Virus record (IMG/VR): IMGVR_UViG_3300028833_000066
Length of the DNA stretch: 64,000 bases
Direction: 5' to 3' (one strand)
Origin: a virus
Taxonomy: Duplodnaviria > Caudoviricetes
Position 1 is the first letter of the stretch, and the number at the start of each line of letters is the position of its first letter. Below, piece after piece: positions 1 to 64,000 of the stretch. Below the pieces are notes generated by a model, which worked only from the letters and a program-made list of their open reading frames with translations, was not told the DNA's origin and did no database searches. The translations under genes and the position numbers were made by a program.

Positions 1-314
1 CAGCGGATTAAGCTATCTAATGTTTTAGGTAGATTTTCTTTGTCTAAATGATGATAATTAGTATCAAAATCAAAGTCATAAATTGCTTCAAATAATATAT
101 CTAAATTATGACACAAATATTCTTCACAATTAGAATTAGTATCATAACCGAAACCGCCATTGCCGGTTATAGAATCTTCGCTCCATAATTCTTCTTCTAA
201 TTTTTCTGTAATATCCTCAATATCATCACCATATTCAGACAAATCAATATTATTATCTTTTACATAATCAGCAATATCATCATACATGGCAGTATAATAA
301 TCATATTTTCCCAT
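1..314 (-). CDS. hypothetical phage protein (partial, runs off window start)
   Basis: ATG at 314, open frame MGKYDYYTAMYDDIADYVKDNNIDLSEY... to the window edge. Confidence 0.7.
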   Translation of the reverse strand, partial: MGKYDYYTAMYDDIADYVKDNNIDLSEYGDDIEDITEKLEEELWSEDSITGNGGFGYDTNSNCEEYLCHNLDILFEAIYDFDFDTNYHHLDKENLPKTLDSLIR

Positions 315-317
315 AAA

Positions 318-710
318 TTACCATCCTTCACTATACGTAATATTTTCTTTTTCGCCGCAAGCTTGACATACAGCAGTATAACAACAACCAATGCCTGTAC
401 CATAAGGAATTATATATGGCATTTTTCCGCCGTCTACGTTTGCTAATAAGCGACATTTTTCATGTTTCTTGCAAAATGCTAGCCATCGTTCTTTTTCTTG
501 TGGAAAATCAAACATGCCATAAACTAGTGAAAAATTATTCTTTAATCGTTTAATTTCTTCCTGATTTTTTTGTTCTGCGGCGGCATCAATTTCTGCTCGC
601 GTTTTGGCCGCGAATTTTTCAGCTTGTTCTGCACGAGCCTGATAGTGCTCCATAATTTCCTGAACTTGTTGAGCAAATGTTTGAGGTGTATATTGAGTAG
701 GAATAATCAT
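318..710 (-). CDS. hypothetical protein with C-terminal CxxC
   Basis: ORF track; tightly packed with neighbours. Confidence 0.7.
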   Translation of the reverse strand: MIIPTQYTPQTFAQQVQEIMEHYQARAEQAEKFAAKTRAEIDAAAEQKNQEEIKRLKNNFSLVYGMFDFPQEKERWLAFCKKHEKCRLLANVDGGKMPYIIPYGTGIGCCYTAVCQACGEKENITYSEGW

Positions 711-711
711 A

Positions 712-996
712 TTAATCCTCCGTAAATGTTATACCTTGTAAATCTAAACCTTGTCTTTTGGAAAAAGTTTCAAGAAACAGCTCAGCTTTTTGAATATAAA
801 ATGGCTGCCCAAAATAATAATTGCCATCAATTAGGTCTTGATAATCAATAATATTAACATCATAGAAGCCATAAGCATTTGCCTTCACTTTAAGTGCTTC
901 TTTATTTTCCGCAAGAACAGTTCCTTGAACTTTATTTGCGGCTTCAAGTAATAGTTTTGTTTTGCCTGTATTGCGGGCGCCAATAATTTTAATCAT
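712..996 (-). CDS. small P-loop NTPase-like protein
   Basis: N-terminal Walker A-like GARNTGKT. Confidence 0.6.
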   Translation of the reverse strand: MIKIIGARNTGKTKLLLEAANKVQGTVLAENKEALKVKANAYGFYDVNIIDYQDLIDGNYYFGQPFYIQKAELFLETFSKRQGLDLQGITFTED

Positions 997-1334
997 TTTG
1001 TTTCAATCTCCTTTATAATATAAACTTCACTATATGGTAAATGTTCTTCAATTTGATAACCAGCATCATATAATTCAGTTGCTGTATATGATTTATCAAA
1101 TTGAACTGTGTATTTATTGTGGCCAGTTGGTATATCTAAAAATGTAAATATTCCAACAATTGCAACTATAAATGCTATACATCCAATAATTAATATATAA
1201 CAGCCTATAGTATAATCATTTGCAATAGTAATTCCTATAACAACACATATTATAGCAAATAAAACAATAATTAAACCCCAAATACTCGTCTCTGTTATAG
1301 GCTAAGTTTCAAGTATCGTAATTCCTTCTAACAT
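993..1334 (-). CDS. membrane protein (code 15, one in-frame TAG)
   Basis: MLEGITILET(TAG)PITETSIWGLIIVLFAII...; two hydrophobic helices; not in ORF track because of TAG at 1302-1304. Confidence 0.7.
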
Positions 1335-1414
1335 ACATAGACTCCTTTTTCTTTTATTATATCATAATTCTATTATATTGTCAAGTTTTTATCTATGTTG
1401 GCGGCCGCCAACCA

Positions 1415-1602
1415 TATTTTTATTTAATATTTATATTTTATATTATTATTTATATTTATATTATATTTATATTACTTACACGATTTTCGTGGAGTATCTC
1501 ACGATTTTCGTGGCATATCCACGATTTTTGTCTATACGAATGGCACGATTTTCGTGGCATGCTACCACGATTTTCGTGTCTATCAATGCCACTTTTTTCG
1601 TG
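1415..1602. repeat. putative replication origin: six iteron-like CACGATTTTCGTG repeats beside an AT-rich tract
   Basis: Repeats start at 1479, 1500, 1520, 1544, 1566 and 1590 (4 exact, 2 variant); near-pure AT tract at about 1415-1477; adjacent to a wHTH gene. Confidence 0.65.
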
Positions 1603-1605
1603 GCA

Positions 1606-2007
1606 TCATTCATCCTCACCTTCGTCCCAATCGTTCTTATTTTTTAATGTTTCATAATCAATAGGAAGAACCGGAGTAAAGGTATATACATTAGGTTTAC
1701 CTTCTACTGGCTGAATATATCCTTTTGATTCTAATTCTTTTCGTGCGGAAGTAGCACCATTTTCTCCCAAGCCTAACTCTTTACGAATTGCCGCAGGAGA
1801 ATAATAGAACTGAGCGGGTTTACCATACCAACGAAGCAAATATCTCCATACTTTAAAAGTATTACCATTAAGATTACGCATTGCTGCGGCTTCATATTTA
1901 AAATCAATAGGCTGAATAAATCTATTTTTACTTCCCGCCTTATGAAGTATTTGTTCTAAATTGGTTAAAACCAATTTTAATTGATTGGCATAATTCATAT
2001 TATACAC
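1606..2007 (-). CDS. winged-helix DNA-binding protein, putative replication initiator
   Basis: HTH-like SPAAIRKELGLGENGATSARKELESKGYI; lies directly next to the repeat array. Confidence 0.55.
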   Translation of the reverse strand: MYNMNYANQLKLVLTNLEQILHKAGSKNRFIQPIDFKYEAAAMRNLNGNTFKVWRYLLRWYGKPAQFYYSPAAIRKELGLGENGATSARKELESKGYIQPVEGKPNVYTFTPVLPIDYETLKNKNDWDEGEDE

Positions 2008-2033
2008 CTCGTTTATTTGTTTATATGTTTAGA

Positions 2034-2207
2034 TTATTTCTTTTTTGTAATTAATGGGTGTAATGCTTCTCTAAATTCTACGCTATCTTCAAAGTAATAT
2101 ACCATGTATCGTGGGTCTTTATGGTTTTTATCCATTTTCACAACTTTAAATCCTTGCTTTTCTAATTCGTTTGCTACTTTCATATTAAATACAGCATAAA
2201 GCGCCAT
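2034..2207 (-). CDS. small DUF5659-like protein
   Basis: MALYAVFNMKVANELEKQGFKVVKMDKNHKDPRYMVYYFEDSVEFREAL pattern; below ORF-track cutoff. Confidence 0.55.
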   Translation of the reverse strand: MALYAVFNMKVANELEKQGFKVVKMDKNHKDPRYMVYYFEDSVEFREALHPLITKKK

Positions 2208-2209
2208 AA

Positions 2210-2404
2210 TTACTCCTCCATTAGTTTTTCTATTTTTTCCAATAAATAAATAGATGGATTGGTTTTTCCATTAATAACTTTATTAAGATGCGAACGAGAA
2301 ATATTTAATATCTCTGCGACTTCTTGCTGCGTATATCCTTTAATTCGCATCCAATTAATAAAATTATCACATATTTCTTTTATATTGTTATATGTTTGTG
2401 TCAT
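2210..2404 (-). CDS. XRE-family HTH transcriptional regulator
   Basis: GYTQQEVAEILNISRSHLNKVINGKTNPS. Confidence 0.85.
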   Translation of the reverse strand: MTQTYNNIKEICDNFINWMRIKGYTQQEVAEILNISRSHLNKVINGKTNPSIYLLEKIEKLMEE

Positions 2405-2475
2405 TCAATCACACATCTCCTGTATAAAGAAATTACTTATCTTCAACAGATAGGTAATTTCATTAGCGTCAAACT

Positions 2476-2850
2476 TTAATAATCTCCACCAAACAAGAAG
2501 ACCATTCCTGCTTCGGTTGCTCGATCATAGTTATACAAAATTTCGCACAAATCTGCAACAGTATCAAAAGAGTAGAAATAATCCTTTTCGTGAGTGGCAA
2601 TATAAATCATTTCTTCAATATCATCCTTAGTTAGCGGGGCACTCCAATCACCATTTTCAAGGTTAAACCGCCGACACATTGGGGTATAAAGACTCCAGAA
2701 TTTACGTGCGTAGTACACTTCACTTGGCACAGTAAAATCAATATAACCGTCTTCATCCTTTACCCAACCAGTATGGCACTCATTCCAAAAGTTTTCATCC
2801 TGAACCTGCTGTCGATTTTTAGCCATTACGATATGTACATCCAAACCCAT
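2476..2850 (-). CDS. hypothetical phage protein (MGLD N-terminus)
   Basis: ORF track; RBS upstream. Confidence 0.7.
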   Translation of the reverse strand: MGLDVHIVMAKNRQQVQDENFWNECHTGWVKDEDGYIDFTVPSEVYYARKFWSLYTPMCRRFNLENGDWSAPLTKDDIEEMIYIATHEKDYFYSFDTVADLCEILYNYDRATEAGMVFLFGGDY

Positions 2851-2866
2851 AATTTATTTCTCCTTT

Positions 2867-3109
2867 TTATATAGCATAGTAACAATTTCCATGGTCTTTA
2901 AACCAGTAATGTTTTACGAGTCCAAGCTTTTCCATTTCGGACATTTCTCTTTTAGTAGTATGAATATTTCCAAATAGTTCTATCTGTTTACAATTATAAT
3001 GTGGAAATACACCATTTTCTAATCTGTCCATACCAATTGGGCAAAAGTTGGGTTCTTTTAGATGATGATATTTAAGAAAATTATAAATTAATGTTTGGTG
3101 TTCTGTCAT
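2867..3109 (-). CDS. hypothetical protein
   Basis: ORF track; downstream of a sigma70-type promoter. Confidence 0.6.
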   Translation of the reverse strand: MTEHQTLIYNFLKYHHLKEPNFCPIGMDRLENGVFPHYNCKQIELFGNIHTTKREMSEMEKLGLVKHYWFKDHGNCYYAI

Positions 3110-3139
3110 AATAAGCTCCTTTCTTTTCTTTCTATATAT

Positions 3140-3167
3140 ATTATACTTGAAATTTAAAAAAAGTCAA
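3140..3167 (-). promoter_or_regulatory. sigma70/sigmaA-type promoter TTGACT-N16-TATAAT (member of a recurrent family)
   Basis: Minus strand ttgacttttttaaatttcaagtataat; same motif seen about 15 times in the window. Confidence 0.75.
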
Positions 3168-3170
3168 ATA

Positions 3171-3195
3171 AGAGGAGTTGAAATTTCAACTCCTC
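3171..3195 (-). terminator. intrinsic terminator hairpin
   Basis: gaggagttgaaatttcaactcctc palindrome after the permease stop codon. Confidence 0.6.
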
Positions 3196-3199
3196 AATT

Positions 3200-4510
3200 T
3201 TAAGCCACAATATACATTACTACAAATAATGCCGCCAAGAAATACATTAGAACTGGAATTTCCTTAAACTTGCCGCGAACAGCTTTTAAGAGAACATAAG
3301 AAATTAGTCCAAATCCAATACCATCACTAATTGAATAAGAGAACGGCATCATTGCGATTGTTAAGAATGCTGGAATAGCAATTTCCATATCGTTCCAATC
3401 AATATACTTGACATTCTTCATCATAAAGATACCAACAATAATTAGAGCAGGAGCAGTTGCTGCGGATGGAACAATACCAGCAATAGGAGCAAATAAACAA
3501 GCTAGTGCAAATAGTAATCCAGTTACTACAGAAGCAAGACCAGTACGAGCACCAGCGGCAACACCAGTAGAACTTTCAACAAATGTAGTAACGGTACTTG
3601 TACCAAGTAGTGATCCACCAACGGTAGCCAGAGCATCAGCAGTAAGAGCACGAGACATATCCTTGCTCTTCATATTACCGTTTTCATCTAACATATCACA
3701 GCCGGCCGCACATCCAGTAAGAGTGCCAACAGTATCAAAGCAATCACACATACATAGGGTTAAAATAGATGTAATTAGCGGGAAAATACCGAGGGCGGTT
3801 AGTCCAGTAAATGAAAGCTGGAAGAATGTTGGTGCAAGTGAGAGATTTTCAAAATTTAAAGATACAGCTGTATTAGTTACACCAAGAGGAATACCAATTA
3901 GGGTAGTGGCAATGATAGAATAGAGAATTGCACCCCGCACTTTAAATACAAGTAGGATAGCAGTAATAGCTAGGCCAATTAGGGTGAGTAATGGTGCTCC
4001 CGATGTAATTGAGCCAAGGTCAAGTAGATTGTTGTTTGCGGTAACAATGCCAGCATTGATAAGACCAATTAAGGCAATAAAGAGACCAATGCCTACACTA
4101 ATAGCACGCTTTAACTGGGCTGGAATAGCTTCAATAATCTTATGACGAAGTGGTGAAAGAGTAATAAGAAGGAAAACGCAGCCGCTGATAAATGTAATAG
4201 CTAGACACTGCTGCCATGTATAGCCAATCTTCATACATAGAGTATAAGTGAATAAAGCATTAATACCAAGGCCAGGAGCCTGTGCGAATGGTACATTAGC
4301 CATAAAGGCAGTTAGCAATGTACCTACTGCCGCACTAATACAAGTAGCTAGAGTTAGAGCAGTATAATCCATTCCGGTTACGCCTAGAATGGATGGATTA
4401 ACAAAGATAATATAGGCCATTGCCATAAAGGTTACTAGGCCGCCAATAACCTCGCGGCCAAATGTAGAACCACGTTCAGTGATATGAAAATGCTTATCTA
4501 AAAATTTCAT
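3200..4510 (-). CDS. NCS2 family permease, AzgA/PbuG (guanine/hypoxanthine) type
   Basis: TFMAMAYIIFVNP, APGLGINA, FDTVGT and ESSTGVAAGARTGL motifs; many TM helices. Confidence 0.9.
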   Translation of the reverse strand: MKFLDKHFHITERGSTFGREVIGGLVTFMAMAYIIFVNPSILGVTGMDYTALTLATCISAAVGTLLTAFMANVPFAQAPGLGINALFTYTLCMKIGYTWQQCLAITFISGCVFLLITLSPLRHKIIEAIPAQLKRAISVGIGLFIALIGLINAGIVTANNNLLDLGSITSGAPLLTLIGLAITAILLVFKVRGAILYSIIATTLIGIPLGVTNTAVSLNFENLSLAPTFFQLSFTGLTALGIFPLITSILTLCMCDCFDTVGTLTGCAAGCDMLDENGNMKSKDMSRALTADALATVGGSLLGTSTVTTFVESSTGVAAGARTGLASVVTGLLFALACLFAPIAGIVPSAATAPALIIVGIFMMKNVKYIDWNDMEIAIPAFLTIAMMPFSYSISDGIGFGLISYVLLKAVRGKFKEIPVLMYFLAALFVVMYIVA

Positions 4511-5784
4511 AGATTAGTCTCCTTTTTATTCTTTAGAATTAGATTTAGAATAATACCTACAAACATAGCGAGAGCAGTAGTACCGATACTGATAATCCCA
4601 AAATTACATACAACACCAGAAACACCAATGGTTAAAATTGAGGCGATAATAGTTACAACCTTATTATCGTTAAGATCAAGATTACTATCTTTAATAGTCC
4701 TTATACCAGAAAGAGTGATGTATCCATAAAGAATAGCCGCACAGCCGCCAAAAATAGCTGAAGGTAATGATACAAGCAAAGCCTGTAGCGGGCCGAAGAA
4801 AGCTGCTACACCCATAATAATTGCCGCTAGTGTAATTACATACTTAGAGCAAATTTTACTGAAGCCAGTTGTGCCTACACTTTCGCCATAAGAAGTATTA
4901 GGAATAGAGCCAATTAGAGTGCCGAAAGCAGTAGCAATACCGTCACCAATTAGAGTATGACCTACGCCTGGATTTTGAGTTAGATCAGTACCAATAACTG
5001 CGCTTAAAGCCTTATGGTCTGAAATATGCTCACATAGGCATACGAGAGATAGAGGCGCAAATAGTAGTAGAATCTGTGGCATTAATCCCCAATCAAAGTT
5101 CGCAAAGTCAAGATGGAAGAATGCGAAGTCTGGCATCTGGAAAATCTGGAGATTACGGAAAGGTTCAAAATTAACAATTGGAATACCGCAGAGTGTAAGA
5201 ATTACGGATAGCCCATATACAATGAAAATTGAAAATAGGAATGGTAGATTTTTAACAAATCCTTTTCCATAGTGAGAAATTAGTGCAGTGATAATTAGAG
5301 TTAGCATACCAAGCCCAAATCCAATTAGACTGTATTCGCCATTTACTTGGAAATAGGTTGGTAGGAAAGTGGCTAGGTTTAGACCAATTACCATAACAAC
5401 TGGACCAATAACATATGGCGGCAGAAGCTTATTAATCCAAGCTGTTCCACACTTGTTAATTACTAGACCAACGATACAATAGATAAGGCATACAATAACG
5501 CCACCGATTAGAACCGCTGTAAAGTTAGGTGCTGTTCCAAGTGTCAAGGCGCCAATTACTGCGGCAACAAATCCACCTGAAGAACTGATAAACATAGGGC
5601 TTTGGCCGCGAGTACATAGCTGATAAATCAAAGTACCAATTGCTGCGCCCACCATTGCCGGGGCAATAGGAACGCCGCAAATTGAAGGGATAAGAACAGT
5701 AGCAACGAAACAAGCAATAACCTGCTGGAATGCGGCAACAATTAGCCGCTTAAATGGAAGTCTATCATTAATATTATAAAGCAT
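4507..5784 (-). CDS. NCS2 family uracil/xanthine permease (UraA/PyrP type)
   Basis: EHISDH, GDG and PNTSYGE signature motifs; many TM helices. Confidence 0.9.
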   Translation of the reverse strand: MLYNINDRLPFKRLIVAAFQQVIACFVATVLIPSICGVPIAPAMVGAAIGTLIYQLCTRGQSPMFISSSGGFVAAVIGALTLGTAPNFTAVLIGGVIVCLIYCIVGLVINKCGTAWINKLLPPYVIGPVVMVIGLNLATFLPTYFQVNGEYSLIGFGLGMLTLIITALISHYGKGFVKNLPFLFSIFIVYGLSVILTLCGIPIVNFEPFRNLQIFQMPDFAFFHLDFANFDWGLMPQILLLFAPLSLVCLCEHISDHKALSAVIGTDLTQNPGVGHTLIGDGIATAFGTLIGSIPNTSYGESVGTTGFSKICSKYVITLAAIIMGVAAFFGPLQALLVSLPSAIFGGCAAILYGYITLSGIRTIKDSNLDLNDNKVVTIIASILTIGVSGVVCNFGIISIGTTALAMFVGIILNLILKNKKETNL

Positions 5785-5789
5785 ATTAT

Positions 5790-6326
5790 TTATTCTCCTT
5801 TATCTTCATAATAATCATCCCAATCAACTTCTTGAAATGTTATATTATTTAAATCTATATTATGTATTAACATTATTTCCATTGGACCATATGGCACTTG
5901 ACCAACGATTGTTAAAGTATTATCAAAGTCACGCCATTCATATTCTTTTGGACAAAATCCTCTATAATGAATTAATTCTTCGTCTCGTGGATATACATAT
6001 TCTTTAAATTCATTTCGTGTTAAATTATAAATTGATATACATTGATAATCGCCAGAAGAAATAATAAATTCTTCATTATATTGTTTTACATATAATAATG
6101 GAGGGGTATCTGGACAATTGCGGGCGAAAGTAAAATATTCTTTTCTTTCTGAAAGAATTTGAATTTCAATTTTATCGTAATGCTGAGTCTAATCTTTTGT
6201 CCAATATCTCCATGTTAATTGACGGATATGATATGGCGATGGTTTATTATATTGATCTAATATTGGTTCTATTTTTGTAGCAATTAATATATGAGTGTTG
6301 TGATTAATTAGAACTGGATGATTCAT
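5790..6326 (-). CDS. hypothetical protein (code 15, in-frame TAG at 6189)
   Basis: Fills the gap exactly when TAG is read through; 178 aa. Confidence 0.6.
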
Positions 6327-6954
6327 TCGCCTCACTTCCATATTGTTCTTTTAAGAGAGGAATAATTTCATCAAATGAATTGTGAAGTTCATGATCTGCT
6401 GTTGCATACAAGCACATTCCATATAACATCTGATTAATTGAGAAACTTCGCCGCCAGTCTTTCTCATTAAGATGATTTGTGCGGATGTCGAAGTAATGAG
6501 CATAGTTCTTTTTATGATAGATTTCTGTAATTTTATCATATAATTTATGTGCTAATACTTCATAATCCATAGGAATTATTTTATTATTTTTATCTACAAA
6601 TTCTTCTCTAAAAGCTTTATCCCAAATTTCCATTAATTTGGTTGCCATATACTTCCATCCATACAAAACACCCATTTCGCACATAGTACCAATGGCACTT
6701 TGTTCTGGACAGAGCACGGTATAATCGCTATTCCAAAGTCGCTCAATATCGGCTTCACAAATTTTTTCTGCTAGATGATTATTTTCTTCTTCTGTCATAT
6801 TAGATTTGTCATTAATAGACTTGTTCATTACGGGACTATATACAGAACCGGGAATACCCGCTTCTTTAAATTTATCATACTCATACTGGCGCGCTAAATT
6901 AGAACCAAAAGTCATAATGTCGCCGCCTAAGTATCCAAGCGGTTCTTTATTCAT
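6304..6954 (-). CDS. nucleoside 2-deoxyribosyltransferase family protein
   Basis: YLGG, YSP, DIERLWNSD and GTMCEMG motifs. Confidence 0.75.
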   Translation of the reverse strand: MNKEPLGYLGGDIMTFGSNLARQYEYDKFKEAGIPGSVYSPVMNKSINDKSNMTEEENNHLAEKICEADIERLWNSDYTVLCPEQSAIGTMCEMGVLYGWKYMATKLMEIWDKAFREEFVDKNNKIIPMDYEVLAHKLYDKITEIYHKKNYAHYFDIRTNHLNEKDWRRSFSINQMLYGMCLYATADHELHNSFDEIIPLLKEQYGSEANESSSSN

Positions 6955-7269
6955 TTATTTTCCTCCAAATTTATTTTGTTCATAATAATGCCAGGCATCA
7001 TTATTCCATAATTTTTTAACGTTTAAATTTTTACTACAAAAATTTTGAATAATGTCATTAATAATTGTATACATATCAGATGCTCTAGTAATCCAATTCT
7101 CTTTAGTTATTTTACCACCAGCGGCTTCAAAAGCATCTATATAATACTATTCACCCCAAATTAATTTATCAGCCATATAAGTCATTCCTTCGACGATTCC
7201 CTATTCATATTTTCCGCAGGCTGTTTCTGGATTGTGATATAATCGTTCAAATATATCAAAGTAACTCAT
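6955..7269 (-). CDS. hypothetical protein (code 15, two in-frame TAGs)
   Basis: MSYFDIFERLYHNPETACGKYE(TAG)GIVEGMTYMADKL...; fills the gap exactly. Confidence 0.6.
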
Positions 7270-7444
7270 TCTTATTCTCCTTATGTGTCAAATCCCACAG
7301 AATATCATACATTTCTAGTTTAAATCCTTCTGGCTGTTGCTCAACTGGAAGCATCCACCAAGCTAATCCAGCATCTGGATGACGATTAAAATATTCTTCT
7401 ATCATAGTATCATATATTGGTGAAAAAATCTTATTTTGTTCCAT
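7256..7444 (-). CDS. hypothetical protein
   Basis: ORF track; downstream of a promoter at about 7470-7497. Confidence 0.55.
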   Translation of the reverse strand: MEQNKIFSPIYDTMIEEYFNRHPDAGLAWWMLPVEQQPEGFKLEMYDILWDLTHKENKNELL

Positions 7445-7551
7445 ATAAAAATACCTCTTTTTTCTTTTATTATATCATAATTTTATATTTATGTCAAATA
7501 TTATTATAAACAAAAATATGTGGGGTAAGTCATTAGACTTACCCCATGTAA

Positions 7552-8793
7552 TTATCTTGGAGGAATTATTTTATCACAGAGTTGTGGAATTGGTCCACGT
7601 TCTGACTTTAGTAATTTAACAGTGCCAAATAATGGATCACCTACTAAATTATCAAGCATAGCTTTAATGCCATTATTTTTTTCAAATTTAGGGTTATCAA
7701 TCTATGCTACATCCCCACAAAATATAATTTCGCCGCCATCTTCTACGCGGCTAAGTAATAATGTAACTAATTTATCATTTAAGTTTTCACATTCATCACA
7801 AAAGATAATACCTTTTATAGAACGTCCTCTGATATGAGAAATAGGGAATATTTCAATAACACCTTCATCAATAAGCTGGTCAAGCATCATTTGACCGCCT
7901 AAATGATCGGCAATTACTCCTCCCCACAAACTCATTTTTTGCCGCACATCACCTGGCACAAAACCAATATCTTTAGTGTCTGCAACTATAATATTATTAC
8001 GAATAAAAGTAATTTTAGGCTGGCGGCCGCGAGCTACTTGTTCTAGTGCATAATTTAGAGCTAATAATGTTTTTCCACTGCCCCAGGCAGAAGTTAATAA
8101 TTTAACCTTGATATCCTAGTCTTGAAGTAAGTGCATAGCCATTTTTTGCTCTAAATTACGAGGTTTAATTACTTCACCAGTATATATATTTTTAATATCT
8201 TTATAATTTAAAGGTTTATATTCATGTCCATCCCAGAATAATACATCTTTTAATTCATCACCTGTAAATATTTCAGCGAATGAATTAGTGGGACATTTTA
8301 ATGTATTCATTGTTGGGCACTGATATAATTGGGCCATCTGTGAATTATTAGGATAATATTTACCCCAGCCGCAATACTCTATCTATTCAATACGGCTTTC
8401 TTCTTTGTCATCTAAATATATTGCCTATAATTCCTTAATCTATTTAGCAATTAAAAACTAAGCGCCATCAGCAGTTATAAAAAATACATCATTTGAATGA
8501 TTTTTTAATGCGGCAGCTTCAGCAATTAGCCAGTGGTCATGAATATCCTATAGTATTGGATATTTTCTAAATTTTTTTCTAGTATGATTATTAGCGGTAA
8601 TAAAATGTATATCTCTAGATGTAATAATATCTCGCACAGCCTATCGTGCGAGATATTTTGTTTTATCATCTTTTTGCTATGAAGTTTTTATATTTTCAAG
8701 TTCCATTAATACAATAGGACTAATATATATATTCTGGAATCTTTTATAAGCCCCATTGAGTACTGCAGAAGTATCTAAAAAATTAATATTCAT
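7552..8793 (-). CDS. phoH: PIN domain + PhoH-family ATPase (code 15, 413 aa)
   Basis: N-terminal FLDTSAVL (PIN); Walker A AWGSGKT; IGFVPG, RGRSI, DECEN; conserved GDxxQxD appears as GDVA(TAG)ID; many in-frame TAGs. Confidence 0.9.
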
Positions 8794-9422
8794 TAAGCAT
8801 CAACACCATAAATTTTGTCTACAAGATTATATTTCTTCATTTCATCCGCGGATAAAAACCATTGATGTCTAGCTTGAGCGTCATATTCTTCTGCAGTAAT
8901 ATTCGTATTATCAATAATGAATTGTCGGATACTTTCATCTACCTTATTGTTAAAAGCCATAATATCATTTGCTGTCTTAGCTTCACTGGCGCTTAAAGCT
9001 ACATATCCGTCATGAATAAGGGCATATGTGCTAGGAAAACAAAAACGAGTTACATTTTCATTCTTGCCGCTGCCAGCTAAAATTACAGCTGCCATAGAAG
9101 CTGCATATCCAGGAACAATGATATGCAATGGCTTTTTATATTGGCTAATATAGTGAGCAAGAAAGAATCCATCTGATACGCACCCACCCTGTGAATTAAG
9201 TATGAGTGTTACGGGGCGTGTATCGCTATCATTCTCCCAATCTCTCATAGGTAAATAAATCATTTCTACAATACGCTCATCAATATCAGTATTTAAAATA
9301 AGCGTTCTATTATCATTCATTTGATGATAATACTGATACATTACAGGGTCTAATCCAGGCGTATCGTCTGAGATTAGGAAACCAAAATCTGGGTCCATAA
9401 TTACCCTCCTTCTATCTCTCAA
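8793..9422 (-). CDS. clpP: ClpP-family protease
   Basis: LNSQGG, GYAASMA, LIH, FLSADE motifs. Confidence 0.85.
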   Translation of the reverse strand: MRDRRRVIMDPDFGFLISDDTPGLDPVMYQYYHQMNDNRTLILNTDIDERIVEMIYLPMRDWENDSDTRPVTLILNSQGGCVSDGFFLAHYISQYKKPLHIIVPGYAASMAAVILAGSGKNENVTRFCFPSTYALIHDGYVALSASEAKTANDIMAFNNKVDESIRQFIIDNTNITAEEYDAQARHQWFLSADEMKKYNLVDKIYGVDA

Positions 9423-9443
9423 TGAGACAGTTACTTATAATAT

Positions 9444-10568
9444 TTATGAGATAATTTTTTCTAGTGTACAATCCTCTGGATTAATATCGTCTTTACGAAT
9501 ACGTTTAATATAAGGATGCCGAATTGAAATACCTGTACCATCTTTGGCTGCATTTGCGGTAGAAACCATCATGCCACCAATAGTTAGCGGGCACAGATAC
9601 CATTCTTCAAAATTATCTCTTAGTTCTGTTTTAAGTTCGTCAGTTAAACCAGCTACTTTACAAAGCTGTACTGGTTCACCTTTACGATTAAATACACTTA
9701 CATAAATTGCACCCGGATAATTATAATAATAATTTTTAGTGACTGGTGTGTAAGCACCACCAGTTTGATATTCACCAAAATATTCACCATATACAAGCTT
9801 GCCAGTTCTAGCTTCTTCCCAAAAGGGCCAAGAAGCTAATTCTTTGCCAGTATAAAGCTTTGTTGGATTTTCAACGCCAGTGATAAAGCAGTCAATATCA
9901 GAGGAAATTTCTTGCTTTACTTTACAAGTTGTCCAAGCGCTTGAACGTTTATCGGGAGTATAAAGAATGCCTTTTTTATAGCAGACTGCTCCTTCACCAT
10001 TACGCTCAAAGATTTTTAGAATTTCATCAAAGAAAGTTTCATCCATTTGATGAAATGGAATACCTTTTACTAATGGAGAATTAATACGTTTAACAACCTT
10101 TGGAATAAATTGTACTCTATACTCAATTGGTTTATCAAGAAATTCTTCACCATCAAGTGCTAGAATATCAAAAATACGCCATTCAAGTTTAACATCTTTT
10201 TGACGAGCACGTGCCTTATCAACTAGGCATCTTGCTATACTGCCTACATCTTTGTCTATGCCGCCAGGCAAATATAATTCTCCTAAAATTACTGTAGTCT
10301 TTTGAAAAGCTTTAAGTACATCATCCCAGAAAAATACTTTATCTTGTAATTCAGAATAAGTACCAGTTACTTTACTGATGCCACGAGTTTGTAGTGCATT
10401 TCTATCTGGAGTAATAACTGCACGGCTAAAATTGCCATCGAACTTTTCACTCCAAATATACTGGCCGCTGGCCGCCATATCTTCTAAATGCTGGCGCCGG
10501 GTTTCTGTTGACATAGCACTAGTTGGACTCCAATATTTCATCACACCTAGAGAGAAAAAATCTGTCAT
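9444..10568 (-). CDS. ATP-dependent DNA ligase
   Basis: EKFDG adenylation motif; LGEL, FDIL, EGAV, KVK, SIRHP motifs. Confidence 0.85.
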   Translation of the reverse strand: MTDFFSLGVMKYWSPTSAMSTETRRQHLEDMAASGQYIWSEKFDGNFSRAVITPDRNALQTRGISKVTGTYSELQDKVFFWDDVLKAFQKTTVILGELYLPGGIDKDVGSIARCLVDKARARQKDVKLEWRIFDILALDGEEFLDKPIEYRVQFIPKVVKRINSPLVKGIPFHQMDETFFDEILKIFERNGEGAVCYKKGILYTPDKRSSAWTTCKVKQEISSDIDCFITGVENPTKLYTGKELASWPFWEEARTGKLVYGEYFGEYQTGGAYTPVTKNYYYNYPGAIYVSVFNRKGEPVQLCKVAGLTDELKTELRDNFEEWYLCPLTIGGMMVSTANAAKDGTGISIRHPYIKRIRKDDINPEDCTLEKIIS

Positions 10569-10569
10569 A

Positions 10570-11124
10570 TTATTCTCCTATTTTTTCTAAAAACTCAATT
10601 GCAGAAGTCTTCATACCTTCAAAAGCTCCTACATTATCAACATACCAGTCAAGACAATAATCATCTAAATCAACTTCCGATGGATGATTACGTTGTTCTT
10701 CAGTTAAAAGAGGATTTTCCCATATATCGCCTTCATCAGTATAGCGACGAATACCTACGGATACGCATTTATTTTTATTAAACTTCTTAACTCTTTTTAA
10801 TTCATTTAAGAAGCGAAGGTCAGGAATAAGCGCATAATCCCAATCATTCTCTGTGGCTTTAATGAACTGTGCCACCAAATCAGCCCAATAATTTTTAAAC
10901 ACAGAGCGCACTTCATTTGTACCCATTTGTTGAAGTAGCTGGCGGCCGCTAATATCCTTTTCGCCATTCCATTTATAATATAACTTGGCATATTCTTTAA
11001 CCATATCTGCAAAATGAATTACTAATACTCGTTCATTACGATTTTCTAATTCATCTTTTAAAAATTTAGCAAAAGTATCTTTGCCAGAGCCACTTTTACC
11101 GCTAATTAGAATTATCTTCTTCAT
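10570..11124 (-). CDS. deoxynucleoside monophosphate kinase-like P-loop kinase
   Basis: GKSGSGKD, RQLLQQMGT, DLRFLNE, HPSE motifs. Confidence 0.8.
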   Translation of the reverse strand: MKKIILISGKSGSGKDTFAKFLKDELENRNERVLVIHFADMVKEYAKLYYKWNGEKDISGRQLLQQMGTNEVRSVFKNYWADLVAQFIKATENDWDYALIPDLRFLNELKRVKKFNKNKCVSVGIRRYTDEGDIWENPLLTEEQRNHPSEVDLDDYCLDWYVDNVGAFEGMKTSAIEFLEKIGE

Positions 11125-11310
11125 TCTTCATTTCCTCCAATTTAAGCTGTACATAAAAATCTACAAACTCCTATACAGCAGGAGTACAATTTGCTCTATA
11201 TTCCTCAATGAATTTAATTGTTTTTGGTACATCGTGGAAATTAAAAGCTCTATTCACCGCAAGTTTTGTTATTTCTTTTTCTGATTCTGTTAAATTAGTG
11301 AATAATTCAG

Positions 11311-11631
11311 TCATTTTTTTTTACCTATTACCTTTTGTAAAATATCAAAAAATGCTTGAACTTCTTCTTTAGTTTCAAGAACAATTTTTTGAACCGGTTT
11401 TGCCGCACATCTATCTTCATTCGCTGGCATATTATAGACATAATATTCATAAATACCATCTGAATTTAAATATTGTTCAGCAAGTAACGTATCATCACGA
11501 TTAGCATAAATTTTGAGACTTGCGGTTTCATCGTCATTTTCAATATGCTCTGTGTGCATATTTTGCGGGATAAGCTATTTGACAAAGCCTACATACTCAT
11601 CCCGGGTTACACTATATAATTCTTCTCTCAT
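11311..11631 (-). CDS. hypothetical protein (code 15)
   Basis: Extends upstream through one TAG to MREELYSVTRDEY. Confidence 0.6.
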
Positions 11632-11634
11632 ATC

Positions 11635-12132
11635 TTATCCTCGCCAATTTATTTTTAATTCTTGTGCCTCATTTTGAGCCAGTTCATCACATTTCTCATT
11701 CCAGAATACACCATTATGTCCTTCTACTTTTTTAAAATAGAACCATACATTTTCAAAATATGGAATAATATCAATCCATAAATCTTGATTAGCGACTTCT
11801 TTTTTAGCGGCATTTGTCCATCCATTTCGTCGCCAGTTTTCATACCAACGTTGAGAATAGCAATTAATGGCGTATGCAGAATCGCTATAAATAATTACAG
11901 CTTGACTTTCCTTACGGCATTCTTTTGCATACATGAGGGCCTGGCGGATAGCTTGAAGTTCCATTCGTTGATTGGTCGTATCAAGTTCTCCGCCAGTTTT
12001 ATAATAGACTTGTTGGCTATCTTCTACTGCGATGTAAGCCCATCCACCAAAATTCTTTTTTCCAAGTTTCTTACAAGAACCGTCAGTATAAATTTCTAAT
12101 GGAATTACTCGCTCTTTACTTCGTCTATCCAT
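11635..12132 (-). CDS. rnhA: ribonuclease HI
   Basis: IYTDGS, TTNQRMEL, SDSAY, ANQDLW, VEGH, NEKCDELA motifs. Confidence 0.95.
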   Translation of the reverse strand: MDRRSKERVIPLEIYTDGSCKKLGKKNFGGWAYIAVEDSQQVYYKTGGELDTTNQRMELQAIRQALMYAKECRKESQAVIIYSDSAYAINCYSQRWYENWRRNGWTNAAKKEVANQDLWIDIIPYFENVWFYFKKVEGHNGVFWNEKCDELAQNEAQELKINWRG

Positions 12133-12196
12133 AATTTTCTCCTTTTCTTTTATACTTTATTATATCATAAAATAGTAGAAAAGGCAAATATTTAGG

Positions 12197-12427
12197 TCAC
12201 TCTTTTTCTTCAGTTACTTCTTCAAGCTGCTTTTGTAATTTTACTTCTGGTAGTCCAGCAACACTTGTTAGAATACTGAGAATGCCAGCTAGGGCAGAAG
12301 CAGAAGCAACAATACCCCAATTTACATCAGCTATAATAGCGCTAGAACCAATAGTGGCGATAGCGGTTTGAGCAATAGTTTTAATCGCACGAATACCTGC
12401 GGCGGCTAACCATTTTTTAAATTCCAT
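12197..12427 (-). CDS. holin (r1t-like family)
   Basis: [18 protein letters not shown]...[13 protein letters not shown]; start chosen after the RBS. Confidence 0.85.
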
Positions 12428-12443
12428 ATAAATCACTCCTTTG

Positions 12444-12881
12444 TTATTCTTCGTGGATTTTATTAGCTGCTTTATATTTGGCAAATAGTTCTTTAATATA
12501 AGTAAATTCATTATCAAACACGCCATTTTTATCTGCGGTTTTAGCTAATAAATCCTGATATTTATCATTTAATTTAATTATATGTTTATATTCATCATAA
12601 GTATGATCCTATCCATTACGACAAGAGCGTGCAAAGTCTAAGACTTCCCAACGAATGCGATCTTTTTCGTTTGTATAGATTTGTTTTTGAATGTTATCAA
12701 TTGTTTTATTCATTTCTTCAACTTGCTTTGAAACCCCTTCAGTAATAGTCCTTCCTAGCCAGTTGAAGAGAGAAGTAATTGGATTCCATTTTATCGGGGA
12801 TATTTGGATGAAAATGGATAGAATAATAATTATTTGTACTATGTTGGAAGATAGCCAATTGAGAATTTCATTCTCGTTCAT
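12444..12881 (-). CDS. membrane protein adjacent to holin (code 15)
   Basis: [12 protein letters not shown] segment, [16 protein letters not shown](TAG)DHT...KNG. Confidence 0.7.
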
Positions 12882-12947
12882 TGAATTTCACCTCCGTGGG
12901 GCATATCCCCGATATATATGTAATATAATAATTATAAATATATTATT

Positions 12948-14915
12948 TTATACATTATATAAAGATTTTATTAAAGTAGCAAAACTAGTTACAAATTCAA
13001 TATGTAATTTCATTTTTCTTGCGATAGTGGTTGGGTAGCCTTTTCTACGAAACTATTTAGGATCATTTGGTATGTTAGCATTTTTTTCTAAACGTACTGA
13101 AGCGGCACTGCTAGCAATTCCACTTTCTTTTTCTACATGATTTTGTAATGCTTGTGTTATATGTTCTTTAGTCATCTATAATATAAATGATAAAGGATAA
13201 TATTCTTGATTTAGAGCAAATAAATGAAGACGGTGTGTATCATTTGTTCTACTTGTCATTCGATTAATTTTCATTTTAATTGCACTTTCCCAAATTAAGA
13301 CCTAATCATCAAATAAAAAAATTGATAAAAATGCACTTAAATAAATTAATAAATTATCTTCTAAACCTTGTGCTATTAACGTATCAAGTGTATTTGCCAA
13401 GAACCAAGCTAAATCATTCATATTACTTGTCATACTAGTAGAATTAGGTGTTAATGTATTAGTATCTAAAGCCGTAACAATAGTACTAATTTTCTTTAAC
13501 TAGTCTATTAAATTAGGGCCTAAAGATCCACCACCAAATGCAGATGAACTGCCACTCTATACCCTTTCATATGCTTTTGTAGATTCTTCAATAACAAACC
13601 ATTGTTTAACATCCTATTGGTGATTATTGAAATATTGAGATATTTTTTTTTCTAAGCCACGTAATTCACTCGCTCTATTTTTATAGTAGTCATATGTATT
13701 AGTTTTATCTAATGTATTACTATATTCTTCTAAAAATTCTTTCATTTTATTTTGGTATCTTTTAGGAATCTATGTTTGTAACCGCTAAACTGTTTTTTGT
13801 GCTTTTAAAAAGACATGCCCAATTAAAACGTCTGGTTTTCCACCTTTAGAACCAAGAACTTTTGCCGCGGCCGCACTAGCTAATTTACTATGCATTAATG
13901 CGCCCTATATTTCAGAAAATACATCTTGTCTAGAAAAATCTGCTTCTGCTTTTATTAATGCAACACTAGTTGTAATAATATTAGTAATTTGATCGTCGCT
14001 ACTTAAAGAATACTACTCAATTTTTTCTTTTGCGTGCGATAATTTATTTTTTAAATTCTATTCTTGTTCTTTTAATACTTCAATATCATGTGCTTTCCAA
14101 GGAAATCTTAGCTAAGTAATATTTAACTATTCTACTACATCCTATAATTCTTTTTCTAGCTAAGCTAAAGTATTAATTGAATGAAAAGAATTTACATCTT
14201 CTATATAATTTGATAAATTGGCTATAAGATTTTTAGAATTACGTTCTGTAACATCAGTATGCAGTATCCATTCTTGTATCGCATTAAATATTATAGACTA
14301 AATATACTCTGTTAATTCTAAATTATTATTTCTTAAATCTTCTATCTTCTATTTAATTGTTTCATTAACTTCTGGTCCATTTAAAGCGTCTATAATTTTC
14401 TACTCCAATTCGTTAAAATCCACCTATTCTAGTGTATCTTTCATTATTCGTGACGATAATTGTTGTTGTTTATCACGCTAAACATGTAATGCTTGGCTTA
14501 CGTCTTCTATAGAACCTACTATATTTTGCATATTTTGTAATTGATCTTTTCGCTCTCCTATAACTAGTTGAAATTGCTGCATAAAAATTTTCCAATTTTC
14601 TTCTTGTATATATGTTTTAAGTCGTGCTTGTTCATTTTTTGTTAAATCTTTATTTAATTGTTCTTGTAACATAACCATAAAACGAGCCTCTTTTCCTCGT
14701 TCAATAGTAATTGCTGCTTCTAAAAAAGCTAGAGCATTTGTTAAACGCTATGATTCCTATTCATTTGAAATATCAGTAAATTGAGTGCTAATGCTTTGAA
14801 CAGATGCATTCGCATTTTTCCACATATTACTCCATAAATCATCTGCATATAAAGAAGATGTGCTATCTTTTAAATAAATATAATCTTTAAAATTATTTGG
14901 ATTGGGTTTAGCCAT
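12948..14915 (-). CDS. large hypothetical protein (code 15, 655 aa, many in-frame TAGs)
   Basis: ORF fragments 14757-14963 and 14478-14678 are in one frame separated by TAGs; frame ends at TAA 12948. Confidence 0.65.
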
Positions 14916-15089
14916 TCTCTCACCCCCAAAACAAAAAGAAACCCGCTTTTCAGCGGGCTTCAAGATTTCTCAATTTTCTCTTCAACTTATTGATAATTCC
15001 TATATTACCAATTTCATCGCGAGCCATTAGTAATTTAATTCTATATTCATACTTTAATTGTAGTAATTTTGTATTCATATTTTAATACC

Positions 15090-15725
15090 TCATTTCTTAA
15101 TTAGTTCCCATTTATAGCCACCATATTCTTGCCCATTGATACAAGCATTAATAACTTTTTCTAGAAAAACATTTTTTCTTGGCTTATTACCAGGAAACTT
15201 AATATCAAATAGCTGTAAATATTCTACGATTGCTCGTCCATTATATTTTAAATAAAGACGCTTATCTTTATACAGTTGTTCAAATATCTTTAGCTTATCA
15301 TTAATATCTACTTCTTTTGAATAAAGAATCGCAAACTCATCTTCAATTTTTTCAATAGGTGTTTCTTCTACTACTTCAGTCGCCGCTGGCACAATATTAG
15401 TTTGTGTATATTGTGCATATTGATTATTTACTTCAATAGTGACCCAGCGTAGATTTTTAATTGAATTATCACGCTTATTACTATTAATATGGTCAACATT
15501 ATACATAGCATTACGTTTGCCGCCCAGCCATGTATATGCGACGAGTCTATGTACCATCACAGCGCCTTTGTCTGTAAAGACAGTACAATAACCTCGTTCA
15601 TTAATACGCGGATTAAGTATTTCTTTATTTTTAATTAATTTAACTCGCCCGCAAGTTGACACGTATACACCATATTCTTTATTTTTTCGCCAGCGTTCAA
15701 TTGTTAGATGAATTTTTGGTAACAT
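15090..15725 (-). CDS. HNH homing endonuclease (NUMOD4/HNH_3 type)
   Basis: YVSTCGRVK, VHRLVA, VDHINSNKRDNSIKNLRWVT. Confidence 0.9.
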   Translation of the reverse strand: MLPKIHLTIERWRKNKEYGVYVSTCGRVKLIKNKEILNPRINERGYCTVFTDKGAVMVHRLVAYTWLGGKRNAMYNVDHINSNKRDNSIKNLRWVTIEVNNQYAQYTQTNIVPAATEVVEETPIEKIEDEFAILYSKEVDINDKLKIFEQLYKDKRLYLKYNGRAIVEYLQLFDIKFPGNKPRKNVFLEKVINACINGQEYGGYKWELIKK

Positions 15726-15943
15726 CTTGAAGCTCCTTTAAATAATTGTAATAGTCGTCTGCCCAATATTCTATATCTTCTTCTCCATAATCAATTCCAT
15801 AAGTACCTTCTTCATGGCCTCGTTGAATTGCTAATTCATAAGCTTCATCCCATAATGCTTCGTCAAACATATTTCCTCCTTTATTCTATAATTATTATAT
15901 CATAAATTAGAAAAAAGTCAAGGTTTTATCCTTGACTTACAAA

Positions 15944-17182
15944 TTAAACGTGATACTTTAGAAGAAAACTATTGCTTACAGCTTTAAAAGACTTAGAACC
16001 ATCAATAGAGCGGAATACAATACCTTCACGAGGCAAATTATCCAAACAAGATTTGCCTTCTGCATAAGCAAGAATAGCATCTACATTTTCAAATTGATTA
16101 ATTTTCATTTTACGATTAAGTACAGGTACGCATTCAATTCCATATGGATCTAGAATATCAATCATTTCAAGAGTTCCTACACGACCGCGAGATGAGAAAA
16201 TTAGGTTAAATGCTAGAAAATCATGCTCACCGCAGAGAGAGTAATCTCGCTGCTGAATGCCGTCGCCAAAAGTTTCGCCTTGAATAGTAATCCATTCTTC
16301 ATTAGGATAAGCCGCCATCAAATTAGATAGCACTTTGAACATGTCATATTGCTTAGCCATTTCCCAATATACATTGGTATCATAATAGCATTCTTTGCTT
16401 TCTTCTCCAAAGCATACATTACGGGAACAAACATAGAAAGATTTGCGCCCAAATTTGCCACGCTTCATAGAGAAAGTAGTGCTAGTTCCATCAATCTTCT
16501 CGGTGGCAATCCAGTCACCATCATCATTTAGAATCCAAGGCATATTTTGCACTCGTTCCTCATCAGTCTTTTTTACCCAAGCCGGCCAGCCATTTTTCTT
16601 ATCCTTCTTTTTACCGAAGAAGAAGAACATTACTTTGCGGCCAAAATTACGTTTCATTATCCACTTAGCCCAAGATTTCTTGAAGATTTCAGGATGACGA
16701 GCGGCCATTTTTTTATACTTATCTACAGTAGGAGCTTTACGCTGGTTATCCTCTTCATCAGCGTAAGTAATACCAAGCTGCTTGGTTAGAAAACGAGATT
16801 CATTTTCTATATTATGATTGTGCCCTTCATTATCTACGATATAAGGAGTATTATATCCTTCAATATGAAGTGCAGGAGCAATGTGCCAACCAAAATCTTC
16901 AGCGTGCATAAGCAAACCCTGTGAAATCGTTTTGCACATCTTCAAGGTTTTAACCTTGTAATTACGCTTTTCAAGAAATGCAAAGCACTCCTTATCAGAG
17001 GGTACGCGAGAGTCAATTTCAAAATAAATCGCGGGATCGCCAACTTTAAATTGGCCTTTCTGTACAATAACTCGCCATCCACCAACAATAGCATGCTCAA
17101 CCCGATCATATCCGGGGATAGGTTCAATACCGTCAATAATTACCACGTAAGCGAGCTGCCGAATACCATCTTTATCAAGCAT
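15944..17182 (-). CDS. RNA ligase (DRB0094/Rnl2-like, N-terminal OB-like domain)
   Basis: IEPIPGYDRVE, YFEIDS, SQGL, KTDEER, TEKIDGTS, QGE, REGIV, FKAVS motifs. Confidence 0.85.
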   Translation of the reverse strand: MLDKDGIRQLAYVVIIDGIEPIPGYDRVEHAIVGGWRVIVQKGQFKVGDPAIYFEIDSRVPSDKECFAFLEKRNYKVKTLKMCKTISQGLLMHAEDFGWHIAPALHIEGYNTPYIVDNEGHNHNIENESRFLTKQLGITYADEEDNQRKAPTVDKYKKMAARHPEIFKKSWAKWIMKRNFGRKVMFFFFGKKKDKKNGWPAWVKKTDEERVQNMPWILNDDGDWIATEKIDGTSTTFSMKRGKFGRKSFYVCSRNVCFGEESKECYYDTNVYWEMAKQYDMFKVLSNLMAAYPNEEWITIQGETFGDGIQQRDYSLCGEHDFLAFNLIFSSRGRVGTLEMIDILDPYGIECVPVLNRKMKINQFENVDAILAYAEGKSCLDNLPREGIVFRSIDGSKSFKAVSNSFLLKYHV

Positions 17183-17229
17183 TTATATCACCCTTTCTTG
17201 TTATATTATACTTTAATTTTTATAATAAG

Positions 17230-17439
17230 TCAAACATATATTCTTTTATAACTCCAACCTTCTATATCATCATCCCATACGAAGAAAATATGCCGTTTCC
17301 AATCTAATCCTTCGCCGATAACGATGTAACCACTCTGCATCGGTTCACAATATTCAATACGTTTAAGTAGATGACAATCTAGTAAATAATCTGCGGCTTT
17401 ATCTCTTAGATAATCCTTATATTCGTTACTCATTACCAC
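17230..17439 (-). CDS. hypothetical protein
   Basis: ORF track; operon packing. Confidence 0.55.
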   Translation of the reverse strand: MVMSNEYKDYLRDKAADYLLDCHLLKRIEYCEPMQSGYIVIGEGLDWKRHIFFVWDDDIEGWSYKRIYV

Positions 17440-17699
17440 AAATCCTCACTATATAATTCACTAGTTACTAATTTAAAATCTGATACTTGACGGCATCGTT
17501 TAGCTTCTTTCATGGCGTCTAAACGACTCATATATTCATCATGCTCATTTAAGAAACCTTGTCCTAATTCTTTAAAATCTTTGATAGTGTATCCAAAATC
17601 ATGTAAAATTTGAAAAGCATCACAATGTCGATGGCATGGGATAATAATTTCTTTTTGCTGTTTATTATCAAAGATTTTAACCGCTGCTTTTGTTACCAT
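17433..17699 (-). CDS. hypothetical phage protein (RH...QGF...SEDLW family)
   Basis: Recurrent small phage protein motif. Confidence 0.65.
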   Translation of the reverse strand: MVTKAAVKIFDNKQQKEIIIPCHRHCDAFQILHDFGYTIKDFKELGQGFLNEHDEYMSRLDAMKEAKRCRQVSDFKLVTSELYSEDLW

Positions 17700-17928
17700 C
17701 TGGAATCTTAGCCTCCGAACTCATTTGATAATGAAAGAACTCAGTATGACTTCCAACATCATAATGCCGCCAACCATCACTATCCCAAGTGCGAGTATAA
17801 TAACTCTTGTAATTATGTTCATCAAGAAACTTCTTGATAACAATAGCAACATCAATCTTGTTGGCACAATCAGCGATAGGACGCCATATACCACGACTAT
17901 TCTCAAAATACAGAGTCATATTCATCAT
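17677..17928 (-). CDS. hypothetical phage protein (DVGSHTEFF)
   Basis: ORF track; operon packing. Confidence 0.6.
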   Translation of the reverse strand: MMNMTLYFENSRGIWRPIADCANKIDVAIVIKKFLDEHNYKSYYTRTWDSDGWRHYDVGSHTEFFHYQMSSEAKIPDGNKSSG

Positions 17929-18776
17929 CCTTTCATCTTACAGTAATAAACAACAGTCTGTTTTACATCGTTGTATTCTTTGTGTTCTTTGACTTTCATA
18001 CGCATTACACACTTAAAGCCAACTTCAAGATTCTTGGAAGCAGTAATCCAAACATATTCATTACCATCGCTGTCCTCCATAATATGGACGCGACTTTCGC
18101 CGAAGCGACCATCAACAGGAACGTTCTTTTTAATGGTTACTTCACGTTCAAGCCAATCACCTACTTCGCCCTGATATTCACTCTTACTCAGATCATCAAG
18201 CAGTTCATGAACGATTTTGCGAACCTCAGCTTCATCCCGCATAGTAAGGTCTTCTGGGTCGTCGGAATTGTGAATATCTTCCCACTTGAGGACAATAGGA
18301 GTAATTTCAGCGGGAAGATTAACAATTTCAAGCTTAGAAGGGCAGAACCAGCCGAACAGAAGGTTGAACCGAGCACGGCAGGGATTGGTTTCGTGAGCCC
18401 AATCATTAAGAATGGTGCTATCACCCTTGAAAAGAGTGATGAAACCAGCCTCACCAAAACCAAAGGCGTTGCGAGCGGCAAACTTTACACGCCGTTCTTC
18501 AACTTTTACTGCTTTGGCCGCAGCACGTTTTTCAGCCGCACGATCAAGAGCTTCACGCTGCTTGTCGGTATACCAACGGACTTCCTTGATTTCATAGCCG
18601 CGGCCGCCGCAAGCAAAGCAACGAGTACCGTCCATTGGGTTATAGGAGTAATGACCGGAGCCGCCGCATCGAGGACACAGACCTTTAACCCGCACATAAA
18701 GCTTTTTAGCATCGCCCTCGTGAGTGTAAGGCTCACCCATAATTTCCATATTCTCATAAGATTTAGCGACCGCCAT
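17925..18776 (-). CDS. hypothetical protein with DnaJ-like Zn finger and C-terminal OB-fold-like region
   Basis: CPRCGGSG and CFACGGRG repeats. Confidence 0.7.
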   Translation of the reverse strand: MAVAKSYENMEIMGEPYTHEGDAKKLYVRVKGLCPRCGGSGHYSYNPMDGTRCFACGGRGYEIKEVRWYTDKQREALDRAAEKRAAAKAVKVEERRVKFAARNAFGFGEAGFITLFKGDSTILNDWAHETNPCRARFNLLFGWFCPSKLEIVNLPAEITPIVLKWEDIHNSDDPEDLTMRDEAEVRKIVHELLDDLSKSEYQGEVGDWLEREVTIKKNVPVDGRFGESRVHIMEDSDGNEYVWITASKNLEVGFKCVMRMKVKEHKEYNDVKQTVVYYCKMKG

Positions 18777-18854
18777 TTTATAATCTCCCCTTTCCTCTTT
18801 ACATATATATTATACTATAAATTTAAAAAAAGTCAAGAATTTCTTCTTGACTTT

Positions 18855-19451
18855 TTAGGAGGTGAAATTTTTATGATGGTCATTATTTAACATAACCGGT
18901 AATTGACCTAATTGGTTCCAACGATTATGAATATCTACAATAATTGTATCTATATTTACAGGATAACAATTATGTGAATCTAAACCAACATGATAAATAA
19001 AGGGATTGTCTGGAAATAACCAATTGGAGGTTTGATGAGTGTGCCCATGTAATGAAATGATATGTTGAGAAAAATGTTTATCATCAAAATTAGCAGTAAG
19101 AACTGGGTAGTGGCAACAAAAAAATTTTAGTTTGCCGAACTTTATAAGTTCGCTGGTTTGTTTAATATTAGTTACCTTCCCAGTTGCGTAGATGTCGCTA
19201 AGTTTGTTATCTGTATCGTGATTGCCTTGAATTAAATGGATAGTCCCATTAAGTCGTTTGAGAATATTAACATCATAATTTCCCATTAATACGTCGCCCA
19301 GATGATAAACAATGTCATTTTCTTTAACCACTTCATTCCATCGTTCTACTAGCGCTTCATTCATTTCGTCTGCGGAAGTAAAACTGCGAGGTTCGTAAAG
19401 GAATGATTGTTCATGAAAGAAATGTGTATCACTAGTGAAGAAAATATTCAT
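18855..19451 (-). CDS. calcineurin-like metallophosphoesterase
   Basis: SDTHF, HLGD, GNHD, HYP, HGHTH motifs. Confidence 0.9.
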   Translation of the reverse strand: MNIFFTSDTHFFHEQSFLYEPRSFTSADEMNEALVERWNEVVKENDIVYHLGDVLMGNYDVNILKRLNGTIHLIQGNHDTDNKLSDIYATGKVTNIKQTSELIKFGKLKFFCCHYPVLTANFDDKHFSQHIISLHGHTHQTSNWLFPDNPFIYHVGLDSHNCYPVNIDTIIVDIHNRWNQLGQLPVMLNNDHHKNFTS

Positions 19452-19933
19452 TTTGGTTCACCATTAATCCACCAAACACCAACGGCTCGGGGATCTTCCA
19501 GTTTATACGCATCATTTACTGGCGGACAAAATTTATCATACATTTCTTTCACAATTTTTTCTGGCACACGAGCGCGGCCAGTGCGTTTATTATTACGATA
19601 GAGGCACGTCTGAAGAGAAGGAGAACATACTACATAAACAATGCGATAATCAGTAATATACTTATCAATAGCATTTGTAAGCTTCTTACGTGACCATGTA
19701 TTAAGATGAGTAGCATCTGCTACTACCGTATCAAAATAACGTAAATGATGCACCAAAGTATTTACAAATTCTTTAAATACCTCCGGTTCATGGTCAAAAT
19801 AATTATCATCATCATCAAGCATCATAAAGCGAATATTATCACGGGATACAGTGACATCGGCATGAAGAAAATTATGAGCAAAATAAGTTTTTCCAGAGCC
19901 AGGAATACCGCACATGATATATAGAGTAGACAT
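19448..19933 (-). CDS. AAA_33/polynucleotide-kinase-like P-loop kinase
   Basis: CGIPGSGKT, SRDNIR, DATHL, RNNKR motifs. Confidence 0.85.
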   Translation of the reverse strand: MSTLYIMCGIPGSGKTYFAHNFLHADVTVSRDNIRFMMLDDDDNYFDHEPEVFKEFVNTLVHHLRYFDTVVADATHLNTWSRKKLTNAIDKYITDYRIVYVVCSPSLQTCLYRNNKRTGRARVPEKIVKEMYDKFCPPVNDAYKLEDPRAVGVWWINGEPK

Positions 19934-20748
19934 TATATTCTCCTTAAAATAAATTGAGCATGGGTATGGTCTGTGGTAGGTAAGATAATATCTTTCCACT
20001 TTTCCGCGTAATATGGTAATAGATAATGAGTTTCAAATAAAATTTGATAATAAGGACCAGTTAATTGGAACAAATCAAACAAAGTCCATGAGAAATAATC
20101 TTCTTTCAACTCTCGCTCCCAATCATTATCTTTCCATTGATATTTCATTAAAAAATGAAGAAATCCTTTTTTCGTGAGAATTGAAGTATCATTGGCTGTT
20201 TCAAATTCTTCAATATATTGTTCATCAATATTGAATTTTTTAATAATGTCAGTCATACTTTTATAAGTAAACTTACAGTCTGGGCCATCAAAATACATAT
20301 CACGAATGGTAATGTATTTAGGTTTAAGCTCAGTAATGAGTTGCTTAATTGTTTCCTTTCCTTCAGGTGAAGAAGAAAATACTTCATGCAGTACGCAAGA
20401 AAAATTAATACAAATCTCATAATTACAAAATGTATACTTAGCCATACGAAGCATATCAGTGAATGAATCTTCAGTAAATTCAGAGGTACGATGTGTGCGG
20501 AAAAATTTAATATTGTTATGTTTAAGCAAATTTTCATTATGAGCTTTCCACGCCATATCAATTAATTCATCGTTAATATCAAAACCCCAAAATTCAATTT
20601 CAGGAAACATAACAGAGAGTGTTCGGATCATTGCTCCATCTGCGCAGCCAAAATCAATTACACATTTCGCGCCAATAATCTTATCCATGAAAAACGCTTT
20701 GTCTCACATTGATTTTGCCATTTCTTGAGTATATTTATTCAGATCCAT
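19933..20748 (-). CDS. class I SAM-dependent methyltransferase with an internal TGA near the N-terminus
   Basis: IDFGCADG motif; RBS plus ATG at 20748 gives MDLNKYTQEMAKSM(TGA)DKAFFMDKI. Confidence 0.7.
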
Positions 20749-20778
20749 TTTTGCTCTCCTTTCTTTTCTACAATTATA

Positions 20779-21057
20779 TTATACATCAATTTCGTCAGAA
20801 GTCAAATCTTCAAGTTCATAATCCATTTCTTCTTGTCGCCGTCTATCGGCGATAGATAAATTCTGTGCCCCATTATAAAAAGCGTAAGCACCTTTATTAT
20901 TACGCTTGCGGGCGCACATAGGGCAAGAACAGTGAATTTTATTCTTGCTATACTGATGTAAATTATCATAATAATCTGGATATAAGTTACGCTTACGAAT
21001 AGCTTTTACCCAATCATTATGACGCTTTTCGGCAGTTTCACGCATAGTTATCACCAC
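20779..21057 (-). CDS. hypothetical phage protein (HCSCPMC)
   Basis: ORF track; KNKIHCSCPMC motif. Confidence 0.65.
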   Translation of the reverse strand: MVITMRETAEKRHNDWVKAIRKRNLYPDYYDNLHQYSKNKIHCSCPMCARKRNNKGAYAFYNGAQNLSIADRRRQEEMDYELEDLTSDEIDV

Positions 21058-21069
21058 CTTATAAAAATA

Positions 21070-21155
21070 CGGACATGGTAGGATTTGAACCCACGGATGC
21101 TCATCACATCAACGGTTTTCAGGACCGCCGCCTTAAGCCACTCGGCCACATGTCC
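21070..21155 (-). tRNA. trnS: tRNA-Ser(UGA)
   Basis: Cloverleaf with long variable arm; anticodon arm gcggt-CCTGAAA-accgt. Confidence 0.9.
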
Positions 21156-21159
21156 ATTT

Positions 21160-21234
21160 TGGCTGGGGATGATGGAATCGAACCATCACATTTGGAGTCA
21201 AAGTCCAATGCGCTTGCCGTTACGCTAATCCCCA
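21160..21234 (-). tRNA. trnQ: tRNA-Gln(UUG)
   Basis: U1-A72; ttgga-CTTTGAC-tccaa; encoded CCA. Confidence 0.92.
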
Positions 21235-21247
21235 TTAATACACTTTC

Positions 21248-21484
21248 TTAAAACTGAAAGCGTTTAGCTCCATCTGGATAGTATCCGCCGCTAGTTAGAT
21301 TCACAAGATATGTATCAAGTGGGTGTTCAGTAGTAAAATAAAATACTCCAAGTACACTTTTAGCATTAACTCTATACATACCATCTTCACTCTCAAGAAT
21401 AAACTTATCAGTCCAAGTATTGAGAGCATTTACAAGCTGTACAACGTCATTCTGATTTAAAATACGAATGCGCATTCTATTCAT
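21248..21484 (-). CDS. HPr-like phosphocarrier-fold protein
   Basis: VNAKSVLGV (Ser46 motif); no His15 motif. Confidence 0.65.
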   Translation of the reverse strand: MNRMRIRILNQNDVVQLVNALNTWTDKFILESEDGMYRVNAKSVLGVFYFTTEHPLDTYLVNLTSGGYYPDGAKRFQF

Positions 21485-21791
21485 CGTAATTCTCCTTTAT
21501 AGCCAACATTTATACGGCTTTGTCTCGCAAGTAATAGTAATCGGTCTATTGTATTCTACCCACCACGGTACTTCTTCGTGTATAGGTGTAGTAGTTGGCG
21601 GATATGGTACTGTTAGTGGAGTTGGTGCAGTAGTATCTGGTGATACAATAACTGGCACCGTTTTACCAGTACAATTTACACAGCTACGCACAAACGGAGC
21701 CATTACAGCCCCACACTATGGGCAACGCCAGCCTTCAAGCATGTTTACAATTTCTTTCTTTTCGTTATCCAAATTAATCGTCTCCTTAAAG

Positions 21792-21879
21792 CGCAGATGG
21801 AAGGATTTGAACCTTCGGTACGCTCATCACGTACAACTTCTTAGCAGGAAGCCGCTTTAAACCACTCAGCCACATCTGC
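21792..21879 (-). tRNA. trnS: tRNA-Ser(GCU)
   Basis: gcttc-CTGCTAA-gaagt; long variable arm. Confidence 0.9.
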
Positions 21880-22515
21880 ATACTCAGGCCACACTCGGGT
21901 GGTCTGTACTTAGACTATTTACCTTCGGCCTTGCCGCTCAAACATTCCCACCGCTCGCGTCCTCAATAGTCCTAGGTAGATAAACATCTACTCATTATAA
22001 TATCAATAGGATTTGTTTTGCCGCGTACGATCGGCTGGCCGAGTATTAAGTCTAATAGCCGCTCAAGACTCCTATTGATTTTTAATAAAGGCTCAAAGTA
22101 CTTACTTCTTCGTTCGTGAAGAGGCCATTAGGCGAGCCTTTGTATGCCCCGAAGGTACGCTTGCTCGTCAGCAGAGGCGTCGGCAGCTCATATATTGTGG
22201 CGTAAAACCCCTAACTAGCCATCATCGCGTCCAGCTGGACCACATGTTTTCTGCCTTGAACCCGTGCTTTCAGGTAGGCAAGGATTATAATCTTGTTTAG
22301 GGAACATCCCATGGTCAAGAGAAACCATAGATGGAGAATCATAATCTAGAAGACAGTACCCTTACGGCGTGCTGTTGATTCTCCTTCTGGTGGACCCGGG
22401 GCATTTCACCCAGCCCATAGACGGTTTTTAGACTCGCTGGTCATGGCTTACCGAGGTACTGACGGCCGATCGCCCTCTGTCGCGCCAAGACTGTGCTCAT
22501 TAAACACAACCCTAA

Positions 22516-22589
22516 TGGAGCGCCATAACAGACTTGAACTGTCACCGACTGCTTGGAAGGCAGCCGTGCTACCATTACACCAATGGCGC
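22516..22589 (-). tRNA. trnG: tRNA-Gly(UCC)
   Basis: gctgc-CTTCCAA-gcagt; U73-CCA. Confidence 0.92.
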
Positions 22590-22662
22590 CGGCGTGGCTT
22601 CACGTCACCACAACGACACATGGGTTCTTGCGCTGGCTAACCTCTTTTGTTCTAAAAGCCAC

Positions 22663-22749
22663 TGGTGCCCTCGGTGAGATTTGCACTCACGTTGTATCAT
22701 TGTAGTAGTTTTTGAGACTACCCCGTCTCACTAGCTGCGGCACAAGGGC
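22663..22749 (-). tRNA. trnL: tRNA-Leu(CAA)
   Basis: gtagt-CTCAAAA-actac; long variable arm; CCA. Confidence 0.85.
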
Positions 22750-22794
22750 ATAATGCGGCGGAAAGGAGACGCCGCGTAGAAAAAAGAAAAATAG

Positions 22795-23205
22795 TGGTGC
22801 GGGTAGCCGGACTTGAACCGGCACGCCCAGAGGGCAACAGATTTTCTTACTACTCTATGTTACCATAGCCGCTTTCGCGTTGTAGTCTGGGCTATGTCTT
22901 CACCTTATCTTACGACTTAGGTGGCTGGTATATAGTCTCTACACATTTATAAATATGCGACGTGCCGAGGTACTGCCCCTCTATTTTTGTATTACTTACT
23001 TACATATACCTATCTGCAGTTTATATGTTTTCAGAGATAAGTTATTATCTGCTATCTTATACTAGACACGCCATATTTAATTTAGCTCGGCGTTATCCCA
23101 TAAGGACTTTCACCGAATTAGCCAGCATTCACTCAGAAAGTTTCCTATTCTGGTGCTCTTTGTTTTACAAAAGTCTGTGGCGTCTGCCTATTCCGCCATA
23201 CCCGC
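22795..23205 (-). tRNA. trnL: tRNA-Leu(UAA) split by a group I intron (exon 1 23171-23205, exon 2 22795-22845)
   Basis: Joined exons give acaga-CTT|AAAA-tctgt, Leu-type D-loop, variable arm and CCA. Confidence 0.9.
22846..23170 (-). mobile_element. group I intron (IC3-like, 325 nt) in tRNA-Leu(UAA)
   Basis: Exon CUU pairs with IGS GAG as in cyanobacterial Leu introns; core ctaattcggtgaaa, gccgagctaaa, gtagagacta, gacatagcccagac; terminal G. Confidence 0.85.
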
Positions 23206-23225
23206 ATATACGGCTTTCGCCGCAA

Positions 23226-23432
23226 TTACTCTTCAGTCAGTCCTTCAATAGCTGCCTCAGCCCATACAACATCTTCCCACTTTTCAATGGTGACTTCATA
23301 TACGTTCTTTGCGCCGTAATAATCGCGTACTTTATTTACTGCTTTACCCCAAGACTTTGCGGCAACAAGACCAGTTTCATCTAGCACTTTATCTTCAACA
23401 TCATCCCAATAATGAACCTTATACTTAAACAT
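23226..23432 (-). CDS. hypothetical protein
   Basis: ORF track; RBS upstream. Confidence 0.6.
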   Translation of the reverse strand: MFKYKVHYWDDVEDKVLDETGLVAAKSWGKAVNKVRDYYGAKNVYEVTIEKWEDVVWAEAAIEGLTEE

Positions 23433-23593
23433 AATAATCCTCCAAATTAAATCCCTCTTGAACTGCCCATTCTATGATACGATCATAATTTTCTTGCTCC
23501 CAGGCTTGTTCTACGTCAGCCATAGCGGCAATAATGAAGCCAAACGGAGCAGTACCACAGTAATTTACTAGGTCTTTAAATAATCGTTCTACA

Positions 23594-23809
23594 TCAATAG
23601 CAGTCGTCATAATTATCCTCGCCAAATACTTTATCAACGCTACTTTCAGTGTAACCAAGGCAAAGCGCAAAAGCTCGGCACATTCGCTGAAGAGCCTCAA
23701 GGCTCATATCTTGGTCTGCCTCAAAACTTAGGCTAATAGCGTTACGATAGCTCCTCTCATCAGGATACAGATTAAATTCAATACGATTCTTAATAGCTTG
23801 CGGTGCCAT
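23594..23809 (-). CDS. hypothetical protein
   Basis: ORF track; follows promoter at about 23839-23866. Confidence 0.6.
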   Translation of the reverse strand: MAPQAIKNRIEFNLYPDERSYRNAISLSFEADQDMSLEALQRMCRAFALCLGYTESSVDKVFGEDNYDDCY

Positions 23810-23840
23810 ATTGAAGCTCCTTTCCTTTTCTATATTTATA

Positions 23841-24245
23841 TTATACTACAGTTTTAGCAAAAGTCAAATCTTTAATTTTAAAAAAATCATCACCGAGGTA
23901 GATTCGTTTAATGCCGTCCATAGCCACATAATGACTGAAACACTCTCCATAATCTACAAGAGCCGCCGGCACGATGATGATACATGGTACTTTTCGTGCC
24001 TTCATATCATCCTTGCTATATTCGCTATTTCCATAATTATGCCAGTCATCTTGCGGTTCAAGTACGAGTGAGTCAAATGAAATAGCTACATCCCAAATAT
24101 CAGTAATATATTCGGCGTATACAGTACCCGCATTATGCTCATAAGGGCAATCATTCCAATCATCGCCACACCAATCTTTAAGATTATCATCACCAAGATA
24201 GAAACGGATGACATTACCTTTGCGTGCGAAGTCAATAATTTTCAT
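23841..24245 (-). CDS. hypothetical phage protein (GDDWNDxPYEHNAG)
   Basis: Conserved phage motif. Confidence 0.7.
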   Translation of the reverse strand: MKIIDFARKGNVIRFYLGDDNLKDWCGDDWNDCPYEHNAGTVYAEYITDIWDVAISFDSLVLEPQDDWHNYGNSEYSKDDMKARKVPCIIIVPAALVDYGECFSHYVAMDGIKRIYLGDDFFKIKDLTFAKTVV

Positions 24246-24248
24246 AAA

Positions 24249-24584
24249 TTAAATCTCCTTTACTCCATAATGTGTCAGCAGTTGCCGCATATTTGCGGCT
24301 CCTACAGGGTTCATAGAATGAATATGAAAGGCGATAACATGAATATTATTCTCAATCACATAGCGGCAAATATCATAGCCGGTACGCTCAATGTCACTTT
24401 CCTCATCAAAGCCGAGGTCGTGGTCAAGGTCAAGAATAAATATGCTGTCTGGATGGTTTTGAAAGAAATCAATTGCTTCCGCATAACTGCGGACAATATG
24501 AGGCTCATATTGACTTTGGACAGTTAAGCTACGGTAAAATTTATCGTCAGTACGAATATCATCCACATACAGGAAGTAATCCAT
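24249..24584 (-). CDS. cyclic-phosphate-processing receiver domain protein
   Basis: LYVDDIR, LDHDLG, TGYD, IHSMNPVG motifs. Confidence 0.8.
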   Translation of the reverse strand: MDYFLYVDDIRTDDKFYRSLTVQSQYEPHIVRSYAEAIDFFQNHPDSIFILDLDHDLGFDEESDIERTGYDICRYVIENNIHVIAFHIHSMNPVGAANMRQLLTHYGVKEI

Positions 24585-24632
24585 CTCTTCCTCTCTCCTT
24601 TCATATATATTATACTATAATTTTTGAAAAAG

Positions 24633-25082
24633 TCAAATATGCCATTCTTCAATTTTTACATCATGACTTCTTAACCATTCTTGTACCGCCCATCGTTCGC
24701 TACAAGGATTGTCATATTTTTCAAAGAAAATAAAAGCAAAATCAAAATCTTTTCTGTCAGGGAAATCTTCAAGTAAACGTGCCCGCAAATCAAGTAAATG
24801 TTCTAAAAATGAAGAAAAATCTATTTGATCTAATTGTTTTCGATATTCTTGTAAAAATAAACAATTATGTGGATGCTTCGGATTACATTTTCCGTTACAT
24901 AGTCCATCGCAAGATTTTCCTGGCCGTAGAGGCGGGCAACGTAAACTAATTACGCCATTTTTATCTACACCGCCGACAGAGTACCATTTCGGTTCCCAAA
25001 CTACTGTTGAAAGTGCTACAAGATTATTAGGAAAGTTCTTAACCATGGCCCAATATGATGTATATAATTTCATATATTCCAA
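24633..25082 (-). CDS. DUF488-like protein
   Basis: LYTSYW N-terminus; Y..QL; FFEK...CSER C-terminus. Confidence 0.55.
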   Translation of the reverse strand: MEYMKLYTSYWAMVKNFPNNLVALSTVVWEPKWYSVGGVDKNGVISLRCPPLRPGKSCDGLCNGKCNPKHPHNCLFLQEYRKQLDQIDFSSFLEHLLDLRARLLEDFPDRKDFDFAFIFFEKYDNPCSERWAVQEWLRSHDVKIEEWHI

Positions 25083-25369
25083 AGCTCCAATGATTTAGGT
25101 TCTTCCTTTTCAACATAGCCACCAGTTTTCCAATCGCCTTCCCATTCAAAATACCACCTATTTGGACAATAAGGAAATGTGCCAAATGAAGTTTCAATTA
25201 CCATAGCGGCTGGATAACTACCTTCATAAATATCACACCAGTTTTCTTTCACGCACTTAATAGCGTCATCCTTATTTTCATAGTAGGCTGGTGTGTCATG
25301 ATTTGGCGGAAAACTGTCATCTTCTTTTGGTAAATTACAGAATGTGATTACTCGATAAAATTTATTCAT
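25070..25369 (-). CDS. hypothetical protein
   Basis: ORF track; RBS upstream. Confidence 0.6.
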   Translation of the reverse strand: MNKFYRVITFCNLPKEDDSFPPNHDTPAYYENKDDAIKCVKENWCDIYEGSYPAAMVIETSFGTFPYCPNRWYFEWEGDWKTGGYVEKEEPKSLELWNI

Positions 25370-25468
25370 ATAGCCTCCAATGAAAAAATGCGCCGGAAGA
25401 GTTGCGGATATTACTCGGCCTCTTTCTGAAAGGGCTCTTCCACCTAAAAGGTTCCCAACGGCGCTAAA

Positions 25469-25544
25469 TGGTCTGGGTGGTCAGACTCGAACTGACGACC
25501 TGATGCTCCCAAGGCACCCGCGCTGCCAACTGCGCTACACCCAG
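25469..25544 (-). tRNA. trnP: tRNA-Pro(UGG)
   Basis: C1-G72; ggtgc-CTTGGGA-gcatc; CCA. Confidence 0.92.
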
Positions 25545-25726
25545 ATACAAGAAGCGTATTTACGCTTCTAAATACGACTGTGTTATTACACCAAATTACT
25601 CTTACCTTTTATCCACCGCACATCATACTTATAGGACAATTCCTGTAGCCCATAATACATTTCGCACGAATGGAGGCATGTAAACTCTTTAGCTTATGGC
25701 TACTTTCAAGCCTACAGTGTCGCGAG

Positions 25727-26113
25727 CTAGGGCGCTGGGACTCGAACCCAGACTACCTCCTTCAGAGGGATATAACGGTTTTCTTACTACTCCATATTAC
25801 TATGGCCGCCATAATGCGTTGTAGTCTGGACTATGTTTTTACCTTGCCATAATGGTTTAGGTATGTCCTATATAGTCTCTACACGTTTATAAATAATTGG
25901 CTGTTTATCAAACTCCACTTAGCTACAGCGTTATACGAACTCGCCACTATCAAATTGGCTTCCACAGTCTGTCGTAGCACCAATTATTTAATTTAGCTCG
26001 GCGTTGTCCTAGTAGGATATTCGCCGAATTAGGGACAATTCACACTAGAACTTTCGTATCTAGGTGTCCAATTATTTTAAGAGACCGGTGTTCTGCCATT
26101 GAACTACGCCCCA
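25727..26113 (-). tRNA. amber suppressor tRNA(CUA), Gln-type identity, split by a group I intron (exon 1 26080-26113, exon 2 25727-25782)
   Basis: Joined exons give cggt-CTCT|AAA-accg (anticodon CUA); U1-A72 and G73; D-arm gttc/gaac; T-arm ctggg-TTCGAGT-cccag. Confidence 0.85.
25783..26079 (-). mobile_element. group I intron (IC3-like, 297 nt) in suppressor tRNA
   Basis: Clear paralogue of the Leu intron (ctaattcggcgaa, acgccgagctaaattaaata, gtgtagagactatata, catagtccagactacaacgc, gagtagtaag); IGS GGA pairs with exon UCU. Confidence 0.85.
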
Positions 26114-26145
26114 TTAAAGTGAGGTTTCCCTCACTTTCTATATAT

Positions 26146-26174
26146 ATTATATCAAATTTTTTATAGAAAGTCAA
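26146..26174 (-). promoter_or_regulatory. sigma70-type promoter TTGACT-N17-TATAAT directly upstream of the suppressor tRNA
   Basis: Consensus hexamers with extended -10 TG; leader hairpin at 26116-26137. Confidence 0.75.
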
Positions 26175-26671
26175 ATAAAAGCCTTATCTAAATTCATATA
26201 TTCTTCTGGATTACCATTGCCGCATTCATCACACCAAGGAGCAATCCATCCACGACTTAATTTAGTAGCGGGTTTGCCACATTTAATACAAGTACGAGAA
26301 CTTATAACTTCATACTTATCTACAATAGCACGAGTTCTTTCAGTACTGAAATTATCATACCATCTTAGATAGCCATACTTTTCCTTAATTTGATCAACAC
26401 GATATTCATCAAGTAATTTTTCGCCGCCTTCATCAAGTAAAGCTTGCTTAATTTCAGCGCACATTTGTTCGCCAAACGCAATACGCCATCCATCTGGCAT
26501 ATCATCAAGTTCAGTATATTCATAATCCCATTCTGGCGGCATTTCATCTGGGCTATCGGGCCAAAAGCCTTTTTCACCGCAATTGATGCGTTTGCCGCTG
26601 AAGCGATTAAATGGAATTAGAAATGGATAAGTATCGCATAAACGCTTGTTTTCTTCACGATTAATTTCCAT
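26171..26671 (-). CDS. hypothetical phage protein (QIKEKYG.LR.Y, C-terminal Zn ribbon)
   Basis: Start reassigned to MEINREE after RBS aaggagga; the longer ORF overlaps a tRNA. Confidence 0.75.
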   Translation of the reverse strand: MEINREENKRLCDTYPFLIPFNRFSGKRINCGEKGFWPDSPDEMPPEWDYEYTELDDMPDGWRIAFGEQMCAEIKQALLDEGGEKLLDEYRVDQIKEKYGYLRWYDNFSTERTRAIVDKYEVISSRTCIKCGKPATKLSRGWIAPWCDECGNGNPEEYMNLDKAFI

Positions 26672-26691
26672 TAGTATATCCTCCTTAAAAG

Positions 26692-26880
26692 AGCCGCCGA
26701 TAGGACTTGAACCTACAACCTGCGCATTACTGGAGCTGAGTGTGAGTAACGAACTCACATATCTTCGCCTAATTAATTCGTCAATTAATTAGTTCTCATG
26801 CGGTCTTTTCCCTGTGATTCGGGTGTTTTACCTTAAACTAACTCAGCAAGTGCGCTGCTCTACCATTGAGCCACGACGGC
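26692..26880 (-). tRNA. trnT: tRNA-Thr(UGU) split in the anticodon by a 117-nt tRNA-like insert (exon 1 26848-26880, exon 2 26692-26730)
   Basis: Joined exons give gcgca-CTT|GTAA-tgcgc with canonical acceptor, D and T arms. Confidence 0.85.
26731..26847 (-). ncRNA. tRNA-like RNA nested inside tRNA-Thr(UGU)
   Basis: GCTGAGT/ACTCAGC acceptor stem, U73-CCA, D-arm GTTT-AAGGTA-AAAC, T-arm GTGAG-TTCGTTA-CTCAC; anticodon arm replaced. Confidence 0.8.
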
Positions 26881-26885
26881 GTAAA

Positions 26886-26956
26886 AGCCTCCTATTGGAA
26901 TCGAACCAATCTTCACGCCTTACGAAAGCGTTGTTCTGCCTATAAACTAAAGAGGC
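26886..26956 (-). tRNA. trnT: tRNA-Thr(CGU)
   Basis: acgct-TTCGTAA-ggcgt. Confidence 0.85.
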
Positions 26957-27120
26957 AATGCGGATGAGGATTTGCACCTCATATGACATACGTCTTTTCG
27001 CTCTTCACTTTACTAATATTCCTACCTATTAGTGGCTGTCAGCGATTTTTAATCTCGGCCATGAATTAAGTTTTTAGCGTAGTCTCACGACGCAGCGTTT
27101 ACCTATTCCGCCACCGCATT
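26957..27120 (-). ncRNA. tRNA-like RNA with expanded anticodon domain
   Basis: aatgcgg/ccgcatt stem; Leu-like D-loop ggcggaataggtaaacgc; T-arm tgagg-TGCAAAT-cctca; about 75-nt insert closed by gcgtc/gacgt. Confidence 0.7.
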
Positions 27121-27127
27121 TAATTAA

Positions 27128-27667
27128 TTACGGCCACTCTCCAAGCGGCATACCAAGGCCAGCACGTTCAACATTAGTGTTGAAGAATACGCCAGCAGTA
27201 GCAGGACCAGTTAAAAGCTCATCAGCAATAGTCTCATATAAAGTGCTGATAATGCCGTGGCAATCGTTTAGGTTGTCAGCCGCGAACTGTACTACGCAGT
27301 TGTTGAATACTACATAAGTAGTGTCGAACCATTGATAACCTTCTTCAACAGGGCATACAGAATAAGCATAAGCGGGATTGCCCTTGAAAGCTACATCAAA
27401 TAGCTCGACCTTGCTGGTGAAAGCACGATTGCTTGGCGTGCCATCAACAACAACCTTTAGGCCAACATTGCCAAAGTTAATTTCTTCTGGAAGAATCTGA
27501 AGTAGTGCTGCTACCTTATCGCCATTATTACAGGATAGAACAACAGTAGGATGAGAACCAGAGAAATCACAATTAAAAGCGATCTGGGGGTCTCCATCAA
27601 ATAGGGCTTCTAGCTTTCTAATAGCAATAGTCCAAGGCGGTAGAATCTTTAGTCTAGCATTGCTCAT
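27128..27667 (-). CDS. hypothetical phage protein
   Basis: ORF track; RBS upstream. Confidence 0.7.
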   Translation of the reverse strand: MSNARLKILPPWTIAIRKLEALFDGDPQIAFNCDFSGSHPTVVLSCNNGDKVAALLQILPEEINFGNVGLKVVVDGTPSNRAFTSKVELFDVAFKGNPAYAYSVCPVEEGYQWFDTTYVVFNNCVVQFAADNLNDCHGIISTLYETIADELLTGPATAGVFFNTNVERAGLGMPLGEWP

Positions 27668-27687
27668 AATTTTATACCTCTTTTATT

Positions 27688-28239
27688 TTATTTTTCTAAA
27701 TAATTAGAAATGTCAATCATACCATTTTCAATTTCCCAATGATGATTTGGGCATAAACCAATTAAATTGTTATCATTATTAATTTCATCAATAGTTGCGC
27801 TGTCAGGAAAAGTAGAAATTCCTTTTATATGATGAACTTCTATATGTTTATTGTATCCACAGACTGCACAAGCTGCATTTGGATGATTCTTTAAATATTG
27901 TAATCTAGATAATTCTCGTATTCGACTATTAACCTGATAAGAACGCAATTCTTTTAGTTCACCATATGTTTTATTTTTCCAATCAACATTGGTTGGATTA
28001 CATTCTTCGCAGTATTTTCTTCTATAAAATAGAGCATATCCTTCACCAATTAGTTTCCCGCATTTCTGACAGAATACCTATTTTTTAGGACGCTGACGAT
28101 TATTGTATGTAGCAGCGCAGCTATGATTACAAAATTTTTTCCTTTTAACACTGCTAACTGATTCATTCGCTTGACAGAAAATTGGTTGTTTGCAGTTTAA
28201 ACATAAATTGGGATTTTGATTATATTCTTCGCGTGTCAT
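27688..28239 (-). CDS. HNH endonuclease with Zn-ribbon N-terminus (code 15, TAG at 28078)
   Basis: CLNC..KFCNHSC(TAG)..CQKC..CAVCGY..EVHHIK..NLIGLCPNHH; two supplied ORFs join in frame. Confidence 0.85.
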
Positions 28240-28322
28240 CCTATCACTCCTATGATAAAATAATAAGAGCCGATGTAGGAGCATCTTTATCTCACTGGTT
28301 AATTACTCCAGTGCTACCTCAG

Positions 28323-28400
28323 TGGCACCCCATACAAGATTCTAACTTGTGACCTACCGCTTAGAAGGCGGTTGCTTCTATACTGCTGAGCTAATGGGGC
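28323..28400 (-). tRNA. trnR: tRNA-Arg(UCU)
   Basis: accgc-CTTCTAA-gcggt; CCA; atypical T-loop TTAGAAT. Confidence 0.85.
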
Positions 28401-28550
28401 GAATAAGCTTGCCGCCGAACATCCTATTGGAACGCTTGCACCACGCGGGACTTCTATTGTCAGCTATTACCGGCAGAATTTGAACCATTAACCGTGGCGA
28501 CAGGCTTTCCATAACGACTCCTGTTGGAAAACTTTTTGAAATGACAGGAA

Positions 28551-28622
28551 AGCATACGGTAGGAGTTGAACCTACTAACAGCGGCTTTGCAGGCTGCCGC
28601 CCGGCCGACGAGCATCGTACGC
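28551..28622 (-). tRNA. trnC: tRNA-Cys(GCA)
   Basis: gcagc-CTGCAAA-gccgc; U73. Confidence 0.8.
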
Positions 28623-28727
28623 ATATAATAGCATAGTCAAGCCTTCTCCCAACAACTATGCTATGCTTCACACCATTCGTTACTTTAGCCACGTATTACG
28701 GCTTTGACAAGATGAAGCGTCCCTAAG

Positions 28728-28798
28728 TGCCCCATACAGGAATTGAACCTGTCTCCCGACATTAAAAGTGTCGTGCCCCACCGATAGGCCAATGGAGC
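28728..28798 (-). tRNA. trnK: tRNA-Lys(UUU)
   Basis: cgaca-CTTTTAA-tgtcg. Confidence 0.85.
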
Positions 28799-28802
28799 CT
28801 AA

Positions 28803-28875
28803 TGCGCCATGCAGGACTCGGACCCGCAACACTAAGTCCGTAGCCTAGCGTTTTATCCAGTTAGACTAATGGCGC
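28803..28875 (-). tRNA. trnR: tRNA-Arg(ACG)
   Basis: ctagg-CTACGGA-cttag. Confidence 0.85.
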
Positions 28876-29044
28876 ATTCCCACGGCTATTTTACTTCGCC
28901 GTGGCGAAGGTTTCCCAAACTACCGAGGGAACTTTAACTCTGCGTCCAATTTTCCCGCGTAGCAACGGTTATTGTGGCTGCAGGTTTGATTTCTGGAGCT
29001 CAACCTACTGAACATCTCCGGAGCCTTTTTGTGCTACTATGGCC

Positions 29045-29121
29045 TGGTACTCCCCACGGGATTTGAACCCGCAAATACTTGATCCTAAATCAAGCGCGTC
29101 TGCCAATTGCGCCAAGGGAGC
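29045..29121 (-). tRNA. trnL: tRNA-Leu(UAG), short variable loop
   Basis: cttga-TTTAGGA-tcaag; A73-CCA. Confidence 0.85.
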
Positions 29122-29127
29122 ATATAG

Positions 29128-29200
29128 TGCGAAGTGACGGGCTTGAACCGCCGGCCCTTACGGTGTAAACGTAATGCTCTCCCAACTGAGCTAACCTCGC
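29128..29200 (-). tRNA. trnV: tRNA-Val(UAC)
   Basis: ttacg-TTTACAC-cgtaa. Confidence 0.9.
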
Positions 29201-29206
29201 ATAAAG

Positions 29207-29280
29207 TCGGGATGGATGGACTTGAACCATCGGTCTTCGCCTTATCAGAGCGCTGCACTAACCAACTGTGCTACATCCCG
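29207..29280 (-). tRNA. trnI: tRNA-Ile(GAU)
   Basis: cgct-CTGATAA-ggcg. Confidence 0.88.
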
Positions 29281-29322
29281 TAACGTGCGGCTCTGATTAA
29301 CGTCGGTCCGCACCCAGACGAA

Positions 29323-29395
29323 TGGAGCCACCGAGAATCGAACTCGGACTCACTGCTTGCAAGGCAGTAGTGCTAACCATTATCACTATGGCCCC
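29323..29395 (-). tRNA. trnA: tRNA-Ala(UGC)
   Basis: G3-U70; actgc-CTTGCAA-gcagt. Confidence 0.9.
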
Positions 29396-39837: not shown

Positions 39838-42800
39838 TTACTTCACCCTTACCCAAATGCGGCCATCTACTTTTACGTTACTACTACCCCAAGTCTCATA
39901 ATTGGGTATTTCGCTGACATATCCTATGATACAATCTGGATATTCTCTTATTTCATCTCTTGTCATAATATCCACTGTACCATTTGGAGCTGAGCATACT
40001 GCCATACCAGCGTGATAATTTGTGCGGTCTTGATAAGTATAAACTAATACTCTTCCTGCGACGGCTACTGGCGTTTTAGCCTCATTAGTTTTGCCTTCAA
40101 TAAAGCCAAAAGTATCAGAAACAATCTAGGCACCGGGGAGAAGACGCTTTGTTGCCAATGATACTGTGCCGTCATCGTTATCTATGATGACGTTGCCAGG
40201 TTTAAGGGGTTCAGCCGCACGACGATATTCAGCATAGTCATTCCAAGCAGCACCGTACAGGACTTTGTTAGTTAAATCTACATATACAGCCGCCGCACCA
40301 TCTGGACGCAAACGCAATTTATCTACACCATCTTCATAAATTATATCTATAATTCCTGATGTTGAGCCGTTTGTAGCTTTAGATAATTCTATTTCTCCAC
40401 CTTCGGTATTACTAATATAACTGCTTCCACGTAAATAAACACTTCCGCTATAAATTCCTCCTGTGGCAGATAGTGAGCCCTCACTAGGATTAGCATATAT
40501 TTTATTATTTAAAATAGAAGTAGTATCGCCGCGAGAGGTAGTAGCTGTAACACCAGCAGTAGCACTCATAAGTAATGGATATGAATTATTAGTGGTGCTA
40601 TAAGCCTGAGTAACTTTAGTATCAGAAGTTGATACAGTAGACCAACCGCCTTTTTGATTTAAGAATTTAGTTGTATCACCGGAGGAAGTATTCATTCCGC
40701 TAATACTAATTGTGCGAGTGCCGCTTCCAGTAATTGCTCCGGTAGCATCTAGTGCGATACCGGCACCTGCGGATAATGTAATAGAAGTTACTGTTCCTGC
40801 ATTATTAGTAAATGATGCCCAAGTGCCTTTTTCAGTCAGACATTTTGACGCACTTCCGCTTGGTGACGAACCGTTAGGAGAAAATGGTTTAACTCCTCCA
40901 TCTTTATACCAATAAATTGGATGTTCTGGCGTTAAAATAATTGCAGCTGTGCTATAAGCATTACCTAATTTAATATAAATAAATCCATCATCTGATGTTG
41001 GCAATGTTTGTGTAATAGGTCCTGCGTTTGCTCCTGTGGCGGTTGCCGCAGCATTAGTACCAGTCGCTCCTGGGTTACGTAATTTTGCAGTTAAGCCGCC
41101 AGCCTATAATGTAGCGACTAGATATACATCTTTACCAGCGGTTAAAGTAGTGCCAGTGTTAAATGAATAACGTAAATCTACGTCACTTCGCATTTGCCAA
41201 TGATAACGTCCATCAATATTTCCAGCAGCACTAACAGTGCCAGTAGTACTATAATATTCTATAGGTCTAGTAATATCAAATTCTTCAGTTGTAATAGTAG
41301 TCATAGCCGTAGAAAATGGATGACTAGTATTATTTTGAATATCACTAGTATTAGCAGGAATAACTTGAATACCATCTTTATGCGGCAATAAAAGTTTATA
41401 TCTGTATAATGCTGCAGTAGTTTTACGATAAGCCGCATTCTGCATTTGTCGCATATAACCTGCTGTATCATTGCTATTGCCGCTATCATAATAATTAACT
41501 ACACGCCAACAACCTACGCCAGGAATATTAGTTGTGTTACTACTGGCACGAGAAGTAGCGGGGGTTACTGGCGGAAATAGACTGGTAATTGTGCCATCTG
41601 CATCATATACTAAAGTAACTATTGAATCGACAGGATATTGTCCAGTTAATCTTGTCGTACTGCCATTAATACCAACTGCTCTATATGTTGTCCCGTTATC
41701 TAATGAAATATATGTTCCGTAGTCATGACTGGCTACAGGAACTCTAATTGTAATTTTGTCTCCATCATTTGGTGTCGCGATGCCAAGATTAAATTTCCAA
41801 AGGGCTCCAGTATAGCCATTTGTGCCATTACCTGCAGCCGCGGTCCCAGTTCCTTTTAAAATTGTGCCACGATAGAAGAGACCAGAATTGATATATTGAA
41901 TAGAGGCGTTTTCTGGAATAGTATTTGCGGGCGTACCTATAAATGCAAGTTTTCCATTAAATGCACTATCTCCATTAACTAGTAATTTATAAGTATTCTA
42001 TGTTACGGGTGAATTTAACTAAAACATACCATTAATATTAAATCTGCCCTTTTCATGTGAAGTATCAGCTCCACCACTAGTAAAAATGATACTCGCTGAT
42101 GTTGGTTTATTTATATACAGAGTATTTCCTGATGTTAAATATAAAACACCGGAACCACTATTCGTTGCTGTACTAATATTAATATCTGCTGCTCCACCAG
42201 GAGACGTAATATATAAATGTTTTCCGCTAGTATTTGATTGCACAGTAACATTAGCATCTGTGGCTCCAACTACTTTAAGTCCAGTAGAAGTTAGTGTTTG
42301 TGTTGTGCCAGTTGAGACTATTACACAATTATTAGTAAATGAAGTAACACCAGTGCCGCCATGTGCAACTGCTACTGTACCAGTGACATTAGTGGCATTA
42401 CCGCTTAATGTACCAGTAATTGTATAACCACCAGTAATTGTTTTAGCATAAGGGTCAATTACTAATGGTGTTCCACTTCCAGTTTTTGTAGTACCATCAG
42501 CTGATGCAATACCAAAAATTCTTAACTAGCTATTTAACTAATCAAGAACAATACCCGCCTATGTTGTATTAGCTGTTGAAGCACAAAGCTATAATTGGCC
42601 GCCTTCTCCAGATTCTGGTTTAAGTGACAACGTATTCGTTAATGTTCCAACAGATGTAATACTTGATAAATTTTTCGTGGTTATAATAGTATATCCTACA
42701 TTAGCAGTACGTCCTACAGTAGCCGCTGGTAAACTAAACGTTTCATGAAAACCAGAAGTTCCTGTATCAGCAGTTGATTTAGGACACCACTAACGAAAAT

Positions 42801-43305
42801 TATACTAACCAGTAGTAACATTATCAGCATTTCCACTATTATAATAAATTTCTCCAACTTGCGTTTTTGACTTATTATAAATATATACGTCTAGACACCA
42901 TTGGTTATTACCATATATATATGTATATCCAGCAGTATAAAGTGATTTCCATCTATTTGACGCACTACCTAGTGTTAATGTATTGTCTTTAGGATTTAAT
43001 GCCCCTGTTGACAAAACCATACCTTCAGTAGAGTTGCCAGTTGCTCCACCGGGACGCATTATAATGTTTCCTGTAGTGTACAATCCTAAAGAAGTAGAAG
43101 TGCCTATATGTGCATTAATTGTATCATCATTTGTTAAATTAATGCCAACGGTAGTTGATGAAGCATCTGTTCCAGAAGTATTAATTTTTAATAAATTAGT
43201 TTCTAGATTACTGGCATTTAATACACTAGTATCTACTTCATTCGCATAGAGGGTATCAGTAACCCTAGCACTTCCCTAAATAAGTGTATCTTTTAAAGTA
43301 GCGAT
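39838..43305 (-). CDS. tail fibre with C-terminal chaperone-like domain (code 15, ~1155 aa, ATC start)
   Basis: Four supplied ORFs share one frame; WNDYAEY..PG..VSDTFG..PVAVAGRVL..GRIWV C-terminus. Confidence 0.75.
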
Positions 43306-43320
43306 AAGTCATCACCCTCC

Positions 43321-45708
43321 TTAACGTTCTATAAATTGCGTTGCATTAACGCTAAACATTTTTTTATTTAATTGCGCAGGTTTATTTAAATCTTCTTCTA
43401 CTTCTGTAAAATGAGAAGATTTAAATACTCCTGTCTTTTTTAATTGCGGCTTAAAGTTAGTATCAACTAAATACCACTATAAATGTCGCACCTTCCATGT
43501 AACTGGACTAGACTATCCATTAGTTACTAATCCTAAACTTGAATAATCTCTAATTGGCAAATGATTTGTATTACCATTATTTGTATTTGAAGCGCCACGA
43601 TAGATGCGCGTCCATGTATTTGCGGGAATACTAATTACGGAAGCTAAGCGCGTACCTGTTGCATCGTTATCATTACCTGCCCAGTTCGTATCAGAATTTC
43701 CTGTCGTGTTATTATAATCTGTATTTACACTTAATGCAACTGGCGTCCATACTTCCGCTGTCCAACGATACGTTGCACCATAAGGCACCCAAAGTGGCGG
43801 GTCGTCAGCGAGACGAACACCATATCCCCAAGAAGAAGTATCCGCTTTAGAAACTATCGTATAAGTATCAGTCGCAGTATCATATGTAACAGAATTCGCG
43901 CTATTATTTATGAATTTCGCGTTCGGCACCACGTTAGCCGTTTCTTCTAATTCAAATGGATGCATATTTGCTTTTTTATCCACCTTCATACCTACATTAT
44001 ACAACTATTTTATGTCTGTGTCAAGTAATGGAGTGCAATAGATTCTAAAATCACTCATTAGTCCCGTATAAGAAGTGGCATCTCCACGTGTATCTCTAGC
44101 AATACGTAAATTACCGCTAAAAGTTTTATCATTAAAGGTATTAGTAAATGTATCTTTTAACTCGCCATTATAATAGCAATACACTTTAGTTTTATCTTCA
44201 CTTTTTACAACAGCAATATGTTGCCAAACTCCATCAGTAATGGTTAAAGAAGAAGTTGTTAAATCTGGAGAGCCATTCCAATAGAAACGCAGTTTATTTC
44301 CTGCAGTCTTTTCTATACTACAACTTGTACCATTATAACTCGCGGCATAAATACTACGGCCGCCGTTTTCGCCGGAGGGCTTAATCCAAAAACTATATGT
44401 AAAGGCATTATTCCATAGCGAAATCGGGAAGGTAGATAAAATACCATCTGTATTTTCTGGAAAATTCATACAAGAAGAATATCTAATTGTATTATTATTT
44501 ATTGTTGGCGTGCCAAGAATGGTGCCATTATAATTATACCCGCTACTGTCTCTTACAATATTCTAATCAATTAAAAGACCTTTTTCAAGATGTACATTAC
44601 ACATTTGAGTTGTAACAGACGTATCGCCTGTTGTAATGCCAATATAAATATTACGCATGGTACTGTTATTTGTTTTAAAGCTCATCCAACATTTTGTCCA
44701 ACTACCATCTGCGGCCAGTTTTGTAGAATAATAATTTTTATTTATTACTTGCCATCCTGCAATAGGAGTAGAAGAATATACATTAAATCCAGCATATCCT
44801 TCAGTGCCCTCTGTAATTCTTGCCCACATAGAAATAATATAATTGGTGTTTGCTTCCATGGGGAAACCATCTATGCCATAACAACTTCCATCATTTGCAG
44901 TTTGGATACCACTATTCTAAAAACCATAGCCGTTACCTTCGGGTGTATCTGTGATAGCCACACGTGACCTAGTCATATTGCTTGAGCCAGCGAGACGCCA
45001 AGTGCCGGTAGAAGCATTAGCTGAGCCAAGTGGCATATCAAGTGAATTTGGCATTATATTCTAATTAATTGTAATATTTTGATTTAACTTATAATGCAAC
45101 ACCAATCCCTATGCAATCTCTTTTACTTCTGCCGCGGATAAAGCATGATCGTAAATACGAACATCATTTAAATAGCCATTTAAATAATTAGCATTTACCG
45201 TTGTACTTGTATTTTGACTTGCGCCAATAAAAGACTTGGTCGCCGCGGCGGAAGTCATTGTTCCGCTAGTGCCGGCACTATATATTTCAGCACCATTAAC
45301 ATATATCTTTTTTGTTGCTCCTTTTTTATATATAAAAGCCAGATGATACCATGTATCAGTTGAAAAAGTGTATGCTTTAGTATGACGTTCATTTCCTATA
45401 TCATATAATATATTTCCACTATTATTTACAAATAAAGTCACGCCATTACTATTTACCGCATTCCTATTAGAAAATAAACAACAACTCGCAGTTGAATTAA
45501 ATTTTGCCCAACATGTATATGAAAATTCTGTTGTTCCGTTAGAACATGGAGCTGAACTTAATTCTATATAACTACTAGAACCATTAAATGAATAGCAGGA
45601 GCCAATTTTTCCTGCGGCGACAGAGGTAACGGAATGTCCAGTCGCAGTTACATCACTAATGCCCTAATTGTGTAAATCGCCTGTTAAAGGCAGCCATACC
45701 TTAAGCAT
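43321..45708 (-). CDS. LamG/ConA-like domain tail protein (code 15, 795 aa)
   Basis: MLKVWLPLTGDLHN(TAG)G; WYHLAF, LNDVRIYDHALS, MSDFRIY; four ORFs in frame. Confidence 0.8.
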
Positions 45709-46042
45709 TTTTCCGCTCCCTCCTTTTCTTCATCTTCTCATTATACTTTCTCCGCTTTTCCGCTTCTTTTTCTTCCTTATGCTTTATCTGCTTCTATAAT
45801 TCTTCAATGCTAATTAATCTAAAATGAATTATACCACTCTACTATATAAAGTTCTACAATGTATAATCCAAATAAACCTCACTCATTACGCCATCCTCAT
45901 CAAGGAGGATGGCGAATGAGAGGTTAAAGTCATTAAGTTGATGATATAATGTATTATCGTTACTTATGAGTTCAAATGTTGAGGGGTTTATACGGTGAAG
46001 TCCCTCAATTAACGTACCATCTGCTAATTGTAAAGAAAACAT
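45701..46042 (-). CDS. hypothetical protein (code 15, includes tandem TAG TAG)
   Basis: Frame continues to TAA at 45701, overlapping the next start. Confidence 0.6.
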
Positions 46043-46057
46043 TAAATCACCTCTTAA

Positions 46058-49000
46058 TTAAATGAAGACGAAATCAATTGAATCGTCGGTTGTATTGTAT
46101 ATTGTGTAAGCTTTTTCAGTACCACTGACATTCCAAGAATGACGAGCCGCACTTAATTCGCCGGCTGTTGTAGTTAAGTAGACGCCGGTATCGCCTTCAA
46201 GCGAAACATTTGCGGCAGTTGAGGTTATTGTCGTTGAAGTGCCGAGTAAGTAGGTTTTAGTGGTGGTGGCGAGTTTGGCGGATATTTTGGAAGCTGTGGC
46301 TGCGTTACCGCTGATGCTAGTATTAACGGCTGTAGTACTTGTGATATTAAATTTAGTACCATCCCATGTTATATCGCCAGAAGCGCTACCACTATATGGT
46401 AAAAATCTAATACCAGTATTACCGTTTTTACCTTTAATACACATGGTTCCAGCAATATTTTGATCGCCTAACTAAACATCATCACCAATATTATTTAATC
46501 TGTTATTAGCTAAAGTAATAACATCACCAAATGAAGCAGTAGAACCAACGTATAACTTTTTCGCAATACCAACACCGCCGTCAACACGTAATGCTCCTGT
46601 AGAAGTTGAAGAAGCATCGCCTGTATATTGTACATATAACTAATTCGCAGCGGTTGCGTCAGCATAACCTATGAATACTGGTCCGCCATTAAGATTAAGA
46701 TATAAACCCTAATCTACAGCATCCACATTTGTTCCTCTATCGCCAGTTTCTTTACAGCCAGAAATACCACGAACTAATAAAGCATTACTACCAGCAGTAC
46801 CTATAATATGCACGCTACCAGTTAAATATGATGCCGCGCCAGTACCTATACCGCCGCCAACTACCAGTGCACCAGTTGTAGAAGAGGTTGATGCCGTAGT
46901 GGCTTTAATTTTTACTGTGCCGGCTTTATTAATTGTTAATAGCTAATTATTACCATATAATCCTAGACCAACACTATTATCTGCATGATTGGAACCTACA
47001 TAATTAAACTCTAACGCGGCAGAATTATTCGTACCATTTCCCATGCCAGTAATTAAACATGTATGGCCACCGCTGGCTAAATTAGGAACCAAATGATTAA
47101 TACCCCAAGAATAAGTGCCGCTTTTCGCCACAGTTGCTGGCGCACTTGAAGTTAAATTAATCATACCTTTTGCTGTGCTATCAGTCGCAGCGGGATTATA
47201 TTCAACAGTAGTTTGACCAGTAAATAATGCCCCACCAGTTTCATAGAATCGTAATTGAGCAGACATTGTTGCAGTTGAACCATTATATAAAGTATCTGTA
47301 ATATATGTAAATAACAGATCATCTGTAAAAGAAGCATTATCATAAGTACCAATTTCCCAAGAGCCATTAGTGGTTTTCATTGAAGCTAATGGACTATAAC
47401 CATTTTTAGTACTAATAGCTACTAATGCATTATCACGACCTTTATGCCAATTTGATGCTGTGCCTTTACGATAAATGCGACCGGTCATTTCTCCACCAGA
47501 TAAAGGAAGAGCATACGAAGAATAATTGGTCGCGTTTAGAACAATACTGCCATTAATTTTTACATGATTATCATCTCTTGCTCTAAAACTTAATCCCCAA
47601 TAATTTGATAAACAGATCCATGTCCGCGTCGCGTTTTCTTCTGAAACGTCAAAAGTACCAAGTCCATACCAGCTAGCTCCATCAGAATTGTTATCATTAT
47701 CTGAAGTAGTCCATTGTAATTTTCTTACAGCTGAAGAATAAATTTTTCCAGTCATACTACCGCCTGCAAGTGGCAAGTAATCACTCAATGCTGTCTAATA
47801 TGCAATTCTCTACCAAGTTGTAGCATTAACTGGCATATAATATAATGCCCCATTACTGCTAAAACCAAGTCTTGCTTCGTAATAATTTGACTCACTAGTT
47901 GGATGTGTTTTTATAATTAATTCTGCATTTGCATTGTTCGTTTTTGGCATTGAGGTATTAGATACATTGCCTACTATAGTCATCGCGCCCGCACTTAGAA
48001 TACTAGAAAATTCATTTGCCGTAACTGCGGCGGTATGAGTGCCTTTTCCTACTACTGTTGCGCTTGATGCATTGCCAGATAATGGTCCGCTGAATCCCGC
48101 AGCTGTAACTGTGCCTACAGTAGTTATATTACCAGTTTCCCAAGCATATTTAAAATTAGTCGCGCCAGCATTGCTTAATAACTACCATGTATCACTTGCG
48201 GTTGCCTGCTAATGTTTAAAATTACCATATTGATCAGTTGTATAGCCTGCTGCCTATGGGGTTTTTAAACCAGTCGTGTGTAAAGTGATTGTGCCTTTCA
48301 TTGTGCCACCAGATAATGGAAGAGCATAATCATCATAGTTCGCACTATCTAATAATGTCTTCCATTCTCCCCAAGTATCGGCATTTTGACCACTACCACG
48401 ATATTGCATCATACCTGTTGGACTAGCAGGAATATATAGTTGTCCTGCCCAATAATTATTATCCCAATTAAATTGAGTAATAATACCATCATCACGCGGT
48501 TTTCCTTCTGTCATACTGGATGAGGCCAGAAATGTAAATATACGAGAACGATTGGAATTATCAGTATTTGCAGATGTTAGACGGCCGCGAGATGTTAGAT
48601 ATGTTGCACTTGTAGCAGTTGTTGCAGAAGTCGCGGAAGTCGCGTTGCCATCAAAACTCCATTTATTATCTGCTCCCGCTGAAATAATCCATTTATTTGC
48701 TTTATCATCATATAATCCATGATTTACATTAGCAGTACCAACACCCCACCAATAACTAATTGTAGTGCTATATGCAACTTTAAATTCACTGCTTCCACCG
48801 GCTACATGTGTAGCTAAATATTTAGTTACTGCTGTGGCCCTACCATTGGCAGCAATATATACAGGAGTATCACTGCCTCCAACCGCGGAGGTATTACCAA
48901 CATGTACAGCATACTATTCTCCTGCATAATTAGGGAGCCAAAAATTATAATTTGTATTTCCTTTTAAATTTGAGACCATCTAAGTAAAAGCAGTATCACT

Positions 49001-52000
49001 ACCATAAAATCTAAGAAGACCTCGTGCATTATGTCCACCGCCGGCGGTATTTTTTGGTACATTAGCAATATTATTACCTAATTCTAATATTACGTTACCT
49101 AAAGTGCCAGCCGTGCCATCATTAGCTCCTGAGCTAGATTCAGCAGTACTTGCAGTACCAATAGTATTAATAAACCAATGACTATATTGTGTAGAACCGC
49201 CACGTAAATAATAACCACGCTGAGCAGTCGTATTAGAAAGTCCAATGCCGCCAGGTTCAATATAAGTACCTGTTTCATTAGAGTTATATGCTGTATAAGT
49301 TGTTGGGCCAATATATAAATGTGCTGAATAGTATCCATTAGCCCAACGACTATCAGAAATTCCAACCGAACCCTATGCATTTACTTTTGGATAAATTTGT
49401 GCATAATAAGGACTTATAATTACGCCATCATAATTATTGCTATCCGCTTTTCTGGTATGCCTGAAAATAATAGTTTCATTGCTATCATCAGTAGTCTATA
49501 ACACTAAATGTCCACTATTTGAAGCACGCTAACTATAATAAATACTTGCTCCATCGTTATCTCCGCTCCATGATAATCCTGCGGAATTAGCTGGATAAGA
49601 TGTAGAAGTAACTTGAGCAAATTTAATTGTGCCATCATCCTATAAAACAGTAGAACTATTCTAAATAATTCTCCCACTTTCTCCATCAAATCTAGCAATA
49701 GCATTATCAGTAGAACTAGTAGAAGAACTAACAACTGCACCGTCAATATTAGCCTATATTACATTCCAATGAGCATTATTAACCGCGGTTTGATTTGTTG
49801 CGGCATCAGTAACCGCGATAACCATATCTCCAATTTCACAAGCCACGCCAGCATATGTTCCTTCTTTTGCGACTCTATAAGTCCAACCAGCACTATATCC
49901 ACTTTTTGGAATATTCTTTAATGTAGTCGCGGTTTCTGCAGCGTCTTTATTTAATATGCCCTTAAATACCATCGCATCATTTGCCGCAAAACCTGCAGAA
50001 ATCTAATCATCTACATATTTTTTTGTCGCTGGATTTGCATCTGCAGTTGGCGTCTATACTGTGACCGCACCAGTAAATGCTGCACTACTAAGTTTTGCGT
50101 AGTCAGCCGCGGTCTCTTTTGCCATTGTGCCAAAGGCGCCACCTTTATAATATGCTAAATTACTACTTGTGCCACTATATGCGCCATTCCAATAGGCAAT
50201 TGTATTAACATCTACCAAGCGTAAATTATTTGCATTACTATTTCCCGCGGAGTTCCAACCTAACGCACTTGCTGTAGTATTGTTTAAGATTGCGCGTAGC
50301 GTAGTTTCTCCTGCTGTTCCACTACTTACTAATACCTAACCATCTGTAATAGTAGAAGGACGAGCCCATGCGTAGGATTTATAATTATCTTCTGTTAAAA
50401 TATGATGATTTAAATAGTTTGGTGATGACGGAATAGCTAAATCTGTAGTAATTGTTGGTAGTGCTCCATAGTCCATAACAATAAATAATGTTTGTGGATT
50501 ATTAGCGTGCTAATTACAAAAAACAATAGCTTCTTCATCATCTGGTATGTAATATTTTACCTAAGGGCTATCTGCTAATTCAAAAATAGTAATACGTACA
50601 TCTGACTAACCATAACCGCTAGCTTTATAATATGCTCTAGCATGACTATTTGATGTATTTACTCCAATAGTGCATTGAAATTCACCAGTAAAAGTTAATT
50701 TTGTTGCTTTACCTTTAGTAATTGTTGTAGAAGTTTTTAATGGATATAAAGTATTATGGTTATGTTCAGCGGGAGTAAATGACGTTGGTACTCCAGTTAA
50801 GTCAGTATAAGCGACCTATGCCCAATCGCCAGTGTCTTTTAGAAATTTCTTCGCAGTTGTGCCGACTGTACCTAATGCCGCTTTAACTAATGTAGCATTA
50901 ACTACTTTAGAAGCGGGTCGTCTATGATATGTTGTTGTAGTAGTTCCGCCGCCAGCGTATTGTGTAATTACATAATCGTTTGCAGTTAAGGGTGAAGAAC
51001 CTGTATCTAATAAATTAATTAATGCGTTTGCGTCTGTTTTAGTTAATAACGCAAAAGTACCAGTCTAATTAGGTAATGTATAACTTCTATTGGCTGAAAG
51101 ATCTCCAGGCTTGATATTTCCCAATTTGTTAGTGCCATCCCATAATGTTATTGAACCAGTAATCGTGCTAGAACCCATGCAAAAATCTAATGCAGAAATT
51201 GCTCCATTTGTAACTGTTTCATATATATATACTCCAGCATGAGCTCTTGCTCCTAAATTACCTGAAGTTGCAGTACTAAACCAAGGATAATAATTTTTAT
51301 TTCCATCAGTGGTATTAGTATGAACGGTAACATTTAAATTACCATTTAAATTAGTAGCATAAACATTTGACCATTTATGAGAGCTATCTCCTAACGTCTC
51401 AGTATTGTTATTACTTGGAACCATTCCCTCGCCACGAATTTCTACACCATCGCCACTAGAAGATGTTGAAGAATCGGGTCTTAAATAAATACGTTCAGTG
51501 GCATAAATACCTAAACCACCAACATTATTTTCTCCAATACGAGAACCTTGTGTAAAAATCAAACCCTTATCATTATAAGCAGAACTTTGATTTCCTACTA
51601 AATTAATAGCTCCTGTCATTGTACCACCACTTAATGGTAAGTAGCCGCCAGTAACCACAGGAGCATAAACACCATCATGATTATGATTCCCAATCGCAAC
51701 TTTATCCGTACCCGTACCAGTCGGCAAATTACCAAATGGTACAGTGCCAGTAATATTAGTCGCGGTTAAGCTTGTTAATGCTGAACCATCGCCTGAAAAC
51801 TTTGTGGCTACTAATGTACCAGTTGAAGGCTAGAAATCTAGATTAGCTGCTTGATATGTAACATCAGTACGATTAGTAGGGGTGGTGCCCTTTGCACTAT
51901 ATACAGTACCACCATTTAGTAATAATTTACGCCAGGAACCAGTACTAGTCACGCCTTGCTCTACTAACCGATCAGTATTAGTATCTAAATCACCAACTAA

Positions 52001-52327
52001 TTCCCAATTCGTGCCATCATAAACAAAATTATAAATATGATTAGCGGTTAAAGTACCCGCAGCGGGTAGATTTCCGCCGCGGTATTTAATTGGTTTTGCA
52101 TCATTTGCATTACTACTATTAACACGTAATTTTAAATCGCCAACAGCAGCTGTATTTGTGGTACTAAATTTAATAGCGATTTGAACACCTGAAAATAGTT
52201 CAAAATTAGCTAGAGTAACATCTTTAATAGCAGTAGCCGCAGTAGTTCCACAAGTTCCTAATAAAGTAGGCTCAATTAAATAATTAGTATTATTTATTTT
52301 TATTTCTTTAATGCCATTAATGGCCAT
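46058..52327 (-). CDS. giant tail fibre (code 15, ~2089 aa)
   Basis: Six supplied ORFs share one frame; repeated YLPLSGGTMTG motifs; not every intervening codon checked. Confidence 0.7.
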
Positions 52328-52344
52328 TTAATATCACCTGCCTA

Positions 52345-54831
52345 TTAATTAGTTGGTCCCGCTACACTTGGTGTAATTGCTGTTATCGGAGTTATTGAAG
52401 AAGCATTTGTAACTGTAGTAATTGTTAAAACTCCATCACTAACAGTTGTAGTTTTAACGTAATTTGCGTCGCTTAAATAATGAATTGTAGTATTAGCGGT
52501 AGTTGTATAAGTTGTATCTCTAAATACGGCTCCACTAGGTACACTAGTTTTTATTGTATAACTAATAGCAGTTGCTATGCCATTCGCCGCAATATATACT
52601 GGTTTATCAGTATCACCAACTTTACTAGTTGTATTCGTACCGACTAAGTTGCCGCCAGTGGTCTTCGGTAAAGTAAGTACTTGTACTGATGTGTTATTTG
52701 TACCAACAATATCAGTATAAGAAGTAGAAGTACCATATAATCTTAAAATACCTTTTTTATTATTAGCAGTACCAGTTGCTGTACTATTACCTAAAGCAAG
52801 TACACTATAACCTTCCGCAGAAGTTGTTCCTTTTAATGCGATATGCTATATACCAGTACTATAATAACGTGTTGCAGCATTATCTGTATTTTGTTTTGCA
52901 AAAATTAAATTATAAGCAGTAGATGTGCTTGGATCTTCTGATGCGATTGCTAATTTTTCATCAGTATTATCACTAGCTGGTAACGATACCGTAATACTAC
53001 TAATACTAGTAACGTGGCCTGCGGCATCTATTTCTACTTTAGGAATATTAAAAGTAGAGCCTCGCGTACCTGTTTGTGCACCAGTAGGTCCACTATTAGT
53101 AATACTAGATGGTACAAAGTGAGCGAATTTTAATTCATCTGCTCCTGCGGCTCCATTGCTGCCAGCTAGAACAATCCATTTGTTAGCCCCAGTAAATTTA
53201 ATATTTTCGCTATTATTAGTAGCAGTTACTGCAGTAGTATTACCAGTTAAAGCACTGGTTCCATTAGCTGTATTTGCTGGTGTAATTGAACCATAGCCGG
53301 GATTCGTAGGAGTGGCCCAAGTTCCATCTTCTTTTAAGAATCCAGTGCCACCCGATGTGATTTTTGGACCTTTAGTAACTGTATGAGCTCCATTAAATTT
53401 AGTTAAATAATCAGCGGCACCATCACTTGCTGTAACAGCACCATCAATGTTAGTTTGTGCTACTGTCCAGTCATCATTCAATGCTGTGCTAGCGTTATAA
53501 TCTTTAACTGCGATAATTAAATCGCCAATTTCACAAACCTATCCAGCATATGTGCCAGCTGTAATAACACGATAAGTGTCACCTGCTTGATAATTAGTTG
53601 TTGGCAATGTACCGGGATTACCATTGGTGCCAATAGTGCCTTTAAATTGCATAGCATCGTTCGCCGCTAGTTTATTATTAATCGCAGCCGCGACGAATGC
53701 AGTAGTTGCAATTGCCGTAGAACTATCAGTAGCGTCTGCAACAGTTGGTGCCTTAGGAGTGCCTGTAAATGTTGGTGATGCCAAACGTGCGATAGACTCT
53801 GGAATGTCATCTGTTACTAACGCTCTAAAATCTGGCGCCGCCGCTGCGCCACTTTCTGGCCCAGCAAGAACAAAGTGTGCGCTTTTTGTACCGTATGGGT
53901 TTTGTGTATCGCCATAGCCGCTAGCTAAATAAATAGTTGTACTTAAAGTTCCACTTTGTGCTGTATTAACGCTTGATACAACCGGAGAACTACCTTGTAC
54001 CTAAACACTAGTAACAGTACCTGTATTATTAGTAAATGATTCCCAAGTGCCGGCCTATGTTAATGCTTTACCTTTATTTGTAGCATTATTTTCTCCAAAT
54101 GATAGCGAAGCTCTGGCAATTTTATTTCCATCGCTACTATCAGTAATAACTAATTTATCTCCATTTCCAATAGTAACATCAGTAGTCTATAAAGCTCCAC
54201 CATTAGTGATATTGCCATGTGTATGTTCATATGTTGCGGCACCGCCAGAGGCTCCTATTTTTGTAATGCCTGCTACAGTTGAGCTAGCATCTTGGTCAGT
54301 CTCTAAAGTCCAAGTATTCGCCGCTGTCTTTTTTAAATAGCCGTTGGTCCCCGTTAATGCTTCAATCACTTTTAAATCATCAGCATTATTAACATTTGCT
54401 AAATTAACTGAAGCCAGCCCATCAGCACCAGTGTCAATACCGCTATTCATTATCCAACGTTTAGACGTCGGTGTTTCATCTAATGCACCATCATAATACG
54501 TAAAGCTAACAATAGCCCCTGCACGCCAAGAAGTAGCCTCGGTATTACCAGGCTTAGTTGTACCAAATTGGTATACATCAGTTATATTATTACCAATTTT
54601 AAGCTAAATTGCATCTTGTCCATTATATGTATTTGAATTTATAAATAATACATGAATTGTTAATCCATGCGTAGGTGTAAAGGATGAAAAATCTTCTATA
54701 ATAACTTCTTTTATAGGCTTGTTAGCAGCGGTAGAACAAGTTCCAAATAAAGTAGAACCAGTTAAATATTCAGTATCATCTATATTAACAATACCGATAT
54801 AATCAGTAATAGTCTTAAGAAGTCCTGCCAT
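52345..54831 (-). CDS. tail fibre-related protein (code 15, ~828 aa)
   Basis: Four ORFs in frame; ASPTFTGTPKAPT..IATTAFV, ANDAMQFKG, CEIGD..QTNIDGAV. Confidence 0.75.
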
Positions 54832-54833
54832 TA

Positions 54834-55412
54834 TCAATCATCTCCTTCTGGTACAACTACTTCCGCATTATCTTTAGAAATATCAGTTATTACAACAACA
54901 TCTTCTAATTCTAATGACGGTTCTTGACCATTTTCAATCATTAATCTATTATTTTGCACGTCCGCATTTGTCATTGTACCAGCAGACCATGAGTTAGCTT
55001 TAATTGTTTTAATTGTTTGTTTATCCGCAGTATAAGTAAAATTAGATAACTATGTGTATCCTACACCTATTTGAAAATAATATATAGTATTTTTATCTAA
55101 TGCTATATATAATTTATCGTCAGAACCACTACGGGGAAAATTCCGTGCTTTAGGATAAAATGCTAAATTAGAACCAGTAGGTGAATAGCCATTAATGGTG
55201 CCCGCATCAATAAATGGCAATGCGGTTACATCATGTTCTCCATCTCCCACCTTTAAACGAGAAAAAGGGTGAGCCCCATCAGCTGAATAGATGATGAGCT
55301 CACCCGAAAGTGGTACGAAACCACGGCTTCCGTCCTTAGGACCAGCCTTATTCCAATTAGCTTCAGTATCACTTTTCAACTGAATTCGTGTGTTCACGGT
55401 TTTAGTAGCCAT
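54834..55412 (-). CDS. tail protein with Mtd_N/hyaluronidase-like N-terminus (code 15)
   Basis: RIQLKSDTEANW...GE...LKVGDG...LPF. Confidence 0.75.
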
Positions 55413-55445
55413 GAAAGCACCTCCTCGGCATCATTCCAGCCAAGT

Positions 55446-57380
55446 TTAGTCTACTAAGGTTGTTGAATCGCCACACCTTAGTATTAAATAATCTGTTGTA
55501 TTATTTGCGGGAGTATTAACTATATCATACACCCACCCAGTTTTTGCTATTTTAGCAAATTCTAATTTTTTTGTAGTTTCATCTAAATCAATATCTTCAT
55601 ATGGTGTTGCGGCAATACCTGTAGGTACTCGGGCACCTTTTAGTACAGTAAAGCTAACCGCTGATTCATCAATTTGAATATTAATATATTTATCACTATC
55701 AGGTACTTGTTCAACACCATTAAGAAATATCTTTTCAATTTTATTAGCATGTTCAGCATGATCTGGTATTACAATATCTACAACTTTGTCTGCGGTTGGA
55801 GATACTGGAACGCCATTGACGCTAATGCTTTGAATTGTATTAACTTGTGCACCAGCCTATATATCGGCAAGCTTTTGTTGTTCTTGTTCCGTATAGGGAA
55901 TTAATTCAATGTTGACTGACTTTGGTAATGTTTTTACAGTCTTAATTGCAAGTTCTTCCTCATTTAAGAACACATGTTCAATTGTGTTTACTTGAGCATT
56001 TTGCTCAATACCACGAAGTTTTTCTTCCTCTTCTGGCGTTAATGAACTTAAACGAATAGCAAGTGAATTAGCTTTGCCATCAATTACTGATGGAATTGCT
56101 TCTGTACCATTGATATAGATATGCTCAATTAAATTGCGTTGAGCATTTTCTTCTATATCGTCAAGTTTTTGTTTATATTCAGTAGTAAAATCGTTGGTGG
56201 AAAGAGCCTTACCCTCTACTTTATCTACTTTAGTGTCCAGTAAATTATATAGTCCTTCAATTTTATTTAGAGGCAAATTTATTTCTGGACTAAAATCTGC
56301 TTCCGTAATCGCGCCTTTTATAACATAGCTTCCTTCATCGCCCAATAAACGCCATTCTGTACCAGTCCATACGTATTCTTTATGGTCAAAAGTTACAACG
56401 TCACCTGGCTAGGCATTTTTAAAAATATAACCCGGAATTTGTGGGTCAACTGCTTTATTTGAAGCATTAGACATATCTACGCTAGCTTCACCTATATAAT
56501 GCATGGCCCCGGTTAATCCGGCAGTTGCATTATCAATATAGCGTTTAACCGCAGAACTGTAAGCAAGAGTTTGTGTATTTTCAAGTTCGGTAGAAATTTC
56601 TACCGTCTTAACCGCGCCAGTGCCATTACCGACAAGTACTTCACCTTGCGGCAATTCAACTTTTCCAGTACCGCCATGGGCAACGTCCACTAAGCCATTT
56701 AACTAATTAAAATTTAATTGACTTTTTGTGACATTAATTTTACCATTAGACTATGAAACTGCGGTCACTACACTAGCACCATCAGACGAGTCTTGATAGG
56801 ACAACCCACTTAATACAAGTTCAATATGTTCTTGTGTGCGGGAACCTAGTGAAAAATATGTATCAACATCGGCTCCAATCCAATTAACTACTTTCATAAT
56901 TGAAGTTAAATCAATTGGATGAGCGGTATCTGTTACCCAATCTGTATCATTTGCTCCGCGAGACTAAAGATAATATTTATTAGAATTATCACCAGTCCCT
57001 TGTATAATTTGATATGCTCTGGCTTCAACCGCAACATCATCGCCACTCAAGAATTGTTTAATAAAATTCTCCAATCCCTAAATTTCACTAGCGGTATATT
57101 GTGGCTTTGTCTGTTGTTTGGCCCAACTATAAACATCGGCCGCAACGCCCTAGACCCATGGTAGCTCATAGAATCTATGTAAGCCGTCACCAATTTTAAT
57201 ACCAATAGCAGGCGGCGTATCAAATGGGTAGTCATTAGACATATTTTCTAGTGTATGACTTGTAGGAAATGAACAAATCGCCGCCTCACCTTTTAACAAA
57301 ATAAGTGTACTATTCATCCAGCGCGAATAAGTATCGTAGCGTAATAATATGCGTGCTTCAATTTGATGTTCCTCCGCCAT
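55446..57380 (-). CDS. tail protein with Mtd_N-like N-terminus (code 15, 644 aa)
   Basis: Three ORFs in frame; KIGDG, KVDKVEGKALSTNDFT, AQVNTIE repeats. Confidence 0.75.
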
Positions 57381-57396
57381 TTACGCCACCTCCTTA

Positions 57397-58098
57397 TTAA
57401 GCACTGCCGCCATATATAATAAATGTATCTCCTGTAGGAACATATAATTTAGTTGTTGGGACTCCATTAAAAGTCATGAAGCCCTCTGCAGTTACGGCTA
57501 AAAAGCCATCTTGTGATGATGATTTAACGCCACCTAAACGTGCATTGGTTGCTACTGGCAATTCATAAGCACCGCCAGTACCATCACCAGTTGAGCCCAC
57601 CATATCCCAAACACCGTTAATAACCATATACTCTTCATAATGAGTGCCATCTGTTGAGAGCATCATGTATAAGGTATTTTCATCGGCATTTGCGGCATCG
57701 GGTAAAGTACTTACAACTTCACGATGTAAATGTCCCGCTTGCCGTATAGCGTCATCAACATACTTTTTATTAGGTACGTCTACATCTTTAACAGGCGGGT
57801 CAGTTACTTCCAATTTTGTAATTGCCTGACCTGCGGCCGCTTCTAATGTAGCAATAGTATTCATAAATGAATCACTAAATGTTATTTCGCCATCATCAAT
57901 CTATTTAAAATAAGTAGCATCTAATTTATTGAGATAGGGCAAATGCTCCCAATCTCGCACGCCATCACCGACTTTTATCCAAAAAGTATCGGTTTCTAGG
58001 CCATACTCACCGGCCGCCAAAACTGGATTTCGTATTGTCCAATTTGAGGCCGTATCGTGCCTAATTTGTAATGTAACTTTTACACTATTAGTCGCCAT
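57397..58098 (-). CDS. tail protein with Mtd_N-like N-terminus (code 15)
   Basis: QIRHDTASNW..NPVLAAGE.G.ETDT..KVGDG joined across TAG 57901. Confidence 0.8.
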
Positions 58099-58577
58099 TA
58101 AGCCTCACCTCCATCCAATCTTGTTTCGGCTATTAGCATAGCATTAACTGGAATATATTCTTCATCCCAGTAATATAATATTTTAGTTTCTAAATCAAAA
58201 TATAACTTATCAGTAATGCCAGTATCTGGAAACGCTGAATAAGTCGCAAACATAATACTGCGTGGGCCGACATAGCCTTTGAAGAGTTCCTTGAAATCTT
58301 CTTCTGTGCCATCAAAACCGCTTTGTACAGCGATAAGATATAATTGATGATTTAAAATATTTAAGGATGTATTTTCCCAAGGATATATCATTGATAAGGT
58401 TGTAGTGTGTGGGCTATGAGGAATTGACATGTCTACTACGTTATCATATACTGATGAACCCCAAGGATAAACTATGGCTAAGCCGCCAGCGCGTGGATGA
58501 GGGGGCATAATTGCGGTATCATACTCTAATAGTAAGTCACGAGTACGCCACCGTTCATGATTCCAATTCTTCCACAT
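58098..58577 (-). CDS. hypothetical structural protein
   Basis: ORF track; AVQSGFDGTEEDF and FP..G...KLY motifs. Confidence 0.65.
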   Translation of the reverse strand: MWKNWNHERWRTRDLLLEYDTAIMPPHPRAGGLAIVYPWGSSVYDNVVDMSIPHSPHTTTLSMIYPWENTSLNILNHQLYLIAVQSGFDGTEEDFKELFKGYVGPRSIMFATYSAFPDTGITDKLYFDLETKILYYWDEEYIPVNAMLIAETRLDGGEA

Positions 58578-58583
58578 TTGAAA

Positions 58584-59138
58584 TCACTCCCCTTTTAGTT
58601 TCTTTTTATACTTCTTCTCATAATGCTGTTGCTCTTTTATTATCTCCACAGCATCATAATTAATTGTCTCCAACTCAATTTGCTTCTGCTATGCTTGCCG
58701 CAATTCTTTTGAAACATCGTTAATATAATTTTCTAGAAAACTAGCGGCCGCAATTTCGTTTAAAGCAATGAGTTCTTTATACATATTTTGATACAATGTT
58801 TTTGTTTCAGTTTCCCAATCAATCCACTTCTTCATTATATCCCTAACAGCGGTGCGTTTTGTATTTATATCAACTTCTTGTTGCGTATATTTATACCAAG
58901 AAGAAGAAAATACATTAGTTTCTGCCGCTGGTGGAACATTAAGTAATTTATAATAATGTTCCAAATAATATTGGCATAAGTTTAAATATTCTTTCAGTTC
59001 TGAAAGATAATGATATTCTTGACATTTTTTATATCCTTTTAGCGATATAAAATTATATGCTTCCATCATTTTATGATGCATGTCTATGCCCGTTTTCATA
59101 TGTGCCGCAAGCTATATAAAAATACTCTCTATTGTCAT
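58584..59138 (-). CDS. ferritin-like helical protein (code 15)
   Basis: Extended at both ends through TAG; H..M, KWIDWETETK.LY. Confidence 0.6.
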
Positions 59139-59182
59139 AGTAAAAGAAAGTATGCTGGATTTTTTCAAATCCAGCATATTTA

Positions 59183-59593
59183 TTATCTAATTTTAGTTAC
59201 TACAATGTTAATATGAGCGGCAGTAAGAGCTTGCTCGCCATTTAAAACTTGTAGAATAGTTGGGCTAGTATAGCAATTGCAATTGCAATTATTTTCGCTA
59301 ACTTGCACAAGAGTTTTAAATCCGAAGTTGGAAATAGTGCCGGCTGCGGTGGTAAATCCGCTAACTGCTTGCGGCATAGCAGAACCATTTACGTAAAGTT
59401 GAACTAGGTTATCACTTGCGGCCGCACCAGTAGCGTAGCCGTCAACCTCAACAAGATATACGCCACGCTGATTTAGCTGAACAGTTGCGGGCGCGGATAA
59501 GTTTTCTGCGCAACCTTTATCAACGACAGAATTATTAAAAGGAAAAGCAGCATTAGCCGCAACATCTAGATTAGAACTATAAGCCTGTAACAT
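59183..59593 (-). CDS. beta-rich hypothetical protein (BclA-C/TNF-like fold guess)
   Basis: ORF track; member of a cluster type common in gut Firmicute phages. Confidence 0.6.
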   Translation of the reverse strand: MLQAYSSNLDVAANAAFPFNNSVVDKGCAENLSAPATVQLNQRGVYLVEVDGYATGAAASDNLVQLYVNGSAMPQAVSGFTTAAGTISNFGFKTLVQVSENNCNCNCYTSPTILQVLNGEQALTAAHINIVVTKIR

Positions 59594-59606
59594 AGGTCAC
59601 CACTCC

Positions 59607-59930
59607 TTATTCTTTATATAATGCAAGCATACCTTTAACGGCAGCGGCATGTGCGATATATCGTCTATGTAATATATCATACAATGTCTGCATTGCCTCT
59701 GGCGGGTCTCCTTTCTTCTTTCTATAATCTTCTATTATAGAAACCACTTGAGTATGTAATAAATTCATATGTCCCATTTTATCATTGGCTATTTTATAGA
59801 AGGTTTCTGCTAATTGAGGATATTCTTCTTTTTTCTCAATAGCGCATTTCGCATAGCTTTCGGCGCAATCAAGTTCTTCCTCAATCATATCACATAATTT
59901 TTCAATTATCTTCATATTGTAATCCTCCAA
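59607..59930 (-). CDS. ferritin-like four-helix protein
   Basis: IEEEL..A..YA, HM..LH pattern. Confidence 0.6.
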   Translation of the reverse strand: MEDYNMKIIEKLCDMIEEELDCAESYAKCAIEKKEEYPQLAETFYKIANDKMGHMNLLHTQVVSIIEDYRKKKGDPPEAMQTLYDILHRRYIAHAAAVKGMLALYKE

Positions 59931-59990
59931 ATAAAAAAAGAGGGGACGTTAAGTACGTCCCCTCAATATTGGCGTACTCCATACGCTCTA

Positions 59991-60620
59991 TTACATATTG
60001 CAATTTCCACCACAGAAAGGATTGTTGCCAGCATTATAAGTCCAACCATTTGGATAGCGGACTACACCATTAAGCTGATTCTGTAGTTCAAGTTGATTAA
60101 TACGGTTCTGCATAGCTTCCATACGATTGCCTTGAATAACATCAAGTACTTTCTGTACAGCGGCAGTAGTATTCTGATTGATTGCGGCAGTCTACATTGC
60201 AGTGTTGTAATTGACACCATCAATGGCTCTCTGAATGTTGCAGCAGCACTGGTTCTGATTAGCAAGAGCATTAGCTTGCCCAACTGCTAAGGCAGCAATA
60301 TCACGCTGGAGTTCCATATATTTGTCTCCAACGTAATCTACTACGTCGTGATATACTTGGTTTGTTGCGGCTAAGCCACGAGCAGAAGCATCATTTACAG
60401 ACATTAGAATGTCACGTGTCTGAGCTTGGAGGTTCTGGGTATCGAAACCATTTTGAACTTGATCGCGAGTAGCATACTGTTCGTAACCACCACGATTACC
60501 CCAGTTACCAAAACCGCCACCCATTAGAGCTAGAATAGCGAATAGCCATAAGCCTTCGCCCCAATTTCCTTCACGTCCGGTTACGGCCGCCATATCAGCA
60601 GCAGAAAGATTACCATCCAT
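59991..60620 (-). CDS. spore-coat-like phage protein (NQCCC family, code 15)
   Basis: MDGNLSAADMAAV..GLWLFAILALMGGGFG..NQCCC; continues through TAG 60192 to GVVRYP..NPFC. Confidence 0.7.
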
Positions 60621-60684
60621 ATGAATCACGCCCCTGTTTAAATATTTTGATATAAAAAAGAGCACGCTTTCGCGTGCTTAAAAA

Positions 60685-60960
60685 TTATATCCCCAATCCA
60701 TTTAACACGTCTTGCGGGTCTACGTTCGCTTCACGTGCTAATTCGTAAAATAACTGTTGCGCATTTCCGCCATTTTTATTAACGAAATTCATAACAGTCT
60801 TAAGCTCTTGATTTTGCTCAAGCATATTCTGCATTGCGAGCATTGGATTCCTACTATTTTTATACAGTTGTACCATTTGCCTCAACTGGTCCATTTGCGG
60901 ACTCTGTTGTGGCCGCTGGCTAACGTTGCTTCTTGGGTTTAGAAGTGGATTGTTGTACAT
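60685..60960 (-). CDS. Q/N-rich hypothetical protein
   Basis: ORF track; NP..M.N.L, GG.AQQLFY. Confidence 0.7.
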   Translation of the reverse strand: MYNNPLLNPRSNVSQRPQQSPQMDQLRQMVQLYKNSRNPMLAMQNMLEQNQELKTVMNFVNKNGGNAQQLFYELAREANVDPQDVLNGLGI

Positions 60961-61276
60961 ATTGTTCCTCCAATCTCTTTACTCGTTCGGCTAAATCATT
61001 TACATTTACTTGTTCTTGTGCTTTATGCGGTGAAATATCATAAGGTTCTACGGTTAAATAGCCGCCGCTATCTGTACGGGCAAACCAAATCATTGGTGCT
61101 GTTTCATCAACTAAAATTGCTCTACTATTTGGTGCCATACGAAAATTGTTAGCACCGGCTTCACCTTTTACTTGATTAAGTTCATACCTAGGTGCGGGCA
61201 TTTGATAATAGCTCTACTACTACTACATCATCTGCTAAGCCATTAAAGGATTATTCCAATTGTAAGTATTATTCAT
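60920..61276 (-). CDS. Q-rich hypothetical protein (code 15, four tandem TAGs)
   Basis: MNNTYNWNNPLMA(TAG)QMM(TAG)x4SYYQMPAP...VKGEAGA. Confidence 0.75.
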
Positions 61277-61281
61277 TCAAG

Positions 61282-61485
61282 TCACCCCAACTTGCGGCCG
61301 CATGATGGACAATAAGTGCAAAGGCGCATATTATTTGCACGGTCTAAGAAATAAAGTTCAATGTCTTCATTTTTACGCTTATCATGACAAAAGCCGCAAC
61401 CAATTTCAATTTCATTTACTTGCTGTTCTGGTTCAGAAGAATATACTTCTTCATAGTAATAATAATTTCCGTCTTTTCGCCCCAT
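61282..61485 (-). CDS. small Zn-ribbon protein
   Basis: CGFC...YCPSCGRKL; promoter at about 61514-61542. Confidence 0.65.
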   Translation of the reverse strand: MGRKDGNYYYYEEVYSSEPEQQVNEIEIGCGFCHDKRKNEDIELYFLDRANNMRLCTYCPSCGRKLG

Positions 61486-61611
61486 ATTAACCTCTCTTTT
61501 CTTTGATAATTATATTATATCATAAAAGTTTGTAAAAGTCAAATCTTTTTCCATAAAAAAAGTGTGGGCACAAGCAGATATATATACCTGTTTGTGCCCT
61601 GAATTAAAAAA

Positions 61612-61884
61612 TTATTCTGGTTGTTCTTCACTAGATTCTTCTTCTGCGGCTGGTGCAAGAGCGTGCTTATAGCATTGGTTCATAATTGCACGGCCATCTG
61701 CTGTAAGAAGAGTGGCGGCGTGAGATTGAAGTTCGGATACGGCTGCCGCCGCGAGAACTTCGTGATATTTGGATTCTGCCTTTAGGCGGGCTTTCGCCGC
61801 GTCTTCATCGTAAGCAAAGTGTACAATATGGCCATATTCGCCATTTGCGTATTGTTGAATTTCGATAATGTAATATTGATTCAT
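61612..61884 (-). CDS. hypothetical protein
   Basis: ORF track; RBS aaggagga. Confidence 0.7.
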   Translation of the reverse strand: MNQYYIIEIQQYANGEYGHIVHFAYDEDAAKARLKAESKYHEVLAAAAVSELQSHAATLLTADGRAIMNQCYKHALAPAAEEESSEEQPE

Positions 61885-61899
61885 AGTTAATTCCTCCTT

Positions 61900-64000
61900 T
61901 TAATGTTTCCAGTAAGCAATTTCAATATTATCTCCACCATTAGATGCCCAGATGTTGTTCGTGCCGATGAGGGTGCGGAGGGCGGTCGGGGTGAGGGTGG
62001 TGACGAGGGTGGGAGTGGCAAGTGGATAAGCGGCGATTACTCCGCTCATTACAGTCTTAAACTCCGCAACAGTAGCATCGGCATAATCTGTGTCATAAAT
62101 TGCGAAAGAACGCGCCCGAAGCTGGTAGGCATCGCCTATTGATTTATCTGGTTGTTCAGTAACATTGTCGTGCGTAGAAGCGTATTTATTGCACAACACA
62201 CCGAGTTTGCTTGTTGCTGGAAACTCGGCCATCACCGCCGAATAGAATACGCCAGCGCGGTTGCTGTACTTACTCCAGTTTACAGTCCCAAGGTCTTTCA
62301 GCCCCCACGTCTCCCACACTTCCCCCGTTACCAAATCCACATACCCGCCATAAATTGTTCCGGCTTCATTTGCCCAATTAGTATAAATAATAGAACCAGT
62401 AGTAATGTCTGGTCCTGCATCAAAAGTTCCTTCACCGCTATGAGTTAGGAAAGTTTTGTTTACTAAGTCATATAGACCAACTTCATTATCAGACCTGCGG
62501 TAGCAAGGAATATAATCGCGAACTGTTTTACTATTTTCATATAAAGTAAATCTATATAATTTAGGCCATGGATCGGCAATATGATTATCACGTATTTCAC
62601 CATTAACCTCTCGTGCGAGAATAATTAATGGTTTTTCTGATATAAATGAACTATATGATGGAATAGAATAAGTACTTGTTCTAACTCCTGGAGATACAAT
62701 TGTCCAACTATTGCCATTTGTAAACATTTCTATTAATTGACGGTTAGTACCATATCCAGCAGTACTAAAGCGAGATGTTCCTTTGCAGTTTACCCAAACA
62801 TAATAAGCATTTTTATATAGTTCAAATTGTGATCCCGCACTAAAAGCGGTTGGATAAAACTCATCAGTAATAGAATTACCTTGATGAATTTTAATATAAT
62901 AATCAGTTTTATCATTGGGATAATAATCAGTAATAAAATAAGAATATATACTTGTGCTTTGAATATATTCCACTTCTTGATATTCAACTGGCAATGGTGC
63001 TCTATTAATACTAGTAATAACATTATTCCATCCACTAATCGGGCATATATTATCTGGTGAAGGCGCTCCATTTGAAGTATCCTGCACTGGACTAAAATGT
63101 ACTTTGCATTCCTTCAACGGTGCCGCCATGTCAGTCACAAAGTTCTGTAAAGGCGCGGCCGCTGGTTTAACGATGTGAGGCTGGTTAGCAATAATAAATT
63201 GTTTACGTGCGAGTATGTTTTGAGTTTCGTGTAAATCATACTCAACTTCAACGTAATCGGCATTGGACCAGACGTTGTTTTGGGAGAGGAAGGTTTTTAG
63301 TTCGGTGGAGTGGGGAGGGAGGTTATGAACAATTGGACTGGCAAGTTTTATTAATACCTTAAAATTATTATTTTTAAGATAAGTTTTTATGTTTTCAATG
63401 GACGTATCATTATTCAATATGCTGTCACTTAAACATCCATAAATTGTATTACGTCCCCAACCCTTATATACTGATAGCCAATTAATTGCTTTTACACTGT
63501 TAGATGAATTAGTTGTCCCAACAGTAGGTAAAATATTACATTTGGCTATTGTATTTATATCATCTGAAAAATCATTAGCACTACCAATTGGCCAAGAAGC
63601 AGAGAACCTCTTGCCAGATTCTTCATTGTATGAATCGGGGTTGCCGCCAATAAAATTAATATCATCTACTGTCCAAATTAATTGCTCTTCCTAAACTTCC
63701 CCACTTACTAAATCCACCCATCCCCCATACACCGTTTTATTCGGGTCATAGGGCTCGTAGGCGGTTGCAGTGGAGCCGAGTTCGAGTTGCGTTGTATCAA
63801 GAGCATCATCATATAAAGTTAAACGAATATATCTTGCGTTTTCTGGTATTGTAATAGTAGTTGAACCGCCAGGAAAAACACCAAGATATTCTTTATTTAT
63901 ATCATAATAAGCATGTCTTTTATTGCCAGAAATATCACCGGTTGTAGTTATAGTGTAAGTTTGATTTGGGATTACTTCGATATAATCACTTATGCTCATG
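61900..64000 (-). CDS. modular tail/receptor-binding protein (code 15, partial)
   Basis: ORFs 61900-63417 and 63691-63999 share a frame; QLELGSTATAYEPY, YGG.VDLV.GEV x2, YQEVEYIQS, PCYR.SD..VGLYDLV. Confidence 0.75.

Follow-up and report, generated by a model that had tools for sequence, protein, structure and literature searches.

Does a phage that reads TAG as a sense codon control that reading by RNA splicing? The question is raised by an amber-suppressor tRNA gene which, according to the original prediction, acquires its anticodon CUA only after a group I intron has been removed, so that translation of TAG-rich late genes would depend on a ribozyme. The gene lies in a 64,000-nt stretch of phage DNA (hereafter, the window), with all of its parts on the minus strand (Table 1). 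A JGI contig, possibly from the same sample, was identical over the locus at 7204/7204 bases, which makes an assembly artefact unlikely; the closest sister fragment (L141, 98%) stops short of the suppressor gene. Leader hairpins similar to the one found here were present upstream of many related genes. Directly 3' of the tRNA lies a conserved structured element of ~140 nt (25718-25578, minus strand), for which Rfam gave no match and which also occurs in L205, at the same position, and in L236, L402 and L427.

Table 1 Positions of the parts of the split suppressor tRNA gene, and of a related split tRNA gene, in the window.
Feature	Position	Strand	Description
Promoter TTGACT-17-TG-TATAAT	26174-26146	(-)	11/12 consensus matches; host-type sigma-70/sigma-A, extended -10 (TG)
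Leader hairpin	26116..26137	(-)	Immediately 5' of the tRNA; read from sequence
tRNA exon 1	26113-26080	(-)	Acceptor 5' strand (U1), D arm, anticodon arm to U35; end = CCGGTCTCT
Group I intron, 297 nt, tRNA position 35/36	26079-25783	(-)	Rfam RF00028; without ORF
Internal guide GGA	26067..26069	(-)	P1 with U33-C34-U35; UU precedes GGA (possible P10 with A36-A37)
Structured insert in P6, ~80 nt	25979-25901	(-)	Without known family
Catalytic core	25829..25877	(-)	P7 = 25877-25873 with 25833-25829; P3 3' strand 25868-25864; P8
tRNA exon 2	25782-25727	(-)	Begins AAAACCG; A36 onward, extra arm, T arm, A72, G73; CCA not encoded
Extra arm, 23 nt, second anticodon-like hairpin	25774-25752	(-)	Loop CU-CUG-AA at 25767-25761
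tRNA-Leu(UAA) split at 34/35, same intron family	23205-22795, intron 23170-22846 (325 nt)	(-)	Guide GAG

Reading through TAG fused fragments into long genes and raised the coding cover between 36 and 64 kb from 0.49 to 0.94, compared with 0.52 when TGA was read through. Among the recoded genes are those for PhoH and for proteins of the tail, virion and neck, and CAG is rare in them. At 60 aligned TAG positions of the window, the homologues had Gln in 21 cases and a stop in 9, and no other residue occurred more than six times. Based on this comparison, the phage genome reads TAG as Gln (code 15). A host among the Bacillota is suggested by the promoters, which are sigma-A-like, and by matches of PhoH to Clostridium and Bacillus phages. 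The window also holds two adjoining genes of the xanthine/uracil permease family (5784-3200, minus strand).

In the joined exons, a stem of four pairs and a C27/U43 mismatch carries the 7-nt loop CU-CUA-AA. A scan for this joined-exon sequence recovered an intronless allele (L015) in a TAG-recoded phage of 166.6 kb, which equals the predicted spliced tRNA at 89/90 bases, with an identical exon 1 and a single difference in exon 2. This near-twin fixes the insertion point between U35 and A36, in good agreement with the claim that excision of the 297-nt intron rebuilds a CUA loop. Judged from these sequences, the CUA anticodon of the window allele is formed only through splicing, which the intron is predicted to catalyze.

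It had been cautioned that the guide could instead pair with the UCU ending at U33, which would leave a non-functional loop. If so, or if splicing did not occur at all, the gene would be a pseudogene copy, and an intact suppressor encoded elsewhere by the phage, or by the host, would do the work. The alternative pairing is real, as GGA fits U31-C32-U33 equally well and can extend to G30, and a secondary-structure model gives a marginal P1 for the window copy in either register. Pairing of U35 with the guide G at 26069, however, supplies the U.G pair of a group I P1, and the wider comparison disfavored the U33 register throughout. Model energies were compared over the 12 distinct suppressor genes with such introns. 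U35 was favored in 12/12. Its register had the lower energy in all 11 genes that permit both (−6.8 vs −4.2 kcal/mol in the window), and L193, which has A31, fits the U35 register alone. The gap of 2.6 kcal/mol in the window became 2.5 in a full-precursor run, from which only differences were used since the P5 loop of that model is impossible. An inward extension of P1 was available to the U35 register in 9/12 genes and to the U33 register in 0/12, and three of the genes have a GGAG guide, with which the U35 register gains one more pair, its fourth. All 12 suppressor introns carry UU-GGA, vs mostly GAG in the Leu(UAA) copies. The Lys(CUU) introns of the family, inserted at the same 35/36 site, use the same guide with an A31, so that U33 cannot pair. 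The window copy lacks the P1 extension and can reach four contiguous pairs in the U33 register, and some mis-splicing is therefore possible.

The split gene had been expected to escape standard scans and to be the only CUA tRNA in the window, and both expectations were borne out. ARAGORN in standard mode reported 22 tRNAs in the window and missed the suppressor, as did Rfam at its gathering score, whereas the intron mode of ARAGORN miscalled the gene as Leu(AAG). The split tRNA-Leu(UAA) of the window is likewise missed by standard ARAGORN. No second CUA stem-loop was found anywhere in the 64 kb. This is only the visible part of the genome, which leaves room for an intact suppressor elsewhere, but the sole recognizable CUA tRNA of a complete code-15 relative (G007, 160.9 kb) is again an intron-split gene. 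With exons that match an intact allele at 89/90 bases, core pairs that have been retained and the register evidence above, we consider a pseudogene very improbable.

Several other elements of the tRNA island were observed. The island holds a ROOL RNA (30871-30287, 346 bits), a drum RNA (31359-31266) and a sub-threshold match to cow-rumen-3 (22512-22389), all on the minus strand, and a large amount of further unclassified structured sequence is found at 21880-22600 and 33600-35500. In a tRNA-like gene at 27118-26957 (minus strand), which received no Rfam call, the acceptor, D-like and T arms enclose a long structured central part. The tRNA-Thr(UGU) gene (26880-26691, minus strand) has a 117-nt insert in its anticodon that is closed by a terminal stem and is not group I-like; L370 has the insert at the same position with 89% conservation, and a Thr(TGT) intron is known from Lak phages as well. 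Among the genes of the phage is one for an RNA ligase (17182-15944).

With Rfam, the suppressor intron matched Intron_gpI (RF00028) at 46 bits (E 3.8e-10), just below the gathering score of 50, and its close homologues scored 50.5-57 bits. Over 78 homologues, pairing was preserved in P7 (98%), P8 (100%), P9 (97%) and P3 (84%), compared with 1-42% for slid controls. The P3 pairs include several pair types, and the P7 helix of the window intron is the family consensus. The terminal (omega) G at 25783 was a G in 106/106 homologues, although the 3'-end search pattern demanded G. As far as they can be read from sequence, the defining group I features, namely the U.G pair of P1, the omega G and the P3-P4-P6-P7-P8 core, are present. 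The GAAA-capped P2, the short P5 and a distance of just 4 nt from P7 to P3 would fit subgroup IC3, a tentative assignment based on these features. The introns of tRNA-Leu(UAA) at 34/35 in cyanobacteria and plastids, of Azoarcus tRNA-Ile and of tRNA-fMet belong to IC3, and the window intron shares with them the compact core and the anticodon-loop site. The 3-bp P1 with U.G, the capped P2, the lack of P7.1/7.2 and the terminal G are likewise found in bacterial and plastid tRNA introns, which differ from the window intron in that the latter sits in a phage stop-codon suppressor, at 35/36, with the guide GGA. Introns at 35/36 are reportedly also present in tRNA-Asn and tRNA-Asp of Patescibacteria.

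Counted without deduplication, the intron family occupied position 34/35 in 64 Leu(UAA) loci and position 35/36 in 16 Lys(CUU) loci. The contigs with Lys(CUU) introns (L030, L034, L042, L045, L048, L104-L106 and others) have a bacterial appearance and no sign of TAG recoding. A Leu-family intron was also observed in a CAA-anticodon tRNA (L024:7667 region, L080), in which C would take the place of U at the 5' splice site. The Leu and suppressor target sites are alike, CUU/AAAA and UCU/AAAA, with the guide changed from GAG to GGA to match. In the tree, the nearest cores to the window intron are Leu introns (83%), and P4-P6 including the P6 insert shares 88% identity with the Leu intron of another phage across 188 nt, which suggests exchange between the tRNA sites. 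A single origin of the suppressor introns was not rejected (p-AU 0.28), so that repeated transfer from Leu to suppressor is no more than possible. The P6 insert is 94% identical to that of Leu(UAA) intron L018 (L018:1457-1539) and 79% identical to a free-standing copy just 5' of a tRNA-Thr (L022:8115-8033). It matched no Rfam family and nothing in a GenBank phage search, and lies distant from P1; most suppressor introns lack it. As an unclassified RNA module, it has a 3' end resembling a motif at 33917-33893 of the window. A separate GenBank phage search brought up nothing except the promoter and one weak match of Lak type, and a scan of bacterial genomes, for which the pattern was too loose, gave chance matches only.

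As to mobility, the window intron has no ORF, and hence no homing endonuclease of its own, but HNH ORFs lie inside the sister introns L125 and L166. ORFs in suppressor introns (L125:559-1224, L166:4378-4872 and L003:4260-4643, of which the first two are the HNH ORFs) have in-frame TAG, so that such a nuclease would need the suppressor made by splicing of its own intron. A free-standing HNH gene with one in-frame TAG (28284-27688, minus strand) is located 1.6 kb upstream of the suppressor gene and is a possible helper of the intron in trans.

Is the intron then a switch? The original prediction held that splicing delays TAG decoding or acts as a GTP checkpoint. In this reading, the intron would be domesticated, and slow or GTP/Mg-dependent splicing would delay TAG read-through and with it the late genes. 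What stands is that the CUA anticodon exists only after splicing, and that this holds beyond the window, since the split gene is the sole recognizable suppressor in complete relative G007 and such introns occur in 12 distinct suppressor genes. The delay or checkpoint fares less well. An intron-blind scan of the tRNA family through exon 2 returned 13/20 intronless and 7/20 intron-split alleles, and the five intronless-allele records tested all had in-frame TAG in conserved genes; like the near-twin L015, most alleles in recoded phages thus do without the intron. The same intron family resides in Leu(UAA). The promoter, of the strong host type that serves the TAG-poor region, would suit a switch and does match the consensus as predicted, but it is hardly the gene's own, as ~17 promoters of nearly identical sequence, this one included, lie between 1.4 and 36 kb of the window. 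Intron presence and an adjacent promoter were not linked (3/12 vs 2/15, Fisher p 0.63). The P6 insert might be seen as an unexplained structured element through which splicing is controlled; against this, it is absent from most suppressor introns and present in a Leu intron. Cellular GTP greatly exceeds the typical group I Km, which counts against GTP sensing. The pocket of the Azoarcus intron, moreover, is filled by guanosine even when none has been added (PMC13168695). A precedent for allosteric control does exist in the c-di-GMP-II riboswitch-controlled intron of Clostridium difficile, the single example cited for a group I intron that serves as a sensor (PMC3984707). There, an adjoining aptamer moves the 5' splice site within an mRNA, whereas Rfam searches up to E 10 gave no known aptamer at the window intron. 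We therefore consider a splicing-gated code switch improbable. The intronless alleles, the Leu(UAA) family, the HNH genes and the generic promoter fit a tolerated mobile element and probably no switch, in keeping with the usual view of group I introns as neutral (PMC3984707). A short, incidental splicing delay is possible. About one third of the suppressor alleles have the intron, and in phage-type loci it is mainly confined to two tRNA types, for which selection could equally be an explanation.

The spliced tRNA has a further peculiarity, a long extra arm whose loop, CU-CUG-AA, presents the Gln anticodon CUG and which Rfam aligned as the anticodon arm of a tRNA 3' half. Among 55 distinct amber tRNAs with an extra arm of at least 18 nt, collected by scans that left the arm unspecified, 47 have a 7-nt loop centered on YUG (CUG in 40, UUG in 7, both Gln anticodons). 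Shuffles gave such a loop 2.3 times, and 7 times at most. The second-arm stem varies, with C-G (27), G-C (19) or U-A (4) as its second pair. Its loop lies 9 nt ahead of the T stem in 39/50 cases, with a 5' spacer of 3 to 12; an ordinary anticodon arm has the same 9-nt distance to its T arm. When folded freely, the window tRNA favors a slipped pairing of the arm that closes the 7-nt loop. The arm is not that of a type II tRNA, as the D stem is of type I with 4 bp and the arm bears the conserved YU-YUG-A loop, which is absent from type II-like amber tRNAs in the same scan. UCA (opal) tRNAs were also found with a second arm, at the same 9-nt spacing, bearing the Trp anticodon CCA; the search presupposed the CCA loop and so shows their existence, not their frequency. 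Examples of these opal tRNAs are L038, L112, L122, L480, L486 and L495, among others. Short-arm suppressors exist as well (L056, L125, L193), and intron and arm are not coupled, because 4/12 intron-bearing suppressor genes lack the arm.

The second arm may have a role in aminoacylation. The identity elements for Gln (U1-A72, G3-C70, G73, G10-C25 and U35) are all present by comparison with PMC9976931, with G.U as pair 2-71. GlnRS reads both U35 and G36 (PMC9976931), and the decoding arm, with its CUA, has no G36. On these grounds we lean, with modest confidence, towards a second arm that helps the host synthetase to charge the tRNA, with the CUA arm left to decode. The existence of short-arm suppressors and the slipped pairing in the free fold of the window tRNA count against such a role. 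The arm might instead be a relic of a tRNA-Gln duplication, or the tRNA might be bifunctional and read both CAG and UAG. Indeed, the 3' part that starts with the second stem equals a normal short-loop Gln tRNA half, and the window has a tRNA-Gln(UUG) but none for Gln(CUG). A relic, however, would not be expected to preserve a CUG or UUG loop next to stems and acceptor arms that have diverged, the scarcity of CAG in recoded genes argues against a second decoding function, and the CCA arm of the UCA tRNAs, which matches the amino acid to be loaded, counts against these readings as well. We therefore find a relic or a bifunctional tRNA doubtful, though it deserves weight. More speculative still, and in our view unlikely, is a two-anticodon tRNA that switches fold, showing its Gln or Trp arm to the synthetase and its stop-reading arm to the ribosome, with the intron separating both jobs. 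Before splicing, the precursor has a complete Gln arm but an interrupted CUA arm, so it could accumulate, perhaps charged, until splicing releases the suppressor.

Taken together, the locus is likely to be a Gln amber suppressor with a passenger mobile intron, whose charging is probably aided by the second arm. The gene would be the phage's own suppressor tRNA, invaded at 35/36 by a mobile group I intron that spread through homing nucleases or through recombination between look-alike targets. Host RNA polymerase would transcribe it from the generic strong promoter, which can be located in the sequence; the timing is presumed. GGA would then pair with U33-C34-U35, guanosine would attack after U35, and the terminal G would mark the 3' site, so that ligation yields CU-CUA-AA; the junction follows from the intronless allele and the catalysis is predicted from the conserved core. 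Host enzymes would presumably trim the ends and add CCA. Charging with Gln would proceed via the acceptor, G10-C25 and U35 elements, probably with help from the second arm, whose anatomy is observed and whose function is proposed. Finally, the CUA arm would decode UAG in structural and other genes, for which the recoding is supported by comparison. Splicing would thus be obligatory yet constitutive for the window allele, and the intron a tolerated passenger.

The gene resembles the tRNA-Sup(CUA) of other code-15 phages (crAss-like, Lak and others) in its amber anticodon, Gln-type acceptor stem and TAG-rich structural genes. It differs from those in PMC7886860 and bioRxiv 10.1101/2021.08.26.457843, as far as the accessible parts of these sources describe them, in its intron and second Gln arm. 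Introns in tRNA genes of code-15 phages are known from Lak phages, where they were termed enigmatic and not assigned to group I; Thr(TGT) and Tyr(GTA) were named, not a suppressor (PMC6784885). Theta ribozymes located by suppressor tRNAs also link a ribozyme to suppressor maturation, and their action has been suggested to trigger a code switch (PMC10879173). These are small HDV-like ribozymes that cleave the 3' trailer outside the tRNA, whereas here a splicing ribozyme lies within the anticodon. A literature search of incomplete coverage found no paper describing group I introns in phage tRNA genes, two-anticodon tRNAs, or an intron-split or two-arm suppressor tRNA.

According to a 2014 review, phage group I introns had been seen only in protein genes (PMC3984707); contrary to that statement, they are common in tRNA genes of phage-type contigs. 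Splicing as a switch would be of the greatest importance if true, and is the least supported part of the picture. A survey found a suppressor tRNA in only 40% of TAG-recoded phage genomes and suspected hidden forms. Intron splitting offers a concrete reason for the apparent absence of the suppressor in many recoded phages, because 7/20 alleles of the family are split and the window copy is missed by tRNA finders. The second arm is more surprising than the intron and lends itself better to testing. It could serve as a design rule for engineered suppressors, and it provides a testable answer to how host synthetases may charge the suppressor tRNAs of phages.

Follow-up and report, generated by a model that had tools for sequence, protein, structure and literature searches.

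How can a tRNA gene serve a phage when its anticodon is divided by what looks like a second tRNA, and how would such an insert be taken out? The question is raised by a tRNA-Thr(UGU) gene on the minus strand (26880-26692) of the window, the whole 64-kb stretch of viral DNA that we analysed. A 117-nt insert divides its anticodon between positions 34 and 35. An earlier note, made from the letters of the sequence, had proposed that the insert is a new class of intron, shaped as a tRNA from G1 to CCA, which is removed by tRNA maturation nucleases and sealed by the phage RNA ligase. Its account of the host gene was correct. ARAGORN and Rfam agree that a tRNA-Thr is split inside the anticodon, between CTT and GTAA: the RF00005 match spans the whole 189 nt (50.1 bits), and when the insert is taken out ARAGORN calls a canonical tRNA-Thr(UGU) of 72 nt on the joined exons, so that precise excision gives back the UGU anticodon. 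At default settings ARAGORN misses the split gene.

The window comes from a large phage genome and contains a tRNA island, in which 22 intact tRNAs accompany ROOL and drum RNAs. An intact UGU tRNA gene is absent within the 64 kb, and it is on these 64 kb that the sole-copy status of the split gene rests here. ACA makes up 166 of the 601 Thr codons in the window.

Two tRNAs could have been brought together by faulty assembly or by chance, and it speaks for such an artefact that tRNA clusters are repeat-rich. However, a second IMG/VR contig (L003) contains the identical 189 nt, contigs from RNA libraries of two samples from two studies cross the insert with 0 differences (26309-27012 and 26707-26857), and there are dozens of independent homologues. 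These observations rule out the artefact that the earlier note had allowed for, and we give it practically no credence. The RNA runs that contain this stretch are sheep-rumen metatranscriptomes. The unspliced form is present in RNA-library contigs, where DNA carry-over is possible. Leaving aside runs X5 and X6, whose share was 0.05, we mapped four of these runs (two samples, contigs only) onto window positions 22100-27700, and no spliced RNA of the split tRNA-Thr was seen with certainty in the metatranscriptome contigs. One joint, from 26730 to 26847, was found in X1 and X3 (one sample); it showed 85% likeness, was one base off and had 28 letters on its short side. A phage tRNA-Thr without an intron has a match to the window of exactly 28 letters at that joint. 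Because the match length is the same as that of the intron-less relative's tRNA, we did not count the joint either way.

Table 1. Features of the split tRNA-Thr(UGU) gene and candidate processing enzymes, in window coordinates.
Feature	Position	Strand	Remarks
5' exon of tRNA-Thr(UGU), positions 1-34 (33 nt), ending GCGCA-CTT (C32 U33 U34)	26848..26880	-	
Putative intron, tRNA-shaped, 117 nt, flush from acceptor base 1 to N73-CCA	26731..26847	-	register from C-starting homologues
3' exon of tRNA-Thr(UGU), positions 35-73 (39 nt), starting GTAA-TGCGC; without encoded CCA	26692..26730	-	
Inner acceptor stem, 5' strand, pairs with 26735-26741	26841..26847	-	6/7 pairs vary on both sides, 8 homologues
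Inner D-arm, 4-bp stem GTTT/AAAC, GG in loop	26825..26838	-	invariant in subfamily; D-stem sequences varied class-wide
Conserved motif CCGAATC-x-CAGG-x-A-x-AAGAC, where the anticodon arm would begin	26803..26824	-	largely invariant in 8 homologues with differing stems
Variable 10-bp hairpin CTAATTAATT, GACG loop; dispensable	26769..26792	-	covaries in L006, L013, L134; nearly deleted in L274
Inner T-arm, 5 bp GTGAG/CTCAC (5/5), 7-nt loop	26742..26758	-	3/5 pairs vary on both sides
Inner acceptor 3' strand, discriminator U (U73) and CCA	26731..26741	-	
Rnl5/DRB0094-like ATP-dependent RNA ligase, candidate sealing enzyme	15944..17182	-	phrog_968, E 5.7e-66
Polynucleotide-kinase-like protein (AAA_33), candidate end-healing enzyme	19448..19999	-	
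Metallophosphoesterase adjoining the kinase, candidate 3'-end healing enzyme	18855..19451	-	

The inner RNA has the acceptor, D and T arms of a tRNA together with NCCA. Every part that had been described for it was found (7-bp acceptor, U8A9, 4-bp D-arm with GG, 5-bp T-arm, 10-bp hairpin and CCA; Table 1), and the acceptor strands GCTGAGT/ACTCAGC form 7/7 pairs, followed by U8 and A9. Other hairpins replace the anticodon arm with its 7-nt loop, and the window insert alone receives no tRNA call from ARAGORN or Rfam. The inserts of L002, L004 and L005 alone score 33-34 bits as tRNA. The window insert folds with a z-score of -4.36, and 0 of 200 shuffled sequences were equally stable. When eight homologues of the subfamily were compared, 100% of the acceptor, D and T cells were paired and both sides had changed in 9 of the 16 pairs, a result reached by 0 of 500 shuffles; slid registers were 34-50% paired. 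The last pair of the T-stem is G-C in all 42 non-redundant inserts that we collected. The inner T-loops depart from the consensus in close relatives, which is a point against the reading favoured below. A strict pattern for the conserved motif of Table 1 matches only inside these inserts. As judged from the sequences, the insert is real, conserved and under structural selection.

The boundary of the window insert is ambiguous by one base, with a G on both sides, and ARAGORN takes the other register. Inserts that start with C (L094, L134, L274 and L275) place the site at 34/35 and make the last base the A of CCA; two of these four were found by patterns requiring neither G nor CCA. Thus the homologues uphold the 34/35 register, whereas the G1 of the earlier note is not universal (33 inserts start with G and 9 with C, among 42). 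The homologues were also checked for imprecise boundaries and decaying exons, and showed precise boundaries, intact exons and a covarying shell.

How widespread are such inserts? A detector of split tRNAs that is blind to insert content was run on 311 fetched loci and returned 73 spliced tRNAs that are valid to ARAGORN. The search for split tRNAs with an insert from base 1 to CCA, which the earlier note had recommended, was thus productive: 58 of the 73 have a flush shell of acceptor and T-arm, 42 of them non-redundant, with inserts of 44-129 nt. The site lies at 34/35 in 22 of the 42, at 35/36 in 15 and at 36/37 in five. Ten anticodon types are represented, namely Thr(UGU), Lys(UUU), Gln(UUG), Glu(UUC), Leu(UAA), Ile(UAU), Asn(GUU), Gly(UCC) and Pro(UGG), to which a later find added Asp(GUC). 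In 42/42 spliced loops position 33 is U and position 37 a purine, both of which the detector required. The smallest inserts consist of nothing but a minihelix and a linker of 9 nt, and the middle of the window insert is about 70 nt. Across the class the inner anticodon arm is lost or replaced and the shell is retained.

Some of these figures depend on how the inserts were gathered. Our first search pattern required G...CCA and is hence silent on the conservation of the ends; chance matches made up 21 of its 32 metagenome matches. Patterns free of this requirement, together with unselected neighbours, took its place. Most loci were fetched with a pattern requiring CCA, and the 15 inserts matching no such pattern were tallied separately: 14 have a tail of exactly 4 nt (CCA in 10, CAA in three, CCU in one) and one ends at N73. 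The discriminator base of the inserts is A in 20, U in 12, G in six and C in two. Class-wide pairing of 99%, against 60% in shuffled sequences, is inflated because inserts were retained only if paired; fairer evidence for pairing comes from the many pair types per position and from the covariation among the eight homologues.

Additional phages from rumen and gut were found by pattern scans to have this intron type, and the same site also holds inserts with quite different middles. Matches among the INPHARED phages were to the tRNA exons only, with none to the window insert. Intact alleles with the exact CACTT-GTAATG junction occur in other phages, and one of them (L402) has 6/72 differences from the window's spliced product. 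By sequence comparison, the presence of the insert varies between lineages. In nine near-complete genomes, 18/18 inserts interrupt the sole gene for that anticodon, and a complete 147-kb genome retains the split tRNA-Thr among only three tRNAs.

Three 123-nt inserts with middles that look similar by eye (L026:721-843, L214:5169-5291 and L261:7538-7660) lie at differing sites in host tRNAs for Thr, Lys and Gln, a pattern suggestive of movement from one tRNA gene to another. In its behaviour the class resembles a mobile element or one gained repeatedly, and we read this behaviour to mean that inserts are tolerated because they are removable. The relative that carries L003 is 93-99% identical to the window in shared blocks and has Trp, His, Tyr and Lys(CUU) tRNAs for which ARAGORN makes no call in the window. 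Thus the tRNA island gains and loses genes fast, with the split tRNA-Thr staying identical. The only non-viral record with an insert is L305:6659-6860, on a contig of a Ca. Avigastranaerophilus MAG. The same locus holds an intact tRNA-Thr(UGU), and neither Rnl1 nor Rnl5 was found in the bin; L305 may be what remains of a prophage, or a phage contig assigned to the wrong bin. In variants without CCA the last base is the discriminator, where RNase Z canonically cuts (L006:3485-3539 and G003 139461-139601), and genome G003 has four inserts that include both tail types.

Could the insert be a dead end? A tRNA may have been mis-ligated into an anticodon break and copied into DNA, or a selfish element may have landed there, leaving pseudogenes kept by drift. 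As an origin this would account for the exact base-1-to-CCA ends and for the link with repair ligases described below, and the presence of inserts does differ between relatives, also in the data of Devoto et al. (2019). However, across diverged lineages the inner stems have undergone compensatory changes and the outer stems are intact, and the shell has outlived the inner anticodon arm. We regard dead-end insertion as highly improbable. An origin by mis-ligation would be compatible with present-day splicing; only the idea that the inserts are non-functional today is disfavoured.

The RNA might instead function without ever being spliced. The whole nested RNA, or a released inner tRNA mimic, would then divert anticodon nucleases, or sensors of uncharged tRNA, as a decoy, and the outer tRNA would be its scaffold. 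It is in keeping with this idea that the RNA libraries show with certainty only the unspliced form, that the middle motif is conserved beyond the needs of base pairing, and that most insert-hosting tRNAs belong to the U34 class, a frequent target of anticodon nucleases. Yet removal of the insert gives a canonical 7-nt loop at three different sites and in ten anticodon types, for which there would be no selection if the RNA stayed unspliced. The sole-copy status of the interrupted genes also argues against a decoy, and the inner acceptor and discriminator bases vary freely, so that no consistent aminoacyl identity is offered. A decoy is therefore quite unlikely in our estimate, and the insert is most likely spliced.

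If the insert is spliced, does it belong to a known type of intron? Group I introns of tRNAs, such as that of tRNA-Leu(UAA), resemble it in that they interrupt the anticodon loop and their precise removal restores the tRNA, and two of them lie in the same window. In contrast to them, the inserts have no catalytic core, end in A rather than G and are as short as 44 nt. The earlier note was right that a group I or group II core is missing: Rfam (RF00028 P3-P7 for group I) gave no match over 26731-26847 at E<=5, in a scan that detected the Leu(UAA) intron. We rejected group I because the terminal G is absent (the last base is A in 39/42 and G in 0/42, in the register fixed by the C-starting inserts). 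Group II was rejected because there is no Rfam match to domains V/VI and the inserts are 44-129 nt, against the several hundred nucleotides required. No bulge-helix-bulge was found either, as had also been claimed: the window insert forms 2/4 pairs of the central helix, 0/42 inserts reach the full 4 bp, and RtcB occurs in 0/41 virus records. Archaeal and eukaryotic introns, which are removed by EndA/TSEN with RtcB or Trl1, share with our inferred route a protein-catalysed cut and ligation in the anticodon loop. They differ in that the sites here lie within the anticodon and not at 37/38, and in that the recognition element is inside the intron. Finally, tmRNA and Y RNA (YrlA) were dismissed, with no Rfam or ARAGORN match over the insert.

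We lean towards the reading that the insert is a real intron that acts as a tRNA mimic, with a 5' cut by RNase P, a nuclease cut after CCA and sealing by a phage ligase. RNase P leaves a 3'-OH upstream of its cut, and RNase Z-type enzymes leave a 5'-phosphate downstream; a U at -1 and NCCA are determinants of RNase P. Sequence determinants of an RNase P and RNase Z substrate are present. At the base before the insert (-1), 37/42 have U and 41/42 have a pyrimidine, where random placement within the anticodon would be expected to give 29 and 31 (p = 0.002 for U, a value that ignores kinship). The insert ends are the two positions at which tRNA maturation cuts, and the resulting ends would be the 3'-OH and 5'-phosphate pair that Rnl1 and Rnl5 join (PMC5397189) and RtcB does not.

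We propose the following route. In the precursor, the outer anticodon stem would enclose the whole inner tRNA shell. C32-U33-U34 of the outer tRNA would serve as the 5' leader of the inner tRNA, and G35-U36-A37-A38 as its 3' trailer. Host RNase P would read the acceptor/T stack and NCCA and cut at inner base 1, which would leave a 3'-OH on the 5' exon. An endonuclease would then cut directly after CCA, or after N73 in variants that end there; this is the weakest step. The enzyme could be a host RNase Z/BN-like nuclease that leaves a 5'-phosphate, or another enzyme whose product is healed by the phage kinase. Finally, the ATP-dependent RNA ligase of the phage would join U34 to G35, and the UGU anticodon would be back. 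The middle of the insert would be free cargo. The anatomy, the precise boundaries, the covariation, the sole-copy status and the co-occurrence with a ligase support an intron; from them we infer the three reactions.

Which enzyme could make the 3' cut? RNase Z of T. maritima cleaves just after CCA, but for B. subtilis-type RNase Z the CCA is an antideterminant, and precursors that contain it are trimmed there by exonucleases (PMC7479834). Trimming of that style would destroy the 3' exon and counts against our route. Cuts downstream of CCA that depend on RNase P in E. coli map at a distance of two to seven bases (PMC4176162). What makes the 3' cut the weak step is that CCA represses the B. subtilis enzyme and that the E. 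coli cuts are off by those two to seven bases. An RNase Z-like metallo-beta-lactamase family is present in only 4/41 records and is not common to the carriers. Among the annotated protein families shared by carriers there is no phage nuclease, and several shared families were left unannotated. A conserved protein of 112 aa (35632-35970) was considered as a dedicated nuclease and rejected, since its sequence looks like a coiled coil and has no nuclease match.

The candidate ligase has an adenylyltransferase domain (PF09414) and an N-terminal OB-fold, the layout expected of Rnl5 (DRB0094). It scores 117 bits against TIGR02306, below the cut-off of 151, and E 7e-31 against Naegleria Rnl structures. 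Among virus records with an insert, 28/29 encode a ligase for 5'-phosphate and 3'-OH ends (21 Rnl5-like, seven T4 Rnl1-like), compared with 1/12 comparison records. Our initial tally was of 28 carriers (20 Rnl5-like and seven Rnl1-like) against 2/13 tRNA-bearing comparison records; one ligase-bearing comparison record (G037) proved to carry an insert and was moved to the carriers. The sole carrier record with neither ligase is 42% complete. The association (p = 4e-8) ignores kinship and is confounded by it, since carriers have core genes in common, and the controls were screened for inserts only in the fetched loci. Additionally, genome G043 has the ligase, yet its tRNA-Thr is intact and it shows no long tRNA match. 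Given this kinship and G043, the ligase looks necessary for the inserts rather than specific to them.

Two observations count against the proposed route at the sealing step. Ligases of the Rnl5 family (DraRnl and NgrRnl) have been characterised as sealing nicks in duplexes and not breaks in loops (PMC5397189, PMC4408790), a preference that is unfavourable to loop sealing by the 15944-17182 ligase. L305, with its insert, intact copy and no ligase found in the bin, likewise tells against the route.

The ligase gene lies in a cluster that resembles RNA repair in content (15944-20688, minus strand), with a metallophosphoesterase, a Pnk-like kinase and a methyltransferase that has no match to Hen1 models. 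Relatives additionally have RlaP and DUF2828. These enzymes bear on an alternative in which the insert is spliced but a dedicated endonuclease, of the phage or resembling a host anticodon nuclease, reads the shell and leaves a cyclic phosphate and a 5'-OH; kinase and phosphoesterase would then heal the ends and the ligase would seal them, as in tRNA repair by T4. A homologue of the kinase is present in the window and in 9/9 carrier genomes compared, RlaP and phosphoesterases are found in most of the latter, and the CCA problem of RNase Z is sidestepped. Against this, the shared families that were annotated offer no conserved candidate nuclease, the match of the boundaries to RNase P and 3' processing and the U(-1) bias would be coincidence, and G043 has the repair kit without an insert. 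We consider a dedicated nuclease unlikely.

Another alternative dispenses with the ligase. After a 5' cut by RNase P, the 3'-OH of U34 would attack the phosphate after CCA, catalysed by the RNA of RNase P or by the insert, and the inner RNA would be freed with a CCA-OH end. This would account for a CCA flush at the 3' splice site even though CCA inhibits many RNase Zs, and it would fit L305. However, the 44-nt inserts are too small for a catalytic core, nearly all carrier virus records (28/29) have a ligase, and variants without CCA exist. We know of no precedent for joining by transesterification from a 3'-OH freed by RNase P, and find this chemistry very unlikely.

Thus the part of the earlier proposal that concerned splicing by maturation nucleases and a ligase has fared unevenly. 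Boundaries, exons, shell covariation, sole-copy status, the ligase and the U(-1) bias favour it, while the 3' nuclease and the chemistry of Rnl5 do not.

Is such an intron new? Devoto et al. (2019) described 'enigmatic' tRNA introns in Lak megaphages, one of them in a tRNA-Thr(UGU) and predicted to encode a tRNA, and gave no mechanism (PMC6784885, Fig. 4, Table S6); the same remark has been repeated for jumbo phages (PMC13037316). Like the inserts studied here, the Lak introns, of about 80-140 nt, are anticodon-loop inserts with an inner tRNA-like body, present in some relatives and absent from others. In contrast, by eye from Table S6, their site is 3' of the anticodon (after 36 or 37), they have a hairpin leader of about 30 nt and they have no CCA. 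The window insert has a shell flush at both ends, an NCCA end and an anticodon split at 34/35. The claim of a new class therefore stands only in part: tRNA-encoding introns of phage tRNA-Thr(UGU) had been reported in 2019 (PMC6784885), whereas we found no earlier description of the flush base-1-to-CCA design, or of a splicing mechanism, in the literature we searched, which covered few subscription journals. We regard the flush inserts as a variant of these reported, unexplained phage introns, and put an even chance on a new splicing mechanism. The view that tRNA-mimic introns, released by maturation nucleases and sealed by a ligase, form a separate mechanistic class beside group I, group II and endonuclease/BHB introns could in our opinion go either way.

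Two known systems contain elements of the proposed route. In tRNA punctuation, as in mitochondrial polycistrons and mascRNA/MALAT1, a tRNA-shaped element within a longer RNA marks where RNase P and RNase Z cut. The flanks are released there, whereas here they would be rejoined, which would make the element an intron. T4 Pnk/Rnl1 repair and the Rnl5 ligases act through enzymes that the carriers also encode, and the break lies in the anticodon loop; however, their known role is the repair of nuclease damage or of duplex nicks and not programmed splicing (PMC5397189, PMC4408790).

If the insert is spliced in the way we propose, tRNA splicing would have a route that does without a ribozyme core and without a dedicated splicing endonuclease. 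This would answer how the 'enigmatic' introns of 2019 are removed and would give the Rnl5 and Rnl1 ligases of phages a programmed substrate. It would also mean that standard annotation overlooks real tRNA genes in large phages. Such an intron could carry cargo and would make the supply of U34 tRNAs depend on a phage enzyme. The earlier note had thought of timing the tRNA supply or of shielding the anticodon from host nucleases; once spliced, the tRNA would be exposed to anticodon nucleases again. As a portable signal of 44 nt for cutting and rejoining, it could serve as a part in RNA engineering.

Other structured RNAs lie near the split gene. The tRNA-Leu(UAA) gene (22798-23205, minus strand) contains a 325-nt group I intron, whose Rfam match (22866-23180) scores 44 bits, below the gathering threshold of 50. 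A group I-like intron of 297 nt (25783-26079) interrupts a tRNA gene with a long variable arm (25726-26112, minus strand). Spliced at the likely site, this tRNA would have a CUA anticodon and resemble an amber suppressor; the relatives G001 and G002 have intact CUA tRNAs. Full recoding is not indicated, since TAG still ends 7/29 long ORFs of the window. A structured RNA about 365 nt long (22148-22512, minus strand) matches the Rfam model cow-rumen-3 in its 5' part (72 bits, below gathering). RNA contigs cover it at a depth of 42-437, compared with about 5-20 for nearby ORFs, and one of them ends at an adapter at 22148. Perhaps no more than a third of the real RNA is represented in the cow-rumen-3 model. 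The ROOL and drum RNAs lie inside the tRNA island, at 30287-30871 and 31266-31359 (minus strand).
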